Source: Candidatus Nomurabacteria bacterium (GTDB lineage Bacteria; Patescibacteriota; Minisyncoccia; Phycocordibacterales; UBA5272). From it: a stretch of 64,000 nucleotides of DNA. Shown piece by piece: positions 1 to 64,000 of the stretch; position 1 is the first letter of the stretch, and each line of letters begins with the position of its first letter. Where the stretch lies: contig JARIGQ010000006.1 of the NCBI GenBank assembly GCA_029288775.1, positions 64,120-128,119 on the forward strand, written 5' to 3'. Below the pieces are notes generated by a model, which ran no database searches, was not told the origin of the DNA, and was given only the letters and a program-made list of their open reading frames with translations. Both the position numbers and the translations under genes were made by a program.

Positions 1-21
1 ACCAGGTATACTGGCCTTTAT

Positions 22-789
22 ATGAAAATGCTCACGAAACATGCAAGTAAAGTCCCTGCGGTGACACTTGGATTTTGGATTATTAAAATTTTATGTACCA
101 CCCTTGGTGAAACAGGGGGAGATGCAGTTACGATGACATGGAATTTCGGGTATCTTCTTGGAAGTGTCTTTTTCTTGATGATGCTTATTGTTTTGGTTGT
201 CTTTCAGACCAAGGCAGAAAAGTATCACCCTTGGCTTTACTGGGCAACCATTATTGCATCTACGACCGCAGGCACAACCATGGCAGATTTTTTTGATAGA
301 TCTTTAGGTATTGGTTATACCGGAGGCTCTCTTATTCTTGTGTCTTGTGTGCTTGTCACACTTTTAGTATGGAAATGGGCTGCGGGAACGATCTCCGTCG
401 ATACGGTAACTACACCGAAGGTAGAAATCTTCTATTGGATTGCAATTACCTTTTCTCAGACCCTTGGTACAGCTCTTGGAGATTGGATGGCTGATACAAA
501 TGATTTTGGTTATTTGAAAGCAGCATTAGTATTTGGTGCTGCACTCCTTGTACTTGTTGCTTTATATTATTGGACATCTATTTCTCACGTGTGGCTATTT
601 TGGACGGCGTTTATCCTTACTCGGCCACTTGGAGCCACTATAGGTGATTTTTTGGATAAGCCGATTGCTCACGGCGGCTTAAATATCAGTCGACCTATGG
701 CCTCCCTTGTACTTATGGTTGCAGTGGGGCTGCTTATAGCCACTCTACCTCAAAAGGCAACTCAAGCGAGGGTTGGCTACGCAAGTTAA
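22..789 (+). CDS. polytopic membrane protein with internal repeats (GETGGD / LGTALGDW / LGATIGDF)
   Basis: 255-aa ORF, multiple hydrophobic segments, repeated G-D-containing motifs; no recognised catalytic motif. Confidence 0.45.
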   Translation: MKMLTKHASKVPAVTLGFWIIKILCTTLGETGGDAVTMTWNFGYLLGSVFFLMMLIVLVVFQTKAEKYHPWLYWATIIASTTAGTTMADFFDRSLGIGYTGGSLILVSCVLVTLLVWKWAAGTISVDTVTTPKVEIFYWIAITFSQTLGTALGDWMADTNDFGYLKAALVFGAALLVLVALYYWTSISHVWLFWTAFILTRPLGATIGDFLDKPIAHGGLNISRPMASLVLMVAVGLLIATLPQKATQARVGYAS

Positions 790-840
790 AGATACCTCGA
801 AGCTTTTTGAGGTCAAGGTAGCCTTGCTACACTACCTAGT

Positions 841-1503
841 ATGGTACTTTCTCCGTCCGATACTGTATTCGTTGCAACTAAGCACAAAAAAGAACAGATC
901 GTTAAACCGCTTTTTGAGCGGGAATTTGGCTGTCATGTTGATGTACTGGAAATAGATACCGATGCATATGGAACATTTACTGGAGAAAAGAAACGAAGAG
1001 GTGCACAGATGGACATTGCCAAAAAGAAAGCGTTTGATGCAGCACGACGATTTGGTAAGAGATTCGTGCTTGCAAGCGAAGGGTCCTTTTTTCCTGACCC
1101 AAACTCATTCGGATTTCTCATTCTTAATGTTGAAGTTGTAGTCCTTTATGATGCACATGCCGACTACTTTTATATAGGAGAGCATGTGACACATGATGTC
1201 TGTGCAAAGAAATCCGATATACGTTCTTTGAATGATTTTTATACTTTTATAAAAGATATGCCCCAGGACCAGCAATATATTCTTTCCTATCGCACTCTTT
1301 TCCTTCTAGGAAAAAAAGTTTTTATCAAGCATGCATTAGTTCAGCAAGTACCGGAAATACTTACATCATTGCTTTCTAGGCGTGGCGTTATGAATATTGT
1401 CATAGAAACAGATATGCGTGCCCATCGCAATGCGCTTAGGAAGCACGCCATTCAAAAGGCGACCGAAAAACTGATTGAACATCTCCGCACAGTTAGCGCA
1501 TAA
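841..1503 (+). CDS. hypothetical protein
   Basis: 220-aa ORF, host-like AT-rich composition, no motif recognised. Confidence 0.4.
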   Translation: MVLSPSDTVFVATKHKKEQIVKPLFEREFGCHVDVLEIDTDAYGTFTGEKKRRGAQMDIAKKKAFDAARRFGKRFVLASEGSFFPDPNSFGFLILNVEVVVLYDAHADYFYIGEHVTHDVCAKKSDIRSLNDFYTFIKDMPQDQQYILSYRTLFLLGKKVFIKHALVQQVPEILTSLLSRRGVMNIVIETDMRAHRNALRKHAIQKATEKLIEHLRTVSA

Positions 1504-1517
1504 TTCTTTGTTATACT

Positions 1518-1871
1518 TTGTCTATGAACCCGATGTGTCCAACGTGCCATCTCCCCATTCTTCCGGAATATTATTTCTGCCCAAATTGTGGCACTAATCT
1601 TCGTCCTGCTCCGTTACCGATGACCTTCGTTACCCTTTTTTCACTCTATGCGCATAGTCTTATTCTCCCGTTTCTTGCTTTCATTACGATTTCTAAGTGG
1701 AAGGGGAGTATGTATCTCAAATCTGCTGATTCACAGGCTAAACGTGTAGGAATGATAGCTCTTGTCCTTCTCATTCTCTCCACTGTGGGTATGGTTTGGA
1801 GTACGTACGCATTAAGTAAATCACTATCTGCATCTTTAAATGAAACGCTCTCAGGGAGCCTTGATGAATAG
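1518..1871 (+). CDS. zinc-ribbon (CPTC...CPNC) membrane protein
   Basis: N-terminal CxxC-x14-CxxC followed by two hydrophobic helices. Confidence 0.4.
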   Translation: MSMNPMCPTCHLPILPEYYFCPNCGTNLRPAPLPMTFVTLFSLYAHSLILPFLAFITISKWKGSMYLKSADSQAKRVGMIALVLLILSTVGMVWSTYALSKSLSASLNETLSGSLDE

Positions 1872-1945
1872 TGTCACACATGTTCACCTACGCTGTTATT
1901 TAAAATAGGTAGCCTTCAGCTCCCTATAACTTATTCTCTACCATT

Positions 1946-2419
1946 ATGTTCAAATCTTCTTTGTTTATAGGTACAACGGTTGGGTTTCTTGCGCTTGTAG
2001 GGGTCGCTTCCGCTCAGACTATTGGTGCTGATATGCATCTTTCCATGACCACTTCTTCTTACCCTGCAATGGCAACATCTACTCAGGCGAAAATTTCTTG
2101 TGTCGGAACTGCGGTTGCTGCACGAGAAGCTACTCTTCAGTCAGCAATGACTACACATTCTCAAGCGGTAAATGCGGCGTATGCAGCGCGCGCAACTGCT
2201 CTTAGTCATGCCTATGCTGCAACTTCTACAGCAGAAGTTAACGCAGAAGTGAAAACTTCTTGGTCTACTTTTTCTGCTAGCATCAAATCTGCCCAGAAGG
2301 GTTGGCGTACCGCAAAGCAAAACGCATGGAGCACTTTCCGTAGTGCTTCCCACGCCTGCAAGGCACCTGCTTCTATAAGTGATGAAGCAAAGGCTGGTCT
2401 TGAGGTGATTAGTCAATAG
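1946..2419 (+). CDS. secreted Ala/Ser/Thr-rich protein
   Basis: signal-peptide-like N-terminus (FLALVGVASAQ), low-complexity Ala-rich body. Confidence 0.4.
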   Translation: MFKSSLFIGTTVGFLALVGVASAQTIGADMHLSMTTSSYPAMATSTQAKISCVGTAVAAREATLQSAMTTHSQAVNAAYAARATALSHAYAATSTAEVNAEVKTSWSTFSASIKSAQKGWRTAKQNAWSTFRSASHACKAPASISDEAKAGLEVISQ

Positions 2420-2465
2420 ACTTCTTCTCCAGAGAGAAAGTACAAAAGCGCCTCACGGCGCTTTT

Positions 2466-2747
2466 GTGTATACTTTGTATATGAACGAAACTACATGCCA
2501 TCATCTTACTCACATTCAGGATGTCACCCCAAAAACAAAAGGGTGTGAAGAATGTGAAAAAATAGGGGACACTTGGGTAGAACTTCGTTTATGTCTCAGC
2601 TGTGGCCATGTTGGCTGTTGTGATTCTTCTAAAAACAAGCATGCCACAAAACATTTCAAGGCAACCGGGCACCCAATTATGGAATCCTTTGGTGATAATC
2701 CTGGTAAACCGTGGAGATGGTGCTATATAGATGAACAACACGTATAA
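2466..2747 (+). CDS. UBP-type zinc-finger protein
   Basis: CEECEK...CLSCGHVGCCDSSKNKHATKHF...GHP pattern of zf-UBP. Confidence 0.6.
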   Translation: MYTLYMNETTCHHLTHIQDVTPKTKGCEECEKIGDTWVELRLCLSCGHVGCCDSSKNKHATKHFKATGHPIMESFGDNPGKPWRWCYIDEQHV

Positions 2748-2753
2748 ATAGAA

Positions 2754-3254
2754 ATGAATATTTTTCTCATTGTCGTTAGTCTTTACTTTCTGTATGCTGC
2801 TTCTACACCGTATGAATTTCATTTCATAGATGGTGCAAATCTTCTTATTCACGAAGGAGGCCATGCTGTGACGCGTCTTTTTGGAGAATTTATATGTGTG
2901 CTCTCGGGATCAGGATTTCAGGTGCTTGTTCCTCTTTTATTCTGCGGATATTTTTACATGCAACGAGAAAAAGTTGCAGCATGGATATGTTTACTGTGGG
3001 CTGGAGAAAGTTTACACAATGTGAGTATTTATGCAGGTGATGCGCAGACCATGGTACTTCCACTTGTAGGTGGAGATGGTACTTTCCATGATTGGAATTA
3101 TCTTCTCACAGTGACAGGCCTACTTCCTTATACGGATGTTGTAGCGCTTACTTTGCGATGTAGTGCGTGGATAGTCATCCTCGCCGCATGTACGATGGTG
3201 TGTTTATCTGCTTTTGAGGCACCTCTACCAAAGCCGGTAGAGCGCCCTTTTTAA
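2754..3254 (+). CDS. membrane protein, unknown function
   Basis: 166-aa hydrophobic ORF. Confidence 0.35.
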   Translation: MNIFLIVVSLYFLYAASTPYEFHFIDGANLLIHEGGHAVTRLFGEFICVLSGSGFQVLVPLLFCGYFYMQREKVAAWICLLWAGESLHNVSIYAGDAQTMVLPLVGGDGTFHDWNYLLTVTGLLPYTDVVALTLRCSAWIVILAACTMVCLSAFEAPLPKPVERPF

Positions 3255-3892
3255 AGAAGTTTTTTCCAAGTCTTACCAATGCTCATTCCTATCGCAGCGC
3301 CAATAAGTGCCCCGGCTATGAACTCAGAAAACCAGTGAATAGAAAACGATACCCCAATACCTACGTACAGAGCTAAAAGAAAAACCATTATTTTTAACCA
3401 CATGCGCTTAGTGGTTGTAATTACGGCAAATGCCATCGAGAATGCAACAGCTGTATGCGAGGAAGGCCATCCCCAAAATATTCCATGCTGAAGAAAGCCA
3501 AAATGGAATCCGTGGCTTCCATCAACAAGCAGATTGTGGCGATCTGGTTGAACACGACCAGTGAATGCTTTATAGAAAGAAGAAATAGCCCAACCCAAAA
3601 AGGCTGATTGGAGTATCATCCATCCGTATTCTTCTTTCATTTTCTGTTTACGGGCGGCTTCTATTCCAATAATGATAAAGGGCATGAGTATGGGGAGAAT
3701 AAATCCGCCACTTACTGCAAGGTGAAAGATTGAGGCGTACGGAAACGTCTGCATAAAAACAAAGTATTTCCAGTCAAAATCACTCCTGACAATAACGTAG
3801 GTAAGCATACATGCAAGCACCTGGAGCATCAGCAACTTACCACTATAGAATGTACGCAGAATATGAGGAATAGTTTTTAAAAAGTGCCGCAT
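3251..3892 (-). CDS. PAP2 family (phosphatidic acid phosphatase type 2) membrane phosphatase
   Basis: KxxxxxxRP-like, PSSHT and SFSIHWFSEF(I)AG motifs match the PAP2 C1/C2/C3 boxes; polytopic. Confidence 0.65.
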   Translation of the reverse strand: MRHFLKTIPHILRTFYSGKLLMLQVLACMLTYVIVRSDFDWKYFVFMQTFPYASIFHLAVSGGFILPILMPFIIIGIEAARKQKMKEEYGWMILQSAFLGWAISSFYKAFTGRVQPDRHNLLVDGSHGFHFGFLQHGIFWGWPSSHTAVAFSMAFAVITTTKRMWLKIMVFLLALYVGIGVSFSIHWFSEFIAGALIGAAIGMSIGKTWKKLL

Positions 3893-3903
3893 GGTAAGGA
3901 AAA

Positions 3904-4584
3904 GTGATAAGGTGTATAGTTACTAGACAGTATATGGAAAATCTTCTCAAGAAGCACGTTATCTTTTGGACGGACCGGAAGATTATTTTTCACCTCATCG
4001 TTTCCTTGGTTCTATTTGCTCTCAGCCTTTTATTTACCTATGTAGCAACCTACATGACTCGATCGTATGTTGGATATGTAGTACCCGATATATTACTGGA
4101 TAATCTTCCCGTTTTTAATGTCAGTATTATTTTCTTCCAAGCCGCCTTTTTATTTGTTCTTATCCTTGTCGGTATTTTATTGTATGAACCTGCTTTTATT
4201 CCTTTTACATTGGAAAGTACTGCGCTCTTCTTTCTTGTGCGGTCTATCTTTATGGTAATGACGCATCTGACGGCACCGAATGTTGAGTATTATAACTACG
4301 TCGAGCATGAACATCATACTAAGGAAGTTCTCTTTACTATTAGTTCAGGAAATGATCTTTTCTTTTCTGGTCACGCTGGGTATCCGTTTTTACTAGCTTT
4401 TATATTCTGGAGAATAAAAAAGCTTCGCTTATTTTTTCTTATATGTTCCATACTCGGGGGAACTACTGTTATTTTGGGGCACCTTCACTACTCCATTGAT
4501 GTCTTTTCCGCGTTTTTCATCGCATTTGGAGTACATGAGATAAGTAAAAAGTGGTTTAAGCATGAATATGCACTCATGAAGTAG
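3904..4584 (+). CDS. PAP2_C / sphingomyelin-synthase-like phosphotransferase
   Basis: FFSGHAGY and HYSIDVF motifs (SGH + HYxxDV) in a 6-TM protein. Confidence 0.55.
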   Translation: MIRCIVTRQYMENLLKKHVIFWTDRKIIFHLIVSLVLFALSLLFTYVATYMTRSYVGYVVPDILLDNLPVFNVSIIFFQAAFLFVLILVGILLYEPAFIPFTLESTALFFLVRSIFMVMTHLTAPNVEYYNYVEHEHHTKEVLFTISSGNDLFFSGHAGYPFLLAFIFWRIKKLRLFFLICSILGGTTVILGHLHYSIDVFSAFFIAFGVHEISKKWFKHEYALMK

Positions 4585-4588
4585 TACT

Positions 4589-5167
4589 ATGAATATTGCT
4601 GCTCTTCTCCTCAAGTATAAATATGCCATTCTTATTCCACTTTCTATTCCTTTTGGTCCAGAAGTGAATCTCCCTGCTTCCTTTTTTGCTTCCTTGGGAT
4701 ACTTCAACGTATATGTGGTTTATATAATTGTTGTGATAGGGGATGTGATAGGGGATGGATTGTGGTACTGGGTGGCCCGTGTAGGTAGATCGCATTTTAT
4801 GACGAGTGTTGGTAGTCGATTAGGTCTTAGTGAGGAAAGAATTAAAACAGCCGAGAAGAATATCAATGCTCATTTTTATAAAACCATGTTTTTGGGAAAA
4901 CTTACTAATATTGTGATGCTCCCCATAATCGTGACCTGTGGATTACTTAGAGTGGATTATAGAAAATTTCTTTTAACTGCACTAGTACTAGATATTGTCA
5001 AAGATTGTATATTTACTTTTATTGGGTATTATTTTGGATCTTCATACAAGATTATTATTGCCCATGTTAATAACTTTTCTATTGTGGCTACTTTATTTGT
5101 GGCACTCTTTATTTTGTTACTAGTTGCAATACAAAACTTCAGGAAACGTTTTTCAAGTGTTATATGA
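4589..5167 (+). CDS. DedA/VTT-domain membrane protein
   Basis: LIPLSIPFGPEVNLPASFFAS...GDVIGD...WYWVAR pattern typical of the DedA (SNARE-associated) family. Confidence 0.6.
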   Translation: MNIAALLLKYKYAILIPLSIPFGPEVNLPASFFASLGYFNVYVVYIIVVIGDVIGDGLWYWVARVGRSHFMTSVGSRLGLSEERIKTAEKNINAHFYKTMFLGKLTNIVMLPIIVTCGLLRVDYRKFLLTALVLDIVKDCIFTFIGYYFGSSYKIIIAHVNNFSIVATLFVALFILLLVAIQNFRKRFSSVI

Positions 5168-6264
5168 AAAAGATTGCATTTAATTGGGATTATTTTTATC
5201 CCGTTTATAAGGAAGGAGCGCTTGTTAAGAAAATTGAAAAAAGAATTCAAAGAATTTCATGTAGTAATAAGCGTGTACTTATTATTGTTCCCGCTCTTGT
5301 GGGTGATTTTGTAGCCACTGTTCCTGCTATTTTTGACTACATTGAAAGGAATTCAGAAGAGCATGTAGATCTTATTGTGACTCCTCTTCTTAAAAACCTT
5401 GCCGCAAAAATACGAGGCGTTCAGCATGTGTATGGGGCAAAATCTGTCGCTGAAAGAGAAGGAGAAAATTATGTACCAGATCTCCTTACGCCGGTAGCAT
5501 ATGAAAAAATCATTATTTTGCGCGCCAGTGCAAGTGTACTTAATTCAGTGGCGCCTCACTTGATGGCAGAAAAGGTAGTAACATTTAATTGGATGGTATT
5601 TACATACGGTGTGATTGAATTGTTTTTAAAAAATATTGTTCGCAAAAAGCCAAAGCAATGGAAAGATTTTTGTTTTGAGCTTTTAGGAGGAGTAAAAAGA
5701 AAAATTCCTTTTGAAAAAATGTTTACTATTTCTCATTCTGATTATGAATCCATACTAGCTTTAAATCTTCGCAAGGAAATTAAAAAGATAGTTATTCACA
5801 CTGGCGCAAGTTGGCATATGATGAGATGGGAGAATGATCGCTGGGTGGAGCTCTTAAAAAAGATTCATGAGTCAGGAGAGTATCACTTTATTTTTATAGG
5901 TTCACAAAAGGATATCGCAGACTATGAATATATTAGTTCTCGACTTCCCTTTGAGACAACTTCCTATATTTCTAAAGTTGATTTATGGATGCTTACACTT
6001 CTTTTTACTAAAATGGATTATTTTTTAGGTATCGATAGTGGACCAGGGAACATTGCTCATCTTGTGGGCTTGCGTAGCATTATCATCTATGGTCCGGGTC
6101 CTCATACCTTTATGTCGGATGACGAGCATGATGTTGTACTAGACAAATCTAGAGGAAGAGGATTATATCAACGCTTTTTTGTAAAAAAGAAAGGATTCAT
6201 TCACAAAATAACTTCAGACGAAGTTTTTGATTCTTTCAAAAATTGTAAACCAAAGAACATATAA
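5164..6264 (+). CDS. glycosyltransferase family 9 (heptosyltransferase-like)
   Basis: VLIIVPALVGDFV... and C-terminal IGSQKD...GIDSGPGNIAHLVG...IIIYGPG pattern of GT9. Confidence 0.6.
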   Translation: MKKIAFNWDYFYPVYKEGALVKKIEKRIQRISCSNKRVLIIVPALVGDFVATVPAIFDYIERNSEEHVDLIVTPLLKNLAAKIRGVQHVYGAKSVAEREGENYVPDLLTPVAYEKIIILRASASVLNSVAPHLMAEKVVTFNWMVFTYGVIELFLKNIVRKKPKQWKDFCFELLGGVKRKIPFEKMFTISHSDYESILALNLRKEIKKIVIHTGASWHMMRWENDRWVELLKKIHESGEYHFIFIGSQKDIADYEYISSRLPFETTSYISKVDLWMLTLLFTKMDYFLGIDSGPGNIAHLVGLRSIIIYGPGPHTFMSDDEHDVVLDKSRGRGLYQRFFVKKKGFIHKITSDEVFDSFKNCKPKNI

Positions 6265-6312
6265 AAAAGATACATTATCTTCAACTCCTCTTATTATCCA
6301 AGTAAGAAAAAA

Positions 6313-6642
6313 TTAGAGATGTTTTTCTCCAAAGGTTCTCATATCTTCTATAAGCCGCTGTAGTTTTTTGCCTTCTTTTGTTAATGCATATTCCACACGG
6401 GGAGGCTTTTCTTTGAATTCTTCTCGCGTAATAAGATGGTGTTCTTCTAAAACTTTAAGCTTATTTGCAATAGTGCGTGAAGAAATAGGGGAAAGGGAGG
6501 CGGTAAGTTCGCCGAATCGTTGAGTACCCGTAAGTAAGTCCCGCACAATAAGCAGGGTACAAGGATCGCCTAAAAGTTCCGCAACGCGGGCAATGGGACA
6601 TATATCGGTATCGTGCTTCTGCATGTGCACAGTATATAACAC
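6313..6642 (-). CDS. HxlR-family winged-helix transcriptional regulator
   Basis: CPIARVAELLGDPCTLLIVRDLLTGTQRFGEL...RTIANKLKVLEEHHLITRE...EYALTKEG is the canonical HxlR signature. Confidence 0.8.
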   Translation of the reverse strand: MLYTVHMQKHDTDICPIARVAELLGDPCTLLIVRDLLTGTQRFGELTASLSPISSRTIANKLKVLEEHHLITREEFKEKPPRVEYALTKEGKKLQRLIEDMRTFGEKHL

Positions 6643-6693
6643 TTTACAAAGTAAAGTAACTAATTTACACTGAACCTATTACTTACTTTAATT

Positions 6694-7233
6694 TTGGAAA
6701 CTATGAAAACTTTTATTGCATTTTCGGGAAGTTTGCGAAAAGACTCGTTCAACACCAACCTTTTAAAAGCTGCTCAGGAGCTTGCTCCCGAAGGAGTAAC
6801 GATTGAAATGGTAGATATTTCTACCTTTCCACTTTATAACCAGGATGAGGAAGGAACATATCCTGCTCAGGTGCAAGCGGTAAAAGATAAAGTGCTTGCC
6901 GCGGATGGAATTATTTTTGCAACTCCTGAATACAATCGCTCTATTCCGGGTGTGCTTAAAAATGCCATTGACTGGATTTCACGCCCATATGGCACGAATC
7001 CGTTTGCAGGGAAACCAACGCTGATTATGAGTGCTTCCGGGGGGCCGCTTTCGGGCGCGCTTGGTAACTATCATCTTAAGCAAGTGATGCTTTATTTGGA
7101 TGCGCACATTCTTGGCCAACCGGAGTTTTTCCTAGGCGGAGCCGGAAGCAAATTCGGTTCAGATGGGAAACTTACCGATGAAGATACCAAGGCTCATATC
7201 ACAAAGGCTCTGCAAGCTCTTATCAATCGATAA
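6694..7233 (+). CDS. NAD(P)H-dependent FMN reductase
   Basis: FSGSLRKDSFNTNLL...ATPEYNRSIPGVLKNAIDW; divergent from the HxlR regulator, a classic pairing. Confidence 0.75.
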   Translation: METMKTFIAFSGSLRKDSFNTNLLKAAQELAPEGVTIEMVDISTFPLYNQDEEGTYPAQVQAVKDKVLAADGIIFATPEYNRSIPGVLKNAIDWISRPYGTNPFAGKPTLIMSASGGPLSGALGNYHLKQVMLYLDAHILGQPEFFLGGAGSKFGSDGKLTDEDTKAHITKALQALINR

Positions 7234-7295
7234 GCCGACACAAAGCTAAAAAGCAGTCCAAGTGGGCTGCTTTTTGCAATGGTATACTCGATTGC

Positions 7296-7745
7296 ATGTA
7301 CGAGAACCCTATCTGTTTTTATGAGCATGAATATTATGTCTTTTCAAATTTCTCATCTTTTATGCTTTCGTGGAAAGGGAAAGACTATATGACCTCTGAA
7401 CACGTATACCACTCAGAGCGATTCAATGAAGAGGAAAGAAAGGAAGCTATACGTTCTAGGCGATCAGCCCACGATGCATATACCTATGCTCAGGAACATA
7501 AACCTCTTCAGCGATCTGATTGGAATGAGATTAAGGTATCTGTCATGAAAGAGATTCTCCGCGAAAAGGTGAAACAGCATCCGTATGTGCTTAAGAAACT
7601 TTTGGAGTCTGTAGATCGGCCTTTGGTGGAAGATTCCTGGCGTGATGATTTTTGGGGTTGGGGACCCAATAAAGATGGTGTCAACATGCTTGGAAAACTG
7701 TGGATGGAAGTTCGTGATGAAATACGCGCCGAGGAGCACTTGTAA
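7296..7745 (+). CDS. NADAR (YbiA-like, DUF1768) domain protein
   Basis: FYEHEYYVFSNFS...SEHVYHSERF...DFWGWGPNKDGVNMLGKLWMEVR matches the NADAR fold signature. Confidence 0.65.
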   Translation: MYENPICFYEHEYYVFSNFSSFMLSWKGKDYMTSEHVYHSERFNEEERKEAIRSRRSAHDAYTYAQEHKPLQRSDWNEIKVSVMKEILREKVKQHPYVLKKLLESVDRPLVEDSWRDDFWGWGPNKDGVNMLGKLWMEVRDEIRAEEHL

Positions 7746-7750
7746 GCAGT

Positions 7751-8143
7751 ATGAAAGATTCTTCGCTTCCTCAAATACATATCGATAAATATCCAAAACT
7801 CGTAAAAGAGGGAGTGTTTATTTTAGATGATGAAGTCTGGAGTACTCAGAAGCGCATCGCCCGCATTTACGGCCGCAGTATTCCGACCATCAATGATCAC
7901 TTAAAAAAGATTTATAAAGAAAAAGAATTGATGCGAGGAAAAAGTGAGCGTGAGCTTATGATTACCCAAACAGAAGGTAAGAAAAAAGTATCACGAAAAG
8001 TGTTTGTATATAACACTGACGTTGTTATTGCTATCGGGTTTCGCGTGAAAGGAGAGTGGGGGAAGGAATTTCGTATCTGGGCACGAGAAATTGTTCGCGC
8101 AAGCTATGACCCTAAAGATCAGATCAAGCATTTGATGAAGTAA
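7751..8143 (+). CDS. RhuM-family protein, N-terminal half only (truncated)
   Basis: VVIAIGFRVKGEWGKEFRIWAREIV matches the RhuM N-terminal region; the ORF stops at about 130 aa where full-length members are about 330 aa. Confidence 0.5.
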   Translation: MKDSSLPQIHIDKYPKLVKEGVFILDDEVWSTQKRIARIYGRSIPTINDHLKKIYKEKELMRGKSERELMITQTEGKKKVSRKVFVYNTDVVIAIGFRVKGEWGKEFRIWAREIVRASYDPKDQIKHLMK

Positions 8144-8146
8144 GCT

Positions 8147-9718
8147 TTACAAAAAGGTGCGTATCGCGTGCTTAAGTAAAAATTCTTTCTGAATAGCAAT
8201 TTTCTTTCCAGGGTTAAAGATACCTGCTGGATCCCATGCCGCTTTAAGCTTCTTGAATACTTCTCGAGTTGCTTCATTGAACACAAATGGGAGAGCGGTG
8301 GTACGCTCTAAACCATCACCACCAACTGCACTTATTCCGCCTTTAAAGTGGGCAACAATACCACAGACCAACTCGCGAAATTCCTGCAAATCACGTTCAA
8401 AGGTTTGGCTTTTGCCATCAAAGGAGGCGGTAAGTGCTATGTGTCCGCTCCCGGCATATCCCGATAAGGTATACAGAAGTCCGGACTTAAGGAGTGCTTC
8501 ATCGAGTGCTTGTATGCAGGCGCTATAGCTATGAATGGGAACAATCAATCCTTCCGCTGAAGTAGCTATCATGTGAGCACCTTTGGTGTAGGTGGTAAAA
8601 AGGCTGTGAAGAAAAGTGTGTGAGGAGAGCTTATAGACATTTTTTTCTGGAATAGCGTATTCTTCGCACGGAAAAGGAAGTGCTTTAAGGAACATTTTAC
8701 CTTTTTTGGAAGCCTGTTCCGCATCAGTATCTTGGAATGTGGTCAAAAGATAGTAAGGGGTTTCGGGTATTTCTGGACGCAAAAGAAGCGGGTGGAATGT
8801 ATCCGTCATATGTCTGAAGGCATGGTCAAACATATACAACGCCTCTGCGTGATGATGCTTTGCGATGGTAACGGATGTTTCCAGGAGTGAATTTTCGGGG
8901 ATGGTAATAAGAAGGGTGTGGTTGTGTGGTTTTCGTGGCACTACGCGAAATGTAACGGAAGTAATGACAGCAAGAGTTCCTTCACTTCCTACTAATTGAT
9001 CTAAAAGCTGACGCGGCCCAATCGAAGTATTCCAGAGTGAATATCCGGTGGCGTCATCACTTTGTTCCCGTCGAGCCGCGCGAAGAGTTGGGCCGTGCTC
9101 AGAAAGGAGAGGGAATATCGATTGATAGATTCCCAAAAGGCGACCGCTGGGAGTGATGCCGTCTTTAATTGCATGTTCTTCACCTGAGTCGACAACTATT
9201 GTCATTCCTTCTATCCATTCACGAATGGTTCCTGCATAGAATGTACTTCGTGTAGCACTTTTGGTAGCCACAAGTCCTCCAACAGTTGCTCGACTGTCTT
9301 CGGGTTGAAGTACTGGTATTTCCAAATTCCATCCCGCAAGTTTTAATCGAAGCTCGTCGATGGTTACTCCCGCATCAACGGTAACCGTGTGATCCATCAT
9401 ATTAACGTGTCTAATATGAGAAAAATAGCGGGTCATGTCGAGAATAATTCCTTCGCCAAGCGCCCCACCGGATGCCGCAGTTATCCCGCCACACACAGTA
9501 AGGGGAATGCTATATTCTTTCGCAAAGGCGATGACATGCTTGATATCGCTTGTCGTCTTTGGGTAAATAACTGCCTGTGGACGAACTTGATATGGTGAAC
9601 CGTCTGTCGCATGCGCTTGAAGGGAGAGCTGTGAGCAATCTATGTCTCCAGAAATAATATTCGCAACATGCGAAAAAAGGGGCGGCACGCCAGAAAACAT
9701 ACTAGAGACCGTTCGCAT
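8147..9718 (-). CDS. FAD-linked oxidase (FAD_binding_4; GlcD / D-lactate dehydrogenase-like)
   Basis: PKTTSDIKHVIAFAKEYSIPLTVCGGITAASGGALGEGIILDM... FAD-binding PCMH domain and C-terminal oxidase domain. Confidence 0.65.
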   Translation of the reverse strand: MRTVSSMFSGVPPLFSHVANIISGDIDCSQLSLQAHATDGSPYQVRPQAVIYPKTTSDIKHVIAFAKEYSIPLTVCGGITAASGGALGEGIILDMTRYFSHIRHVNMMDHTVTVDAGVTIDELRLKLAGWNLEIPVLQPEDSRATVGGLVATKSATRSTFYAGTIREWIEGMTIVVDSGEEHAIKDGITPSGRLLGIYQSIFPLLSEHGPTLRAARREQSDDATGYSLWNTSIGPRQLLDQLVGSEGTLAVITSVTFRVVPRKPHNHTLLITIPENSLLETSVTIAKHHHAEALYMFDHAFRHMTDTFHPLLLRPEIPETPYYLLTTFQDTDAEQASKKGKMFLKALPFPCEEYAIPEKNVYKLSSHTFLHSLFTTYTKGAHMIATSAEGLIVPIHSYSACIQALDEALLKSGLLYTLSGYAGSGHIALTASFDGKSQTFERDLQEFRELVCGIVAHFKGGISAVGGDGLERTTALPFVFNEATREVFKKLKAAWDPAGIFNPGKKIAIQKEFLLKHAIRTFL

Positions 9719-9980
9719 AAATACTTTGGCCGTTGTAATAGAGAAGGAAGAAAGCTATGCACAGGAAAAAAATAATACACAAAGCAAAGAAAAGCCGTCT
9801 GAAGGCGATATAAGATGGGGTTTCTGAAGGGGAGATGTCATTCATAGATTCATTCTTCATGTTCTTTTTAGTATAGCCTATAAAAGGTATCCTTTTTCTT
9901 TAAACCTGTCCACAGCAAATGCTTCAAAAGAAGAGCTATACTATGCGTATACAAGTAATCATAATTAATAACTACTACGC

Positions 9981-12044
9981 ATGAAATCGATCGTTCCTTT
10001 TCTTACAAAACTTTATCAATATGTAACAGTGTTTTTGGTGGTTGCTTCCCCGCTCTTTTTTATTCCGGGAACCAACTTCGCTCCTGAGGTGACGTACTAC
10101 ATCACCGTTTCTGTGCTTTCTGCTATTGCGCTTCTTTCGTATGCGCTCGTAGCAGTGATTACGCGCTCCTGGCACAGTGTGTCCCGGCTTGAATTCATTT
10201 CCTACTTTACATTTGCAGGCGCTATTGTCCTCTCGGTGCTTGTGGCGGACAATCACCGCATCGCGCTTTTTGGAGATGCGTTTAATCCGCTTTCGGGAGC
10301 AGCGCTTCTTTCGCTTCCTGCAATCATGTACCTCGTGCGAACCCTTCCGGATGGAATGCGTACTAAACTCAAGTATGTTCTTGCAAGCATCCTTGGGGTT
10401 GCAACGTTCTTGTTCGTTCTTCTCATGACGATTAATGGAACGTACGTTTCAATGCTCTCTAATGTGTTCTCTGGATTCTCCACTGCGGTTTCGTTCAGTG
10501 CGTACATCGGTATTTTCGTGGTAGCAGCTTTCTTCTTTACCAAGAAAGCAAAGATTAAAATGTGGCAGAAAGGGGTGATTGTGGTTACTGCCCTTGTGTT
10601 CCTCGCATGGCTTGTCTCTTTGTCTCTTACCTATGTTCGTCCTAATTTCACTTCATCGTTCGTAGTTGCTCAAAATGTGCTTCTTCACGATGGTCTCTTT
10701 GGTATCGGTGCTGGAGATTATGTGCGCAGCTGGCAGCTCTACCGCCCTCAGGCCGTGATTACTTCTCCTTACTTCGCATACGATTTCAGCGAAGGGTTCA
10801 GTACAGCTACGACACTTGCAACAACCATCGGTATTGTCGGTCTTCTCGCATTCCTTATGCTTACGTTGTCTGCACTGTACAGCACATGGCGAAGCTATAG
10901 AAGGATACATGAAGGGGAAGATCATATGGTAACAGGCCTTCTCGCTCTTGTGCTTCTGTATTTGTCGATTATTTCATGGGTGCTTCCGCTTTCGTATGCA
11001 ATGCTTGTGGTATGGATGGTAGTAGGAGGTCTTGGTCTTGCTAAGGCACAGCTTACACAGTTCCATCCAAGTAAGAAGCTTGGCTTCTTGTTTGTTCCGC
11101 TCGCTGTACTCCTTGTTATCCATGCTGGTATGACAGTACAGAAGGCCCGTGCCTTCCTTCTCTTCGGTCAGGCTCAAATGCAAATGACGAACTCAGGTCC
11201 AGTTGATCAGGTAGGTGATTTGCTTACAAAAGCTGAATCAATTTACTCGTACGACGGATTTAATCGTGCTCATGTTGAGTACATGATTGAAAAGGAGCGT
11301 TTGCTTGTGGCGACTACAACTATGGAGCAAGCCGCTCTTCAGCAGGCGTATCTCACCAATGTACAGGCGGCTGTAGATACTGGACTTGGAGCAGTGGCTA
11401 TTAACAAGACAAATTATCAGAACTACGTATCTCTTGGAAGAGCTTACGAACTTGCAATTCCGTTCCAGAAGGATGATGCATATAAGCACGCACGAGATGC
11501 GTATGAACAAGCTACCAAGTTGTATCCTAATAATCCCTACTTGTATGTTATGCTCGCTCGCCTAGAAGCTGCGGCTGGTACCAAGGAAGGGGTTCGTACT
11601 GATTTGACTCAAGCGCTTAAGACTAAGAATAACTTTGCTGATGCGCTTTACCTTATGAGCCAGCTTGAAGCTTCAGATCAAAAGATCGATGAAGCGATTA
11701 ATTACGCAATTGAAGCTGTAAAGAATGCTCCGCAGGATCCACTCGTGTACATTCAAGCAGGTTTGCTCTTATATGGAAAGAAGGATTATCAGGATGCAGT
11801 TATTGCACTTAACACTGCTCTCTCGCTAGATCAGAATAACGCTACGATCGCATACTTCCTCGCCCTTTCGCTTCGTGATGGAGGACGTCCAGATCTTGCA
11901 AAGACCCTTGCTGACGAGCTTGCAAAGCGCGACCCAACCAATTCAGATATTCAAGCTTTGGTAAAATCTGTAGAGAATGCTTCCGCGCCAAGCTCTGTTC
12001 CAGCAGCTACCAAAGCAACCACCAAAACGTCTGTTAAGAAATAA
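9981..12044 (+). CDS. polytopic membrane protein (O-antigen-ligase-like) with C-terminal TPR repeats
   Basis: about 400 aa of TM helices followed by about 280 aa of TPR-like repeats (YELA...AYKHARDAYEQATKLYPNNPY...). Confidence 0.5.
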   Translation: MKSIVPFLTKLYQYVTVFLVVASPLFFIPGTNFAPEVTYYITVSVLSAIALLSYALVAVITRSWHSVSRLEFISYFTFAGAIVLSVLVADNHRIALFGDAFNPLSGAALLSLPAIMYLVRTLPDGMRTKLKYVLASILGVATFLFVLLMTINGTYVSMLSNVFSGFSTAVSFSAYIGIFVVAAFFFTKKAKIKMWQKGVIVVTALVFLAWLVSLSLTYVRPNFTSSFVVAQNVLLHDGLFGIGAGDYVRSWQLYRPQAVITSPYFAYDFSEGFSTATTLATTIGIVGLLAFLMLTLSALYSTWRSYRRIHEGEDHMVTGLLALVLLYLSIISWVLPLSYAMLVVWMVVGGLGLAKAQLTQFHPSKKLGFLFVPLAVLLVIHAGMTVQKARAFLLFGQAQMQMTNSGPVDQVGDLLTKAESIYSYDGFNRAHVEYMIEKERLLVATTTMEQAALQQAYLTNVQAAVDTGLGAVAINKTNYQNYVSLGRAYELAIPFQKDDAYKHARDAYEQATKLYPNNPYLYVMLARLEAAAGTKEGVRTDLTQALKTKNNFADALYLMSQLEASDQKIDEAINYAIEAVKNAPQDPLVYIQAGLLLYGKKDYQDAVIALNTALSLDQNNATIAYFLALSLRDGGRPDLAKTLADELAKRDPTNSDIQALVKSVENASAPSSVPAATKATTKTSVKK

Positions 12045-12899
12045 ATGAATCTGCATGAGATAGAAGCAACAATCAAGGAGCTCTCGCTACGCCATCAACC
12101 GCTTGACGAGATTACCCTTGTGACACTTCTCCGTGCAGGAGGATGGGAGGAAAAAGATATAGAAGACGCAAAGACACTCTTCCGCGGGGGAGTGTCTTCT
12201 GCTCTTAAAGGAAGAACATGGACACAGCAACAAATACGCGAGGATACGGAAAAAGCCCTTCCTAATGGTAATGATTCAAGCCATCTCCTTATGGAACGCA
12301 CGGAAGATGTTCCGAGTGTTATTGGTTCTGAAGAAGCGAAGGGAACGGAAATGTCTCATCATGTGGATCCGGTATCACTGATAGAGGTGAATCACATCGT
12401 AGAAAAAGATGCTATTCCTCATAATTTGCCCTTACGCCCATTTGAGACATCAGAACATGTGTGGCCTTTCTCACGGTATCGCGACGTATTTTATGGGGGA
12501 GAAGATGATCATTTGCCTCCATCAGTTACACCCCACATTGCTTCACCGCCTCCTCCACCAGAACCTGTAGCACCTCCTGTGCCCATCCCGGAGCCTGTAC
12601 AAAGTATTCCCGTAGTGCCTCCTCCTGTAGAAACGCCTGCGGTTGAAGTTCCTCCTCAAGAAGAAGAGATAGAAATTCCTCCTCCGATTGCAGAACCAGT
12701 GTATGTAGAACCGGTAGTAGTTACTCCTGTAATTCCTCCGGTTTCTCCTGCGCCTGTAGAGCTTCCTTTACCTACGCCGACCAAACCCTCGTCGCCTTCA
12801 AAGAGTCATATCGACGAAAATCTTGTTATCCTGGCGTGTTTCATGCTTTTCCTCGTGCTCCTTCTCCTTGGGTATATGTACAGCAATGGGCGACTGTGA
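12045..12899 (+). CDS. proline-rich tail-anchored protein
   Basis: ATG immediately after the upstream stop; PxxP/PVxP repeats; C-terminal hydrophobic anchor. Confidence 0.4.
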   Translation: MNLHEIEATIKELSLRHQPLDEITLVTLLRAGGWEEKDIEDAKTLFRGGVSSALKGRTWTQQQIREDTEKALPNGNDSSHLLMERTEDVPSVIGSEEAKGTEMSHHVDPVSLIEVNHIVEKDAIPHNLPLRPFETSEHVWPFSRYRDVFYGGEDDHLPPSVTPHIASPPPPPEPVAPPVPIPEPVQSIPVVPPPVETPAVEVPPQEEEIEIPPPIAEPVYVEPVVVTPVIPPVSPAPVELPLPTPTKPSSPSKSHIDENLVILACFMLFLVLLLLGYMYSNGRL

Positions 12900-12982
12900 T
12901 GTATTTCCTTTTGAAGTGTTGTCACAAGTTTGTGCTTTAGCTGTTATTACCATTACTAGCAATCAATTAAGAACCTATATCT

Positions 12983-13777
12983 ATGAATAAACATTTGGAT
13001 ATCAAACAGTACGCTTGGTACGCGGGTACGCTCGCCCTTGCGGGATTATTTATCATGTCGCTTGCAATCGCAGGCGCGCAGCTTTCTTCTATGAAGCACC
13101 CACTTGGACAGCAGGGGACAATCACTGTTTCAGGTGATGGAGAAGTAGCTGTTAAACCAGATATTGCAACCATTACGTTTACCGTAAATGAGACCGGCAC
13201 GACAGTTGCAAACGCTCAAGATGCGGTAGAAAAGAAAGTTATTGCTGCAATTAATGCACTTGCGCAATTTGGTGTAGACGAAAAGGATCGCAAAACAGTT
13301 TCGTATAATGTGTATCCACATTACGAAAATGTACCGATTATGTCAGCTATGGGGATGGGTGTTGCAACCTACCCATCAACTAATCAGAAGATCACTGGGT
13401 ATGACGTAAGTGAGACGGTAGAAGTTAAGATTAGAAAGATTGACTCAGCTGGAGATGTTCTTGGAGCGCTTGGAGCTGCAAATATTACGCAGATCTCTGG
13501 TCCTAACTTCACCGTGGAGGATCCAGATAAGGCACAAGAAAAAGCTAAGGAAGAAGCTATTGAAGCGGCTCGTGCAAAGGCAAAAGAAACTGCTCGTGCG
13601 CTTGGAGTTGATTTAGGAGAAGTAGTACAGTTCTCAGAAGATAATGGTGGCTACCCGATGCCGATGAGCTATGCTAAGGATATGCGAGCACAAAGTGCGC
13701 TCGGTTCTGAGGTTACGCTTCCTTCAGGGGATAGTACGATTAAGTCTCATGTGACGATCACGTACAATCTAGATTAA
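12983..13777 (+). CDS. SIMPL-domain (DUF541) periplasmic/surface protein
   Basis: signal anchor + ITVSGDGEVAVKPDIATITFTV... SIMPL signature. Confidence 0.7.
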   Translation: MNKHLDIKQYAWYAGTLALAGLFIMSLAIAGAQLSSMKHPLGQQGTITVSGDGEVAVKPDIATITFTVNETGTTVANAQDAVEKKVIAAINALAQFGVDEKDRKTVSYNVYPHYENVPIMSAMGMGVATYPSTNQKITGYDVSETVEVKIRKIDSAGDVLGALGAANITQISGPNFTVEDPDKAQEKAKEEAIEAARAKAKETARALGVDLGEVVQFSEDNGGYPMPMSYAKDMRAQSALGSEVTLPSGDSTIKSHVTITYNLD

Positions 13778-13800
13778 ATAGAGAAAATATCTGCATAAGA

Positions 13801-13827
13801 AAACCGCCTGGAAGAGGCGGTTTTCTT
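13801..13827 (+). terminator. intrinsic terminator (AAACCGCC-TGGAAGA-GGCGGTTTTCTT)
   Basis: perfect GC stem followed by a T-run directly after the SIMPL gene stop. Confidence 0.7.
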
Positions 13828-13828
13828 A

Positions 13829-13857
13829 TTGACAATAGCGTTTGCTTCCTGTATAAT
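13829..13857 (+). promoter_or_regulatory. consensus sigma70-type promoter TTGACA-17-TATAAT upstream of secE
   Basis: TTGACA at 13829-13834, 17-nt spacer, TATAAT at 13852-13857. Confidence 0.65.
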
Positions 13858-13916
13858 GAGTCTATCAGAAATGCCCGTCGGGGGCGTTTTTTAGAATAAG
13901 ACACTTATAGACCCAT

Positions 13917-14099
13917 ATGAATCTTTTCAATTATCTCAAGGAGACCAAGGCTGAGCTTAAGGAAGTAACATTTCCGAGCATGTCTCAAACGATTCTTTTT
14001 ACTACTGCGGTGATCGTGATTTCTCTTGCGGTTGCAGCGCTTCTTGGTGCGGTGGACTTTGGTCTTCGTGAAGGTCTTATCAAGCTTCTCGCACGCTAA
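13917..14099 (+). CDS. secE: preprotein translocase subunit SecE
   Basis: 60-aa single-TM protein immediately upstream of nusG; typical SecE C-terminus. Confidence 0.8.
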   Translation: MNLFNYLKETKAELKEVTFPSMSQTILFTTAVIVISLAVAALLGAVDFGLREGLIKLLAR

Positions 14100-14119
14100 T
14101 CTTTAATTTATAACTATTT

Positions 14120-14665
14120 ATGGCCAAGCAAGAATTTACAGGAGAGCGTCATTGGTATGCAATCCACACCTATAGTGGGTATGAAAATGCGGTAATGCGT
14201 AATCTTAAGCAGCGCATCGAATCGCTCGGTATGGAGAACAAAATCTTCAATGTGATTGTTCCTATTGAAAAGAAGATCAAGGTAAAAGGAACTAAGCGTG
14301 TAGAAGTTGAGGAAAAGATTTATCCAGGATATGTCCTTGTAGATATGATTGTGGACGATAACTCCTGGTATGTAGTGCGCAATACGCCGCGGGTTACAGG
14401 ATTCGTTGGTGCGGGGACAACGCCTGTTCCACTTATGCAATCTGAAATCGACTTCCTTTTCTCTCGCATGAATACTGGAGAAGTTGAGCATGATATCTCT
14501 ATGGATGTAGGGGAACTTGTTGCTATTACCGATGGTCCGTTTAAGGATTTTGAAGGAAAGGTATCCGAAGTAGATAAGGCACGTGGAAAGCTCAAGGTCT
14601 TGGTAAATATGTTCGGTCGCGAGACGCCGGTTGAACTAGACTTCCTCCAAGTAAAAAAGATTTAA
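14120..14665 (+). CDS. nusG: transcription termination/antitermination factor NusG
   Basis: NGN domain (HWYAIHTYSGYENAV) + KOW (GELVAITDGPFKDFEGKV). Confidence 0.9.
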   Translation: MAKQEFTGERHWYAIHTYSGYENAVMRNLKQRIESLGMENKIFNVIVPIEKKIKVKGTKRVEVEEKIYPGYVLVDMIVDDNSWYVVRNTPRVTGFVGAGTTPVPLMQSEIDFLFSRMNTGEVEHDISMDVGELVAITDGPFKDFEGKVSEVDKARGKLKVLVNMFGRETPVELDFLQVKKI

Positions 14666-14830
14666 AAGTCATCTATTGTCCATTTTCTTTGTTACGGGTC
14701 CCAGTCGGTTCGTCAACGTAGCACTAACTACGTCTCCTCGCCGACAATCCCGTGCCGCGAAACTGGAAGCAATAGCTTACTTTTAAGGCTTGAAAATAAA
14801 TAGAATTAGTGGTAGAATAACGAAACTTTT

Positions 14831-15244
14831 ATGGCAGCAAAGAAAATTACAAAATACGTGAAGGTGCAGATCGAGGCGGGTAAGGCTATGCCTGCGCCTC
14901 CACTTGGTCCTGCACTTGGACAAGCGGGTGTGCAGATTGGAGACTTCGTACAGAAGTTCAACGCTGCAACCAAGGATATGCAGGGACGTCTTTCAGTGAA
15001 GATTTACGTGTACGAAGATCGTACGTACGATTTCGTTATCAAGACTCCTACTGCAACTTCACTTGTGATGAAGGCTGCAAATGTAGCTAAGGGAAATTCA
15101 AAAGGTAATGCCGGAACTATTTCACAGGATAAAATTCGTGAAATCGCAGAGCTCAAATTGAAGGACCTTACTGCCCACACGGTAGAGCAGGCAATGAAGA
15201 TTATCGAAGGAACTGCACGTTCAATCGGTATCAAGGTAAAGTAA
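14831..15244 (+). CDS. rplK: 50S ribosomal protein L11
   Basis: KVQIEAGKAMPAPPLGPALGQAGVQIGDFVQKFN... canonical uL11. Confidence 0.95.
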   Translation: MAAKKITKYVKVQIEAGKAMPAPPLGPALGQAGVQIGDFVQKFNAATKDMQGRLSVKIYVYEDRTYDFVIKTPTATSLVMKAANVAKGNSKGNAGTISQDKIREIAELKLKDLTAHTVEQAMKIIEGTARSIGIKVK

Positions 15245-15255
15245 TATTTCACAAT

Positions 15256-15291
15256 AAAAGCAAAAAGCCGCAATCTTGCGGCTTTTTGCTT
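15256..15291 (+). terminator. intrinsic terminator after rplK
   Basis: AAAAAGCCGCAATCTTGCGGCTTTTTGCTT hairpin + T-run; rplA/rplJ/rplL do not follow. Confidence 0.7.
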
Positions 15292-15363
15292 GAAAGCGTA
15301 GTCTAGTTCCTAGACTTGTTGCAATTCGCTAACAAGAGCCACATTTGCAAAGAGAGGGTTCTC

Positions 15364-16503
15364 ATGGAATATCCTGGTAAAGGTGCGTTTAGTAAGTCCG
15401 ACTTGCAAGATTTGATTGCCGCAGAGCGGATTAAGACGCTCCCAGGCTTCGAAGGGAAGCATGTTGGGCCTGCGTCGATTGATATTACCGTCTCAAGCGA
15501 GGAGGTATATCAAGTCTCTCAGCTTTTGCGGCCCAGCGGCAAGCGCCGCGAGAAGGTGAGAGACATGCTTAAAAGCTTGGATGCCAAGCGGGTGAGGATG
15601 GGTTCGGTCCTTGGTACTGGTCACAAGTACGTTGCTAAGGCAACCGTAAATGGTAACTTCCCCGCAGGGTTATACGGGTATAGTAATGCCAAGTCCACAA
15701 GTGGGCGCAACATGTGTCTGTGCCGGACGATCGCCGACGAGGTCGAAGGGTTCGATACCCTTGATCGCCGTTGGGAAAATTGGACGGGAGAAATTTGGTT
15801 GACGATTGAACCGTTTGTGTTCCCTATCGTTCTTACGGATAAGGAGTGTTACGCACAAATCCGCATGTTCGACGGAGATACTCGGTTCCATGAGTCCGAC
15901 CTGAAGAAGGAGTTACAAAAACGAGATTTCCTTTTTAAGCAGGACGGGAGCCGGTACAACTTAGGCGAGCTCGAGTTGACAACAGGTGACGGCACGATTT
16001 TTACCACCCTATACGCGAAGGCGGGTAGGTTGGTGGGATTCAAGGCGAAGCGCACGCTTGAGCCGCTCAATCTGACTGCGCGCGGACTTCACCCAGAAAG
16101 CCATTTCATTCCGGTCTATGCCGAAAAGGACCCCACGGATCCTGATGGGGGAATGGTCACGCTTGAGGCAGGGCATTTCTACTTGCTCTCGACCAACGAG
16201 GTTCTTGATGTTCCAGAGCATCTTTGCGCAGAGCTGGTTGCACTCCATCCGCGCCTTGGATTGTTCTTCTCCCATTTTGCTGGGTTCTTCGATCCGGGAT
16301 TTAAGGGAGTACCTACCCTTGAAGTGACACCCATCATCAGGACTACTTTGCGTCACCGTGAGGCCGTCGGGTGCTTCCGTTATGAGCGGATGCGTTCAAA
16401 GACGGAGTCATACGCGGTTGTCGGTAACTACAGTGGGCAAAAGAGAACCACGCTTCCGAAGCAGTTTCATCTGCCCAGAGATTGGCACGATGCCATGGCC
16501 TGA
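15364..16503 (+). CDS. long-form 2'-deoxycytidine 5'-triphosphate deaminase-like protein (PF06559-like, dUTPase-fold C-terminus)
   Basis: C-terminal HFAGFFDPGFKGVPTLEV matches the HYAGFFDPGF signature of long DCD proteins; 52-55% GC; AGAGAGGG SD 5 nt before the ATG at 15364. Confidence 0.55.
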   Translation: MEYPGKGAFSKSDLQDLIAAERIKTLPGFEGKHVGPASIDITVSSEEVYQVSQLLRPSGKRREKVRDMLKSLDAKRVRMGSVLGTGHKYVAKATVNGNFPAGLYGYSNAKSTSGRNMCLCRTIADEVEGFDTLDRRWENWTGEIWLTIEPFVFPIVLTDKECYAQIRMFDGDTRFHESDLKKELQKRDFLFKQDGSRYNLGELELTTGDGTIFTTLYAKAGRLVGFKAKRTLEPLNLTARGLHPESHFIPVYAEKDPTDPDGGMVTLEAGHFYLLSTNEVLDVPEHLCAELVALHPRLGLFFSHFAGFFDPGFKGVPTLEVTPIIRTTLRHREAVGCFRYERMRSKTESYAVVGNYSGQKRTTLPKQFHLPRDWHDAMA

Positions 16504-16556
16504 AGAGGCAGTAAGAGCTCCGAGAGGGGCTCTTTCTTTTTTGCTACACTGAGCGT

Positions 16557-16976
16557 ATGAAATTGAAAGTGAAAAGATTACATCCACAGGCTAAACTTCC
16601 TACACGTGCACACCATGATGATGGAGGTTTAGATATTTATTGTTGTGAAGAAGTAACGCTTCCTCCACATACTACTGTAAAAATTCCTACAGGCATTGCC
16701 TATGAATTGCCGGTTGGTTATTGTGCATTTGCATGGGATAAGTCTTCTATTGGCGCGAAAGGATTAAAAACACTTGGAGGCGTATTGGATGCGGGATACC
16801 GCGGGGAATTATTCATCCCGATGAGAAATCTCACTAATGAAAGTTACACGTTTGAAGCAGGACATAAAATCGCACAGATGGTAATTCAAAAAGTAGAACT
16901 CTGGGAGGTAGAAGAAGCGCACGAACTTTCTGAAACCGCTCGCGGAGAAGGAGGATTTGGAAGTACAGGGAAGTAA
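16557..16976 (+). CDS. dut: dUTP diphosphatase
   Basis: GVLDAGYRGEL and RGEGGFGSTGK motifs; AT-rich host-like composition. Confidence 0.85.
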   Translation: MKLKVKRLHPQAKLPTRAHHDDGGLDIYCCEEVTLPPHTTVKIPTGIAYELPVGYCAFAWDKSSIGAKGLKTLGGVLDAGYRGELFIPMRNLTNESYTFEAGHKIAQMVIQKVELWEVEEAHELSETARGEGGFGSTGK

Positions 16977-17423
16977 TTATCTTTTACTTAGCTCTCTTAT
17001 TGTGCCTATATATAACTGCTCGTAGGAAGTACCTTGAATGTTCTTATCTTTGGGGCCCAGGTGTACTTCTGTTTTTTCATCAATCCCCATCTTCATAAAT
17101 TGAGGCAAGATTTGTAGCACTTCTTGTCGTACCTTTTCATTAAATGCAAATCCTGCACCTTTGTAGCAATAGAGTCTATTTTCCTGCTTAAGAAAAAATC
17201 CGCGTATGTGTTCTTCTAAAAAACTGTGTAGAGAAGACTCCTCAACCCATCCTTCATCTTTGAACCATTCGATATGTGAACTTTGAATATTAGGAGGAGC
17301 AACTTCAAGCGCTCCATCTTTTATACAGAACATAATTCTCGATGTGTGGAAATCAATATCTTCAGGCCTTGTTTTGAGGAAATTTAAATCTGGAGCATCT
17401 TTCATGTCTAAAGTATAAAGCAC
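16977..17423 (-). CDS. hypothetical protein (host-like composition)
   Basis: 148-aa AT-rich ORF between dut and the GC-rich block; start may be the internal Met (MKDAPD). Confidence 0.4.
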   Translation of the reverse strand: MLYTLDMKDAPDLNFLKTRPEDIDFHTSRIMFCIKDGALEVAPPNIQSSHIEWFKDEGWVEESSLHSFLEEHIRGFFLKQENRLYCYKGAGFAFNEKVRQEVLQILPQFMKMGIDEKTEVHLGPKDKNIQGTSYEQLYIGTIRELSKR

Positions 17424-17471
17424 TTAAAGAAAAAGGCCCGCCAAGGGGCGGGCCTCGACTCGTTGACCTGA

Positions 17472-18533
17472 TCAGTCTTCGAGTGAAAGGATGAATTCGA
17501 CCATCTCCTGGTCACCACGGCAGCCCACGAGGAGTTGCTCCTTGGAGACCAGCTTGGTGAAGTCTCCTTCGTTGGGGATGGTTTTTCGCAGCTGGGTCCA
17601 GACGCGGGAGTAATTCCCCCACGAACCGTCGGGGTCGCCGTCCTCACGTGGGCGCACCGGGTGCTGCAGGGGAGACATGTGCCCATTCCCTTTCAGGTCT
17701 TGGGCCAGTTCGAGATCCTTCGCGAGTGCCCGGACGCCGTTATGGGTCAGATAGCTGGTCCGCGCGCATTTGCCGGCGGAGGCCCATGCGAGAACTCCTT
17801 CTTTCGGTTCCTCGGCACGGTCTTCCGGACGTATGTACGGAAGGTGCCATTGCCCGATTTGGAGTTCCGTGGGCTTGCTGTTCATCATCGCGTGAGCGAT
17901 GACGATGCCGAAGTCGTTGGCTTCAGGTTGCGCGTGTTCGCTGTTGCGGAGGCCGAAGAAGTTTCTCCAGTGCGTAGCAGTCACGATGACCGTGTGGAAC
18001 GAGTAGGGCTCGATCACGCGGTTGGCATGCTGCTTGTGGAGGCCTTGGTCCTGCTCGAACAGGAAGTGGGAGAGTCCGTACTTCCGGACGAGCTCGTCCA
18101 CCTGTTCGCACAACCATGCACCCTTGGCTGCCATGCCAGCTTTCTCGCTTGCTGCCAGGATTTCCTTGTGGCCGCCAGCCAGGTAGAACGCCTGGATGAC
18201 GGCGATGTCCCGGCCGACCAGCCAGTTGGCTACAGCCTTCTTCTGGTCGGAATCCGACAGGGATTCGCCGGCCTGCATCCCGGCCTTGTTGACCCCGAAC
18301 GAGTTGGGGACGTAAGGCCGTTCAAGCACGGCGATCAGCCGCTTGATCGTGGGCATGGCGCGCGAGCTTGCCGAGTTGCGCGAAAAGCGCGTGTGGGTGT
18401 TGAACTCTGCGAGGTAGGGTCGAGGAAACTCGACTTCCACCGAGCAGATTCGCGATCCGCGAAAAATGCTGTCGCAAATCATCTTTGCGGTGGCGCTTAC
18501 CTCGCGGTAAACGGACGGCGGGGTATAATCCAT
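17472..18533 (-). CDS. unknown 353-aa protein of the GC-rich deoxynucleotide island
   Basis: about 60% GC; AAGGAGAT SD 5 nt upstream; own terminator. The opposite-strand 345-aa ORF is an R/V/G-rich shadow. No TS, ThyX, radical-SAM or MTase motifs recognised. Confidence 0.5.
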   Translation of the reverse strand: MDYTPPSVYREVSATAKMICDSIFRGSRICSVEVEFPRPYLAEFNTHTRFSRNSASSRAMPTIKRLIAVLERPYVPNSFGVNKAGMQAGESLSDSDQKKAVANWLVGRDIAVIQAFYLAGGHKEILAASEKAGMAAKGAWLCEQVDELVRKYGLSHFLFEQDQGLHKQHANRVIEPYSFHTVIVTATHWRNFFGLRNSEHAQPEANDFGIVIAHAMMNSKPTELQIGQWHLPYIRPEDRAEEPKEGVLAWASAGKCARTSYLTHNGVRALAKDLELAQDLKGNGHMSPLQHPVRPREDGDPDGSWGNYSRVWTQLRKTIPNEGDFTKLVSKEQLLVGCRGDQEMVEFILSLED

Positions 18534-18738
18534 GAGATCTCCTTTTCCGTGATGGGGTGGAATGAGCTGTAACCAGCTTATCTAAATGTACAAGTTTGGA
18601 ATAGCTTTTACTAGATTGACAGAACGCGTGTTCTGTTCGTTTGTGGAGTTTCTTTCTTTTACATACACTCGGATAAAAGTTCTTTCTCTCAAGAAGGAAC
18701 ATCCTATTAACTATGCGCCTGCGGGCGAGGAGAGTGAC

Positions 18739-19437
18739 ATGGCCAAGGCTATTATTGCGATCGAAGGGTCTGACGGCGCCGGCAAGGAGACGCAGGCGGG
18801 ACTGCTTATGAAGTTCCTCCAGTCGCAGGGATATACCGTGGGGACGGAATCATTTCCCCGTTACAACAAATCGGTCGGCGGTATCTTTTTGTATGATGCC
18901 CTTAAGGGACCGGAGAAGGAGAAGTACGCCTTCTCGAAGCTTGATCCATATGACGCGAGCAAGCCCTACGCCATGGATCGTTCGGAGTCCCGCGGCATCA
19001 TCGAAGATCTCGTCGCGAAGCACGATGTGGTTGTCTTCGATCGTTACGTTGAGTCGAACTTGCTCCACCAAGGGGGCAAGCTCGCTACACCTGAAGAGCG
19101 TGTAGAATACGCGAATTGGTTGTTCCGGGAAGAATACGAAGGCAAGCGCGGTATCCCGCGCCCTGACTTCGTGATCTACCTCAAGATCCCGTTCTGGCTT
19201 TCGCGCGCCCGTGCGGAGCGGCGGTCGGCAAACGGCGGCCCCGCACTTGATGCGGTCGAGTCCGACATGGATTACGTGCGTAAGGGCCACGAAGGCGGCA
19301 TCTTCTATGCCGAGCATTTCGGTTGGGAAGTAGTGGAAGGCTTGGAGGACAAGCGCGAGCTCACCCCGGATGAAGTTCACCAGAAGGTGATCCGCCAGAT
19401 TACCCCTCGTCTTCTCGAAAAAGGGATCGAGATCTGA
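18739..19437 (+). CDS. thymidylate-kinase-like P-loop kinase (P-loop present, TREPGGT motif absent)
   Basis: IIAIEGSDGAGKETQ P-loop, DRYVESNLLHQGG (DRY/lid-like); GAGGAGAG SD before the ATG at 18739. Confidence 0.6.
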   Translation: MAKAIIAIEGSDGAGKETQAGLLMKFLQSQGYTVGTESFPRYNKSVGGIFLYDALKGPEKEKYAFSKLDPYDASKPYAMDRSESRGIIEDLVAKHDVVVFDRYVESNLLHQGGKLATPEERVEYANWLFREEYEGKRGIPRPDFVIYLKIPFWLSRARAERRSANGGPALDAVESDMDYVRKGHEGGIFYAEHFGWEVVEGLEDKRELTPDEVHQKVIRQITPRLLEKGIEI

Positions 19438-19557
19438 AGTAACACTATGGAAACCGGCCCACGGGGCCGGTTTTTTCTTTTCTCGACACATAAGGGAATG
19501 ATGTGATAGGGTGTCGTTAGTACATCCGTACTTTTTCTTTTGCGAAGGAGAAGATTC

Positions 19558-20127
19558 ATGAAGGGCAAGTTCATCGTCTTTGGCGGGGTGAAGTCCCCCT
19601 GGCCCACCATCGAGGTGGTTCAGGAACACGTTCGTTCGAGCGGTGTCGAAACCGTGATCACCAGAGAACCTGGAGGTACGCCCTTTGCGGAGAATATCCG
19701 CAAGCTCCTCCTGGAAGGTGATCATGGTGGCGATTACGGAATCGTGCGAAGCCTCACTCGTGCTGCGCGTATCGAACATGAGCGCAAGGTTGTGGAACCG
19801 GCGCTCGAGCGGGGAGAGCATGTGCTCTGCGATTCCACCGACTATACCAAGTTCCACGAATGGGACACGGTCGTTTCCGAGCAGAGCTTGATCCATTCAG
19901 GTTTCGATCGCGAATGGTTGGTTGGCAAACCGACAATGCTCATCCTGTTCACTCCCTCCGAGATGGATCCGCGGCTCAGGACCATCTTCAACAATGTGGG
20001 GTACACGATGAACACAGGATTCATTTCCTGGGAGACTCTTGTGTACTACGTGGATCCCGGCGACATCCATTCGGTGGAAACGATGTTGGAAGCCTTGAAG
20101 GACCATCTTGCTTTCGAAATCGCCTGA
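19558..20127 (+). CDS. thymidylate-kinase-like protein with degenerate P-loop (TREPGGT present)
   Basis: ITREPGGTPFAENIRKLL dTMP-binding motif but FGGVKSPWPT in place of the G-x-x-G-x-GK-S/T P-loop; AAGGAGAAG SD before the ATG at 19558. Confidence 0.5.
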   Translation: MKGKFIVFGGVKSPWPTIEVVQEHVRSSGVETVITREPGGTPFAENIRKLLLEGDHGGDYGIVRSLTRAARIEHERKVVEPALERGEHVLCDSTDYTKFHEWDTVVSEQSLIHSGFDREWLVGKPTMLILFTPSEMDPRLRTIFNNVGYTMNTGFISWETLVYYVDPGDIHSVETMLEALKDHLAFEIA

Positions 20128-20203
20128 TCACTTCTTGGCCACAGCCCCGCTTGCGCGGGGCTGTTTTCTTTTTAATACTCAGCAAATAAGGTAGTATAGA
20201 TGC

Positions 20204-21904
20204 ATGAATTCCTATTCGGTTATCTATGAGGCGCTTGTAGACCTCTGCAAAAAACAGGGACTTATTGCCTCGTTTTCGCTTGATCAGCCCGACTTGGCGG
20301 AGCATGGTGATTATGCGACCAATATCGCTTTTACGCTTTCTAAATCACTCGGCAAATCTCCAAAAGAAACTGCAGACACCATTGCCATAGAGTTAGCAGC
20401 TTCACTTGAAGACACAATTGAAAAGATAGAGGTTGCTGGCCCTGGATTCATTAATTTCTTTTTGAAGGACGATGTTCGTACGGATGAAGCCGAAGCAGTT
20501 GCGGTAAGCGATATAGTAAATGAGAAAGGAAAAGGGAGCGTGCTTGTGGAATATACCGATCCAAATTGCTTCAAGGTATTTCATATCGGCCACTTGATGG
20601 CAAATACAATTGGTGAAGCAATAGCACGGCTCTATGAAGCAAGTGGGTATGACGTCCTGCGTGTATGTTATCCCTCCGATATTGGGTTAAACGTTGCCAA
20701 GGGTGTGTGGGGTGTTATGCAATTAGCCTCCGAAAAGCCCGATGAAAGTGCTTCGCTTAAAGAAAAAGTTGCTTTCTTAGGGAAAGCTTACGCGTATGCT
20801 CATCAAAAGTATGAAGAAAGCGAAGAAAATAAGCAGGCGATTGTAGAGGTGAACAAAGCTATCTATGCCGGAAACGACGCACAAGTAATGGGGGTGTATG
20901 CGGAAGGTCGGGCGCTTTCTTTGGAATATTTTGAAACCCTGTACGCAATGCTTGGAACAAAGTTTGATGCATACGTATATGAATCTGAAGTTGCAGATCC
21001 AGGAAAGGTGATTGTGAAAGCGTACATGGGAAGCATTTTTGAAGAATCTGAAGGAGCAATTGTATATAAAGGGGAGCAAGACGGATTACATACCAGAGTG
21101 TTTATTAATTCTGTGGGACTCCCTACATATGAGACCAAAGATATTGGCAACTACGAAAGGAAACTTTCTCTTCTTCCAAATGCGGATAGATATGTGGTAG
21201 TAACCGCCCAGGAGCAGGCCGAATATTTTAAGGTGATCAACAAAGTGGAAGAAAAACTCCACCCTGAGCTTACCGGAAAGCTGGTGCATATTAGTCATGG
21301 CATGATGCGTCTTGCATCCGGTAAAATGTCATCCCGAACAGGGAACGTAATTGGTGGGGAAGATTTGATTGATAAGATCAAGGAAGTGCTTTCTGCGCGA
21401 TTGGAAGATATGAAGGTAGAGGAAATAGATAAACCAAAACTTCTCAACGATATTGCAGTTGGTGCAGTGAAGTTTTCCATACTTAAGCAAGCACCGGGAA
21501 AAGATACGGTATTTGATTTTGAAAAATCTATCTCGTTTGAGGGGGACTCCGGTCCGTATTTGCAGTATACGCACGCTCGTATATGTGCGCTCTTGGATCG
21601 GGCGGAGGAGGTGGGGATTGATATTGAAAGCTATGCAATAGAACATCCAGAACGAGAACTTGAACAGGTAATCATTGGTTATAATCAAGCACTTGAAAAG
21701 GCATGTACGGAACTTGCCCCTCAATCAATTTTGCAACATCTTCTTAAGCTTACGCGCGCATTTAATAATATGTACGGCCGCGAGCAGATCATTCGCGATG
21801 ATAAGGAATTAAGTGCGTATTATATGATGCTTACGCAAGCGACAAAAAACATTTTAGGTCACGGACTTTCGACGCTTGGTATTGTGGCTCCGGAGAGGAT
21901 GTGA
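20204..21904 (+). CDS. argS: arginine--tRNA ligase
   Basis: 566 aa, HIGH-region FHIGHLMANTIGEAI and C-terminal DALR anticodon-binding region. Confidence 0.9.
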   Translation: MNSYSVIYEALVDLCKKQGLIASFSLDQPDLAEHGDYATNIAFTLSKSLGKSPKETADTIAIELAASLEDTIEKIEVAGPGFINFFLKDDVRTDEAEAVAVSDIVNEKGKGSVLVEYTDPNCFKVFHIGHLMANTIGEAIARLYEASGYDVLRVCYPSDIGLNVAKGVWGVMQLASEKPDESASLKEKVAFLGKAYAYAHQKYEESEENKQAIVEVNKAIYAGNDAQVMGVYAEGRALSLEYFETLYAMLGTKFDAYVYESEVADPGKVIVKAYMGSIFEESEGAIVYKGEQDGLHTRVFINSVGLPTYETKDIGNYERKLSLLPNADRYVVVTAQEQAEYFKVINKVEEKLHPELTGKLVHISHGMMRLASGKMSSRTGNVIGGEDLIDKIKEVLSARLEDMKVEEIDKPKLLNDIAVGAVKFSILKQAPGKDTVFDFEKSISFEGDSGPYLQYTHARICALLDRAEEVGIDIESYAIEHPERELEQVIIGYNQALEKACTELAPQSILQHLLKLTRAFNNMYGREQIIRDDKELSAYYMMLTQATKNILGHGLSTLGIVAPERM

Positions 21905-21944
21905 TCTTACTTGCACAACTTTTAAAGTGCGATAGTATACGTAT

Positions 21945-22140
21945 ATGGCGATGACGGGAGTAATCACCCCTGAGCTTCGGGAAGAAAGTCGAAAGGCAAG
22001 TAGAACCCAGTGAATGAGGTCCAAGAAGGGAAACCGACGAGGACAAATCAAGGTGGTACCACGGGAATCTTTTGAAACTCGTCCTTGGAAAGCAATATCA
22101 AACATTGCTTCTCAAGGACGAGTTTTTATTTTTAATTACA
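21945..22140 (+). promoter_or_regulatory. T-box riboswitch leader with terminator, upstream of ileS
   Basis: AAUCAAGGUGGUACCACGGG (22046-22066) matches the T-box consensus AGGGUGGNACCGCG; followed by the terminator CTCGTCCTTGG...CCAAGGACGAG + T-run (22078-22140); promoter TTGCAC-16-TAGTAT at 21910-21937. Confidence 0.55.
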
Positions 22141-22145
22141 AACAT

Positions 22146-25100
22146 ATGAACGATACACCCAAATCAATAAACGAAAAGGAACTAGAAACGCTTGCGTTCT
22201 GGAAAGAACATGCGATTTTTGAAAAGTCGGTGGAAACGCCAGCCGGGGATACACCCAAAGGATCCTTTTCATTTTATGATGGTCCACCATTTGCAACAGG
22301 TACTCCGCATATGGGGCATATTTTGGCTGGAACAATTAAGGATGCAATTCCGCGGTACCAAACGATGAAAGGTAATTCCGTCCGCCGTGTATGGGGATGG
22401 GATTGCCATGGGCTTCCAATTGAAAATTTGATTGAAAAGAAGCTCGGTCTTCAGTCAAAGAAAGATATTGAAAGCTTCGGTATAGATAAGTTTAATCGTG
22501 ACGCGTTTGAGTCAGTGCTTCAATATGAAGAGGAATGGAAGAAGGCAATTCCTCGATTGGGTCGTTTTGTAGATATGGAGCATCCCTACAAGACGATGGA
22601 TTGGAGTTATACCGAAAGCGTATGGTGGTCATGGAAAACTTTGTATGAAAAGGGGCTTGCTTACGAAGGGAACAAAATGATGCATATTTGTCCTCGTTGC
22701 GAGACACCGCTTGCACAATCTGAAGTAGGACTTGAATATCATGATGTTACTGACCTTTCGGTGACGGCAAAATTTGAGCTAGTGGATGAACCGGGAACAT
22801 ATGTACTTGCGTGGACAACAACGCCGTGGACTCTTCCGGGGAATACGGCACTTGCTCTAAAAGAGGATGCTCACTATGTAAAGGTTTCCATTGAAGGAAT
22901 GGGAGGGCTGTATGTGCTCGCTCAAGAAAGAATAGAAGAGGTGCTTAAAGAAATGAAGTACGAAGTGCGGGATACTTTTGTTGGCAGTTCACTTATCGGT
23001 AAATCATATAAGCCTGTATTCCCTTATTTTATAGACAAGAATATTGAAAACAAGGAACAGATCTGGAAGATTTGGCATGCAGAATTCATTACTCTTGATA
23101 CTGGAACTGGTATCGCCCATGAAGCTCCTGCTTTTGGTGCCGAAGATATGGATCTTGCAAAAGCACACACCATTCCCGTGATCAAGCATGTGAAGATGGA
23201 CGGAACGTTTACTGAGGATGTGACAGATTTTGCTGGCATGAAAGTGAAGGTTAAGGACGATACGCAATCTGCTGATATTGAGATCATTAAATATTTGGCA
23301 CACAACGGTTTGCTTTTCGAAAAGCATAAAATCGTCCACTCCTATCCACTCTGCTGGCGATGCAAGACTCCGCTTCTTAATTACGCGACATCGTCTTGGT
23401 TTGTGGATGTGCCAAAGATGAAGGAAAAGCTTTTAAATGAAAATCAAAAAATTGGTTGGACTCCAGACCATATTCGCGAGGGGCGATTTGGGAGATGGCT
23501 TGAAGGCGCACGGGAATGGGCCGTATCACGCTCGCGTTATTGGGGTGCGCCGCTTCCTGTGTGGAAGTCCGCTTCAGGTGACGTGAAAGTCATTGGCAGC
23601 TTAAAGGAGCTTGCGACCCTTTCTACAAAAAAGTCGAAGAATACTTATTTTGCAATTCGACACGGTGAAGCAAAGAGTAATATCGATAATATGCTCGATA
23701 GTTATGGTGATAAGAATAATCATCTGACGGATTTGGGTAAGGAACGCGCACGACATGCGGGACATTTTGCAAAAGAACAGGGAATAGATCTTATTATTCA
23801 TTCACCACTTCTACGTACGAGGGAAACGGCAGGCATCATTCATGAAGCGTGCGGCGCCTCCACAGTGGAAGATGTTCGACTGCAGGAATTCCAAGGAGGA
23901 ATCTTTTCTGGAAAACCTATTCACGAGCTCCGTTCATTTCAGCATTCCTCGACTTTCACCTTTGACTCCAAAGTGGAAAATGGAGAATCATATCGCGAAG
24001 TTATGCATCGTGTCATGTCACTTCTTCATGAGTGCGAAACAAAGTACAAAGGAAAGAAGATTCTTTTTGTGACTCATGGTTCTCCACTCTGGATGCTTCA
24101 AGCGGGAGCAGAATTAAAGACCGATGAGGAGCTTTATGGGGAAATTGCTTCCCATGAAGATACGTCTCCTGCCCACGCGCACGTCATTCCGATTAAGCCG
24201 CTTCTTGTGCCTCGAGATGAAACTGGTGCAATTAACCTTCATCGCCCGTATATTGATGAAGTTGAGTTAGAGATAGAAGGGAAGCTGTATAGGCGTATTG
24301 GAGATGTCTTTGATTGCTGGTATGAATCAGGCTCCATGCCGTTTGCGCAACTCCATTACCCCTTTGAGAATAAAGAGGTGTTTGATAAAAATTTCCCGGC
24401 AGACTTTATTGCTGAAGGGTTGGATCAGACCCGTGGGTGGTTCTATTCGCTGATTAATCTAGGGGTGGGCCTGTTTGATAAGGCTCCTTATAAGCATGTC
24501 ATTGTAAATGGTTTGGTGATGGCTGAAACTGGGCAAAAGCTCTCTAAAAGTGAAAAAAATTATACCGATCCCATGGAGCTTGTGGCGCGCTATGGAGCGG
24601 ATGCGGTGCGTTATGCTTTGCTTTCTTCACCAGTTGTAAAAGGGGAGAATGTTCAGTTTGGTGATAAAACAGTAGAAGATGTATATAAGAAGGTTATTCA
24701 GCGTTTGGAAAATGTCGTGTCTCTTTATGAAATGAATAAAGATACCTCCTACGAAGCAAACCCTGCTTCTCGTAATGTGCTTGATAGATGGATCGTCTCT
24801 CGTGTACATGAGCTCGTAGCAAGGGCAACTAAAGGATATGATACGTATACGCTTGATGAAGCAACCTACCCGCTTGATCAGTTCGTAGATGATTTGTCTG
24901 TATGGTATGTACGTCGCAGTCGAGATCGTCTTAAGGGGGATACCGGGGAAGAGGACAAAAGACTCTCTTATGAAACACTCACGTATGTATTGATCACGGT
25001 TGCTAAAGTGATTGCTCCCGTTATGCCATTTTTAGCGGAACGTTTGTATCAAACGGTGTGTACAGCTCGAGAGTCGGTGCACCTTGAAAGCTGGCCAGAG

Positions 25101-25574
25101 AGCGGAGTAATAGAGGAAGATGTTCTTACAGAAATGAGAAAAGTGCGGGAGGTTGTAACTCAAGCGCTTGCCAAGCGTACCGAAAGTAAGATTGCTGTCC
25201 GTCAACCGCTCGCGAAACTTACTGTTAAAGAAACAATCCATAAGGAGTATGAAGCAATTCTTCTTGATGAACTTAATGTTAAAGAGCTTGCAATCGATTC
25301 TTCGCTTGCCGAGCCATGTGTACTCGACACTGCACTTACTGAGACGCTCAAGCAAGAAGGCGACGTACGTAATCTTATGCGTGCAATTCAGGACGCTCGC
25401 AAGGAAAAGGGTCTTACCCCTAAGGATACAGTGACGCTGAGTGTTTCGTATACTGTACCAGATGCATTTAGGGACATGCTGATGGCTACTTGTCGTGTAG
25501 TTGCAATTGAAGAAGGTGAAGGTCCGTACGGAGCGGAAACATCTCAAGGAAGAATAACCTTCGATCTTCGTTAA
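22146..25574 (+). CDS. ileS: isoleucine--tRNA ligase, eukaryote-like type 2, with an inserted histidine-phosphatase (PGAM-like) domain
   Basis: FYDGPPFATGTPHMGHILAGTIKD is nearly identical to the human IARS motif; WTTTPWTLPGNTALAL editing domain; KLSKS; about 190-aa insert (RHGEAKSN...LLRTRETA...VTHGSPLW) between the catalytic core and ...GDVFDCWYESGS. Confidence 0.9.
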   Translation: MNDTPKSINEKELETLAFWKEHAIFEKSVETPAGDTPKGSFSFYDGPPFATGTPHMGHILAGTIKDAIPRYQTMKGNSVRRVWGWDCHGLPIENLIEKKLGLQSKKDIESFGIDKFNRDAFESVLQYEEEWKKAIPRLGRFVDMEHPYKTMDWSYTESVWWSWKTLYEKGLAYEGNKMMHICPRCETPLAQSEVGLEYHDVTDLSVTAKFELVDEPGTYVLAWTTTPWTLPGNTALALKEDAHYVKVSIEGMGGLYVLAQERIEEVLKEMKYEVRDTFVGSSLIGKSYKPVFPYFIDKNIENKEQIWKIWHAEFITLDTGTGIAHEAPAFGAEDMDLAKAHTIPVIKHVKMDGTFTEDVTDFAGMKVKVKDDTQSADIEIIKYLAHNGLLFEKHKIVHSYPLCWRCKTPLLNYATSSWFVDVPKMKEKLLNENQKIGWTPDHIREGRFGRWLEGAREWAVSRSRYWGAPLPVWKSASGDVKVIGSLKELATLSTKKSKNTYFAIRHGEAKSNIDNMLDSYGDKNNHLTDLGKERARHAGHFAKEQGIDLIIHSPLLRTRETAGIIHEACGASTVEDVRLQEFQGGIFSGKPIHELRSFQHSSTFTFDSKVENGESYREVMHRVMSLLHECETKYKGKKILFVTHGSPLWMLQAGAELKTDEELYGEIASHEDTSPAHAHVIPIKPLLVPRDETGAINLHRPYIDEVELEIEGKLYRRIGDVFDCWYESGSMPFAQLHYPFENKEVFDKNFPADFIAEGLDQTRGWFYSLINLGVGLFDKAPYKHVIVNGLVMAETGQKLSKSEKNYTDPMELVARYGADAVRYALLSSPVVKGENVQFGDKTVEDVYKKVIQRLENVVSLYEMNKDTSYEANPASRNVLDRWIVSRVHELVARATKGYDTYTLDEATYPLDQFVDDLSVWYVRRSRDRLKGDTGEEDKRLSYETLTYVLITVAKVIAPVMPFLAERLYQTVCTARESVHLESWPESGVIEEDVLTEMRKVREVVTQALAKRTESKIAVRQPLAKLTVKETIHKEYEAILLDELNVKELAIDSSLAEPCVLDTALTETLKQEGDVRNLMRAIQDARKEKGLTPKDTVTLSVSYTVPDAFRDMLMATCRVVAIEEGEGPYGAETSQGRITFDLR

Positions 25575-26140
25575 TGGCAATTGAAAAGCATACAACTGAA
25601 GCGATAGTTATAGAGCATTTTGATCAAGGAGAACATGACCGGGTATATAAGTTATTTACTCGTGACTTCGGTTTGGTCATGGCTCATGCTAAAAGTGTTC
25701 GCAAATTAGAGAGTAAGCTCCGTGCCCACATACAACCGCGCAGTGTTACCCTGGTAACGCTTGTGCGTGGAAAGGAGGTATGGCGGCTTGTCGGTGCGCA
25801 AGAAGAAAAAAGCAGAGATACGTTTGGGGGTCTTGGGCTTATGGAAGCCTCGCTTCTTATTAAGCGCCTTATTCGCGGAGAGGGGGCACATAAATCTCTG
25901 TATGCTCGAATCTTGGAATTTGCTTCTGTGGAGTCTTCGCTCGACAAGCAAAAAGCACGTTTACTTTTATATTACTTCATGTTGGTTGAGCTTGGGTATG
26001 CTGATGCTAAAGTGATAGGGGCTAAAGATCTTAAAGAATATATTTCTTGGAATATGCAGGATATGTATACTCATCTTCTTCTTTCGTTTGAGGGTGTACG
26101 GAAACACGTGTATGAAGTGTTAAAAGAAATCCAATTGTAA
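25574..26140 (+). CDS. recombination protein RecO-like (short)
   Basis: EAIVIEHFDQGEHDRVYKLFTRDFGLVMAHAKSVRK...WRLVGAQE resembles the RecO N-terminal OB fold; start overlaps the ileS stop. Confidence 0.5.
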   Translation: MAIEKHTTEAIVIEHFDQGEHDRVYKLFTRDFGLVMAHAKSVRKLESKLRAHIQPRSVTLVTLVRGKEVWRLVGAQEEKSRDTFGGLGLMEASLLIKRLIRGEGAHKSLYARILEFASVESSLDKQKARLLLYYFMLVELGYADAKVIGAKDLKEYISWNMQDMYTHLLLSFEGVRKHVYEVLKEIQL

Positions 26141-26173
26141 GTTAAGAAGGCTTATTTTTGCTATACTTACAGT

Positions 26174-28039
26174 ATGGATAACCAGGAAGATGAGGGGGCT
26201 CTGGAGTCACTTGAGTCAAAACTGTACGACCCTCGGGGAAAAATTGAAAACCTTACCTTTCACCACGTGCGAGACAGAAAGGAGAAAGAGCTTCCTACTT
26301 CATGGGGAGATGACGCTTTGGTTATACACGAATCAGAAGCTGAGAGCGGTCTTTCCTTTGGTGCCAAATTTTTAGTAGGAGCAGTCATTCTGCTTATCTT
26401 TGTGCTTGGTTTTGCAGCGTGGCGTGTTTTTTCAAATCGTAATGTTGTTTCAGATAAGAATATTGATCTTTCTTTAAACGTTGCGCCGTATGTGGATGGT
26501 GGAGAATCCACGCCACTTGTAGTGAACCTTACTAACAAAAACAATGTTCCTCTTGAAGAAGCCACTCTTACCCTCATGTATAAGCAGGGAATAAGCGCGG
26601 AAGATGAAGAGGAAAAAATTCAAGAAAAGGAATCCTTGGGAACTATTAATTCCGGAGAGTTTAAGCAGCAAGATTTTGATATTCAGTTGTATGGGAGCGA
26701 AGCCGAAACTCGTGACGTAACAGTAAAATTGGATTACAAGGTAAAGGGCTCCAACGCAGTGTTTAGTAAAACTGGCGTAGCGCATGTTGTACTTAAGACA
26801 CCGCCACTTTCCATTCAGGTGAGCGGACCGAAATTACTTTCCGTGGGTCAGACTGGGACATATGTCTTTACGGTGTATAACACTACTGCAACCACAAGTC
26901 AGCCGGCATTACTTCAAGCGACACTTCCAACCACGTTCCATTTAAGTGAACAATCTCCAGTGCCAAGTAATGCAAGAAATGAACTTTGGCCTATAGCGGC
27001 TCTAGCTCCCGGAGCGACAACTACTATTTCCATTACCGGAAGTTTGGGAGGCAACCAGGGTGAAACTGGCACCATAAAAGCGGCGGTTGGATCTCCTGGC
27101 GCTCAGCTTGCGTCGCTTGGTGTCGTCTATTCGTTGCAAACTTTTGATATCTCATTGAGAACCTCTCCACTCTCCACTTCATTTTCATTAGATACTCTAC
27201 GAGGCACAAGTGATACTTTGCTGTATGGTGACCGTGCAACTATTTCTATTCATTACAAGAATACGAGTTCGGACCCCATTCACGATACTCGTCTTGTGCT
27301 TTCCATTTCTGGAAACGCGCCGCTTATGAAAGGTGTTACTACCGATCGTGGGTATTATGATTCTTCGCAAGGAACCATTACCTGGGATAAGGCAACAGAT
27401 CCTCAATTCGGTGTCCTTGACCAAGGAGAAGAGGGAACGCTCATTGTAACCATTCCCATCGTGTCTTCTGGATCTAATTCTCCAAAACTTGAGCTTACCT
27501 TGGCAGGTGAGGGGACGCTTGCTTCACCGGATGATGTCACGACAACTATTTCTAAAACTTATGTTGTCCAAGGGAGTGCTAGTGTTTCCGGATCGGTGCA
27601 TTATAAAAATGCTCCGTTCCAAAATTCCGGACCCATTCCGCCACAGCCGAATGTGGACACTACGTATTCACTTCATTTTGGGGTTTCGGCTCAGAACGCG
27701 CTTCAAAACACCACTGTGTCTTTCATCTTACCGGCGTATGTAACATGGAAGAATCTTATCACTGGGGGCGCTAATGTGGCATACGATACCGGCACACGCA
27801 CGGTCACTTGGACAGTCGGCAATCTAGAAGCAGGAAAGACAACTGCAGTAGATATTGGCGTTTCGGTACGTCCTTCACAGGTGCATGTGGGTTCCATGCC
27901 ACCAATTACAAGCGGCATAGTACTTAATGCAGACGAAGTGGTTTCAAAGGCGCATATTAAGACCACACTCTCGCCTTTGACTACCTACATAAGTGGGGAA
28001 ACTTGGCCTACGGACCCTTCTACTGTGGTAGACAAATAG
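26174..28039 (+). CDS. membrane-anchored surface protein with repeated beta-sandwich (DUF11/CARDB-like) domains
   Basis: N-terminal TM, then about 550 aa of Thr/Ser/Gly-rich repeated modules. Confidence 0.4.
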   Translation: MDNQEDEGALESLESKLYDPRGKIENLTFHHVRDRKEKELPTSWGDDALVIHESEAESGLSFGAKFLVGAVILLIFVLGFAAWRVFSNRNVVSDKNIDLSLNVAPYVDGGESTPLVVNLTNKNNVPLEEATLTLMYKQGISAEDEEEKIQEKESLGTINSGEFKQQDFDIQLYGSEAETRDVTVKLDYKVKGSNAVFSKTGVAHVVLKTPPLSIQVSGPKLLSVGQTGTYVFTVYNTTATTSQPALLQATLPTTFHLSEQSPVPSNARNELWPIAALAPGATTTISITGSLGGNQGETGTIKAAVGSPGAQLASLGVVYSLQTFDISLRTSPLSTSFSLDTLRGTSDTLLYGDRATISIHYKNTSSDPIHDTRLVLSISGNAPLMKGVTTDRGYYDSSQGTITWDKATDPQFGVLDQGEEGTLIVTIPIVSSGSNSPKLELTLAGEGTLASPDDVTTTISKTYVVQGSASVSGSVHYKNAPFQNSGPIPPQPNVDTTYSLHFGVSAQNALQNTTVSFILPAYVTWKNLITGGANVAYDTGTRTVTWTVGNLEAGKTTAVDIGVSVRPSQVHVGSMPPITSGIVLNADEVVSKAHIKTTLSPLTTYISGETWPTDPSTVVDK

Positions 28040-28077
28040 CTCGTGCTAAGGCGAGCGCGCCGTGGTAGGATACAGGT

Positions 28078-29127
28078 ATGAAAGAAACAGTCTCCGTTTC
28101 CATAAGCTCGGGAACAATTGTGAAGACCATTTTATGGCTCACTATTTTTGCTGGTCTTTTCTATGTGCGTGATTTTGTGATTGCGCTTTTTGTTGCAGTA
28201 GTACTTGCTTCTGCTGCGGAAATACCAGTTCGCGCTCTTATGCGCCTTGGTCTTCCCCGTGGGATTTCTGTGGCATGTCTTTTTCTTTTCTTTGTAGCAC
28301 TTATTGCTGCCGCTTCTTTCATATTCATTCCACCACTTGTGGATGATATGGCTCGTTTTGTTCAGACACTTCCACAAGTGCTTGATTCCGTGCGTATCTT
28401 TGGTCGTGATATGGGATTCAAAGATCTTTCGTTATATGTTCAGGACCTCTCCAGGACTATAGACAAAGGACAGATTCTTACGGTGCTTAAAAATACGTTT
28501 TTTGGGGCAAGTGGTGTATTTGTAACCTCTGCGCGAGTGGTTGCAAGTGTATTTAACCTTGTGCTCACGTTTGTGCTTGCGTTTTATCTTGCTCTTGATG
28601 AAAAAGGGGTACAGAAATTTTTACGTCTCATTGTTCCCAAGGAGCATGAAAATTATGTAGAAGACCTTTGGATGCGTTCGCAGCGGAAAATTGGCTTGTG
28701 GATGCAAGGACAACTCCTCTTGTCGCTTCTGGTTTCGCTATTGGTATATATTCCAATGCTCATTCTAGGTATGCCGTATGCAGCTCTCTTAGGTGTGCTT
28801 GCTTTTATTGGCGAACTTATTCCCATTGTTGGCCTTACATTTGCGGCCATCCCTGCGCTTTTTTTAGCGTGGACGCATGGCGGCATGACACTCCTTGGTA
28901 TCGTTGCGCTTATTCTCTTTATCATTGGCCAGCTTGAAAATCATGTGCTGTATCCGCGCGTAATGAACAAGATGGTTGGTGTTCCTTCAGTGATTGTCAT
29001 CATTGCCTTGGTGATGGGGGCCAAGTTTGCAGGTATTTGGGGGGTGATTCTTTCGGTTCCGGTGGCAGCCATTTTCATGGAAGTGGCAACCGATCATAAT
29101 AAGCGCAAGCAAGGCTATATAGGCTAA
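28078..29127 (+). CDS. AI-2E family transporter (UPF0118)
   Basis: 8-TM protein with FVIALFVAVVLASA...P and C-terminal GELIPIVG / SVPV motifs. Confidence 0.7.
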   Translation: MKETVSVSISSGTIVKTILWLTIFAGLFYVRDFVIALFVAVVLASAAEIPVRALMRLGLPRGISVACLFLFFVALIAAASFIFIPPLVDDMARFVQTLPQVLDSVRIFGRDMGFKDLSLYVQDLSRTIDKGQILTVLKNTFFGASGVFVTSARVVASVFNLVLTFVLAFYLALDEKGVQKFLRLIVPKEHENYVEDLWMRSQRKIGLWMQGQLLLSLLVSLLVYIPMLILGMPYAALLGVLAFIGELIPIVGLTFAAIPALFLAWTHGGMTLLGIVALILFIIGQLENHVLYPRVMNKMVGVPSVIVIIALVMGAKFAGIWGVILSVPVAAIFMEVATDHNKRKQGYIG

Positions 29128-29129
29128 CT

Positions 29130-30596
29130 ATGGATAAGCGTCCTTTTTTCATCACTACTGCTATCGCATACGCAAATGGTGCTCCGCATGTCGGGCATGC
29201 TTTTGAGTTTCTTTTGGCTGACGCAATCGCTCGCTATAAGCGTTTGGAAGGAAACGACGTTTATTTCATTACAGGTATGGATGAGCATGGACAGAAAATA
29301 GAACAGAAAGCCAAAGAACAAGGACTTGCTGTACAATCTTTTGTAGATGGATATGCGGAGGAGTTTAAGTCGCTTGATCGTGAATTGGGTATTTCGTATG
29401 ACTTTTTCGTACGCACAAGCGATATGGAGAAGCATTATAAGGGTGCCCAAGCATTATGGAAAAAGATTGCCGAAAAGGGGGATTTGGAAAAACGTTCCTA
29501 CAAAGCGCTCTATTGCGTAGGGTGTGAGGAGTTCAAGACCGAAAAAGATTTGGATGCGGAAGGACGTTGTCCACTTCATTTGAAAGTGCCGGAAGTAGTA
29601 GAGGAGGAAAATTATTTCTTCAAGCTTTCTCAGTACACTGAAATAATTAAGGATAAGATATTAACTGATGAAGTAAAGATTTATCCGCAGTCGAGAAAGA
29701 ACGAGATTTTAGCACTCCTTGAGCGGGGACTTGAGGATGTCTCTTTTTCTCGACCTACGACAAAAGTAGCCTGGGGGATTCCAGTTCCTGGTGACGATTC
29801 GCAGGTCATGTACGTATGGTGTGATGCGCTTGCAAACTATATTACTGCAATCGGCTACGGCACGGATACGTTTCGCGAAGATTTGTGGAGTAATGCCACG
29901 CATGTCATTGGTAAGGATATCCTTCGTTTTCATGCTGCTATTTGGCCAGGTATGCTTCTTTCAGCCGGACTTGCACTTCCTAAAAATATTATTGTTCACG
30001 GACATATCACCTCGGGCGGTCAGAAAATGAGTAAAACATTAGGTAATAGTATTGATCCAAAAGATGTTATTGAGCTCTTTAAACCTGTTGCAGGTGAGCT
30101 CGCTGGAGAAGCCGCGCGTTTTGTTTTACTTCATGAGGTCCCAAGTTTTAATGATGGTGATATTACGCTTGATTCCATCAAAAGCGCATACACAGGCCAT
30201 TTAGTAAACGGCCTTGGGAATCTTACGAGTCGTATTATGAAATTATGCGAAGTTCATAAAGATAAACTGACAGCACTCCCGTTTGAATTCAATGATAATT
30301 ATCCACATGAAGGGGATATTTGGGAATCTTTCACTGATTTTGATCCTAATCAAGCCCTCCATCTTGTAATGGATTATACAAAGCTTTTGGATGAAACTAT
30401 TCAGAAAGACGAAGCTTTCAAAGTAATTAAGCAAGACGAAGCGCGCGGATTAGAACTCATCAATGAACATAAGAAAAGATTAATGATGATTGCAACCATG
30501 CTGTATCCTTTTATTCCAAAAACTTCTCAAATTATTCTTGATTGTATTCGCGAAAACAAAATGCCTGAGAAGCCGCTGTTTGCACGGCTTCCATAG
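29130..30596 (+). CDS. metG: methionine--tRNA ligase (minimal core form)
   Basis: FFITTAIAYANGAPHVGHAFE HIGH region, CPLH zinc knuckle, KMSKTLGN. Confidence 0.9.
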   Translation: MDKRPFFITTAIAYANGAPHVGHAFEFLLADAIARYKRLEGNDVYFITGMDEHGQKIEQKAKEQGLAVQSFVDGYAEEFKSLDRELGISYDFFVRTSDMEKHYKGAQALWKKIAEKGDLEKRSYKALYCVGCEEFKTEKDLDAEGRCPLHLKVPEVVEEENYFFKLSQYTEIIKDKILTDEVKIYPQSRKNEILALLERGLEDVSFSRPTTKVAWGIPVPGDDSQVMYVWCDALANYITAIGYGTDTFREDLWSNATHVIGKDILRFHAAIWPGMLLSAGLALPKNIIVHGHITSGGQKMSKTLGNSIDPKDVIELFKPVAGELAGEAARFVLLHEVPSFNDGDITLDSIKSAYTGHLVNGLGNLTSRIMKLCEVHKDKLTALPFEFNDNYPHEGDIWESFTDFDPNQALHLVMDYTKLLDETIQKDEAFKVIKQDEARGLELINEHKKRLMMIATMLYPFIPKTSQIILDCIRENKMPEKPLFARLP

Positions 30597-30597
30597 T

Positions 30598-30957
30598 ATG
30601 AAAAAGATCTATAACAAACTAGTGCGCGATAAGATGATAGACATCTACAAGCATGATGTTGAAAATAAAATAAGCGCAAGCGGGTATAGTGTTCGCTATA
30701 TGGAACGCGAGGAGACATTAGAGCGCTTGAAGGATAAGCTCTTGGAAGAAGCTCAGGAAGTGTTCGAAGCCTATGGAAAGGAAGATAAGACACATCTGAA
30801 AGAAGAGATAGCGGATGTGATTGAAGTAATTGATGCCATTTTGTATCATAATGACATTTCGTTAGAGGAGGTTTTAGTACTTCGTGATGCTAAGAAAGAA
30901 AAACGAGGGGGATTTGAGAAAGGCTTATTTTTGGAGAGCATAGATTATTTTGACTAA
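30598..30957 (+). CDS. MazG-like house-cleaning nucleoside-triphosphate pyrophosphohydrolase (small form)
   Basis: YNKLVRDKMIDIY...EEAQEV...EEIADVIEVIDAI pattern; ATG 1 nt after the metG stop. Confidence 0.55.
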   Translation: MKKIYNKLVRDKMIDIYKHDVENKISASGYSVRYMEREETLERLKDKLLEEAQEVFEAYGKEDKTHLKEEIADVIEVIDAILYHNDISLEEVLVLRDAKKEKRGGFEKGLFLESIDYFD

Positions 30958-30960
30958 ATC

Positions 30961-31569
30961 ATGGAAGAGAACAAGCAAGGTTTAATAGATATTGCTAAAC
31001 TGGTGTTTTCTTTCGCACGGGTTCATCGAGTCACGCTTCAGGAAGATGGCAAAACTCCGGAATCTGATACCGATCATACCGTCATGTTATCGGTATGTGC
31101 CTGCGCCCTTGCTCAAAAATTATATCCAGCTCTTGATATTGGAAAAGTAGCCCAATTTGCTATTGTACATGATCTTGTTGAAGCTTATGCCGGTGATACT
31201 AATACCTTTAATATTACGGAGGAAGAGCGTCATAAAAAAGAAGAGAGAGAAAAGCAGGCTTTTGAAAAGATACAGCAGGAGTTTCAGACTGTTTATCCTT
31301 GGATACCTTCTACAATAGCTTCCTATGAAGCTCTTGCTTCTGATGAAGCTCAATTTGTAAAAGCTGTAGATAAATTGATGACCAAACTTACTCATAGGAT
31401 CAATCAAGGGGCCTATTTGAAGAATGAAGGAAAAACAAGAGAAGAAACCAAAATGCATTATGATACTCAAGCACAAACTGTTGAAGAAAAATATGGCGAC
31501 AAGTTCCCCGAAGTGGTGACGTTGTTAAAAGAATTAACGGATGATATTTTACGAGAAACCTATGCATAG
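30961..31569 (+). CDS. HD-domain hydrolase (YfbR-like 5'-deoxynucleotidase)
   Basis: ESDTDHT ... HDLVEAYAGD metal-binding motifs. Confidence 0.6.
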   Translation: MEENKQGLIDIAKLVFSFARVHRVTLQEDGKTPESDTDHTVMLSVCACALAQKLYPALDIGKVAQFAIVHDLVEAYAGDTNTFNITEEERHKKEEREKQAFEKIQQEFQTVYPWIPSTIASYEALASDEAQFVKAVDKLMTKLTHRINQGAYLKNEGKTREETKMHYDTQAQTVEEKYGDKFPEVVTLLKELTDDILRETYA

Positions 31570-32374
31570 CAACTATATTGATGTTCATTCACATATTCAT
31601 GACAAGGTATTCGATGCAGATCGGGATCAGCTTGTCTTGGAAATGAAAGAAAAAGGGTGTGCCACGATTACGGTAGGCACGGATTTTATTGAAAGTAGTA
31701 AAGCTAAAGAAGTTGCAGAGAAATATAATAATGTATGGTTTACGGTTGGTATGCATCCGGTGGATAATCGTAATGAAGCTTTTGAAAAGGAAACGTATCG
31801 TGAGCTCCTCATACATCCCAAATGTGTAGCACTAGGGGAATGTGGGTTGGATTATTTTCACATCAAAGAATTTGAAGGCAATAAGGATGCGGAAGTGGAT
31901 CGTCAACAGCGGCTTTTTATGGAACAGATAGAGCTTGCGGTTGCATGTGATAAACCGCTTATGTTGCATGGACGTCCGGATGAGGGAATGGATGCCTATG
32001 AAGATATGCTTTTTATTTTGGGAAATGCCAAGAAAAAGCATGGCGAAAAACTACGCGGTAACGCTCACTTTTTCGTGGGAACGGTTGATATCGCAACGCA
32101 GTTCAACGATCTTGGTTTTACGGTTTCTTTTTCTGGTGTCATTACCTTTGCCAAAATGTATGAAGAGGTGGTCCGAGTGGTTCCACTAGAAATGATGCAT
32201 GCTGAAACTGATAGCCCGTATGCAACCCCAGTGCCGCATCGAGGGAAAAGAAATACACCACTCTATGTGGAACATATCTATGAAAAGATTGCAGAAATAA
32301 AAGGTCTTGATAAGGAAGAGGTGAGAGAGCAATTGGTTAAAAATGCCCACAGAGTCTTTGGTTTGACATTTTAG
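31541..32374 (+). CDS. TatD-family metal-dependent hydrolase
   Basis: IDVHSHIHD, GECGLDYFH, LMLHGR, ETDSPY motifs; start may be the Met at 31562. Confidence 0.8.
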   Translation: MIFYEKPMHSNYIDVHSHIHDKVFDADRDQLVLEMKEKGCATITVGTDFIESSKAKEVAEKYNNVWFTVGMHPVDNRNEAFEKETYRELLIHPKCVALGECGLDYFHIKEFEGNKDAEVDRQQRLFMEQIELAVACDKPLMLHGRPDEGMDAYEDMLFILGNAKKKHGEKLRGNAHFFVGTVDIATQFNDLGFTVSFSGVITFAKMYEEVVRVVPLEMMHAETDSPYATPVPHRGKRNTPLYVEHIYEKIAEIKGLDKEEVREQLVKNAHRVFGLTF

Positions 32375-32423
32375 CCTTAAACAGGCAGGATAAGGACAGT
32401 TGCAACTTACCAAAAGGGTCCGT

Positions 32424-32804
32424 ATGGAAACCGAGTCCAAGACCCCGGAGGCATTCTGTGGGGTCATCGCTGCCAAGTATGTCAGAGGCGAGGGAATAGA
32501 TGTGGTGCTTGCTGAAAGTGAGTATCGCATCCACATTGCTTCATCCAAGGATGAAGGCTTGAAATACCTCCCTGAAGGAGAGCGACGGCATTTTGTGGTG
32601 GAAGGTGGGCGGATCATTGCTGTTTATATCCGGCCTCGCATCCAGCTACTGAAGCTTGCCGGGGCTAGACTTCCTCTCCAGGACAGTCTCCTGTGGTCTC
32701 TGAAGCCCATTTATCCACGCGGTATTGGCAGGCTTCAGAGAAAAACAGGGAAGAGGAGTCGCAGGCTGCGCCTGTATCTTTTGCAGCATGATCTCCAGAG
32801 ATGA
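32424..32804 (+). CDS. GC-rich small hypothetical protein (coding status uncertain)
   Basis: 127-aa ORF in a 52% GC block with a weak AAAGGG SD and strong terminator (32806-32830); could alternatively be a structured RNA. Confidence 0.3.
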   Translation: METESKTPEAFCGVIAAKYVRGEGIDVVLAESEYRIHIASSKDEGLKYLPEGERRHFVVEGGRIIAVYIRPRIQLLKLAGARLPLQDSLLWSLKPIYPRGIGRLQRKTGKRSRRLRLYLLQHDLQR

Positions 32805-32861
32805 AAGGCCCGCTTCGGCGGGTCTTTTCTAATGCAAAAAATCGTGGTATAATAGCACCCT

Positions 32862-33368
32862 ATGACAGAAATTAATGAAACCATGGTGGATAACCGCGTA
32901 TACGAAATTTCTTTCATCTTTGATAACAAAATTGATGAAAGCGCGGCGCTTGGGAAAGCTGAACAGCTCAAGCAGTCTATCGCTACCCTTGGAGGTAGCT
33001 TCATTTCAGAAGAGACTCCGTATATGCGTGAGCTCGCTTACGAAATGATTCGCGTTCAGAATAATGTGAATGTTCGTTTTAATGAAGGATATTTCGGATG
33101 GATCAAGTTCGAAATGGACGCCGACAAAGTTAAGGAGTTCGAAAAGGCAATCAAGCTTGATGAGCAGGTGGTACGCTATATTGTCGTAAAGACAGTACGC
33201 GATAACACGGTCTACACCAAGCGCGCTCCAGTTATTAAGGCTGAAGTGCTTGCTTCAAATGAAGATGATGCAATTATTGACACTACAGGCGAGCCAGATA
33301 GTATCGATCCCCTCAAGGAACCGGAAATTGCTGAAGTTTCTGTGGCTGCTAGCGAAGAGATAAAGTAA
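32862..33368 (+). CDS. rpsF: 30S ribosomal protein S6 (C-terminally extended)
   Basis: VYEISFIFD...MRELAYE...GYFGWIKF; the -10 TATAAT is 10 nt before the ATG. Confidence 0.9.
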   Translation: MTEINETMVDNRVYEISFIFDNKIDESAALGKAEQLKQSIATLGGSFISEETPYMRELAYEMIRVQNNVNVRFNEGYFGWIKFEMDADKVKEFEKAIKLDEQVVRYIVVKTVRDNTVYTKRAPVIKAEVLASNEDDAIIDTTGEPDSIDPLKEPEIAEVSVAASEEIK

Positions 33369-33413
33369 GGAGTACACTTAAGGCAACCATTATAAGCGCC
33401 TCATTTATACCTT

Positions 33414-33875
33414 ATGTATCTCAACAAAGTCTATCTTTACGGAAATCTTACTCGCGATCCAGAGATGAAGTCACTCCCTTCAGGATCGAAAGTTACCCAG
33501 TTCTCTCTTGCAACTAATCGTGTGTACAAGGATCAGTCCGGCGCACGACAGGAACAAACCGAATACCATAATATCGTTGTATTCGGACGTCAGGCAGAAA
33601 CATCAGCTCAGTACTTGAAGAAAGGACAAGGGGTGATGATTGAAGGTCGCATTCAGACAAGGAGCTGGGATGACAAGACAACGGGTGAGAAGAAGTATCG
33701 TACTGAAATCGTAGCTGACGCCGTTCAGTTTGGTCCAAAAGGTGGTAACGGTGGAGGGGAAGGAGGATTTATTCCAGCTACACCTGCCGCTTCAGCGCCA
33801 ATCACGGGAGGAGCCGATCTCGATACGATTGATTACGGAGATGCTAATGTAAATGTCGACGACATTCCATTCTAA
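33414..33875 (+). CDS. ssb: single-stranded DNA-binding protein
   Basis: OB-fold N-terminus, Gly-rich linker, C-terminal DDIPF tip. Confidence 0.9.
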   Translation: MYLNKVYLYGNLTRDPEMKSLPSGSKVTQFSLATNRVYKDQSGARQEQTEYHNIVVFGRQAETSAQYLKKGQGVMIEGRIQTRSWDDKTTGEKKYRTEIVADAVQFGPKGGNGGGEGGFIPATPAASAPITGGADLDTIDYGDANVNVDDIPF

Positions 33876-34023
33876 ACAAATAAAATTATTTCATCTGCTG
33901 CGTAAGTGAAGAAATTTTCTCAGTCAATGTACTAGATGTACATTTTCCTCAAAAATTCTTCACTGCCTTGCATCTAAAACAATTTTCTCCGTTTAGACCA
34001 GTGACTAATAATTACAAACTACT

Positions 34024-34227
34024 ATGCATAAACAAGATTATTTCAACCAGAACAATATCAAGTTCATCGATTATAAGGATACAGAAATCCTTGCGAAGTT
34101 CTTGAACCCGCACGCGCGTATTCTCAATCGTCGCAAGACTGGCCTTACCGCCAAGAATCAGCGATCGCTTGCAAACGCAGTAAAACGTGCACGATTTATG
34201 GGGCTTCTCCCATACGTGTCTCACTAA
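34024..34227 (+). CDS. rpsR: 30S ribosomal protein S18
   Basis: [51 protein letters not shown]. Confidence 0.9.
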
Positions 34228-34303
34228 GGAAAGTAAATGTAAAGCAAATATCCGCCGCAAGGCGGATATTTGCTTTTAAAGAAAAGATGTATACTTTAGA
34301 AAT

Positions 34304-34795
34304 ATGAATGAAAATGCACCACAACCAGAAAGTACTGAGCCAAGTTTTGTAGACCTCGTAGAACAACCATCTACTACTCCACTCACTGAAGAACAAAAGG
34401 ATGCTAAGTATATGGTTCTTACTCCAAATTTAGAGACCAACCTGAGTATAATGAAATCTCGAGTGGAAAAAAGTATCGATGATCTGTTCCTCATCCTCAA
34501 AAACCCTCATATCCAAACTGCCGAAAATGAAATAGAACGTATCGTTGATCATATTGCGAATGATCTTGGGTCTTTGATGACGTTACAACAAAAAAATGGA
34601 GAAAAAGAAGCCACGGTAGCAGGTCTGGTTCCAGCTTTTGAAAAATTAAATGATCCGCTACTTCAGCCGCTTCGCGCTGCTCTTCTTTCCTATAAGAATT
34701 CTGATTACGGGGCTCCGCTTGATGCAGTTAAAGTGTTAACTGAACAGCATAAAGCGCTTGTTAACCGGACTAAGGCTGAGCGTTCAGGTGTCTAA
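34304..34795 (+). CDS. hypothetical protein
   Basis: 163-aa acidic ORF flanked by terminators (34236-34275 and 34812-34848). Confidence 0.4.
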   Translation: MNENAPQPESTEPSFVDLVEQPSTTPLTEEQKDAKYMVLTPNLETNLSIMKSRVEKSIDDLFLILKNPHIQTAENEIERIVDHIANDLGSLMTLQQKNGEKEATVAGLVPAFEKLNDPLLQPLRAALLSYKNSDYGAPLDAVKVLTEQHKALVNRTKAERSGV

Positions 34796-34879
34796 GAAAA
34801 GATACACCATACTAGCAAAAAATCCGCCTTTTAAAAAGGCGGATTTTTTGCTAGTATTACACCTATTGATTATAAGCTA

Positions 34880-35503
34880 ATGACTATTGCCATGCACCCA
34901 AAAAAGGAACGAACATTTGTAATTCTTAAGCCAGACGCGATTCAGCGTGGGCTTGTAGGGGAAATTATTAAGCGCTTTGAGCAGATCGGTCTTAAGATCG
35001 TTGCTATGAAGATGCATCGTGCAGATGAAGAAAAATTGTGGAAGCACTATAATAAGGACGATGCATGGTTCCTGAAAAAAGGTGAAAAGATTGTTGTTAA
35101 TCGACAAGGCTTGGGGCTTCCTATTGAAAAGGAGCCGATCGAATATGGTCGCGATATTATTGGGGTAGTGGTGAAATATATGCGTGCAGGACCTGTTGTG
35201 TCGCTTGTACTTGAAGGTAACAATGCAGGTAATGTAGTGAAGCGTCTTGTTGGCGGTACAGAGCCAGCAACGGCGGATACAGGAACTATACGTGGAGACT
35301 TTGCGCTCGATTCATATTATTTGTGTGATGTGGATGGCTCTCGCGGTATGCGTAATCTTATTCATTGTACCGATCCTGCAGACGGAGATGATGCAGCAGA
35401 GCGTGAGATTGGCTTATGGTTTACGGAAGATGAAATTATGCAGTATAAGCATATTGCAGAAGCTATGCTCTATGATGTCGACCTCGACGGCATGATGGAA
35501 TAA
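34880..35503 (+). CDS. ndk: nucleoside-diphosphate kinase (with insertion)
   Basis: ERTFVILKPDAIQRGLVGEIIKRFEQIGLKIVAMK ... RNLIHCTD (catalytic His retained). Confidence 0.8.
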   Translation: MTIAMHPKKERTFVILKPDAIQRGLVGEIIKRFEQIGLKIVAMKMHRADEEKLWKHYNKDDAWFLKKGEKIVVNRQGLGLPIEKEPIEYGRDIIGVVVKYMRAGPVVSLVLEGNNAGNVVKRLVGGTEPATADTGTIRGDFALDSYYLCDVDGSRGMRNLIHCTDPADGDDAAEREIGLWFTEDEIMQYKHIAEAMLYDVDLDGMME

Positions 35504-35772
35504 TCTTATAAGAATTATTTCTTAGAAAAGTAAAAAGAAAAAGCAAGTAACCTTGCTTTTTCTTTTTCTCAAAGGAAGGCGAAAATCCATTTGTAAAGCT
35601 CTTGGAGCTTGAGTGGGCGAAGGGGAAGGATGTTTCTACCAAGAAAATACCTTTATTTTCAAGGGTTTTTTATGGGATGGCCACTTATCCACATAAGTCC
35701 CAGAAATTTGATTTGACAATGCTTGCAAACTTTTCTGTGAAAGAATATACCTAACTATAGGTGCTGATGTTT

Positions 35773-35936
35773 CCATCTGCATATACCGTTTTCCGGGCTT
35801 CATGGAATATTGAGATTTGGTCGCGGCCATATCCGTTTCCTGCCCACTTGAGCTTCATATCCAGATGGACGTTCAATTTAGCACCTCGCCTATGGAAAGA
35901 GCCGCATAAAGTTCCATACTTCTCATGCGGTTTTTT
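35773..35936 (+). ncRNA. candidate structured RNA, copy 1 (closing stem CCATCTG/CAGATGG) plus intrinsic terminator
   Basis: paralogous to copy 2; conserved core CCGGGCT..ATGGAATATTG.G.T..GGTCG.GGCC...TTTCCTGCCCAC.TGA; terminator GCCGCAT...ATGCGGTTTTTT. Confidence 0.4.
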
Positions 35937-36024
35937 CCTAAAAAAGTTTTGTAAGATTTCCGGTACTCAATCGTCCTACCAAAGCGATTGTTTTTTATTT
36001 TAAGATATTTATACTAAGAGTGGA

Positions 36025-36181
36025 GGACCAGGAAATTTTTCTGGATACCGCATCTCCGGGCTATGGAATATTGGGTTAAGGTCGAGGCCTCAACCTTTTC
36101 CTGCCCACCTGACATTTTGATCAGGAAGATGCCCTGGTCCTCTGTTTAAGAGCCGCCCCTCTGAAAAGAAGGGCGGTTTTT
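36025..36181 (+). ncRNA. candidate structured RNA, copy 2 (closing stem GGACCAGG/CCTGGTCC) plus intrinsic terminator
   Basis: same conserved core; compensatory CGG..CCG -> AGG..CCT change; -10-like TATACT just upstream; terminator CCGCCC...GGGCGGTTTTT. Confidence 0.4.
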
Positions 36182-36199
36182 GATGGTATACTTTTTAGC

Positions 36200-36559
36200 A
36201 TGAAGCAGATTATCATCTCCGTCCTCTACCTTGTTATAGTATTTCTGGTATCTCAGTTTATTTTCGAGCCTTCACATCTTTACTATGAGCTCTGGTGGTT
36301 GGATATTCCTATGCACATTATGGGTGGGTTTGGAGTTGCGTCACTTGTGGTTGCTGTTTCTGAATATTATAAAAAACCTGTTTCCTTGTCTAAACTTTTC
36401 CTTGTCTATGCAGTCGTTGCTATCACATGGGAAGTGTATGAATATGCTCATGATGTAGTGACGTATACAACGTGGAATGGATGGTTTGATACGGTTAAAG
36501 ATTTTATAGATGGAACCATCGGTATGTATCTTGCCTATCTTCTTATTAAGCATAAATAA
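36200..36559 (+). CDS. small membrane protein (possibly VanZ-like)
   Basis: 119 aa, 3-4 TM helices; TATACT -10 is 7 nt before the ATG. Confidence 0.35.
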   Translation: MKQIIISVLYLVIVFLVSQFIFEPSHLYYELWWLDIPMHIMGGFGVASLVVAVSEYYKKPVSLSKLFLVYAVVAITWEVYEYAHDVVTYTTWNGWFDTVKDFIDGTIGMYLAYLLIKHK

Positions 36560-36564
36560 TTTAT

Positions 36565-37938
36565 ATGGCAACATTTACAGTTACATTTGCGGGCGGAGCC
36601 CAGATGCCGACCGGCTCAAATTTTCTTCTTCAAATGGGTGGGAAGAAGATTCTTATAGATTGCGGCATGGTGCAAGGCGAGAAGTATACGATTCCTATCA
36701 ATTATGAAAAGTTTTCATATGATCCGGCATCGATCGATATCCTTATTGTTACTCACGGTCATTTGGATCACGTGGGGAGAATTCCCAAGCTCGTTAAGGA
36801 TGGTTTTAAAGGGAAAATTATAAGTACCGCTCCTACGAGGGAAATAGGAGAGCTTATCATGCTTGATAGTTTGGGTGTTTTTGGAAAAGAAGCAGCTCAT
36901 CAAGGCATAGAGCGGCTCTATGAAGAACAGGATGTATTGCGGGCGGTTCACTTATGGGACACAGTACTTGAATATGAAAAGCCTTTTTCCTATCAGACTG
37001 ATGCCGGGGAAGCAATTATTACTTTGCATGACGCAGGCCATATCTTGGGAAGTGCCATCATTGAAATTGCTTTTCAGGGAAAGCGAATCGCGTTTACAGG
37101 TGATCTTGGTAACACGCCTTCTCCGCTTATGCGTGATACGACTCCGCTTCGTAATGTCGATTATCTCATCATGGAAAGCGTGTATGGGGATCGCAATCAT
37201 ACCGATAAGGATAAGCGCATAGAAATTCTTAAAGAAGCAGTTGTGTCGACCATTCAAAAAGGGGGTACGGTGCTTATTCCTGCTTTCTCTATAGAGCGTA
37301 CTCAAGAGATGTTGCAGGCCTTCAATGAGCTTGTAGAGCACAAGGAAATACCCTCTGTTCCGGTATACCTGGATTCGCCGTTAGGTATTAATGTCACCAA
37401 AGTCTACAAGAAGTATGAAGGGTGGTTTAATGAAAATACGGAGAAGATTATTCAATCCGGAGATGATATTTTTGCCTTTAAAGGGCTTATTCAAACGCCT
37501 TCTCCGGAAGAAAGTAAAAAGATAAATGATGACCACGGCTCTAAAGTGATTATTGCAGGATCAGGCATGTCCAATGGTGGGCGTATTGTTCATCATGAGG
37601 CTCGTTATTTGCCGGATGAGAAGAGTACAATCTTGATTGTCGGTTATCAGGCGGTAAATACGCTTGGGCGCCGTATAAGTGACGGAGAAAAGCAAGTGAT
37701 TATCCATAATCAACCAGTACAGGTACGGGCCAAGGTGGTGACTATTCATGGTTTTTCTGCGCACAAGGATTCTGACCATCTGTATGAATTTGTAGATTCC
37801 ACAAAGGAGAGTTTGAAAAAGGTGTTTGTGGTTTTAGGTGAACCAAAAAGCGCATACTATCTAGCTCAACGTATTCATGAAGGTTATGGACTTGATGTGG
37901 TAGTTCCTGAAAAGGGGAATACCGTAGAACTTGATTAA
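36565..37938 (+). CDS. MBL-fold beta-CASP family RNA-metabolising hydrolase
   Basis: ILIDCGM...HGHLDHVGRIP (HxHxDH), beta-CASP and C-terminal RNA-specificity region. Confidence 0.75.
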   Translation: MATFTVTFAGGAQMPTGSNFLLQMGGKKILIDCGMVQGEKYTIPINYEKFSYDPASIDILIVTHGHLDHVGRIPKLVKDGFKGKIISTAPTREIGELIMLDSLGVFGKEAAHQGIERLYEEQDVLRAVHLWDTVLEYEKPFSYQTDAGEAIITLHDAGHILGSAIIEIAFQGKRIAFTGDLGNTPSPLMRDTTPLRNVDYLIMESVYGDRNHTDKDKRIEILKEAVVSTIQKGGTVLIPAFSIERTQEMLQAFNELVEHKEIPSVPVYLDSPLGINVTKVYKKYEGWFNENTEKIIQSGDDIFAFKGLIQTPSPEESKKINDDHGSKVIIAGSGMSNGGRIVHHEARYLPDEKSTILIVGYQAVNTLGRRISDGEKQVIIHNQPVQVRAKVVTIHGFSAHKDSDHLYEFVDSTKESLKKVFVVLGEPKSAYYLAQRIHEGYGLDVVVPEKGNTVELD

Positions 37939-37955
37939 TTGCTTTTAAGAATCAA

Positions 37956-38576
37956 ATGTATCCACTGCCTTTAGAGAAAGGCCTACGGTATACTGAAACA
38001 ACTATGAAAGGTCAGAGAATAACGATAGGCGTCTCAGGCGCCGCTGAAATTGCCCATTGTGGCCCTACGGTAATTCCGGTAGCCAAGGAGCTAGGCCGTG
38101 AAATTGCTCGCCAGGGGGCACAAATTGTCACAGGAGCTACGTCAGGCTTTCCTATGTATTCTGCAGAAGGAGCCAAAGAAGCAGGGGGCTTTTCTTTTGG
38201 TCTTTCGCCCGCGGCTAGTAAAAAAGAACACGAAGAAACCTATCGTTTGCCGCTTAAGGCAATGGATGCCGTGGTCTATACCGGGTTTGGTTTTCCGGGG
38301 CGAGATCTTATGATGGTGCGCTCGGCAGACGCAATGGTTATTGGTTGCGGACGTATAGGTACTATTCATGAATTTACAGTGGCATGGGAGGCAAATATGC
38401 CGATTGGCATCCTAGTAGGAGACTGGCCTACGGATGAAGTGATTCATAACATTATAGATAATAGCAATCGCACCAATCCGAACGTTATTTTTGAAAGCGA
38501 TCCAAAAGTAATGATTGAAAAGCTTATCTCTATGGTAAAGTCAAAAGAATCTGAACCATCTGATCTGCGCCTCTAA
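37956..38576 (+). CDS. LOG/TIGR00725-like Rossmann-fold protein
   Basis: ITIGVSGAAE...GATSG...GCGRIGTIHEF resembles the LOG-family PGGxGTxxE region. Confidence 0.45.
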   Translation: MYPLPLEKGLRYTETTMKGQRITIGVSGAAEIAHCGPTVIPVAKELGREIARQGAQIVTGATSGFPMYSAEGAKEAGGFSFGLSPAASKKEHEETYRLPLKAMDAVVYTGFGFPGRDLMMVRSADAMVIGCGRIGTIHEFTVAWEANMPIGILVGDWPTDEVIHNIIDNSNRTNPNVIFESDPKVMIEKLISMVKSKESEPSDLRL

Positions 38577-38617
38577 TAGCAACTAAAAACCGCAAGCTTG
38601 TGGCTTGCGGTTTTTAG

Positions 38618-38965
38618 TTATGCGTTTACCGTATCAATGATTCGCTTGAAGCTTGTAGGATTTTCTGCTGCAAGCTCTGCGAGCATTTTGCGGTTGATCA
38701 CAATGCCTTTCTTTGCTGCTTTGCCAATAAAGACGCTATAGGTGATTCCGTTTTCACGAAGTCCTGCGTTGAGGCGGGTGGTCCATAGACGACGCATATC
38801 GGTTTTCTTGTCCTTACGGTGAGCAAATGCATAGGCACCTGCTTTGCGAAGGGCTACCTTTGCTTCAATTTCCTTCTTGCTTCGTCCGAAACGGAAGCCT
38901 TTCGCGCGCGAAAGAACATTTCGGCGGTGCTTCATCGCAATTTTGCTTCGTTTTACGCGTGACAT
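38618..38965 (-). CDS. rplT: 50S ribosomal protein L20
   Basis: MSRVKRSKIAMKHRRNVLSRAKGFRFGRSK canonical bL20. Confidence 0.95.
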   Translation of the reverse strand: MSRVKRSKIAMKHRRNVLSRAKGFRFGRSKKEIEAKVALRKAGAYAFAHRKDKKTDMRRLWTTRLNAGLRENGITYSVFIGKAAKKGIVINRKMLAELAAENPTSFKRIIDTVNA

Positions 38966-39006
38966 GGTGAGTGATTAAAAAACTGGTAAATGCTTATAGA
39001 TAACGA

Positions 39007-39195
39007 TTATAGAAGACCAGGGAGAAAGCGCGACTTTTCCTTACCTGTCATGGCGAATTCCTGTCCACGCTTAGCATTAAGCTGCTTGCGGCGGGAAGCC
39101 TTGGCATTGAAGTGGTTAAGGCCTGGCTTGCGTGCAATGATCTTGCCGTTCTTCGTCACCTTGAGGCGCTTAAGGAATGATTTGTTGGTCTTCAT
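39007..39195 (-). CDS. rpmI: 50S ribosomal protein L35
   Basis: MKTNKSFLKRLKVTKNGKIIARKPG... Confidence 0.9.
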   Translation of the reverse strand: MKTNKSFLKRLKVTKNGKIIARKPGLNHFNAKASRRKQLNAKRGQEFAMTGKEKSRFLPGLL

Positions 39196-39261
39196 GATGT
39201 TTCCGTACCTATAAAGATAGTTTCGCTATTCTAGCACGTATTTTGCGCCAGATCAAGGCTT

Positions 39262-39774
39262 TTAGCGGGCCTTTTCAATAACGATCATCATCGACTTAGG
39301 GATCTTCTTCAAAGGTTCAGCTACCTTGTACTCTGCGGGTATGACCGCCAAGATACGCTCCATGCGTTCCTTAAGGAAAGCTTCTTCCATGTATTTGGTT
39401 CGTCCTTTGAGTTGGAGTTCAATTTTGACCCGATGACCTTCCTTGATCCATTCTGCCGCCTGCTTTGCCTTAATCATAATGTCATGTTCCCCAATGGAGA
39501 CCGAGATCTGAATGTTTTTGGTTTCCGTAACGTGGGCACGAGCCTTTACCTCTTTCTGTTTCTTCGACATTTCATAGGTGTATTTACCATAATCGGCAAT
39601 ACGTGCTACAGGCGGGTCTGCTTGCGGAGAAACTTCTATGAGATCTAAACCAGCAAGCTTAGCTTGCTCGAGGGCGTCTTCTTTGGTGAGAACGCCGAGA
39701 TTTTCGCCTTGAGCTCCGATGACACGGAGCTTAGGTGCGCGAATGTTATTGTTGATGCTTACTTTGTCTGCCAA
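39262..39774 (-). CDS. infC: translation initiation factor IF-3
   Basis: INNNIRAPKLRVIGAQGENLGV...DLIEVSP... canonical IF3 N- and C-domains. Confidence 0.9.
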   Translation of the reverse strand: MADKVSINNNIRAPKLRVIGAQGENLGVLTKEDALEQAKLAGLDLIEVSPQADPPVARIADYGKYTYEMSKKQKEVKARAHVTETKNIQISVSIGEHDIMIKAKQAAEWIKEGHRVKIELQLKGRTKYMEEAFLKERMERILAVIPAEYKVAEPLKKIPKSMMIVIEKAR

Positions 39775-39888
39775 AATGGTTTATTGATTAGGAATTAGTA
39801 GGTTAATACTACCAAATTAAGAGGTAGAAGACAACAAGGTGGGTGAGGTGTCAAAAAAACAGCGCCCTGCGGCGCTGTTGCTTCAACC

Positions 39889-40185
39889 TCAATCCTTGGT
39901 GTAGCTCGGAGGGTCGGTATTCTTCTCCGGCCAATGAACGGTGTAGCCGCGTTCTTTCCACCACTTTTCCGCAATAGGAGTGATGTAAGTGTCCCACTGC
40001 CGAACGAGGCCATACACCCTTTGTTTATCCACCTCGCGCATTACTTCGAAGCAGTCTGGGTGGTTACGCATGTTATTGTTTCTTATCCACTCCAATCGAA
40101 GCTGTTCGGCGTACTCTCTCCATTCTCGATCGTGCTGACGGAATTCGGCTTCCTGTGTTTGCTGCGTGGAGGCTTCAGTTTTCAT
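39889..40185 (-). CDS. GC-rich small hypothetical protein next to the ssrA 3' end
   Basis: 98 aa, about 55% GC, AAGGAGTT SD 6 nt upstream, own terminator at 39852-39882. Confidence 0.4.
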   Translation of the reverse strand: MKTEASTQQTQEAEFRQHDREWREYAEQLRLEWIRNNNMRNHPDCFEVMREVDKQRVYGLVRQWDTYITPIAEKWWKERGYTVHWPEKNTDPPSYTKD

Positions 40186-40299
40186 CGCTTAACTCCTTAT
40201 CTTAATCTGGAAGCACTCTAGTTCTTTTGATGGCGATTGTCAAAAGCTGCCTTTCGATTTCTCCACAAATGAAAAAACTCCCGCGGGAGTTTTTTCATT

Positions 40300-40686
40300 T
40301 GTGGAGATGGGCGGAATCGAACCGCCGTGTATATCGGTATGAAGCATGCATCTACTGTGCGTAGTTTGCTTTGTATGCCTGTATGCCATAGAAGCAAACG
40401 AAAGCGACATACAGGGTGCATGGATTAGTTCATTGCGCACCTCATGCGGAGTGCGCAACTACATCTGCTGTCATTATGCCGTACTCCTTCCCGCAGATGC
40501 GAAAGGGGACGACACCAGGTCGGCGTAAATTACGCGAACGCTGGAACAAGTCCATTCACGTAAGGTGATGGAATTGCCGCTGCAGTTTTGTTTGCAACAT
40601 GGATGGCAGAATGTTAACGAGTACTCTGCCTATCTCGGCATAGCACATACGTCATGGTCGATATATCAAAGCCAAAGATCATCCCC
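40300..40686 (-). ncRNA. ssrA: tmRNA (ssrA)
   Basis: minus strand 5'-GGGGAUGAUCUUUGGCUUUGA..UCGACC and 3'-GGCGGUUCGAUUCCGCCCAUCUCCA with a G3:U70 acceptor pair; putative tag ORF GCA AAC AAA ...GCG UUC GCG UAA (ANKTAAAIPSPYVNGLVPAFA); starts 2 nt after the smpB stop. Confidence 0.75.
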
Positions 40687-40687
40687 A

Positions 40688-41122
40688 TTATTCTCGTAGA
40701 CGCGTTTCGCGACGAGCAATTTCTTCTTTCACCTTTTCGCGTTTGTCGTGCTTCTGCAATTTTTTGCAAACAGCAACTTCACACTTGATCAGGTTTCTCA
40801 TAGAATACAATGAAATTGGGTGTAATGTCAAGGATTCTCGTGCTTCCTCTATGGCCAACTTTTGTAGCTCTCCTTTAGTAAGAAGAAGTTTGCGAGTGCG
40901 GTGTTCATCGTAAGATTTAGGTGTGTTAGCCGGCTGAAAGGGAGGTATATACGCTCCTACCAAAAACGCTTCGCCTCCACGAATAATCACTTTACTTCCT
41001 TCCAAGGAACCAAGTTTTTGGCGAAGTGATTTTACCTCAAAGCCTTCTAATTCTATGCCGGCAGAATAGGTATCGAGCACGTCGTACGTCATGCGCAATT
41101 TTTTATTTTCTACCAATTTCAT
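40688..41122 (-). CDS. smpB: SsrA-binding protein SmpB
   Basis: GIELEGFEVKSLR...LVGAYIPPF...LLLTKGELQKL canonical SmpB. Confidence 0.85.
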   Translation of the reverse strand: MKLVENKKLRMTYDVLDTYSAGIELEGFEVKSLRQKLGSLEGSKVIIRGGEAFLVGAYIPPFQPANTPKSYDEHRTRKLLLTKGELQKLAIEEARESLTLHPISLYSMRNLIKCEVAVCKKLQKHDKREKVKEEIARRETRLRE

Positions 41123-41155
41123 GGCCTCATTGTAGCATGTGCTAGTATTGATACT

Positions 41156-43066
41156 ATGGCTAAAGACACTAAGAAACAGCAAGGTAAATCAGGCTCTGGA
41201 AATAAATTTTCAGCGGTTAAAAAGGTGGGTGGCTTTTCACAACAGCTCATAGGAACGCTTATTATCTTTCTTTTTTTGGCGTGGGGGTATTCGCTCGTTG
41301 AAGACAAGGCTGCTACAGAAACGATTCCACTTTCGGAATTCGCTTCTCTGGTGACGAGGAACCAGATACGTTCGATACGTGTTCAAGGAGACACGCTTTT
41401 AGCTACTAAGACAGATAATTCTTTGGTATCGAGCAAGAAGGAGACCGGAGCTTCGGTTTTGGATACGCTTCGCAATTATGGTGTGAGTACTTCAACCCTT
41501 GCTTCTACTACTATTACAGTAGAGAGCGTGCGTGGTCTCTCATTCTGGGGATCTATTATTCCAATTGCACTCCCCATCCTTTTCTTCGGTTTTATGATTT
41601 GGTGGTTGGCCCGCGGTATCAAGGGGGCAAATATGCAGGCGCTTTCATTTGGGCAATCCCGCGCCAAGATGATTCATCCAGATGATGGGAAGCAAAAAGT
41701 TACATTCAAAGATGTAGCAGGTGCAAAGGAAGCCAAAGAAGAACTTATGGAAATTGTGGAATTTCTACGCAGTCCCAAGAAGTTTTTGGATATCGGTGCG
41801 GTGATCCCCAAAGGTGTACTTCTTATGGGTGCACCAGGAACGGGAAAAACCATGCTTGCGCGTGCTGTTGCAGGAGAAGCAGGTGTGCCATTCTTTCACT
41901 TGTCAGGCTCAGAGTTTGAAGAAATGTTCGTGGGAGTGGGGGCATCGCGTGTCCGAGATCTCTTTGATATGGCAAAGAAGTCTGCGCCGTCTATTATTTT
42001 TATTGATGAAATTGATGCCGTTGGACGCGCGCGTTCGCCTTCTATGGGGGGTCAGGGTGAAGCCCGTGAGCAAACGCTCAACCAAATTCTTGTAGAGATG
42101 GATGGATTTGAACAGACTGAGAACGTGATCGTCATGGCTGCAACTAACAGACCTGATGTGCTTGATCAAGCTCTTCTTCGTCCAGGGCGATTTGACCGTC
42201 GAGTAACACTTGATTTACCTGATCGTAATGACCGTGAATCAATTCTTCAGGTTCACATCAAGGCAAAGCCGCTTGCTGAAGATGTTAATCTTCGCGTCAT
42301 TGCTGAACGTACTCCAGGATTTTCAGGGGCTGATCTGTATTCACTGATGAATGAAGGAGCAATCTTGGCGGCACGTGAAGGAAGGAAGTCGGTTGCACAG
42401 TATGATCTCATTCGTGCAATAGAAAAGGTCATGCTCGGCCCTGAACGCAAAAGTCATGTGCTTTCACCGGAAGAGAAGAAGCTTACTGCATACCATGAAG
42501 CCGGACATGCCTTGGTTGCGTCGGTATTACCAAATGCGGACCCTGTACATAAGATTTCCATTATTGCTCGTGGACGTGCCGGAGGATACACGCTCAAGCT
42601 CCCGCTTGATGATAGGCGGCTGATGAGCAAAGGTGCATTTTTGGATGATATCGCTATGTCGCTTGGAGGATATGTTGCGGAGAAGGAAGTCTTTGGGGAT
42701 ATTACGACCGGCCCATCAAATGATCTTCAGGTGGCGACAGGTTTTGCTCGTGATATGGTGACTAAATACGGTATGTCTTCGCTCGGGCCGATTGCGCTTG
42801 TGGGAGATGGGCGCGCGTTCTTTGGAGGAGGGTTGTATGGAAAGGAATACAGCGAATCATTTGGTCAAAAGATTGATGAGGAAGTAAAGCGTATCATGGA
42901 CGAAGCGTGGGAGCGTGCGCGAGTGATTATCACGGAAAAACGTGCGGCACTCGATGCAATTGCAGAAGAGCTTATCAAGGTGGAAAATATCGAACGCGAA
43001 GAATTTGAAAAGATTCTTATCATGCATGGCATTAAGCCAAAACGAAAAGAAGAAGTGTTTGTGTAA
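41156..43066 (+). CDS. ftsH: ATP-dependent zinc metalloprotease FtsH
   Basis: [33 protein letters not shown] zinc motif. Confidence 0.9.
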
Positions 43067-43107
43067 AAAGAAAGGCCGCCGTGAGGCGGTCTTTTGCTGC
43101 GGCGGGC

Positions 43108-43335
43108 TTACGTCGCAGCGTTCACGAAGCCGATGGCCTGGACAGTGGTCAACGACCGGGACTGCATGCTCCAGTTGCATGCCTGCGGCAGATTGGCAGC
43201 AGGGTTGTGCCAGTGGCCGGCACAGGAGTTCTGGGTGATCTTCCCTTTCGAGGGACAGCGGTCGTTGTTGATCTTCTTGTGGCAGTCGCTGTGGCCAGGG
43301 ACGCAGTTGCATTCCCGGAGTTTTCTTTCGTCCAT
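43108..43335 (-). CDS. GC-rich cysteine/histidine-rich small protein
   Basis: 75 aa with 7 Cys and 5 His (CNCVPGHSDCHKK...CPSKG...CAGHWHNP...C), about 60% GC, AGAGGAGT SD. Confidence 0.35.
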   Translation of the reverse strand: MDERKLRECNCVPGHSDCHKKINNDRCPSKGKITQNSCAGHWHNPAANLPQACNWSMQSRSLTTVQAIGFVNAAT

Positions 43336-43461
43336 CTGGGGACTCCTCTACTGTTAGTTTAAGAACAGAGGTTTATGATACCTCCATTTTCTATCCTACG
43401 ACTTTGAAAGTTTTCTGTAAAGATGTCATACGCACTCTTTTTTGTTATAGTTTGTAGCAAT

Positions 43462-43534
43462 GCATCCATAGCTCAGTTGGTAGAGCCGTCGTCTTATACA
43501 CGACTGGTCCCTGGTTCGAGTCCAGGTGGATGCA
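43462..43534 (+). tRNA. tRNA-Ile with anticodon UAU (AUA-decoding)
   Basis: cloverleaf folds cleanly: acceptor GCATCCA/TGGATGC, D GCTC/GAGC, anticodon stem GTCGT/ACGAC with loop cTTATAc, T-loop TTCGAGT; CCA not encoded. Confidence 0.75.
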
Positions 43535-43561
43535 CAAAAGTACGTTTGCTATACTGTGTGC

Positions 43562-43927
43562 ATGTTCAATATCTGGCCCTATCTTCTTCGCCTTGCGGTT
43601 GCATTGGAATTTATTTATCCGCACGGCATTGCTCTCATGCAGGGGGCTAAGAAAGTGAAGCTTGCTGTGTTTGCGTGTGTGAATGAGTATATTCCAACGA
43701 CTATTGCTTTTACTCTGTGGCATTCTTTCTTTGTTATCTTGGGAATACTTATTCTTATTTGGCCGCGTCCTATTTTGCCACTTATTATTGCACTCATTAT
43801 TCTCTCTTCTGAGCTTTATATTAATTTTGCACAGCATAGCTATACGGTCATGAATATGCTCCTCTTTATTTTGCTTCTCGTGACACTCGCGCTCATCATC
43901 TATCACTCTCGTCCGCAGTTCAGGTAA
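43562..43927 (+). CDS. membrane protein, unknown function
   Basis: hydrophobic 121-aa ORF (Met at 43562). Confidence 0.4.
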   Translation: MFNIWPYLLRLAVALEFIYPHGIALMQGAKKVKLAVFACVNEYIPTTIAFTLWHSFFVILGILILIWPRPILPLIIALIILSSELYINFAQHSYTVMNMLLFILLLVTLALIIYHSRPQFR

Positions 43928-43928
43928 C

Positions 43929-46091
43929 ATGCGCCTGAATGATCCCATTTCCTCATTAGGTCGCATCAACGAAACGCATGCTGATGCTTTCAAGCGTTTA
44001 AAGATTGCCACACTCCGTGATCTTCTTTTTCACTTTCCTGTTCGCTATGCGGATTCGCGTGAAGTGACTGCGGCGACGAATCTCGAAAAAGGCAAACCTG
44101 TTACCGTCTATGGCATCATGGAGAAGGTGCAAGTACGTAGAAGTTTTAAGGGTCATATTCCTATGACGGAGGCGCGCATTGCGGATCAAACAGGGGGAGT
44201 GCGTGCGGTGTGGTTCAACCAGGCGTACATCGGCAAAATGTATCCGGATGGAACGCGCGTAAAAGTAAGCGGGATAGTACATGAAGATAAAAAGGGGTTT
44301 TCCCTTTCCAATCCATCGATTGAGCGGGCGCCGGATATCATTCCAGATGCAGACAATTCGCTCTTCCAAGAGCATGTAGCCCCTGAATTTCTTATTCCCG
44401 TGTATCGGGAAACTAAAGGGATCACGAGCAATTATCTTTATACGCTTATCAAGAAGGCTGTAGCAGGGGGCATTCTAGACACTGTTGAGGACCCCATACC
44501 GCCGCACATCTCAAAGAAGCTCAGCTTGCCCGAGCTCAAGGATGCACTTCTTTTTATTCATTTTCCAAAAGAAGAAAAATGGACAATAGCTGCTCGTAAA
44601 CGTTTCGCTTTTGAGGAAATTTTTTATATGCAGCTCAAGCAGCAAAAGGAACGCATGCTTGCCAGAAACTCGCTTGCGTATACAGTGACTGCGTCTGACG
44701 AAGACGTAGGAGATTTTATGGATTCTTTTTCTTTTGTTCCAACACAGGCGCAAAAAGATGCAGTTGCTTCTATTCTTAAAGATCTTAAGGCGAACTTCCC
44801 CATGGGACGATTGTTGGAAGGGGATGTGGGAAGCGGTAAGACGTTTGTTGGAGCTACGGCGGCATATGCAACGCTTCTTACCGAAAGTAGTAAAGGCGGT
44901 CAATCACTTCAAGTGGCCTATATGGCGCCTACGGAAATCCTTGCAAAGCAGCATTTTGAAAGCTTCATTCAGTATTTTGAAGGCACAGGAGCAGAAATCG
45001 GTTTGCTTACAGGAAGCGGGTGTAAAAAATTCCCAAGTAAGTCTGATCCGTCAGGGTATACGGATATTTCACGAACGCAACTTATCAAGTGGCTTGAAGA
45101 GGGTCGTGTTTCTATTGTTGTTGGTACCCATGCGCTTATTCAAAAGTCTGTGACCTTTGCACATCTTGGACTCGTGATTATCGACGAGCAGCATCGGTTC
45201 GGTGTAAAACAACGTAAAGCCCTTGCAGAGAAGAAGGGTCGCACACGACGCGAACTTCCTCATCTTTTGTCTATGACAGCAACGCCTATTCCGCGTACGC
45301 TTGCGCTTACTATGTTTGGGGATTTGGATCTTACTGTGATTGATGAAATGCCAAAGGAACGCAAAAAAATTATCACTGAAGTCGTTGCTACGTATAAACG
45401 CAAAGACGTATATGAACATATGCGAAATGAGTTAGCGGCTGGTCGTCAGGCTTATGTCATTTGTCCTCGCATTGACGAGCAGGACGAAGAAGAGCAACAA
45501 AAGAGAATGCTAAAGAGCGTGAAAGAAGAGGCTAAGCGGTTAGGTGAAGAAATCTTCCCTGAGTTTGTTGTTGATATCCTGCACAGCAAAATGAAGAAAG
45601 AGGAGAAGGAAGAAGTGATGCAGGATTTTTTGGCAAAGAAATCCAATATTTTGGTTGCTACTTCAGTGGTTGAAGTGGGGGTGAATGTTCCGAATGCTAC
45701 CGTGATGATTATTGAGCATGCGGATCGGTTCGGTTTGGCTCAGCTCCATCAGCTTCGCGGTCGGGTAGGAAGAAGTCATCACCAGTCATATTGTTACTTA
45801 TTTACCGAAAGCGATGGTGAAGCTACCATGCGCCGTCTCAAGCATCTTGTTGAAGCAAAGAATGGTTTTGAATTGGCTGAACTTGATATGCAATCACGCG
45901 GCATTGGAACACTTATGGATGGTAAGCAGTGGGGGATGAGCGATTTGGCAATGGAAGCAATCAAAAACCCTAAGCTTGTAGAAATTGCTCGTGCTGAAGC
46001 CAAAGAATTGATTGAACATGATCCCGATTTGGAAAGTTATCCAGATTTGGCAGAACTGGTACTCAAACGCGAGACGGTGCATATGGAGTAG
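43929..46091 (+). CDS. recG: ATP-dependent DNA helicase RecG
   Basis: wedge/OB N-terminus, GDVGSGKT Walker A, DEQHRFG, QLRGRVGR motifs. Confidence 0.85.
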   Translation: MRLNDPISSLGRINETHADAFKRLKIATLRDLLFHFPVRYADSREVTAATNLEKGKPVTVYGIMEKVQVRRSFKGHIPMTEARIADQTGGVRAVWFNQAYIGKMYPDGTRVKVSGIVHEDKKGFSLSNPSIERAPDIIPDADNSLFQEHVAPEFLIPVYRETKGITSNYLYTLIKKAVAGGILDTVEDPIPPHISKKLSLPELKDALLFIHFPKEEKWTIAARKRFAFEEIFYMQLKQQKERMLARNSLAYTVTASDEDVGDFMDSFSFVPTQAQKDAVASILKDLKANFPMGRLLEGDVGSGKTFVGATAAYATLLTESSKGGQSLQVAYMAPTEILAKQHFESFIQYFEGTGAEIGLLTGSGCKKFPSKSDPSGYTDISRTQLIKWLEEGRVSIVVGTHALIQKSVTFAHLGLVIIDEQHRFGVKQRKALAEKKGRTRRELPHLLSMTATPIPRTLALTMFGDLDLTVIDEMPKERKKIITEVVATYKRKDVYEHMRNELAAGRQAYVICPRIDEQDEEEQQKRMLKSVKEEAKRLGEEIFPEFVVDILHSKMKKEEKEEVMQDFLAKKSNILVATSVVEVGVNVPNATVMIIEHADRFGLAQLHQLRGRVGRSHHQSYCYLFTESDGEATMRRLKHLVEAKNGFELAELDMQSRGIGTLMDGKQWGMSDLAMEAIKNPKLVEIARAEAKELIEHDPDLESYPDLAELVLKRETVHME

Positions 46092-46119
46092 TTTCAGTAG
46101 GAAGGCAAGAGGAAAGAGT

Positions 46120-46469
46120 TTAGAGGAGTTTCTTTATTAAAGAGTGAATCATTTTTGCTATTTCATCAATTTCTTTTGAAAGAGGTTTCAAATCAGTTTT
46201 GGAAATATATCCAAGTTCGAAGGCTATGATTTTTTGAGTTTCAAGTTCTGCTAAAGAGCCCAACGAGATATGGAGAAATGTTTAAAGTCCTTATTTGTAG
46301 ATCTCTTATTTCCTTCTGCAATGTTAGACGCTATTGAAACTACCGCTCTACACATTTGGCCTACAAGGCTGTACTTTTATGATGCGGGGAATTTTTCTGT
46401 AAGCATATAAATGCTTTTAGCGATTGCTACAGATCTCTGCCAGACAACCAGGTTTTTATATTCAGTCAT
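46120..46469 (-). pseudogene. four-helix-bundle protein (23S rRNA intervening-sequence protein family) pseudogene
   Basis: minus-strand translation MTEYKNLVVWQRSVAIAKSIYMLTEKFPAS*KYSLVGQMCRAVVSIASNIAEGNKRSTNKDFKHF then (+2 frame) FLHISLGSLAELETQKIIAFELGYISKTDL...: one in-frame TAA and one frameshift. Confidence 0.55.
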
Positions 46470-46516
46470 TCTCTCTTAACTCTAGACTCTTTCCTCTTAT
46501 CGCATTACTGCACAAT

Positions 46517-48229
46517 TTACCCTTCGTTGTTTTTTGAGGTAATAATACGAATGGTAGAAGTTGAAGTTGCTCCAGAACAGGAAAGTGTAAAGTCTGTAGT
46601 GAAGCTCATCTGGAGTGTTTTCTTTCCAAGCGCTTTGTTGGCTGAAGTAGGGGAGACACTATGGAGAGCGGATGCCATTGCTCGTGAGGCACCATACGGG
46701 TCATTGCTATCGGTGGTGCTTGAAGCGAAGGTGGTATTAATTGATGCCGCGTCCGTGATTTGTGCTTGACTACATGATCCTCCAGTACATACAGGGACTG
46801 CTTTCACTGTACAGGACATAGATGGATTTAGGATAGACCACGTAAAGGTAACTTTGCCACCTTTTTCTACAGTACGCGGAGTAGCGTTAAGTGAGAGACC
46901 TGAGGGTTGGGCATTAGGGCTATAATAAACCACTTTCGTGTCAGTTCCGTTCGTGTTTTCACAAGAATAGCTGTAGTTTCCTTCAGTAGAAGGCAACAGA
47001 TAGTGAACTGCGCCTGTGTAGTTTTGCTTATTTACAAGCGTTACTCCATCACGCGAGATTGAATAGGTTTGAGTGGAGGCATTACATGTAAAGTCGAGAT
47101 AGCATGGAGAAGAATAGTTGCAGCTTAATCCACCGCCGGTAATAGAAGGAAGATTAGGTGCACAAGCATTACCATTCCAGGAAGAATTAGAAGCACAAGA
47201 TACAGTGATGGTTTTTGAATCCAAGACGACATTATTGTGCTTGAGGTTGAAGGTATAGCTACCTGTTCCTTGCAGGTTAATTGTTGTAGCACCGCTATTA
47301 CCTGTTCCGCCTGCTATTGTTCCAAAAGGACTATACCCTCGCTCTACTGTTACTGTGTTTGTTGCGTTCTGCGTTGTCCAGCTGATTGGAACCCCAGAGC
47401 ACGTTGCGCTGCTTGCAGGAATGGTACATGTTGAGGTAATGCTAAGCGATCCAGTCACCGTAGGACTAGATACGGTAATTGCTGTCCACGTTCCGCAATT
47501 ATTAGTTTCATTTGATTCGACAATTACTCCAGCATTAGAAGCTGAGCTTTTATCGGCACAGGCTCTAATATAATAGGTACCCGCTGAAAAGACTTTTTGA
47601 AGAGTTGCAGTATTGTTTGTAGACATTGCAAGCGGAGCATTGAATACAGATGTACCAATATCTGTTACTCCAACCCCGTTACCATTTACGTCTACACTTG
47701 TGGCTTGTTGGAAGAGATTAGTGAATCCGCTTCCCGTGCTTCCTCCTCCAATATTATAGATAGTTGCCGACAGGGTGGTTGTGCTATTGGCAAGACTTGT
47801 GGTAGGAGTAATTCCGCTAGATACAAGATCCGGGGTTGCGCTGACGCACTGAGTTCCATTCCAAACCAAAGGTGTAAGGCAGTCGTTTACTTGGAGAGTT
47901 GTCTGGCCAAAAGCGTCTTGAGCACCGTTTATGTTGTAGTGTCTGCAATAAAAAGTATAACTACCTACCTGTTTAGGTACAATTGAAACACTTCCTGAAG
48001 ATGATGACCCTCCAGCGGTGATCCAGGTAGTGTAAACGGTATCCCCTGAACTAGGGTAATCGGTACTAGGGCTACATGAAAGACCATTAGTTACTCTCCA
48101 ATTTAAAATAGCGGTATCACCCCGGTAAACAGTTTTGTCTGCTGGAAGGGGACCACCTCCTGCAAAAAGCGAAATGGGAAATAACCCTACAACGGTTAAA
48201 AGGAGATATAACCCTATTTTTGTTTTCAT
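46517..48229 (-). CDS. large secreted Ser/Thr/Gly-rich surface protein
   Basis: signal peptide MKTKIGLYLLLTVVGLFPISLFAGGG; 570 aa of low-complexity beta-rich sequence. Confidence 0.5.
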   Translation of the reverse strand: MKTKIGLYLLLTVVGLFPISLFAGGGPLPADKTVYRGDTAILNWRVTNGLSCSPSTDYPSSGDTVYTTWITAGGSSSSGSVSIVPKQVGSYTFYCRHYNINGAQDAFGQTTLQVNDCLTPLVWNGTQCVSATPDLVSSGITPTTSLANSTTTLSATIYNIGGGSTGSGFTNLFQQATSVDVNGNGVGVTDIGTSVFNAPLAMSTNNTATLQKVFSAGTYYIRACADKSSASNAGVIVESNETNNCGTWTAITVSSPTVTGSLSITSTCTIPASSATCSGVPISWTTQNATNTVTVERGYSPFGTIAGGTGNSGATTINLQGTGSYTFNLKHNNVVLDSKTITVSCASNSSWNGNACAPNLPSITGGGLSCNYSSPCYLDFTCNASTQTYSISRDGVTLVNKQNYTGAVHYLLPSTEGNYSYSCENTNGTDTKVVYYSPNAQPSGLSLNATPRTVEKGGKVTFTWSILNPSMSCTVKAVPVCTGGSCSQAQITDAASINTTFASSTTDSNDPYGASRAMASALHSVSPTSANKALGKKTLQMSFTTDFTLSCSGATSTSTIRIITSKNNEG

Positions 48230-48314
48230 CTACTTAGTATAGCTGTGCTCTTTAATAAAAAAAGAGCTCAATTAACAGTTGTCTGTCAATTGAGCTCTTT
48301 GTGATTGCTGCTGG

Positions 48315-48980
48315 TCAATTGCTAAAGGCCCTGATCAGTCGGATGTCTTCATCAGCAGCGCGCGTACCGGCGCGCACCGTGATTGCATTTCCGGTCGTCG
48401 GTTGATAGATGGCCGCAGTCCTGGTTTCGTTCGAAGAACCCAGGCCGGCGTACACCCAGCTGCCGTCCGAGAGTTGAACCCCGGTCGTTCCGGCAATTAC
48501 GACGCCATTCACTGTGATCGTCACTGATTCACCGAAGTTGAAATCGGTTTCGGGTCGTGTTGTTCCCTTGAAATCGAGAAACTTGTTGGTGCTTGGGTCG
48601 AGCCGGACGTCCACCATCTGGTTTGTAGTGATCGAAGTGCATTTTATCTGGCGCGTACCGTCATCCAGTACGGTGTTGTCCTTGAGGGTTCCGCAGTTGA
48701 TGAACGGTCGGGTACCAGCGAAGCTGGTACCGTTCACGACAGGGGTGTAATCCCCCGGCGTTTTCCCCAGCCTGTACAAATACCCCCCAGTCCAAATCCC
48801 GTAGACGACCTCCTTGTATTTCGCCACGGGCACCTGGGCGGTGGAGTTGGATGTCGTGTCCGTCGTGGCAGATGCCGTTGACGGTGTCGATGCTGAGGGC
48901 GCGGAACCTCCGCCACCTCCGCCGCATGCAGCGAGGGCTAGAGCGGCTGTCGCCGCCAAAATCACGAGGATGTTCCTCAC
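48315..48980 (-). CDS. GC-rich lipoprotein (GTG start) inserted into the 5' end of a host gene
   Basis: lipobox LALAAC-GGGGGG; GAAGGAGAT SD 5 nt before the GTG at 48980; about 58% GC; the upstream in-frame AT-rich 45 codons reaching 49115 are paralogous to the N-terminus of 49160..49732. Confidence 0.5.
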   Translation of the reverse strand: MRNILVILAATAALALAACGGGGGGSAPSASTPSTASATTDTTSNSTAQVPVAKYKEVVYGIWTGGYLYRLGKTPGDYTPVVNGTSFAGTRPFINCGTLKDNTVLDDGTRQIKCTSITTNQMVDVRLDPSTNKFLDFKGTTRPETDFNFGESVTITVNGVVIAGTTGVQLSDGSWVYAGLGSSNETRTAAIYQPTTGNAITVRAGTRAADEDIRLIRAFSN

Positions 48981-49159
48981 GAGTATCTCCTTCTGCCCGA
49001 GAGGGCGGTTGGTGTGAAAATGCGAATGAGGGTGTCCAGTTTTCTTTTGGTCTTGCAACCAAAAACCAAAAGGACTACCTTTTATTATTTTGCGCCATTT
49101 TTTTGACTTTGTCAATTTTTCTAATAATTATGTAAAGACACTGAAAATGGTATGTCAGT

Positions 49160-49732
49160 TTAATTGAAATACACTTGTACAGATGGTGCTGGGGGTGGTG
49201 AGGGTGGAGTATAACAGCTTACAGAAGCCTGATTTGCGGGTCCAAAGGAATTAAGATATCTATTGTATCCAGCATATGAATCATAGAAAGATTTACACTG
49301 AGCCCAAGCTTGAGCATCCGTACCAGCTGGAATATTTATTGTAGGATAAGATCCATAATTGATGAGCCATACGCTACATGTCCATGCGGATGCATAATAT
49401 TGAGGAGAAGGACTGTTTACACTAGAAGGGGCGGAGTTATATCCCGTGCCGGCAAGATACCACGGCAAGTTTGAACCTTGAGGGTCGATATGATAATAGC
49501 CGCTTTCGCAGCTTGCTGGTACTACTGAACCTGCTTCTTTACCTAAAGCAGAATGTTCTACAAAGGAAAGTTCTCCAGCAGGTACGTTTCCTCGCGTAAT
49601 AAGGAAGGTTGCAATAAGAATAAAGCAAGAAACAAAAAGTGCGCCTATAATTTTATAAGGGCCTTTATGTGTATGGAAATGGCTATGAATATGGCTCCTG
49701 ATACGTTTCATACTATAATCGTACCACGTCAA
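49160..49732 (-). CDS. membrane-anchored hypothetical protein with HSHFHT N-terminal motif
   Basis: MKRIRSHIHSHFHTHKGP + TM + Pro/Ser/Tyr-rich extracellular part. Confidence 0.4.
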   Translation of the reverse strand: MTWYDYSMKRIRSHIHSHFHTHKGPYKIIGALFVSCFILIATFLITRGNVPAGELSFVEHSALGKEAGSVVPASCESGYYHIDPQGSNLPWYLAGTGYNSAPSSVNSPSPQYYASAWTCSVWLINYGSYPTINIPAGTDAQAWAQCKSFYDSYAGYNRYLNSFGPANQASVSCYTPPSPPPAPSVQVYFN

Positions 49733-49759
49733 AAGAAGGGTGTTCTTTTCTTATACACA

Positions 49760-50512
49760 TCAGTACCCTTTTTGCTGAATGAGTTGTAAATTGGAAGCTA
49801 TTGATGATTTAAATCCGTCTAGCCCTTGAGCGTAGATTCTCGGATCGTTCCCCGGATAGGACTGAGCCCAGAGTTCTGGCGTGTATGCGTCAGTAATCCT
49901 TTTTGCATTCTCAAAGGCTGTTTTTGCTTGTCTGTATTTCTCCTTATTCATCAGAAGTGTGCCGTACATATTTTGAATCCATGGGTTATCTTGGCTGTGA
50001 TCCAGGATGGGTTGTATGGTAGCTAATGCACCGTCTATATCTCCTATTCGAAATTGAAGCCATGCTTTATCGTTCCTTGCTGCCCAACTCATAGGAGCGG
50101 CATCAATGAATTTTGAAAATGCTTCAATAGCTTCTGGTTCCCGATTAAGATACCCATACGTAAGCCCTAAAATATAATAGGTGCGTACATTGTCAGGGTA
50201 TAAAGCTAATTCTTTTTTGGCCTCTTCTAGAGATTGCTCTAGTTTGCCTTGTATAAAATAAGTTCGCGAAAGCTGATAGTGCGCAAATGCTACAGGAGTT
50301 CCAAATACCGGATACGCTGCGTTTACAAAGAAGAATTGTGCAAAGGTAATATTATAGAGTGTTGAGTAGGTACCAAAAAAAGTATTTCCTAAAGCTTGCG
50401 AGAGAGGGGATTGAACATATAAAAAGAGGACTATTAAAAAGATAGCTACAATACTTTTTAATTTGAATAATTGAAAATACTTCATTTGGAATAGAGGAGG
50501 GTATTTCGCCAA
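49760..50512 (-). CDS. TPR-repeat protein with N-terminal membrane anchor
   Basis: TM then TPR-like repeats (AYP..G, YYILGLTYGY, AIEAFSKFI...). Confidence 0.5.
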   Translation of the reverse strand: MAKYPPLFQMKYFQLFKLKSIVAIFLIVLFLYVQSPLSQALGNTFFGTYSTLYNITFAQFFFVNAAYPVFGTPVAFAHYQLSRTYFIQGKLEQSLEEAKKELALYPDNVRTYYILGLTYGYLNREPEAIEAFSKFIDAAPMSWAARNDKAWLQFRIGDIDGALATIQPILDHSQDNPWIQNMYGTLLMNKEKYRQAKTAFENAKRITDAYTPELWAQSYPGNDPRIYAQGLDGFKSSIASNLQLIQQKGY

Positions 50513-51207
50513 AAAAGATTAGCTTCCATGTATGCTGAAAAACCTTCAGGCCCAAGAAGATCTCGAGTCTTTTGAAAAAGAAACCCAAGAATACTGTGTA
50601 TTATTTTTTCTCTCCGAGAATAGTAAGTTTTGGGTAAAACATCAAAAATAATGTGAATGCGAGAATTTGTACTTAGATTTTTTACACTATGTACTTTTTT
50701 GTTTGCAAACCACCAAATCTCACCTTCTTTTAAGATTTGCTTCTCTTCGCCAGATGTGAACTCACTTCCATGGTTTGCTTGAAGTACTACATGATATCTA
50801 TCTCGTGCTTTATAGTATTCTCCAAAATCAAAATGGGGAAGTACCTCTTTATCTGGAGGGAGGAGAACTATGCTGACACGCTGCAGAATGCCTTTTTCTT
50901 TCTTTGCTATCTTTTTGAGAAATAAAAAGGTTTTAGGAAAGTAACCACAATTTTTAGTTTTATAGATAAAAGTACAATGATTACCTCCTTCTTCTCTGTA
51001 GGTTTCATTGATACGATAAGTTGCGTACAGATCTAACCATCCACTGTAGGGATGGTTAGAGCAGTAATTCGTTTCCTTTACCCATTTAGCTCTACGCTGC
51101 GCTCCTAAATCTTCTTCTATATACCCATTGCGAATAGCATGGGTAAGCTCTTCGAGAATAAATGTAGGATCAATGGTATCAATAAGACGGAAATTTTTCA
51201 TTTCCAA
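50482..51207 (-). CDS. aspartyl/asparaginyl beta-hydroxylase-like cupin (2OG/Fe oxygenase)
   Basis: LPPDKEVLPHFDFGEYY...HVVLQANHGSEF...EGEIWWFANKKVHSVKN (HxD...H). Confidence 0.45.
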   Translation of the reverse strand: MEMKNFRLIDTIDPTFILEELTHAIRNGYIEEDLGAQRRAKWVKETNYCSNHPYSGWLDLYATYRINETYREEGGNHCTFIYKTKNCGYFPKTFLFLKKIAKKEKGILQRVSIVLLPPDKEVLPHFDFGEYYKARDRYHVVLQANHGSEFTSGEEKQILKEGEIWWFANKKVHSVKNLSTNSRIHIIFDVLPKTYYSRREKIIHSILGFLFQKTRDLLGPEGFSAYMEANLFWRNTLLYSK

Positions 51208-51224
51208 AAGTATATCAGCAATGA

Positions 51225-52415
51225 TTACTTTTTAATCGCTTCTCTAAAAGGAGGGTAGAGAGTACCTAAGGCAGTTAGATTAGGCACTATATTGGTATCC
51301 TTATTTTTAATAGCATTTTTAGCATACTCATAAAACCGTTGAGTGCTTGTTGCTCCTTTATTTTCTACGATAGGTTTAAGGAGGGAAATAATAGTATCCT
51401 TTTGATCTTTAGTTTCAGGAGAAATAGAATGTAAATAGGTAGCGAAGTTATACCTGATAAACGGAGCAACAGGATCTCGTTGATCGTTTGCGATAGAAAT
51501 CGCCTGGAAAAAGTAGGGGGCTGGGTCTTCCGTTTGTTCACCTGCTTGCCTTAAGTATTGAAGGGCCATACCCTTGTGCATTGTTATATAAGGATACATC
51601 CACTGTAAGTCTGTTTTGTTTACAGTTTCAGGCAGACTTGTATCGCTAAAAATAATATGTTGTTTTGCTAAAGCCACGTACTTTTGTACATCATCCGTTT
51701 TGCTTTGAGCTTTAGCTTCGGCAGCTTTTTTAGCATATAAAAAGGCTAACATCGCTTCAGAATCTGCCAGTGGATGATATGAGCTACTTATCTCATACAT
51801 GGCTATCATGGCTTGATTTCGGTTGGTGGCTTGTACAAGTTGAAGCAGTAGAGCTTGGCTTGTACTTGCGCTTGCAAGTGTATTGGCTTCTCCTTGAATG
51901 TTCGGAAGAAGTGAAGGATCAAGGGTAGATCCAACTTTTGTTGCAAGAATGTTCATGATTAAAGACTTCGTAAGGTTGTTTGTTCGTGAATCTTTCAATA
52001 GAACAAATAACGCTTTTATACCTTCAGGGCGGTCAAGGCTAAATTGTAGGTGGGCAATTTGATATTGAACAAAAGAATACTCCTCGTCATTACTGGTTGG
52101 AACCTTCTTCATTAATTCCAACGCTTGTGCGTAGTTTCCTTGCCCCATACTATCCCATGCTTCTTTAAAAGAAGGCTGCCCCTTGTAGAGGGTGTTTATA
52201 TCTTTATTTAGGTTTATAGTCTCTGCTGTATTCGGCTGCTTATACCCTGTATACAAGCGATATCCCCAGATTCCACCAAGGATAAGAAGTACGATAAAAA
52301 TCGTACTCAGTATAAAAGTTTTTTTATGCAGTGAAAGGAGAGATGTAGAAGGTGTTTGATCCATATAGCTTCTAGTGTAGATTATCTTTATTTTATAAGG
52401 AAAAAAGTTATACAC
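51225..52415 (-). CDS. membrane-anchored helical-repeat protein, unknown function
   Basis: N-terminal TM, about 350-aa alpha-helical body. Confidence 0.4.
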   Translation of the reverse strand: MYNFFPYKIKIIYTRSYMDQTPSTSLLSLHKKTFILSTIFIVLLILGGIWGYRLYTGYKQPNTAETINLNKDINTLYKGQPSFKEAWDSMGQGNYAQALELMKKVPTSNDEEYSFVQYQIAHLQFSLDRPEGIKALFVLLKDSRTNNLTKSLIMNILATKVGSTLDPSLLPNIQGEANTLASASTSQALLLQLVQATNRNQAMIAMYEISSSYHPLADSEAMLAFLYAKKAAEAKAQSKTDDVQKYVALAKQHIIFSDTSLPETVNKTDLQWMYPYITMHKGMALQYLRQAGEQTEDPAPYFFQAISIANDQRDPVAPFIRYNFATYLHSISPETKDQKDTIISLLKPIVENKGATSTQRFYEYAKNAIKNKDTNIVPNLTALGTLYPPFREAIKK

Positions 52416-52524
52416 AGGTCTATTGACTTTTTATTAATAGTATGCTATATTTCAGATGGTATGTTTGGGCAATTCCGCCCGTTTCGTCAACCGGCGCATT
52501 AAGCGCCACAACCAGGAGTGTGTC

Positions 52525-53004
52525 ATGATTTCTCGCATGTTGTCCCTGATCGTGGCGTGCGCTTTCGCGTGCGTCTCCGCTTTCGCTCAGTCAGGCGAAG
52601 ACACCAAGGCCTCCGGCGCCGCACCCGCTTCGGTGGAAACAACGGTGAACAAGAACCCGCTGCCGATCGTAAGCACCTATTACATGAGTTCAGGTGCGAG
52701 AACTGGGGTGGACATCCGAATTTCTCCCATTCCCAACGCAGAAGGTGTTCCGAAGGCGAAGCTCTACATGGGTGGAGCAACATGGATCCGTTGCCTTTAC
52801 GGCGAAAAAGAAGTCACAGCAAGAGAGGAGGGCGATAAGTTCATCCTCCAAACCGAAGGTGGCTACCCTGCCAACCTTTCTGGTAACGAAAGTTACTGTC
52901 GTGGATTGACTGTGAAGGTCACGCTTCCCCGAGGGGGTGGACTTTCCGTTATCGATTTTACTTCGACGGAAGGGGGAGGTTCTCGTGCTACCTTCCGTTA
53001 CTGA
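52525..53004 (+). CDS. GC-rich secreted protein
   Basis: signal peptide MISRMLSLIVACAFACVSAFAQ; about 57% GC; CAGGAGTG SD; terminator at 53014-53045. Confidence 0.45.
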   Translation: MISRMLSLIVACAFACVSAFAQSGEDTKASGAAPASVETTVNKNPLPIVSTYYMSSGARTGVDIRISPIPNAEGVPKAKLYMGGATWIRCLYGEKEVTAREEGDKFILQTEGGYPANLSGNESYCRGLTVKVTLPRGGGLSVIDFTSTEGGGSRATFRY

Positions 53005-53045
53005 ACAGGGGTTCCTGTGAAAAAAGCCACGTTCGCGTGGCTTTT

Positions 53046-53291
53046 TTAATCCCCAGTAGGACCATCTCCTGCAGCCCCTGCATCTCCACCTACACCAGTT
53101 CCCGAGTCTGCACCAGATACACCGCCTTCAGTTCCTCCTCCTGTATTGGTATCTGTTACAGGGACATCAGCGTGCGCTTGTTCTATAGCGGTATTCCCTC
53201 GTGTTTGTAATATAAAACCAAGCACTCCCAACATGCCAAGCAATGTAAGCTTATAAATGCTTTTTATTGCTGAAGTAGTCTTTTTCGCCAT
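53046..53291 (-). CDS. small membrane-anchored Gly-rich protein
   Basis: 81 aa: TM followed by a GG(T/S/D)G-rich tail. Confidence 0.35.
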   Translation of the reverse strand: MAKKTTSAIKSIYKLTLLGMLGVLGFILQTRGNTAIEQAHADVPVTDTNTGGGTEGGVSGADSGTGVGGDAGAAGDGPTGD

Positions 53292-53354
53292 TACCAGTAG
53301 TATAGCTCTTTTTCAGATATAAGGTGTGGAAAACATTCAGGTATACTCAAGAGT

Positions 53355-54176
53355 ATGTCTTACTTGCAAAGGGTGTTTACCTCCATACGACTTAAGCAAA
53401 AACTCCTTGAGGAGAATCTATCGCTTGAAAGCTATCTGAAGCCGCATGCCTTGCAGCCGAACGTCATCCAAGAACCGTTTCCGCATATTGTGATCGACAA
53501 CTTCTTTCATGAGGGTTTTGTAGAAAAGGTATCTGCATATTTTAATGAACTCCTTTCTAAAGGGTTAAGCGAAGATCCTTTGGTCCGGGATAGATTCCAC
53601 CCATTCAATGAAGCTCAGCCTTATGATGGATATGTGTATGCTCCGAGTCCGTCTGGTGACGAGCCTTTAAAACTTTTCTTTTCCGTGGTTTGGAATCAGT
53701 ACTTTTCGAAACTTTTTGGTAAGCCGACAACCTTTGGTACTAATCTAACTTTTCATCATCACCCGCCAGGAAACCGGACAGGATTCATTCATAGCGATTA
53801 CACGAGCTTCCTTTTTCCGCAGCAGAAAATACTTACAAACGGAGTGCATGTACTGCAATTCAAACCTACCCATATACATACTCCTCTCGAAAGAAACTTT
53901 GAACCACTTAAACAAAAAAGAACCATTGCTCTTTTGTACTACTTCAATAGCCCAGAATGGAAGGAAGGGGATGGGGGAGAGACCGGTATGTATCTTTCTG
54001 CAGAAGATAAAGAGCCGCTGAAGAAAATTGCTCCGCTGGATAATCGTTTGTTTGCCTTTGATATTAGTCCGAACTCTTTGCACGCTTTTCAGGAAAATTT
54101 AAAGGAAAGAAATTGTCTTGTGCAATGGTTCCATATAGATGAAGCATGGGCTCTCAAGCGCTATAGTAAGGTATAG
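53355..54176 (+). CDS. 2OG-Fe(II) oxygenase superfamily protein (prolyl-hydroxylase/PhyH-like)
   Basis: FHHHPPGNRTGFIHSDY H-x-D motif with a distal His. Confidence 0.45.
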   Translation: MSYLQRVFTSIRLKQKLLEENLSLESYLKPHALQPNVIQEPFPHIVIDNFFHEGFVEKVSAYFNELLSKGLSEDPLVRDRFHPFNEAQPYDGYVYAPSPSGDEPLKLFFSVVWNQYFSKLFGKPTTFGTNLTFHHHPPGNRTGFIHSDYTSFLFPQQKILTNGVHVLQFKPTHIHTPLERNFEPLKQKRTIALLYYFNSPEWKEGDGGETGMYLSAEDKEPLKKIAPLDNRLFAFDISPNSLHAFQENLKERNCLVQWFHIDEAWALKRYSKV

Positions 54177-54233
54177 GTTGCTATTAAAACCTTATTTGGA
54201 GGTTGTTTTTTCTATGGTAGAATTCAGGTCACT

Positions 54234-55523
54234 ATGAACCAGAAAATCAAGGCGATGTGGGTAATTGTGGCAGTGGCGGCAATCGGCCTCTTTTTAGTAA
54301 AAGGGGGAAGTAAGTTCAGTCTCGGCTTGGATCTTGCTGGTGGATCGGCACTTACGTATGTTATTCATACTGAGCAGCTTCCGCCAACAGAAGACGTGAA
54401 TGATGCGGTAAACCGCCTTCGCGATCTTATCGAGCGGCGCGTGAATCCAAACGGAGTTTCCGAAGCAACGGTGGTGACAAGCTACAGCAATCTTACCAAG
54501 ACGCATAAGCTTGTTGTTGAGCTTCCAGGCATTACTAATATCGAAGACGCAAAAGCAGTTATCAAGGCAACTCCGGTACTTGATTTTCGCACCGAGCGTC
54601 CCGGTGTTACTGCAAGCTCTTCATTGACCGTAGATGAAGCTTTTGAAAAGACGGCACTTACCGGTCGTTACATAGACAATGCTCAGCTTGTATTTGATCC
54701 AGCAACAAATCGTCCGATGGTGTCGCTTCAATTCAATGCGGAAGGTGCCCAAATGTTTTCTGAAATTACCAAAGCAAACATCGGTAAGCGTGTAGCTATT
54801 TTCCTTGATGGAGCTCCGATTTCCGTGCCAACAGTGCAGCAGCAAATTGACGGAGGAAAGGCGGTGATTTCTGGAAGCTTTACAGTAGACGAAGCAAAAG
54901 AGCTTGCGCTTCGTTTGAAGAACGGTGCGCTTCCTGTGCCAATTAGTGAAGAATCTTCTACGGTAATTAGCCCAACGCTTGGTTCTTCTGCGGTGCAGAC
55001 TGGTGTGAAAGCAGGAGTAATCGGCTTTGCTCTCGTTGCACTCTTTATGATCCTCTGGTACCGCCTACCGGGAGTTATGGCGACCCTTGCGCTTATTGCA
55101 TACTCGGTGATTATGCTTGCGATTTTCAAGAATCCAGTATTTCCGGTAACGCTTACATCAGCTGGTATTGCAGGATTCATCATTTCGGTTGGCCTTGCGG
55201 TGGATGCAAACGTGCTTACCTTTGAACGCATGAAAGAGGAGATTAGAAACGGCAAAGGGCTCATTGATGCTATCAATGTCGGCTTTGCTCGCGCGTGGAC
55301 ATCCATTCGTGATTCGCACTTGGCTGCCCTTATCGTTTCAGTGATTCTCTATATGATGGGAACTTCTGTAGTTAAGGGATTTGCTGTCGCATTTTTCTTA
55401 GGTGCGGTCGTATCACTTATCTCTGCCCAGCTTATTACCCGTGTATTCATGCGGGCAATTGCAACTAAATCCGGAAGCAGATTTGTGCGATTCTTATTCA
55501 GCTCTGGTTTTCATCTTAAGTAA
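54234..55523 (+). CDS. secD: protein translocase subunit SecD
   Basis: LGLDLAGGSALTYV... periplasmic domain + 6 TM. Confidence 0.85.
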   Translation: MNQKIKAMWVIVAVAAIGLFLVKGGSKFSLGLDLAGGSALTYVIHTEQLPPTEDVNDAVNRLRDLIERRVNPNGVSEATVVTSYSNLTKTHKLVVELPGITNIEDAKAVIKATPVLDFRTERPGVTASSSLTVDEAFEKTALTGRYIDNAQLVFDPATNRPMVSLQFNAEGAQMFSEITKANIGKRVAIFLDGAPISVPTVQQQIDGGKAVISGSFTVDEAKELALRLKNGALPVPISEESSTVISPTLGSSAVQTGVKAGVIGFALVALFMILWYRLPGVMATLALIAYSVIMLAIFKNPVFPVTLTSAGIAGFIISVGLAVDANVLTFERMKEEIRNGKGLIDAINVGFARAWTSIRDSHLAALIVSVILYMMGTSVVKGFAVAFFLGAVVSLISAQLITRVFMRAIATKSGSRFVRFLFSSGFHLK

Positions 55524-55529
55524 ACGAGT

Positions 55530-56390
55530 ATGTTTATCATCAAATACAAAGCATTCTTTATTGGGCTCTCAGTGATACTTGTTGCAGCAACGGCAATTCT
55601 TTACGGCGTGTATGGTCTCAAGCGCGGTATCGATTTCACCGGCGGTTCCATTGTGGACGCAGCAGTTGTGGGAACGTCTACACTTAACCTCCAAGCTTTC
55701 CAAGGTACCGGAGTAGAGGTGTATAGCACAGGAGAAGGAACCTATCGTTTTCTTTCAAGTAAGCCATACGAAGAAGTTGCACCAATTATTTCTCAAAAAG
55801 CTACTGCGGTACTTCAGATTACCCAGGCACAGAGCGTAGGACCAACGCTTGGAAAGGAATTGACGCAAAAGGCAATCATCGCGCTCATTGTGGTTGTGCT
55901 CGCGATCTTAGCGTTCATTGCTTTTTCATTCAGAGAAGTGTCACACCCGCTTCCATCATGGAAGTACGGGGTGGTGGCTATGGTTACGCTGCTTCATGAC
56001 ATCATCGTGCCGACAGGAGTGTACGTTCTTCTTTCACATCGCTACGGCGCAGAAGTAGACACACTCTTTGTGATCGCCCTGCTTACCATCATCGGTATTT
56101 CCATTTCGGATAAGATTGTGGTGTTCGACAGAATTCGCGAGAACTTGAAGAACAGTAGTGCTAAGCGTGCTTTTGAGGATGTGGTAGGGGACAGTCTTCG
56201 CCAGACGTTCACTCGTTCAATCAATACCTCGGTAACGGTAGTGCTCGCGCTCCTTGCACTTTACTTCTTCGGTCCGGTGACCACGAAGTATTTCACGCTT
56301 ACGCTTATTGTGGGTATGATTGTAGGAACGTATTCATCCATCTTCGTAGCAAGTCCGCTGCTTACGGTGTGGAATAAAAGAAAAGCATAA
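55530..56390 (+). CDS. secF: protein translocase subunit SecF
   Basis: GIDFTGGSIV... + 6 TM; directly after secD. Confidence 0.85.
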   Translation: MFIIKYKAFFIGLSVILVAATAILYGVYGLKRGIDFTGGSIVDAAVVGTSTLNLQAFQGTGVEVYSTGEGTYRFLSSKPYEEVAPIISQKATAVLQITQAQSVGPTLGKELTQKAIIALIVVVLAILAFIAFSFREVSHPLPSWKYGVVAMVTLLHDIIVPTGVYVLLSHRYGAEVDTLFVIALLTIIGISISDKIVVFDRIRENLKNSSAKRAFEDVVGDSLRQTFTRSINTSVTVVLALLALYFFGPVTTKYFTLTLIVGMIVGTYSSIFVASPLLTVWNKRKA

Positions 56391-56444
56391 AAGAATCCTG
56401 TATAACAAAAGACGCTCCCAGGCGTCTTTTGTTATACTTCACTA

Positions 56445-57089
56445 ATGACATCTTCCTTTTTAGAAGGATTGGAATTTTCAGTTATTTTTTTTGGGTTGGG
56501 GCATTTTGCAATAGCATATAAATATATCTACACAGCACATAAGAGGAAAGTATTGTTTGCTTCGTTCGTCATGCTTTTTTCCCTCTTTGCACTCTATGCT
56601 TTTTATACGTCTGTTTCAGTAAGAGTTCTTTTCTTAATAGCCAATGCACTCTTTGCTCTTCATCATGCATATGATTCTTATAAAATTTTTCGCTCGTCAT
56701 TTATTTCCTTTCTGTGGCTCTTCTTAGGAATTATTTCCACACTCCTTTCATATATTTCTTTTTTTCTTTTTCTTATACCCCAAAGCATACCCACTCTCTT
56801 CCTTTCGGTGATGGTGCTTTACCATTGTTATATGTGGTACGAATATTACTATCGAAAATTTACTGGGGAAACACTACGAAATTATAGTATTGATATCATA
56901 GTGATTCATGTGGCATTGGTCATCCTCTTACTTGCTTCCAAGAGAGATGTATATGCTGGTCTATCTATTTTATTTTCATACAAGTTTTTCTACCTCCAAA
57001 CTATTAACCATGTTCTATTTTCCTACTACAAAAAACTAACCCATATTACTCACAGGTACGGTAAAACAGCAGTTCTCTATTTTAAATAG
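56445..57089 (+). CDS. membrane protein, unknown function
   Basis: 214-aa polytopic ORF. Confidence 0.4.
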   Translation: MTSSFLEGLEFSVIFFGLGHFAIAYKYIYTAHKRKVLFASFVMLFSLFALYAFYTSVSVRVLFLIANALFALHHAYDSYKIFRSSFISFLWLFLGIISTLLSYISFFLFLIPQSIPTLFLSVMVLYHCYMWYEYYYRKFTGETLRNYSIDIIVIHVALVILLLASKRDVYAGLSILFSYKFFYLQTINHVLFSYYKKLTHITHRYGKTAVLYFK

Positions 57090-57146
57090 CAAATAATGCT
57101 GTATTTGTGTGCCCGGATATTTTTCGTGGTTTGCTATACTTAAATT

Positions 57147-57704
57147 ATGTTAGACAATACGGCACTTGTTCAGTCGGCTAATTATTGGTTTGCAACAATC
57201 GCTCTCATTGGGCTTGCGTTTGTGGCAATTTGGATCGTGGATCTTTTTTTTGGCGCACTTTGGATGCCGAATTGGAAAAAAAGAATGTACGCGGGATTTG
57301 AGAATTTTGTATTACCTTTTGGGTTTTTCATTTCACTTTTTGCAACGCTTGGGTCGCTGTACTACCAATTCCATCTTGGTATTCAGCCGTGCGAACTATG
57401 CTGGTTTGCGCGTATTTTCATCTACCCGCAAGTCTTTATCTTTGGTATGGCGTGGTACAAAAATGATCGCCGTATCTTTGATTATCTGATGATGCTTTCT
57501 GTGTTTGGAATTATCATCGGCCTCTATCATCATTTTCTTCAAATGGGGTATGATTTGTATAAGCCGTGTGGCACAGGACTCTTTGTTGATTGTTCGGTGC
57601 CAACGTTTGTAGAGTATGGGTTCATGACGTATCCGCTTATGGGAGTAGTAACGAACGCGCTTACATTTTTGACGGCGTATTCCGCAAAGAAGTTTCAAAA
57701 GTAA
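57147..57704 (+). CDS. disulfide bond formation protein B (DsbB/BdbC-like)
   Basis: 4 TM with CELCW and CGTG...C cysteine pairs in the two periplasmic loops. Confidence 0.6.
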   Translation: MLDNTALVQSANYWFATIALIGLAFVAIWIVDLFFGALWMPNWKKRMYAGFENFVLPFGFFISLFATLGSLYYQFHLGIQPCELCWFARIFIYPQVFIFGMAWYKNDRRIFDYLMMLSVFGIIIGLYHHFLQMGYDLYKPCGTGLFVDCSVPTFVEYGFMTYPLMGVVTNALTFLTAYSAKKFQK

Positions 57705-57744
57705 TGTGCTAAGATAGTGGGGTCTTGTACAAAGGAGGTGCCCC

Positions 57745-57942
57745 ATGGCCCAGGAAGACGTGACGGAAGACAGGTGCAAGGATTGCGGGTCTGAGTTGGA
57801 CTTCAACGACCCGCATCCGCCGCGGTTCGTGGTTACCAAGAAAGGCTACGTGTGTGGTGACTGCTTGTCCGACGCGATAAGCGACGCCATCGACCAGCAC
57901 CCCATTGGTCGGCCGATGGCCACCAAGGTCAACAACACCTGA
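57745..57942 (+). CDS. GC-rich zinc-ribbon small protein
   Basis: CKDCGSEL...CGDC; about 58% GC; AAGGAGGTG SD; terminator at 57945-57975. Confidence 0.4.
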   Translation: MAQEDVTEDRCKDCGSELDFNDPHPPRFVVTKKGYVCGDCLSDAISDAIDQHPIGRPMATKVNNT

Positions 57943-57974
57943 AAACCGCAAGCCGTCCGGCTTGCGGTTTCTCT

Positions 57975-58613
57975 TTATAGCCCTTTGAGGAGTTCGAGCT
58001 CTTTTTTGGTAAGCGGCTCTTTATAGAGCTCGTTTACAAGCCACAAGCCGCTTTCTTTTATTTTTTCTTTTGGTGAGTATAGTCCAAGCCATTTCGAGGA
58101 GGGGGTACATATCTTACAGTGTGATACGGTGGAAATGATTTTGGATTCCAATAAGAGACGTTTGTCTTTATCATCAACTTGAATCACAGCAAAGAAAAAG
58201 TTCTTCTGCATATAGTCGGATATTTCTTTCTCAATGTGTTGTTGTTTTCCTTGGTCTACTTTGTGTCCGTGGGTATCGCGGGCAATCTTGGTTGTCATAT
58301 CCATTTCCCATATAGCAAGGTAGGGATCACGACCTTTGTTGAGGAGACAGCGCCCGATATTTTTTCGAAAGATACTGCGATCCTTGTTGGAGTTTAGAAA
58401 ATGCTGACGCAAACGCGAACGAAGCTGATTGTTACCTGTGTGCGTGCCTATGCGGACGATGCGATTACTTCCATGACCTGTCTCGCCCTTTTCAAATAAA
58501 ATATAGATGCCGTTTTCGGGAATGTTAGATTCATCATAAGGAAAGTGAAAGAGGGGAAGGGTGTTGGTCCACGAGGTAAGGTCCGTGCAAAGATTAGAAT
58601 AAGGTTTGTTCAT
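57975..58613 (-). CDS. GIY-YIG nuclease superfamily protein
   Basis: GIYILFEKGE-x10-RIVRIGTHTG...LRSRLRQH matches GIY-x10/11-YIG...R...H/E. Confidence 0.55.
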   Translation of the reverse strand: MNKPYSNLCTDLTSWTNTLPLFHFPYDESNIPENGIYILFEKGETGHGSNRIVRIGTHTGNNQLRSRLRQHFLNSNKDRSIFRKNIGRCLLNKGRDPYLAIWEMDMTTKIARDTHGHKVDQGKQQHIEKEISDYMQKNFFFAVIQVDDKDKRLLLESKIISTVSHCKICTPSSKWLGLYSPKEKIKESGLWLVNELYKEPLTKKELELLKGL

Positions 58614-59046
58614 AGGTTTCTTTTCTATGTGCTGAAGCTAGCTTTTTCTTAAGCCATCCTAACTGTTTACCTATCCCCAAACCTTTGAGTGGTACTTTTG
58701 CATTTCTACAAAGGGGAAGCAAAAACTTCCTGTAGTTTTCTCCCGCTAAGAAAATAATTTCGTCGTTACGAAAATCTATTTTCCCTTCCGTTTGATCGAT
58801 CACATCAAGTGCCCAGTCTTTGAGTTCGTGCGATTTCTTAGTATTGAGTGTTTCGTTATAGGTATCGATTTCTTTTTCCGGATCTACTAGGCCATATTTT
58901 GCCGAAAGAATGTAAATTGCATCTGGTTTGAGAGACTCCGCATACGTATAGTTCATCGTAAAGAGGGGGCTAATATACAAATCCTTGGCTTTGGCACGCC
59001 TATCTAGCTTTGTGCTTACGCAGGAGATAAGGACGATGCGGCTCAT
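58594..59046 (-). CDS. small uncharacterised protein coupled to the GIY-YIG gene
   Basis: 150 aa; N-terminal RIVLISCVSTKLD strand-loop motif; 20-nt overlap with the downstream GIY-YIG gene. Confidence 0.4.
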   Translation of the reverse strand: MSRIVLISCVSTKLDRRAKAKDLYISPLFTMNYTYAESLKPDAIYILSAKYGLVDPEKEIDTYNETLNTKKSHELKDWALDVIDQTEGKIDFRNDEIIFLAGENYRKFLLPLCRNAKVPLKGLGIGKQLGWLKKKLASAHRKETYEQTLF

Positions 59047-59053
59047 ACGCCGA

Positions 59054-59728
59054 TTATACTCCTATGCCTTGTTGTTCGCACCATGTAATACACTGCTCAA
59101 GTACCTCATCGCGACTCATAGAAGAGGAGTCGATTACAAGTGCGTCATCGGCAGGATAGAGTGCGCCAACTTCTTTGTTTTTATCACGCTCGTCGCGCAG
59201 AAGGAGTTCTTCGTAAATTTGTTCAAGGGTCTTACCGGTATGGGCTTTTTCTTCTTCTACAAATCTGCGTGAGGCTCGAATAGCAGGATCGGCATCGAGA
59301 TAAATCTTTGCTTGTGCTTGGGTAAATACGCGCGTGCACATGTCTCGGCCTTCCGCTACAAGTCCTGGTGCCTTGGCCATACGAAGCATGGTTTCATCGA
59401 GCGCTAAACGTACTTCGGTGATACTGCTTACGATCGATGCCGGGCTGCCATAGGTTTGGGTAGAAAGAATTGGCCAAATATCATCTCCATTGACGAGCAC
59501 TTTTTTGTCTTCAAAAGTAACTTCCAAGTTCTTGGCGATATTAACAAGAAGTTCCACATTGTCGAGCTCTACTCCGCTTGCTAGTGCTTCATAGGCAACC
59601 AGGCGATAGAGTGCGCCTGAGTTTAAATAGTTAAATCCGAAGTGCTGCGCCAGGCGATAGGCGATAGTACCTTTGCCGGAAGATGAGGTCCCGTCTATGG
59701 CTATTATCGGGATTTCGGGACGTTCCAT
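59054..59728 (-). CDS. cmk: cytidylate kinase
   Basis: IIAIDGTSSSGKGT P-loop, NSGALYR, DGRD motifs. Confidence 0.85.
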   Translation of the reverse strand: MERPEIPIIAIDGTSSSGKGTIAYRLAQHFGFNYLNSGALYRLVAYEALASGVELDNVELLVNIAKNLEVTFEDKKVLVNGDDIWPILSTQTYGSPASIVSSITEVRLALDETMLRMAKAPGLVAEGRDMCTRVFTQAQAKIYLDADPAIRASRRFVEEEKAHTGKTLEQIYEELLLRDERDKNKEVGALYPADDALVIDSSSMSRDEVLEQCITWCEQQGIGV

Positions 59729-59824
59729 ACGCTTTGGAGTATACCTGGGCAGAAGCCTTTTTTCCAAGAAAGTGGGGATATTCTACCTAATGCGAAAGAA
59801 ACCCTATAAATCCTTGATAAAATG

Positions 59825-59853
59825 CTTGACTTCCCGACCTTTTAGGTATAGAA
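59825..59853 (+). promoter_or_regulatory. putative rRNA promoter TTGACT-17-TAGAAT
   Basis: about 190 nt upstream of the 16S 5' end. Confidence 0.45.
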
Positions 59854-60044
59854 TAGGGGTCTTCGCGAGCTTCAGGGTAACTTGTAGCAAACGGAGAATT
59901 TCAGTAGTAAATTGTCAAAGCAAGAGCAGCTGCGGAAGATAGATCAGAAAACTCTCAAATGTTTCTGATTACAAACGTCTTCTGATGACGCTGCAAACAT
60001 TACACACATTGTGCATTTTTGTTTTTCTTTTGTCACACTCTATT

Positions 60045-61592
<1,548 letters not shown>

Positions 61593-61820
61593 TGAAATCG
61601 GTCAACATACCTATTTAATAGGGTGTATGATTCTTGTCGAACTATTGTTTTCAATAGAGGAATTGATAGTGATCCTTAACACTATCCGCGTTACAGCGAA
61701 AGGTAACACAAGTCGCGCAAGCGCTAGAGTGTGACAAAAGAAAGATGTGAAATCTCAATGTGTGTAATGTAATGAAATAGCCCCGATCGCTACGCGATCG
61801 GGGCTTCTCCGTTTTCGGAT

Positions 61821-62234
61821 TCATGCCTGCTTCTTCCAGGGTGGGGGAGGGGCAATTGATTCCCCGGTGCGATCAGCTGGTTGCTTTTTGAAGAGTAGGT
61901 TGTTATTGCGCAACCGCTGGCCGTTTCCGCGAAAGAGCATCCATACCCGGCTTGGCGGTTTGTACCACAAGAGGCAGCCACAACTTTCCGCCAGACGTTT
62001 CTCGATCACAACTTCGGCGACCGCCCATTTGAGATCCAGTGTCGCTTCCTCTTTTGTTTGGAGGATGTGTGAACCCTGGGTGAATGGGAGATTGTGTGCC
62101 GAAAGGGTGTGGGCCATCGCTTGAAGCTGATCCACGTTGCCGGCAACTGCCCAGCTTGAGAGGCGACGCCTTTTCTGCTGTTCGGTTTCAGTGCGTTCCA
62201 CGGAGTATCTCCTTTTAATGAACGGATGTCTCAT
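61821..62234 (-). CDS. GC-rich hypothetical protein inside the 16S-tRNA-Ile spacer
   Basis: 137 aa, about 55% GC, terminator at 61788-61815. Confidence 0.35.
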   Translation of the reverse strand: MRHPFIKRRYSVERTETEQQKRRRLSSWAVAGNVDQLQAMAHTLSAHNLPFTQGSHILQTKEEATLDLKWAVAEVVIEKRLAESCGCLLWYKPPSRVWMLFRGNGQRLRNNNLLFKKQPADRTGESIAPPPPWKKQA

Positions 62235-62325
62235 TTTCCCTTATGGAGTAAGCTTTTGCAAGGTATTGACTTTTATATAAAAACGTGATATATTATATTA
62301 GTACCCATAACGGAGGAGTTCCTTC

Positions 62326-62568
62326 ATGAACCACCATTTTTCGAAAACGATGACGATCGGTGGAACCGACCGCCATCGCATGAACGCGATGGACTTCGGT
62401 CGCCCGGTGCCGGCCGGCAAGAAGCAGGCCGATTGGTCTGGGGTCATCATTGCAGGAGGGGTCATCCTCTTCCTCGTGGTCCTGGCTCTGCCGACGGTTT
62501 CGGAATCGTTCCGGCAACATACCGGCATCACGGGCTGGGTGGAATCCCTGCGGAATCTCTTCCGCTAA
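62326..62568 (+). CDS. GC-rich small membrane protein inside the rRNA spacer
   Basis: 80 aa with one TM; ACGGAGGAG SD 8 nt before the ATG; promoter TTGACT...; terminator at 62588-62622. Confidence 0.4.
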   Translation: MNHHFSKTMTIGGTDRHRMNAMDFGRPVPAGKKQADWSGVIIAGGVILFLVVLALPTVSESFRQHTGITGWVESLRNLFR

Positions 62569-62670
62569 TCCATCCCGGACCTTCAACCAAGCCTGCCTGC
62601 GCTTACGCGCGGCAGGCTTTTTCATTTGGTATTTTTGTGGTAGTATTGTGCTTACGTTTCAAATAATCAT

Positions 62671-62743
62671 GCGCGAATAGCTCAGCTGGTAGAGCACTCG
62701 ACTGATACTCGAGCGGTCCCAAGTTCGAATCTTGGTTCGCGCA
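62671..62743 (+). tRNA. tRNA-Ile (anticodon GAU)
   Basis: acceptor GCGCGAA/TTCGCGC, anticodon loop cTGATAc, T-loop TTCGAAT; usual 16S-23S spacer tRNA. Confidence 0.85.
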
Positions 62744-62796
62744 CATGGAAACAAAAAGACGGGCAACTAATTGAGCGCGTCTTTTTGTTTTTACTT

Positions 62797-62934
62797 ATGA
62801 ACCAAGATTCGAACGGGGAAAGGGGTCGGGAAAACGGATAAAGTTTTCCCGTGGCGGAAGAATGGAAACCGAGGGGTTTCCAAACCGAAATGAGTGATAA
62901 CGAATGGAGGTTGTGAGATTCTTGGTTCGCGCAC
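62797..62934. repeat. tRNA-Ile 3'-end-derived repeats: inverted copy (62797-62812) and direct copy (62917-62934) enclosing about 105 nt
   Basis: GAACCAAGATTCGAAC is the reverse complement of the tRNA T-arm/acceptor; GATTCTTGGTTCGCGCAC repeats tRNA positions 62727-62744. Confidence 0.45.
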
Positions 62935-62997
62935 CAATAGACAAAACCACTCGCATCTTGTAGAGTGGTTTTGTTCTTTGTCCTTGAGGGGGTTTCT

Positions 62998-63309
62998 ATG
63001 GATGGTTACAGAATTGCCGGAAAGGGGGATCTTCCCGACATCCTACATCGCTTGAAGTCGGGAGATCACAAAGGTGTCTTGGTGCGGTCGCTGTATCGTT
63101 CCGACACTGAACCGTATGCACTCCTCGAACTTTGTCGGGGACCTTTTACGCTTCAGGAGGGTATTCTTTCCGGATTTGCCAATAATGGGGAGCATGCATT
63201 GCTTCGCATTGCAGATAGTTCGCTGTCTCACGTGGAAATTAAGTTGGGCAACGAAGAGTGGTTTGGGCCGGAGCTCAGTTCGATCGTTCTTCTCATTCCC
63301 GCGAAGTAA
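62998..63309 (+). CDS. hypothetical protein (moderately GC-rich)
   Basis: 104 aa; GAGGGGGT SD; terminator at 63312-63340. Confidence 0.35.
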   Translation: MDGYRIAGKGDLPDILHRLKSGDHKGVLVRSLYRSDTEPYALLELCRGPFTLQEGILSGFANNGEHALLRIADSSLSHVEIKLGNEEWFGPELSSIVLLIPAK

Positions 63310-63346
63310 CCGCACGCAAAACCGCGTGCGGTTTTGTTTTTGAATA

Positions 63347-63375
63347 TTGACAAATAAATTTTAATATGTTACAAT
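63347..63375 (+). promoter_or_regulatory. promoter TTGACA-17-TACAAT (TG-extended)
   Basis: TTGACA at 63347-63352, TGTTACAAT at 63367-63375, 28 nt before the ATG at 63404. Confidence 0.5.
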
Positions 63376-63403
63376 GTATTTGTTCTTTTTTACGGAGATT
63401 TCC

Positions 63404-63613
63404 ATGTCTCACACAAAATCATTTGGCCACCGTTGCGCGGTCGTGCTTGCTTTCGTGATGTTCATCAGCATCATGGCGCAGCCTGCGCGAGACCTGTGGG
63501 TTTCGTACCAGGTCGCTTTCGCGGAAGATCCCGCTTTCATGTGGTTCTTCATGGAAGGCGGTATCACCATGACGATCTTCATTTACCTCCTTTGGCCACG
63601 AAGGACTCGTTAA
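63404..63613 (+). CDS. GC-rich small membrane protein
   Basis: 69 aa, two hydrophobic helices; ACGGAGAT SD; flanked by near-identical terminators (63312-63340 and 63622-63656). Confidence 0.4.
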   Translation: MSHTKSFGHRCAVVLAFVMFISIMAQPARDLWVSYQVAFAEDPAFMWFFMEGGITMTIFIYLLWPRRTR

Positions 63614-63719
63614 GTCTGAACCGACCGCATGCAAAACCGCGTGCGGTTTTGTTTTTATAATACGTCGTTTGTGTTTAGTGCTGTTGCTTTCTCTTTTATG
63701 GAGCATACACTTAGGGTGT

Positions 63720-64000
63720 ATGGACACAACAATCAATTATTGGGCAGTGCTAGGAGGGGCTATCTTTTTATTCATAATGGGAATGATTTGGTATGGGCCA
63801 TTGTTTGGCAAGCTTTGGAGAAAGATTGTAGGTGCTGAACATATGAGCAAAGAGGAAATGGCGAAGATGCAAAAGGAGATGATGCCTATGTATCTTATGA
63901 CCATTGTGCTTGGTTTTATTACAAGCTATGTTTTGTATACGTTCGTACATATGTCGGGCATGGGAATTTCTATGGGATTCTGGATTTGGCTTGGCTTTCA
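63720..64000 (+). CDS. DUF1761-family membrane protein (3'-partial, runs off the window)
   Basis: MDTTINYWAVLGGAIFLFIMGMIWYGPLFGKLWRKIVG... typical DUF1761 N-terminus. Confidence 0.5.
   Translation, partial: MDTTINYWAVLGGAIFLFIMGMIWYGPLFGKLWRKIVGAEHMSKEEMAKMQKEMMPMYLMTIVLGFITSYVLYTFVHMSGMGISMGFWIWLGF

Follow-up and report, generated by a model that had tools for sequence, protein, structure and literature searches.

The 266-aa ORF at 48315..49115 (-), which an initial annotation had interpreted as a GC-rich lipoprotein gene fused in frame to the remains of a duplicated host gene, is very probably an artefact of ORF calling, with 48261..49115 (-) forming one ordinary transcription unit that is syntenic in relatives. 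The window analysed here is the whole 64,000-nucleotide stretch of contig JARIGQ010000006.1 from a Candidatus Nomurabacteria bacterium, and the loci of relatives are referred to by L numbers. In the arrangement that we propose, a strong sigma-70-type promoter would be followed by a ~100-nt structured leader, AAGGAG, GTG 48980, a 221-aa prolipoprotein and an intrinsic terminator, and the extra 45 codons would be promoter and 5′ UTR, most likely untranslated. The features of the unit are:

49087..49115 (-): sigma-70-type promoter TTGACA-17-CAAAAT, a 10/12 match, the TTG of which is the "start codon" of the 266-aa ORF
48981..49080 (-): predicted ~100-nt 5′ untranslated leader, based on a collinear leader alignment and a putative transcription start
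~49079..49031 (-): 5′ stem-loop of the leader, an inverted repeat found by folding, with core arms 49072-49062 / 49054-49044
49011..49034 (-): "His-rich motif" CAC CCT CAT TCG CAT TTT CAC ACC, HPHSHFHT in frame, in the leader and inside the GC-rich block
49006..48995 (-): small hairpin GCCC-TCTC-GGGC, within the leader, before AAGGAG
48992..48987 (-): purine-rich AAGGAG, within the leader
48315..48980 (-): lipoprotein CDS with GTG start, 221 aa plus stop, GC 0.58, GC3 0.67
48924..48980 (-): predicted signal peptide MRNILVILAATAALALAA and lipobox Cys19 (L-A-A-C), then a Gly6 linker, as read from the sequence
48318..48821 (-): C-terminal all-beta domain of ~170 aa, conserved in the family, from an AlphaFold2 model
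48261..48300 (-): AT-rich intrinsic terminator 3′ of the lipoprotein gene, an inverted-repeat hairpin with a T-run

Composition, promoter and leader of the long ORF

The GC content along the ORF rises abruptly from ~32% to 55-58%. This change, which the initial annotation had pointed out, was confirmed by a three-segment likelihood fit with breakpoints at 48327 and 49040 and segment GC of 0.37, 0.58 and 0.36. The shift had been placed at ~48985; its real position, ~49040 (2-lnL support 49005-49061), is ~55 nt further upstream, with 55% GC in 49040..48981 vs 32% in 49115..49041. The His-rich motif (49034..49011) thus sits inside the GC-rich block, at odds with the description of the 5′ 45 codons as an AT-rich host stub. 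In contrast to that description, the GTG-started lipoprotein gene with its LALAAC stood up to inspection: GTG 48980 is preceded by GAAGGAGATACTC, with AAGGAG ahead of it, and opens MRNILVILAATAALALAAC-GGGGGG in a frame of 221 aa with a GC content of 0.58.

The TTG called as the start of the 266-aa ORF in the window's ORF list is the first TTG after a stop and lies inside the promoter -35 box. It is the sole upstream start available to the long form, and it has the start signal of neither host type. The 266-aa ORF exists only because no in-frame stop falls between this -35 TTG and the presumptive true start. The NCBI annotation also gives the 266-aa form, which counts against our reading.

The promoter aligns with TTGACA-17-TA(A/T)AAT in L001, L002, L003 and L013, and L019 carries TATAGT (L012 and L018 cover the promoter only partly); its spacer holds an A-tract (A5-A7), located at 49098..49104 in the window. 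We considered whether consensus -35/-10 promoters might be foreign to this host, and rejected this because promoters of that type also stand in front of the 16S rRNA and other host genes. The promoter, leader, AAGGAG and start codon could be aligned across eight loci, with GTG 48980 of the window, the probable start codon, lining up with the ATG of seven relatives. An alifold analysis of the leaders gave a 5′ stem with compensatory changes and a small hairpin ahead of AAGGAG. Folded alone, the window leader was not significantly more stable than its shuffles (z-score -1.55), and it matched no family in Rfam; pairwise leader-leader DNA matches are short and each just modestly significant.

We also weighed a genuine long ORF, in which the lipoprotein would carry an N-terminal cytoplasmic extension, translated either from read-through transcripts of the upstream TPR / 183-aa operon or from an upstream non-canonical start, and the His motif would be a translated functional element in common with the neighbouring gene, by convergence or old short-patch conversion. 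The leader is indeed open and in frame in the window and in the five closest family loci (L001, L002, L003, L012, L018), with length differences that are multiples of 3, and no terminator was found in the window between the 183-aa gene and the TTG. Furthermore, the differences between the two copies of the motif, among them TCG vs AGC for serine, are of synonymous type and resemble protein-level conservation, and SD-led starts are not privileged in a genome without an anti-SD sequence. Against these points, in-frame stops lie between the promoter and the start in L010, L011 and L019, and upstream of the start in L017, and the distance from promoter to start is divisible by 3 in 6/10 loci, a count that is not significant (about 0.08) and comes from loci that are not independent. 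With stops in four loci and the frame kept in only 6/10, we rejected conserved translation of the leader. The in-frame peptide is unconserved in relatives except for its promoter-encoded part, whereas the leader is conserved in the manner of an RNA, in stems with compensatory changes. Given, in addition, that the only upstream start is a TTG within a -35 box, we regard a genuine long form as improbable.

The lipoprotein family and its conserved position

Under our preferred reading of an over-extended ORF, the protein would be exported by the Sec pathway, lipidated on Cys19 and anchored at the cell surface. Its signal peptide, MRN plus ILVILAATAALALAA, has a charged n-region and a hydrophobic h-region and is conserved in the family. 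L-A-A-C19 agrees with the lipobox pattern [LVI][ASTVI][GAS]C, and A(A/G)C-GGGG recurs in most family members, the same signal-peptide/linker architecture being found in L001, L002, L003, L010-L013 and L016-L019. A Gly/Ser/Thr-rich linker is predicted to carry the conserved beta-rich C-domain, probably for surface interaction. The family consensus of this domain is YTDKVYAxWT ... DGWYY ... FQxD..G..VK.GTF..DG.I..L.SYSN, with W, two C, P, G and F as conserved columns, and the AlphaFold2 model has a mean pLDDT of 85.2 (core blocks 86-97). A fold search of the PDB with the C-domain gave no match (best E 0.016, TM <= 0.26), a PDB profile search likewise yielded nothing meaningful, and the PDB and NCBIfam profile matches of the protein are confined to the lipoprotein-signal region; neither Pfam nor NCBIfam holds a family for it.

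A word-based homologue search with the 266-aa ORF returned only itself. The relatives surfaced with a full HMMER/phmmer scan over 1.84 billion representatives, which gave 29 besides the query (E 6e-21 to 7e-4, with a membership cut-off of E<=1e-3), most matches spanning roughly query residues 50-221; a metagenome scan with a narrower lipoprotein alignment gave 3 loci. Judged by family similarity, and by a slot and 5′ signals that match those of the other members, the protein belongs to an uncharacterised family of lipoproteins.

The genes that flank the lipoprotein in the window include a hydroxylase and the following three, which were used in the comparison of loci:

46517..48229 (-): CARDB-domain surface protein, downstream synteny anchor
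49160..49711 (-): 183-aa membrane-anchored protein with N-terminal MKRIRSHIHSHFHTHKGP, one TM helix and a Cys-rich exported domain, single copy
49760..50512 (-): TPR protein, upstream synteny anchor

The gene order TPR / 184-aa protein / GC-rich lipoprotein / CARDB protein is the same in L001, L002, L003 and L011, where the unit lies between the same neighbours with its promoter, leader, signal peptide and CGGGGGG linker. The same slot and the same neighbours point to a positional orthologue of the units in related Patescibacteria rather than a new insertion, and hence to no insertion into a duplicated gene. The initial annotation had placed a tandem paralogue at this site; the search of relatives gave one copy of the 184-aa gene per locus, with the lipoprotein in the slot.

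The GC richness is likewise a property of the family. From mid-leader to stop, the block is more GC-rich than its flanks in 11/12 family loci, by 6-30 points, and the lipoprotein genes of the 12 loci have a GC content of 0.53-0.67 and GC3 up to 0.86 vs 0.27-0.57 in the flanks. This family-wide excess indicates that the GC jump is old, and not the scar of a recent insertion. We found no flanking repeats at the GC borders, and no mobility genes, tRNA targets, integrase or transposase. The gene has the atypical composition and expression signals of a genomic island; it is present in relatives and lacks mobility marks. Since it is still GC-rich in the same slot of diverged relatives and shows no such marks, it is not a recent, strain-specific island. 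The sharp GC boundaries might also be explained by a metagenome assembly chimera, in which GC-rich reads of another organism were joined into an AT-rich contig, but the same arrangement is found in independent assemblies from different samples (L001, L002, L003, L011, L012, L018, L021) and the boundaries coincide with promoter, leader and terminator, making a chimera scarcely credible.

The lipoproteins have diverged far more than their neighbours. Identities are 44-70% for the TPR protein and 51-58% for the 184-aa protein (L011 gave partial N-terminal matches only), whereas the lipoproteins have only the signal peptide in common or are 27-36% identical in the C-domain. The mature part is a mosaic, in keeping with a surface protein that diversifies fast: a middle domain is common to L002 and L003, the C-domain to the window, L003 and L011, and the C-terminus of L002 differs. 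This mosaic raises the possibility of a cassette-like hot spot, at which recombination or HGT would bring in a new block again and again from a GC-rich gene pool, each allele being a recent import and not vertically inherited. Lipoprotein similarity is incongruent with that of the neighbours (36% identity for L003-L011 vs 27% for window-L003, while the TPR protein groups the window with L003), and GC3 of 0.83-0.86 persists in deeply diverged lineages, as repeated import might produce. However, there are no flanking repeats or mobility genes, and promoter, leader and signal peptide are conserved in co-linear order. Moreover, a second GC-rich family, described below, has diverged like its flanks (73% vs 74-81% nucleotide identity between the window and L021), and no family member turned up in a GC-matched genome clearly outside the CPR, with L017 as the one GC-matched context. 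We therefore think such a hot spot possible, but on the whole unlikely.

The histidine motif and the neighbouring gene

The initial annotation had derived the 45 upstream codons from a paralogue of the adjacent gene, which most likely starts at ATG 49711 (giving 183 aa, as in NCBI protein P0003), and not at TTG 49732. The in-frame codons read ...GHPHSHFHTNRP and the adjoining gene starts MKRIRSHIHSHFHTHKGP, with HPHSHFHT in the leader frame vs HIHSHFHT at the neighbour's N-terminus. When the 45 aa were compared with the 183 aa by pairwise BLASTP, 7/10 residues were identical (E = 2e-4), and in a six-frame translation of the window H.H.H.H and HSHFH occur at just these two places. The peptide likeness that had been noticed is there, and the adjacency of the two places makes pure chance uncomfortable; the 7/10 match, the uniqueness of the motif and this adjacency count against our reading.

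The rest of the proposed paralogy did not hold. At the DNA level, the leader and the 5′ end of the neighbouring gene match no better than shuffles (64/500; 163/300), and in a tblastn over the window and the fetched loci the motif match (15 aa, E = 2.6) was not the best chance-level match. Homologues of the neighbouring gene begin MKLRHHVxxHxxxH, with HSHFHT in none, and tblastn found no second copy of the 184-aa gene at any locus or in the window (one per locus). Pfam and NCBIfam have no family for the 183-aa protein, and a scan of genome contigs with the 184-aa family gave only distant Patescibacteria, matched over part of the N-terminal region.

The 3′ half of the motif consists of leader nucleotides, CATTTTC..ACACCAACCGCCC, which are present piecemeal in the leaders of relatives: CATTTT in L002, L011 and L013, and ACACCAA-CGCCC in L010, L018 and L013. 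In shuffle tests of the motif segment against these leaders, L010 gave 1/300, L011 5/300 and L013 14/300. This corresponds to an outcome that the initial annotation had named as refuting its proposal, the H-rich motif being part of the lipoprotein family itself, although each pairwise match is weak.

The match between HPHSHFHT and HIHSHFHT is best read as a coincidence; the leader is CAY-rich and the N-terminus of the neighbour's family is His-periodic. A foreign GC-rich cassette inserted into a tandem paralogue of the 183-aa gene, with its N-terminal stub left fused in frame to the lipoprotein, would account for the two motifs in adjacent same-strand ORFs, the sharp GC change and the open in-frame stretch. 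The "stub", however, is a conserved promoter and leader, and its motif lies within the GC-rich block and is made up in its 3′ half of nucleotides found in relatives' leaders. A GC-rich lipoprotein gene occupies the same slot in L001, L002, L003 and L011, a second copy of the 184-aa gene is found nowhere, and the neighbour lacks both DNA similarity to the leader and, among its homologues, the motif. We rejected the insertion on the grounds of promoter and leader conservation, synteny and the absence of a second copy; it is largely refuted already, and we hold it to be very improbable. What had been observed (the GC jump, the GTG, the lipobox and the His likeness) was largely correct, and the interpretation as insertion and fusion did not hold.

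Start signals, a second GC-rich gene and known systems

Most genes in this genome have no SD sequence, and in many the ATG is preceded at 6-8 nt by a -10-like box, an arrangement expected of leaderless mRNAs; from these start contexts, the genome appears to be largely leaderless. The 3′ tail of the window's 16S rRNA reads GGAUUAAUUCAAUG where GGAUCACCUCCUUU is expected, and CCUCC is absent. We considered whether an insertion had moved the anti-SD further downstream, and rejected this, as there is no CACCTCCT 3′ of the 16S end before 63584 (+). Without an anti-SD in the 16S rRNA, canonical SD pairing cannot be the basis on which the AAGGAG-GTG start is used, which counts against our reading. 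The lipoprotein gene departs from the genome norm in its high GC3 and AAGGAG-led start, and the GC-rich genes retain both across diverged relatives. Only 48% of Parcubacteria have the anti-SD motif (Tsurumaki et al., RNA 2022, PMC9297842), and the 16S tail of the window resembles that of the subgroup without it. That study does not describe GC-rich genes retaining AAGGAG in such genomes; the window has them.

As a second example of in-frame reading, the initial annotation had cited ATG 52456, from which the frame continues into a GC-rich secreted-protein gene. The features here are:

52423..52451 (+): promoter TTGACT-17-TATATT with TG extension, conserved in L021
52456..52524 (+): stretch of 23 codons, in frame, that starts with a leaderless-type ATG (4 nt 3′ of the -10 box) and runs up to an AGGAG-led ATG
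52493..52507 (+): hairpin GGCGC-ATTAA-GCGCC, within 52456..52524
52514..52518 (+): AGGAG ahead of ATG 52525
52525..53004 (+): GC-rich secreted protein, 159 aa, signal peptide MISRMLSLIVACAFACVSAFA|Q, GC 0.55
53020..53047 (+): terminator 3′ of the secreted-protein gene

This in-frame reading was borne out, and L021, the one relative found, which comes from sample SRR28401841, is arranged likewise, with 26 in-frame codons from its ATG and several non-multiple-of-3 indels that sum to 9 nt; the link from ATG to secreted-protein ORF is in frame and free of stops in both known members (n = 2). The start context at 52456 is TGcTATATT-tcag-ATG, compared with TAtACT, 6-8 nt and ATG at other genes; its -10-to-ATG spacing of 4 nt is shorter than usual, and is 6 nt in L021. 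Pfam and NCBIfam hold no family for the secreted protein. Because the position of the upstream ATG is that of the start codon in this genome's many apparently leaderless genes, the 182-aa long form from ATG 52456, which would begin MVCLGN, may be real.

A broader proposal, which we put forward as a rather doubtful speculation, is that Parcubacteria without an anti-SD and with mostly leaderless-type starts keep a distinct class of GC-rich genes, many with exported products. Such genes would combine a promoter with consensus -35/-10 boxes, a small GC hairpin in a structured leader, a conserved AAGGAG and syntenic positions, with GC3 kept high across lineages whose synonymous sites should be saturated. 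If so, either selection or biased gene conversion maintains their GC content, or alleles are exchanged continually with a GC-rich partner pool, and in some cases, such as 52456, a leaderless host ATG would have captured the gene in frame and ensured its expression. GC-rich AAGGAG genes do persist in apparently leaderless genomes, including this one, which lacks an anti-SD.

For annotation, our preferred reading would mean that the public 266-aa product, and possibly the 182-aa product too, carries an N-terminal extension from promoter and 5′ UTR, and in CPR genomes extensions of this kind can lead the prediction of signal peptides and families astray. The locus also reveals a small family of surface lipoproteins, the fold of which is modelled with confidence and matches nothing in the PDB. 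In view of its conserved slot beside surface proteins and its divergence, which is much faster than that of its neighbours, the lipoprotein is a reasonable candidate for a role in the interaction of episymbiotic Patescibacteria with hosts or phages.

Over-extension of start codons is a familiar artefact of longest-ORF calling, and GC-rich genes tend to have few stop codons. The case described here resembles it in having a called TTG in the -35 box and an AAGGAG-led start 45 codons downstream that aligns with the ATG of relatives; it differs in that the open frame is common to the closest relatives. In the Lawrence and Ochman model, horizontally acquired islets of atypical genes undergo amelioration. 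The lipoprotein gene is similar to these in its GC and GC3, far above those of the host, and in its AAGGAG start in a genome with almost no SD sequences, but it occupies the same slot in diverged relatives, with GC3 up to 0.86; in the literature, we found no report of GC-rich lipoprotein islets in CPR. Like bacterial prolipoproteins that are substrates of Lgt and LspA, its product has a positively charged n-region, a hydrophobic h-region, L-A-A-C and a Gly-rich linker after the Cys, and is predicted to be lipidated. Finally, the vlp genes of Mycoplasma hyorhinis encode variable surface lipoproteins and have a conserved 5′ region. The unit shares with them a conserved promoter, leader and signal peptide, a divergent or mosaic mature part and an A5-A7 tract in the promoter spacer, but is present in one copy per locus with no paralogue cluster seen, its variation being between species.

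Promoter and leader of the lipoprotein gene

The ORF under study (48315..49115, minus strand) encodes 266 aa from a TTG start codon. The initial annotation described an abrupt change in composition within it; the GC profile and a three-segment likelihood fit upheld the change, but placed it at ~49040, about 55 nt further upstream. The fitted GC-rich block covers 48327..49040 (+ strand coordinates), with a GC content of 0.58 vs 0.37 and 0.36 outside, and 2-lnL support for its upstream border spans 49005-49061; GC is 32% in 49115..49041 and 55% in 49040..48981. The histidine motif HPHSHFHT (49034..49011) therefore lies inside the block. As annotated, a GC-rich lipoprotein with LALAAC opens at a GTG (48980), which is preceded by GAAGGAGATACTC. 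The encoded protein (221 aa, GC3 0.67) begins MRNILVILAATAALALAAC-GGGGGG, by prediction a textbook prolipoprotein signal with the lipobox L-A-A-C.

The 45 in-frame codons upstream of GTG 48980 translate to MTKSKKWRKIIKGSPFGFWLQDQKKTGHPHSHFHTNRPLGQKEIL. These codons are promoter and 5′ UTR, because the promoter overlaps the TTG and because promoter, leader, hairpin, and AAGGAG are common to relatives. The TTG is the first three bases of the −35 hexamer in TTGACA-17-CAAAAT (10/12 match, 49115..49087); a transcript from this promoter would start near 49080, so the TTG would not be translatable from it. Four related loci were compared, L001, L002, and L003, reached via homologues of the neighbouring 183-aa protein, and L011, reached via one lipoprotein relative. 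Their lipoprotein genes are preceded by TTGACA-17-TA(A/T)AAT and a leader of about 100-215 nt with a small GC hairpin (GCCC-loop-GGGC; GTCC-GAAA-GGAC in L011), and AAGGAG lies 6-8 nt upstream of an ATG, the counterpart of the window's GTG in the alignment. The folded leaders have a long 5′ stem-loop beginning at the predicted transcription start, and a consensus fold of four sequences showed compensatory changes in 6/15 pairs. The stability of the window's own leader was not significant against shuffles (z = −1.55), and an Rfam search of the leader gave no family match.

The window, L001, L002, L003, and two further loci (L012 and L018) contain no stop in the frame running from −35 to start, and in L013 this frame is open but shifted; in-frame stops interrupt the stretch from promoter to start in L010, L011, and L019, and in L017 stops occur ahead of its start. 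The promoter-to-start distance was divisible by three in 6/10 loci (binomial probability about 0.08, the closest relatives being non-independent), and 5.7% of shuffles of the 135-nt leader were stop-free. Compared among relatives, the in-frame leader peptide showed no conservation past its promoter-encoded part. We conclude that close relatives inherited the open frame, but that it is not a conserved coding feature. Several database members of the lipoprotein family have been extended by gene callers so that the promoter is read as protein (SLTKQKKKSII...), and ORF over-extension is therefore recurrent.

The −35/−10 spacer contains an A5-A7 run in the window (49098..49104, minus strand), L001, L002, L003, and L012. 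Mycoplasma vlp promoters have phase-variable poly(A) spacers, which this run recalls. An imperfect 16-nt inverted repeat (48193..48208 and 48984..48999; 81% complementary, 775 nt apart), probably due to chance, has one arm in the AAGGAGATA region of the lipoprotein gene and the other, AAAGGAGATA, within the CARDB gene at its 5′ end.

The histidine motif and the conserved slot

The true start of the neighbouring gene is ATG 49711; the protein (183 aa, matching NCBI protein P0003) has the N-terminus MKRIRSHIHSHFHTHKGP. The initial annotation took the 45 codons for the stub of a tandem paralogue of this gene. The short match behind that idea is real: pairwise BLASTP of the leader peptide against the neighbour gave 7/10 identities (E = 2e-4), and in a six-frame translation of the window H.H.H.H and HSHFH occurred at these two sites only. 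With the 183-aa protein in tblastn against the window and all fetched loci, the same match had E = 2.6 and was not the best chance-level match. The paralogy is not supported, as DNA local alignment of leader and neighbour was no better than shuffles (64/500; 163/300), and HSHFHT is absent from five homologues of the 183-aa protein, all His-periodic and starting MKLRHHVxxHxxxH. Counted by eye, the DNA of the two motif regions is identical at 16/27 positions.

The window's segment before AAGGAG is collinear with the matching segment of the relatives' leaders, namely CTGGGCA-CAT-CATTTT-ACA-AA-CGCCC in L011 (5/300 shuffles), ACACTCAA-CGCCC..GGGCAG in L010 (1/300), and CATTTTCTGCA-ACC-ATCGCCC in L002 (27/300); alignment to the window gave 14/300 for the L013 leader and 16/300 for that of L001. 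The codons CAT TTT CAC ACC AAC CGC CC (H-F-H-T-N-R) thus derive from nucleotides of the leader, so that this part of the motif would belong to the lipoprotein family itself, which speaks against the initial annotation's reading. In the same frame, the L011 leader reads HHFTNAR. We treat the likeness of HPHSHFHT to the neighbour as a coincidence, the leader being rich in CAY and the neighbour's N-terminus being His-periodic; a real relationship between the two motifs, by convergence or short conversion, is quite improbable.

The order TPR protein, 184-aa-type protein, lipoprotein gene, CARDB surface protein recurs in L001, L002, L003, and L011 (4/4), and a search of relatives for an uninterrupted paralogue found that the slot always holds a lipoprotein.

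Starts of slot lipoproteins in related loci, resembling that of the window's lipoprotein
L001: MRKTLVTIAAVAALILTAC-GGGGGGG
L002: ...AIGLTAC-GGGGGGG
L003: ...AFIAGC-GGGGGGG

Insertion into a tandem paralogue is thus not supported, since the supposed stub is promoter and 5′ UTR and neither the window nor any related locus has more than one 184-aa-type gene. No flanking repeats were found around the GC-rich block. The locus is an ordinary promoter-leader-lipoprotein unit with an over-extended ORF.

Proteins of the 184-aa family (49160..49711, minus strand; database proteins P0004-P0008) have a His-periodic N-terminus (MKLRHHVxxHxxxH), predicted to be cytoplasmic, and one putative TM helix; the motif AGSVVPASCES is invariant, Cys residues are conserved, and the C-terminus is rich in Pro. 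Pfam has no family for them, and more distant Patescibacteria match in the N-terminal ~70 residues only.

Family, fold, and divergence of the lipoprotein

A HMMER scan of 1.84 billion representatives returned 30 proteins at E <= 1e-3, the query and 29 relatives (best 6e-21), which have in common a ~170-aa C-terminal domain and usually an AC-GGGG lipobox and linker; their middle domains vary. The related loci from reference genomes are all Patescibacteria, and the lipoprotein belongs to a small, uncharacterised family of putative surface lipoproteins of Patescibacteria, whose slot is conserved. Pfam gave no match, and the PDB profile search and NCBIfam matched the signal-peptide region only. 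With the family alignment as input, AlphaFold2 gave an all-beta model (mean pLDDT 85.2, core blocks 86-97), for which Foldseek found nothing convincing in the PDB (best E 0.016, TM <= 0.26, vague beta-propeller-like matches).

The GC jump is an old, family-wide property, because the mature-protein coding region exceeds its flanks in 11/12 independent loci, the excess ranging from 6 to about 30 points (GC 0.53-0.67, GC3 up to 0.86, vs flanks 0.27-0.57); it is absent in L017 and modest in L019. The mature part diverges fast. Slot lipoproteins have only the signal peptide in common, or 27-36% C-domain identity, and are mosaic in domain composition. Conservation is high in the neighbouring genes: among the window, L001, L002, and L003, identity is 64-70% for the TPR protein (44-51% to L011) and 51-58% for the 184-aa protein (only partial N-terminal matches in L011).

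Probable leaderless starts and GC-rich genes in a genome without anti-SD

In the window, an SD sequence precedes almost none of the host genes, and a -10-like box (TAtACT / TGnTAtACT) lies 6-8 nt before the ATG in many of them (e.g., 48229, 53355, 26174, 56445, 57147); L001, L002, and L011 likewise have few SD and a -10-like box before the ATG. This suggests, from sequence, widespread leaderless mRNAs. The initial annotation rightly saw one such ATG, 52456, reading in frame into a GC-rich secreted-protein gene. It lies 4 nt past a promoter (TTGACT-17-TATATT, 52423..52451) and shares its frame with ATG 52525, the AGGAG-led start of the 159-aa protein (MISRMLSLIVACAFACVSAFA|Q).

The sole relative found (P0038, locus L021; 60% aa identity) shares flanks and promoter with the window, and has an ATG 6 nt past the -10 box followed by 26 stop-free in-frame codons. 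The two extensions differ by several non-multiple-of-3 indels (total 9 nt), and their peptides are dissimilar, both Arg/Lys-rich. Gene and flanks have diverged about equally, with nucleotide identity of 73% in the gene and 74-81% in the flanks; third codon positions are 48% identical, yet GC3 is 0.57 and 0.71, vs 0.30 in L021's 5′ flank. Since the leaderless arrangement is common in the genome, the long form from ATG 52456 may be real; judged from two sequences only, its production falls a little short of an even chance. A convergent gene for an 81-aa, putatively membrane-anchored protein (53046..53291, minus strand) shares the bidirectional terminator 53020..53047 with the secreted-protein gene; a GC-rich, low-complexity tail of Gly/Thr/Asp/Ala makes up its predicted exported part, and counterparts occur in L021 and L011.

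GC-rich genes and other features of the window and of L001
15316..16503: dCTP deaminase, in the dTTP-synthesis island
16557..16976: 139-aa ORF of host composition, inside the island
17472..18533, minus: ThyX-like gene, AGGAG-led, GC-rich, just under the Pfam cut-off
18586..19437 and 19540..20127: two thymidylate-kinase-like ORFs, in the island
40299..40686, minus: tmRNA gene (Rfam gathering-score match)
43462..43534 and 62671..62743, plus: two tRNA genes (Rfam gathering-score matches)
48315..48980, minus: lipoprotein gene, GC-rich, AAGGAG-led
Start 52525, plus: secreted-protein gene, GC-rich, AGGAG-led
62266..62294, plus: promoter of the 62326..62568 gene, TTGACT-17-TATATT
62326..62568, plus: small membrane protein, GC-rich; GGAGGAG before ATG, TM helix, GC-rich terminator
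L001 7216..7647, minus: GC-rich secreted protein, 143 aa, GC3 0.75; TTGACA..TATAAT promoter, GGAG before ATG

AAGGAG or AGGAG before the start sets five GC-rich genes apart from the host background: the ThyX-like gene, the lipoprotein gene, the secreted-protein gene at 52525, the 62326..62568 gene, and the L001 gene. The dTTP-synthesis genes form a GC-rich island (52-62%) at 15316..20200. The L001 gene, similar in style to the lipoprotein and secreted-protein genes, sits between thioredoxin and TPR genes. A second small GC-rich gene (61821..62234, minus strand) lies with 62326..62568 between the 16S rRNA and a tRNA; no family match was found for either. The idea that −35/−10 consensus promoters are foreign to the host was rejected, as one precedes the 16S rRNA.

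The 3′ end of this 16S rRNA (60042..61592, plus strand) is GGAUUAAUUCAAUG vs the consensus GGAUCACCUCCUUU; the canonical anti-SD CCUCC is absent, and no displaced CACCTCCT was found nearby. GC richness persists, and AAGGAG stays conserved, in a genome without anti-SD. Loss of the anti-SD has been published for a subgroup of Parcubacteria (PMC9297842), with which the window's 16S tail, lacking CCUCC, agrees.
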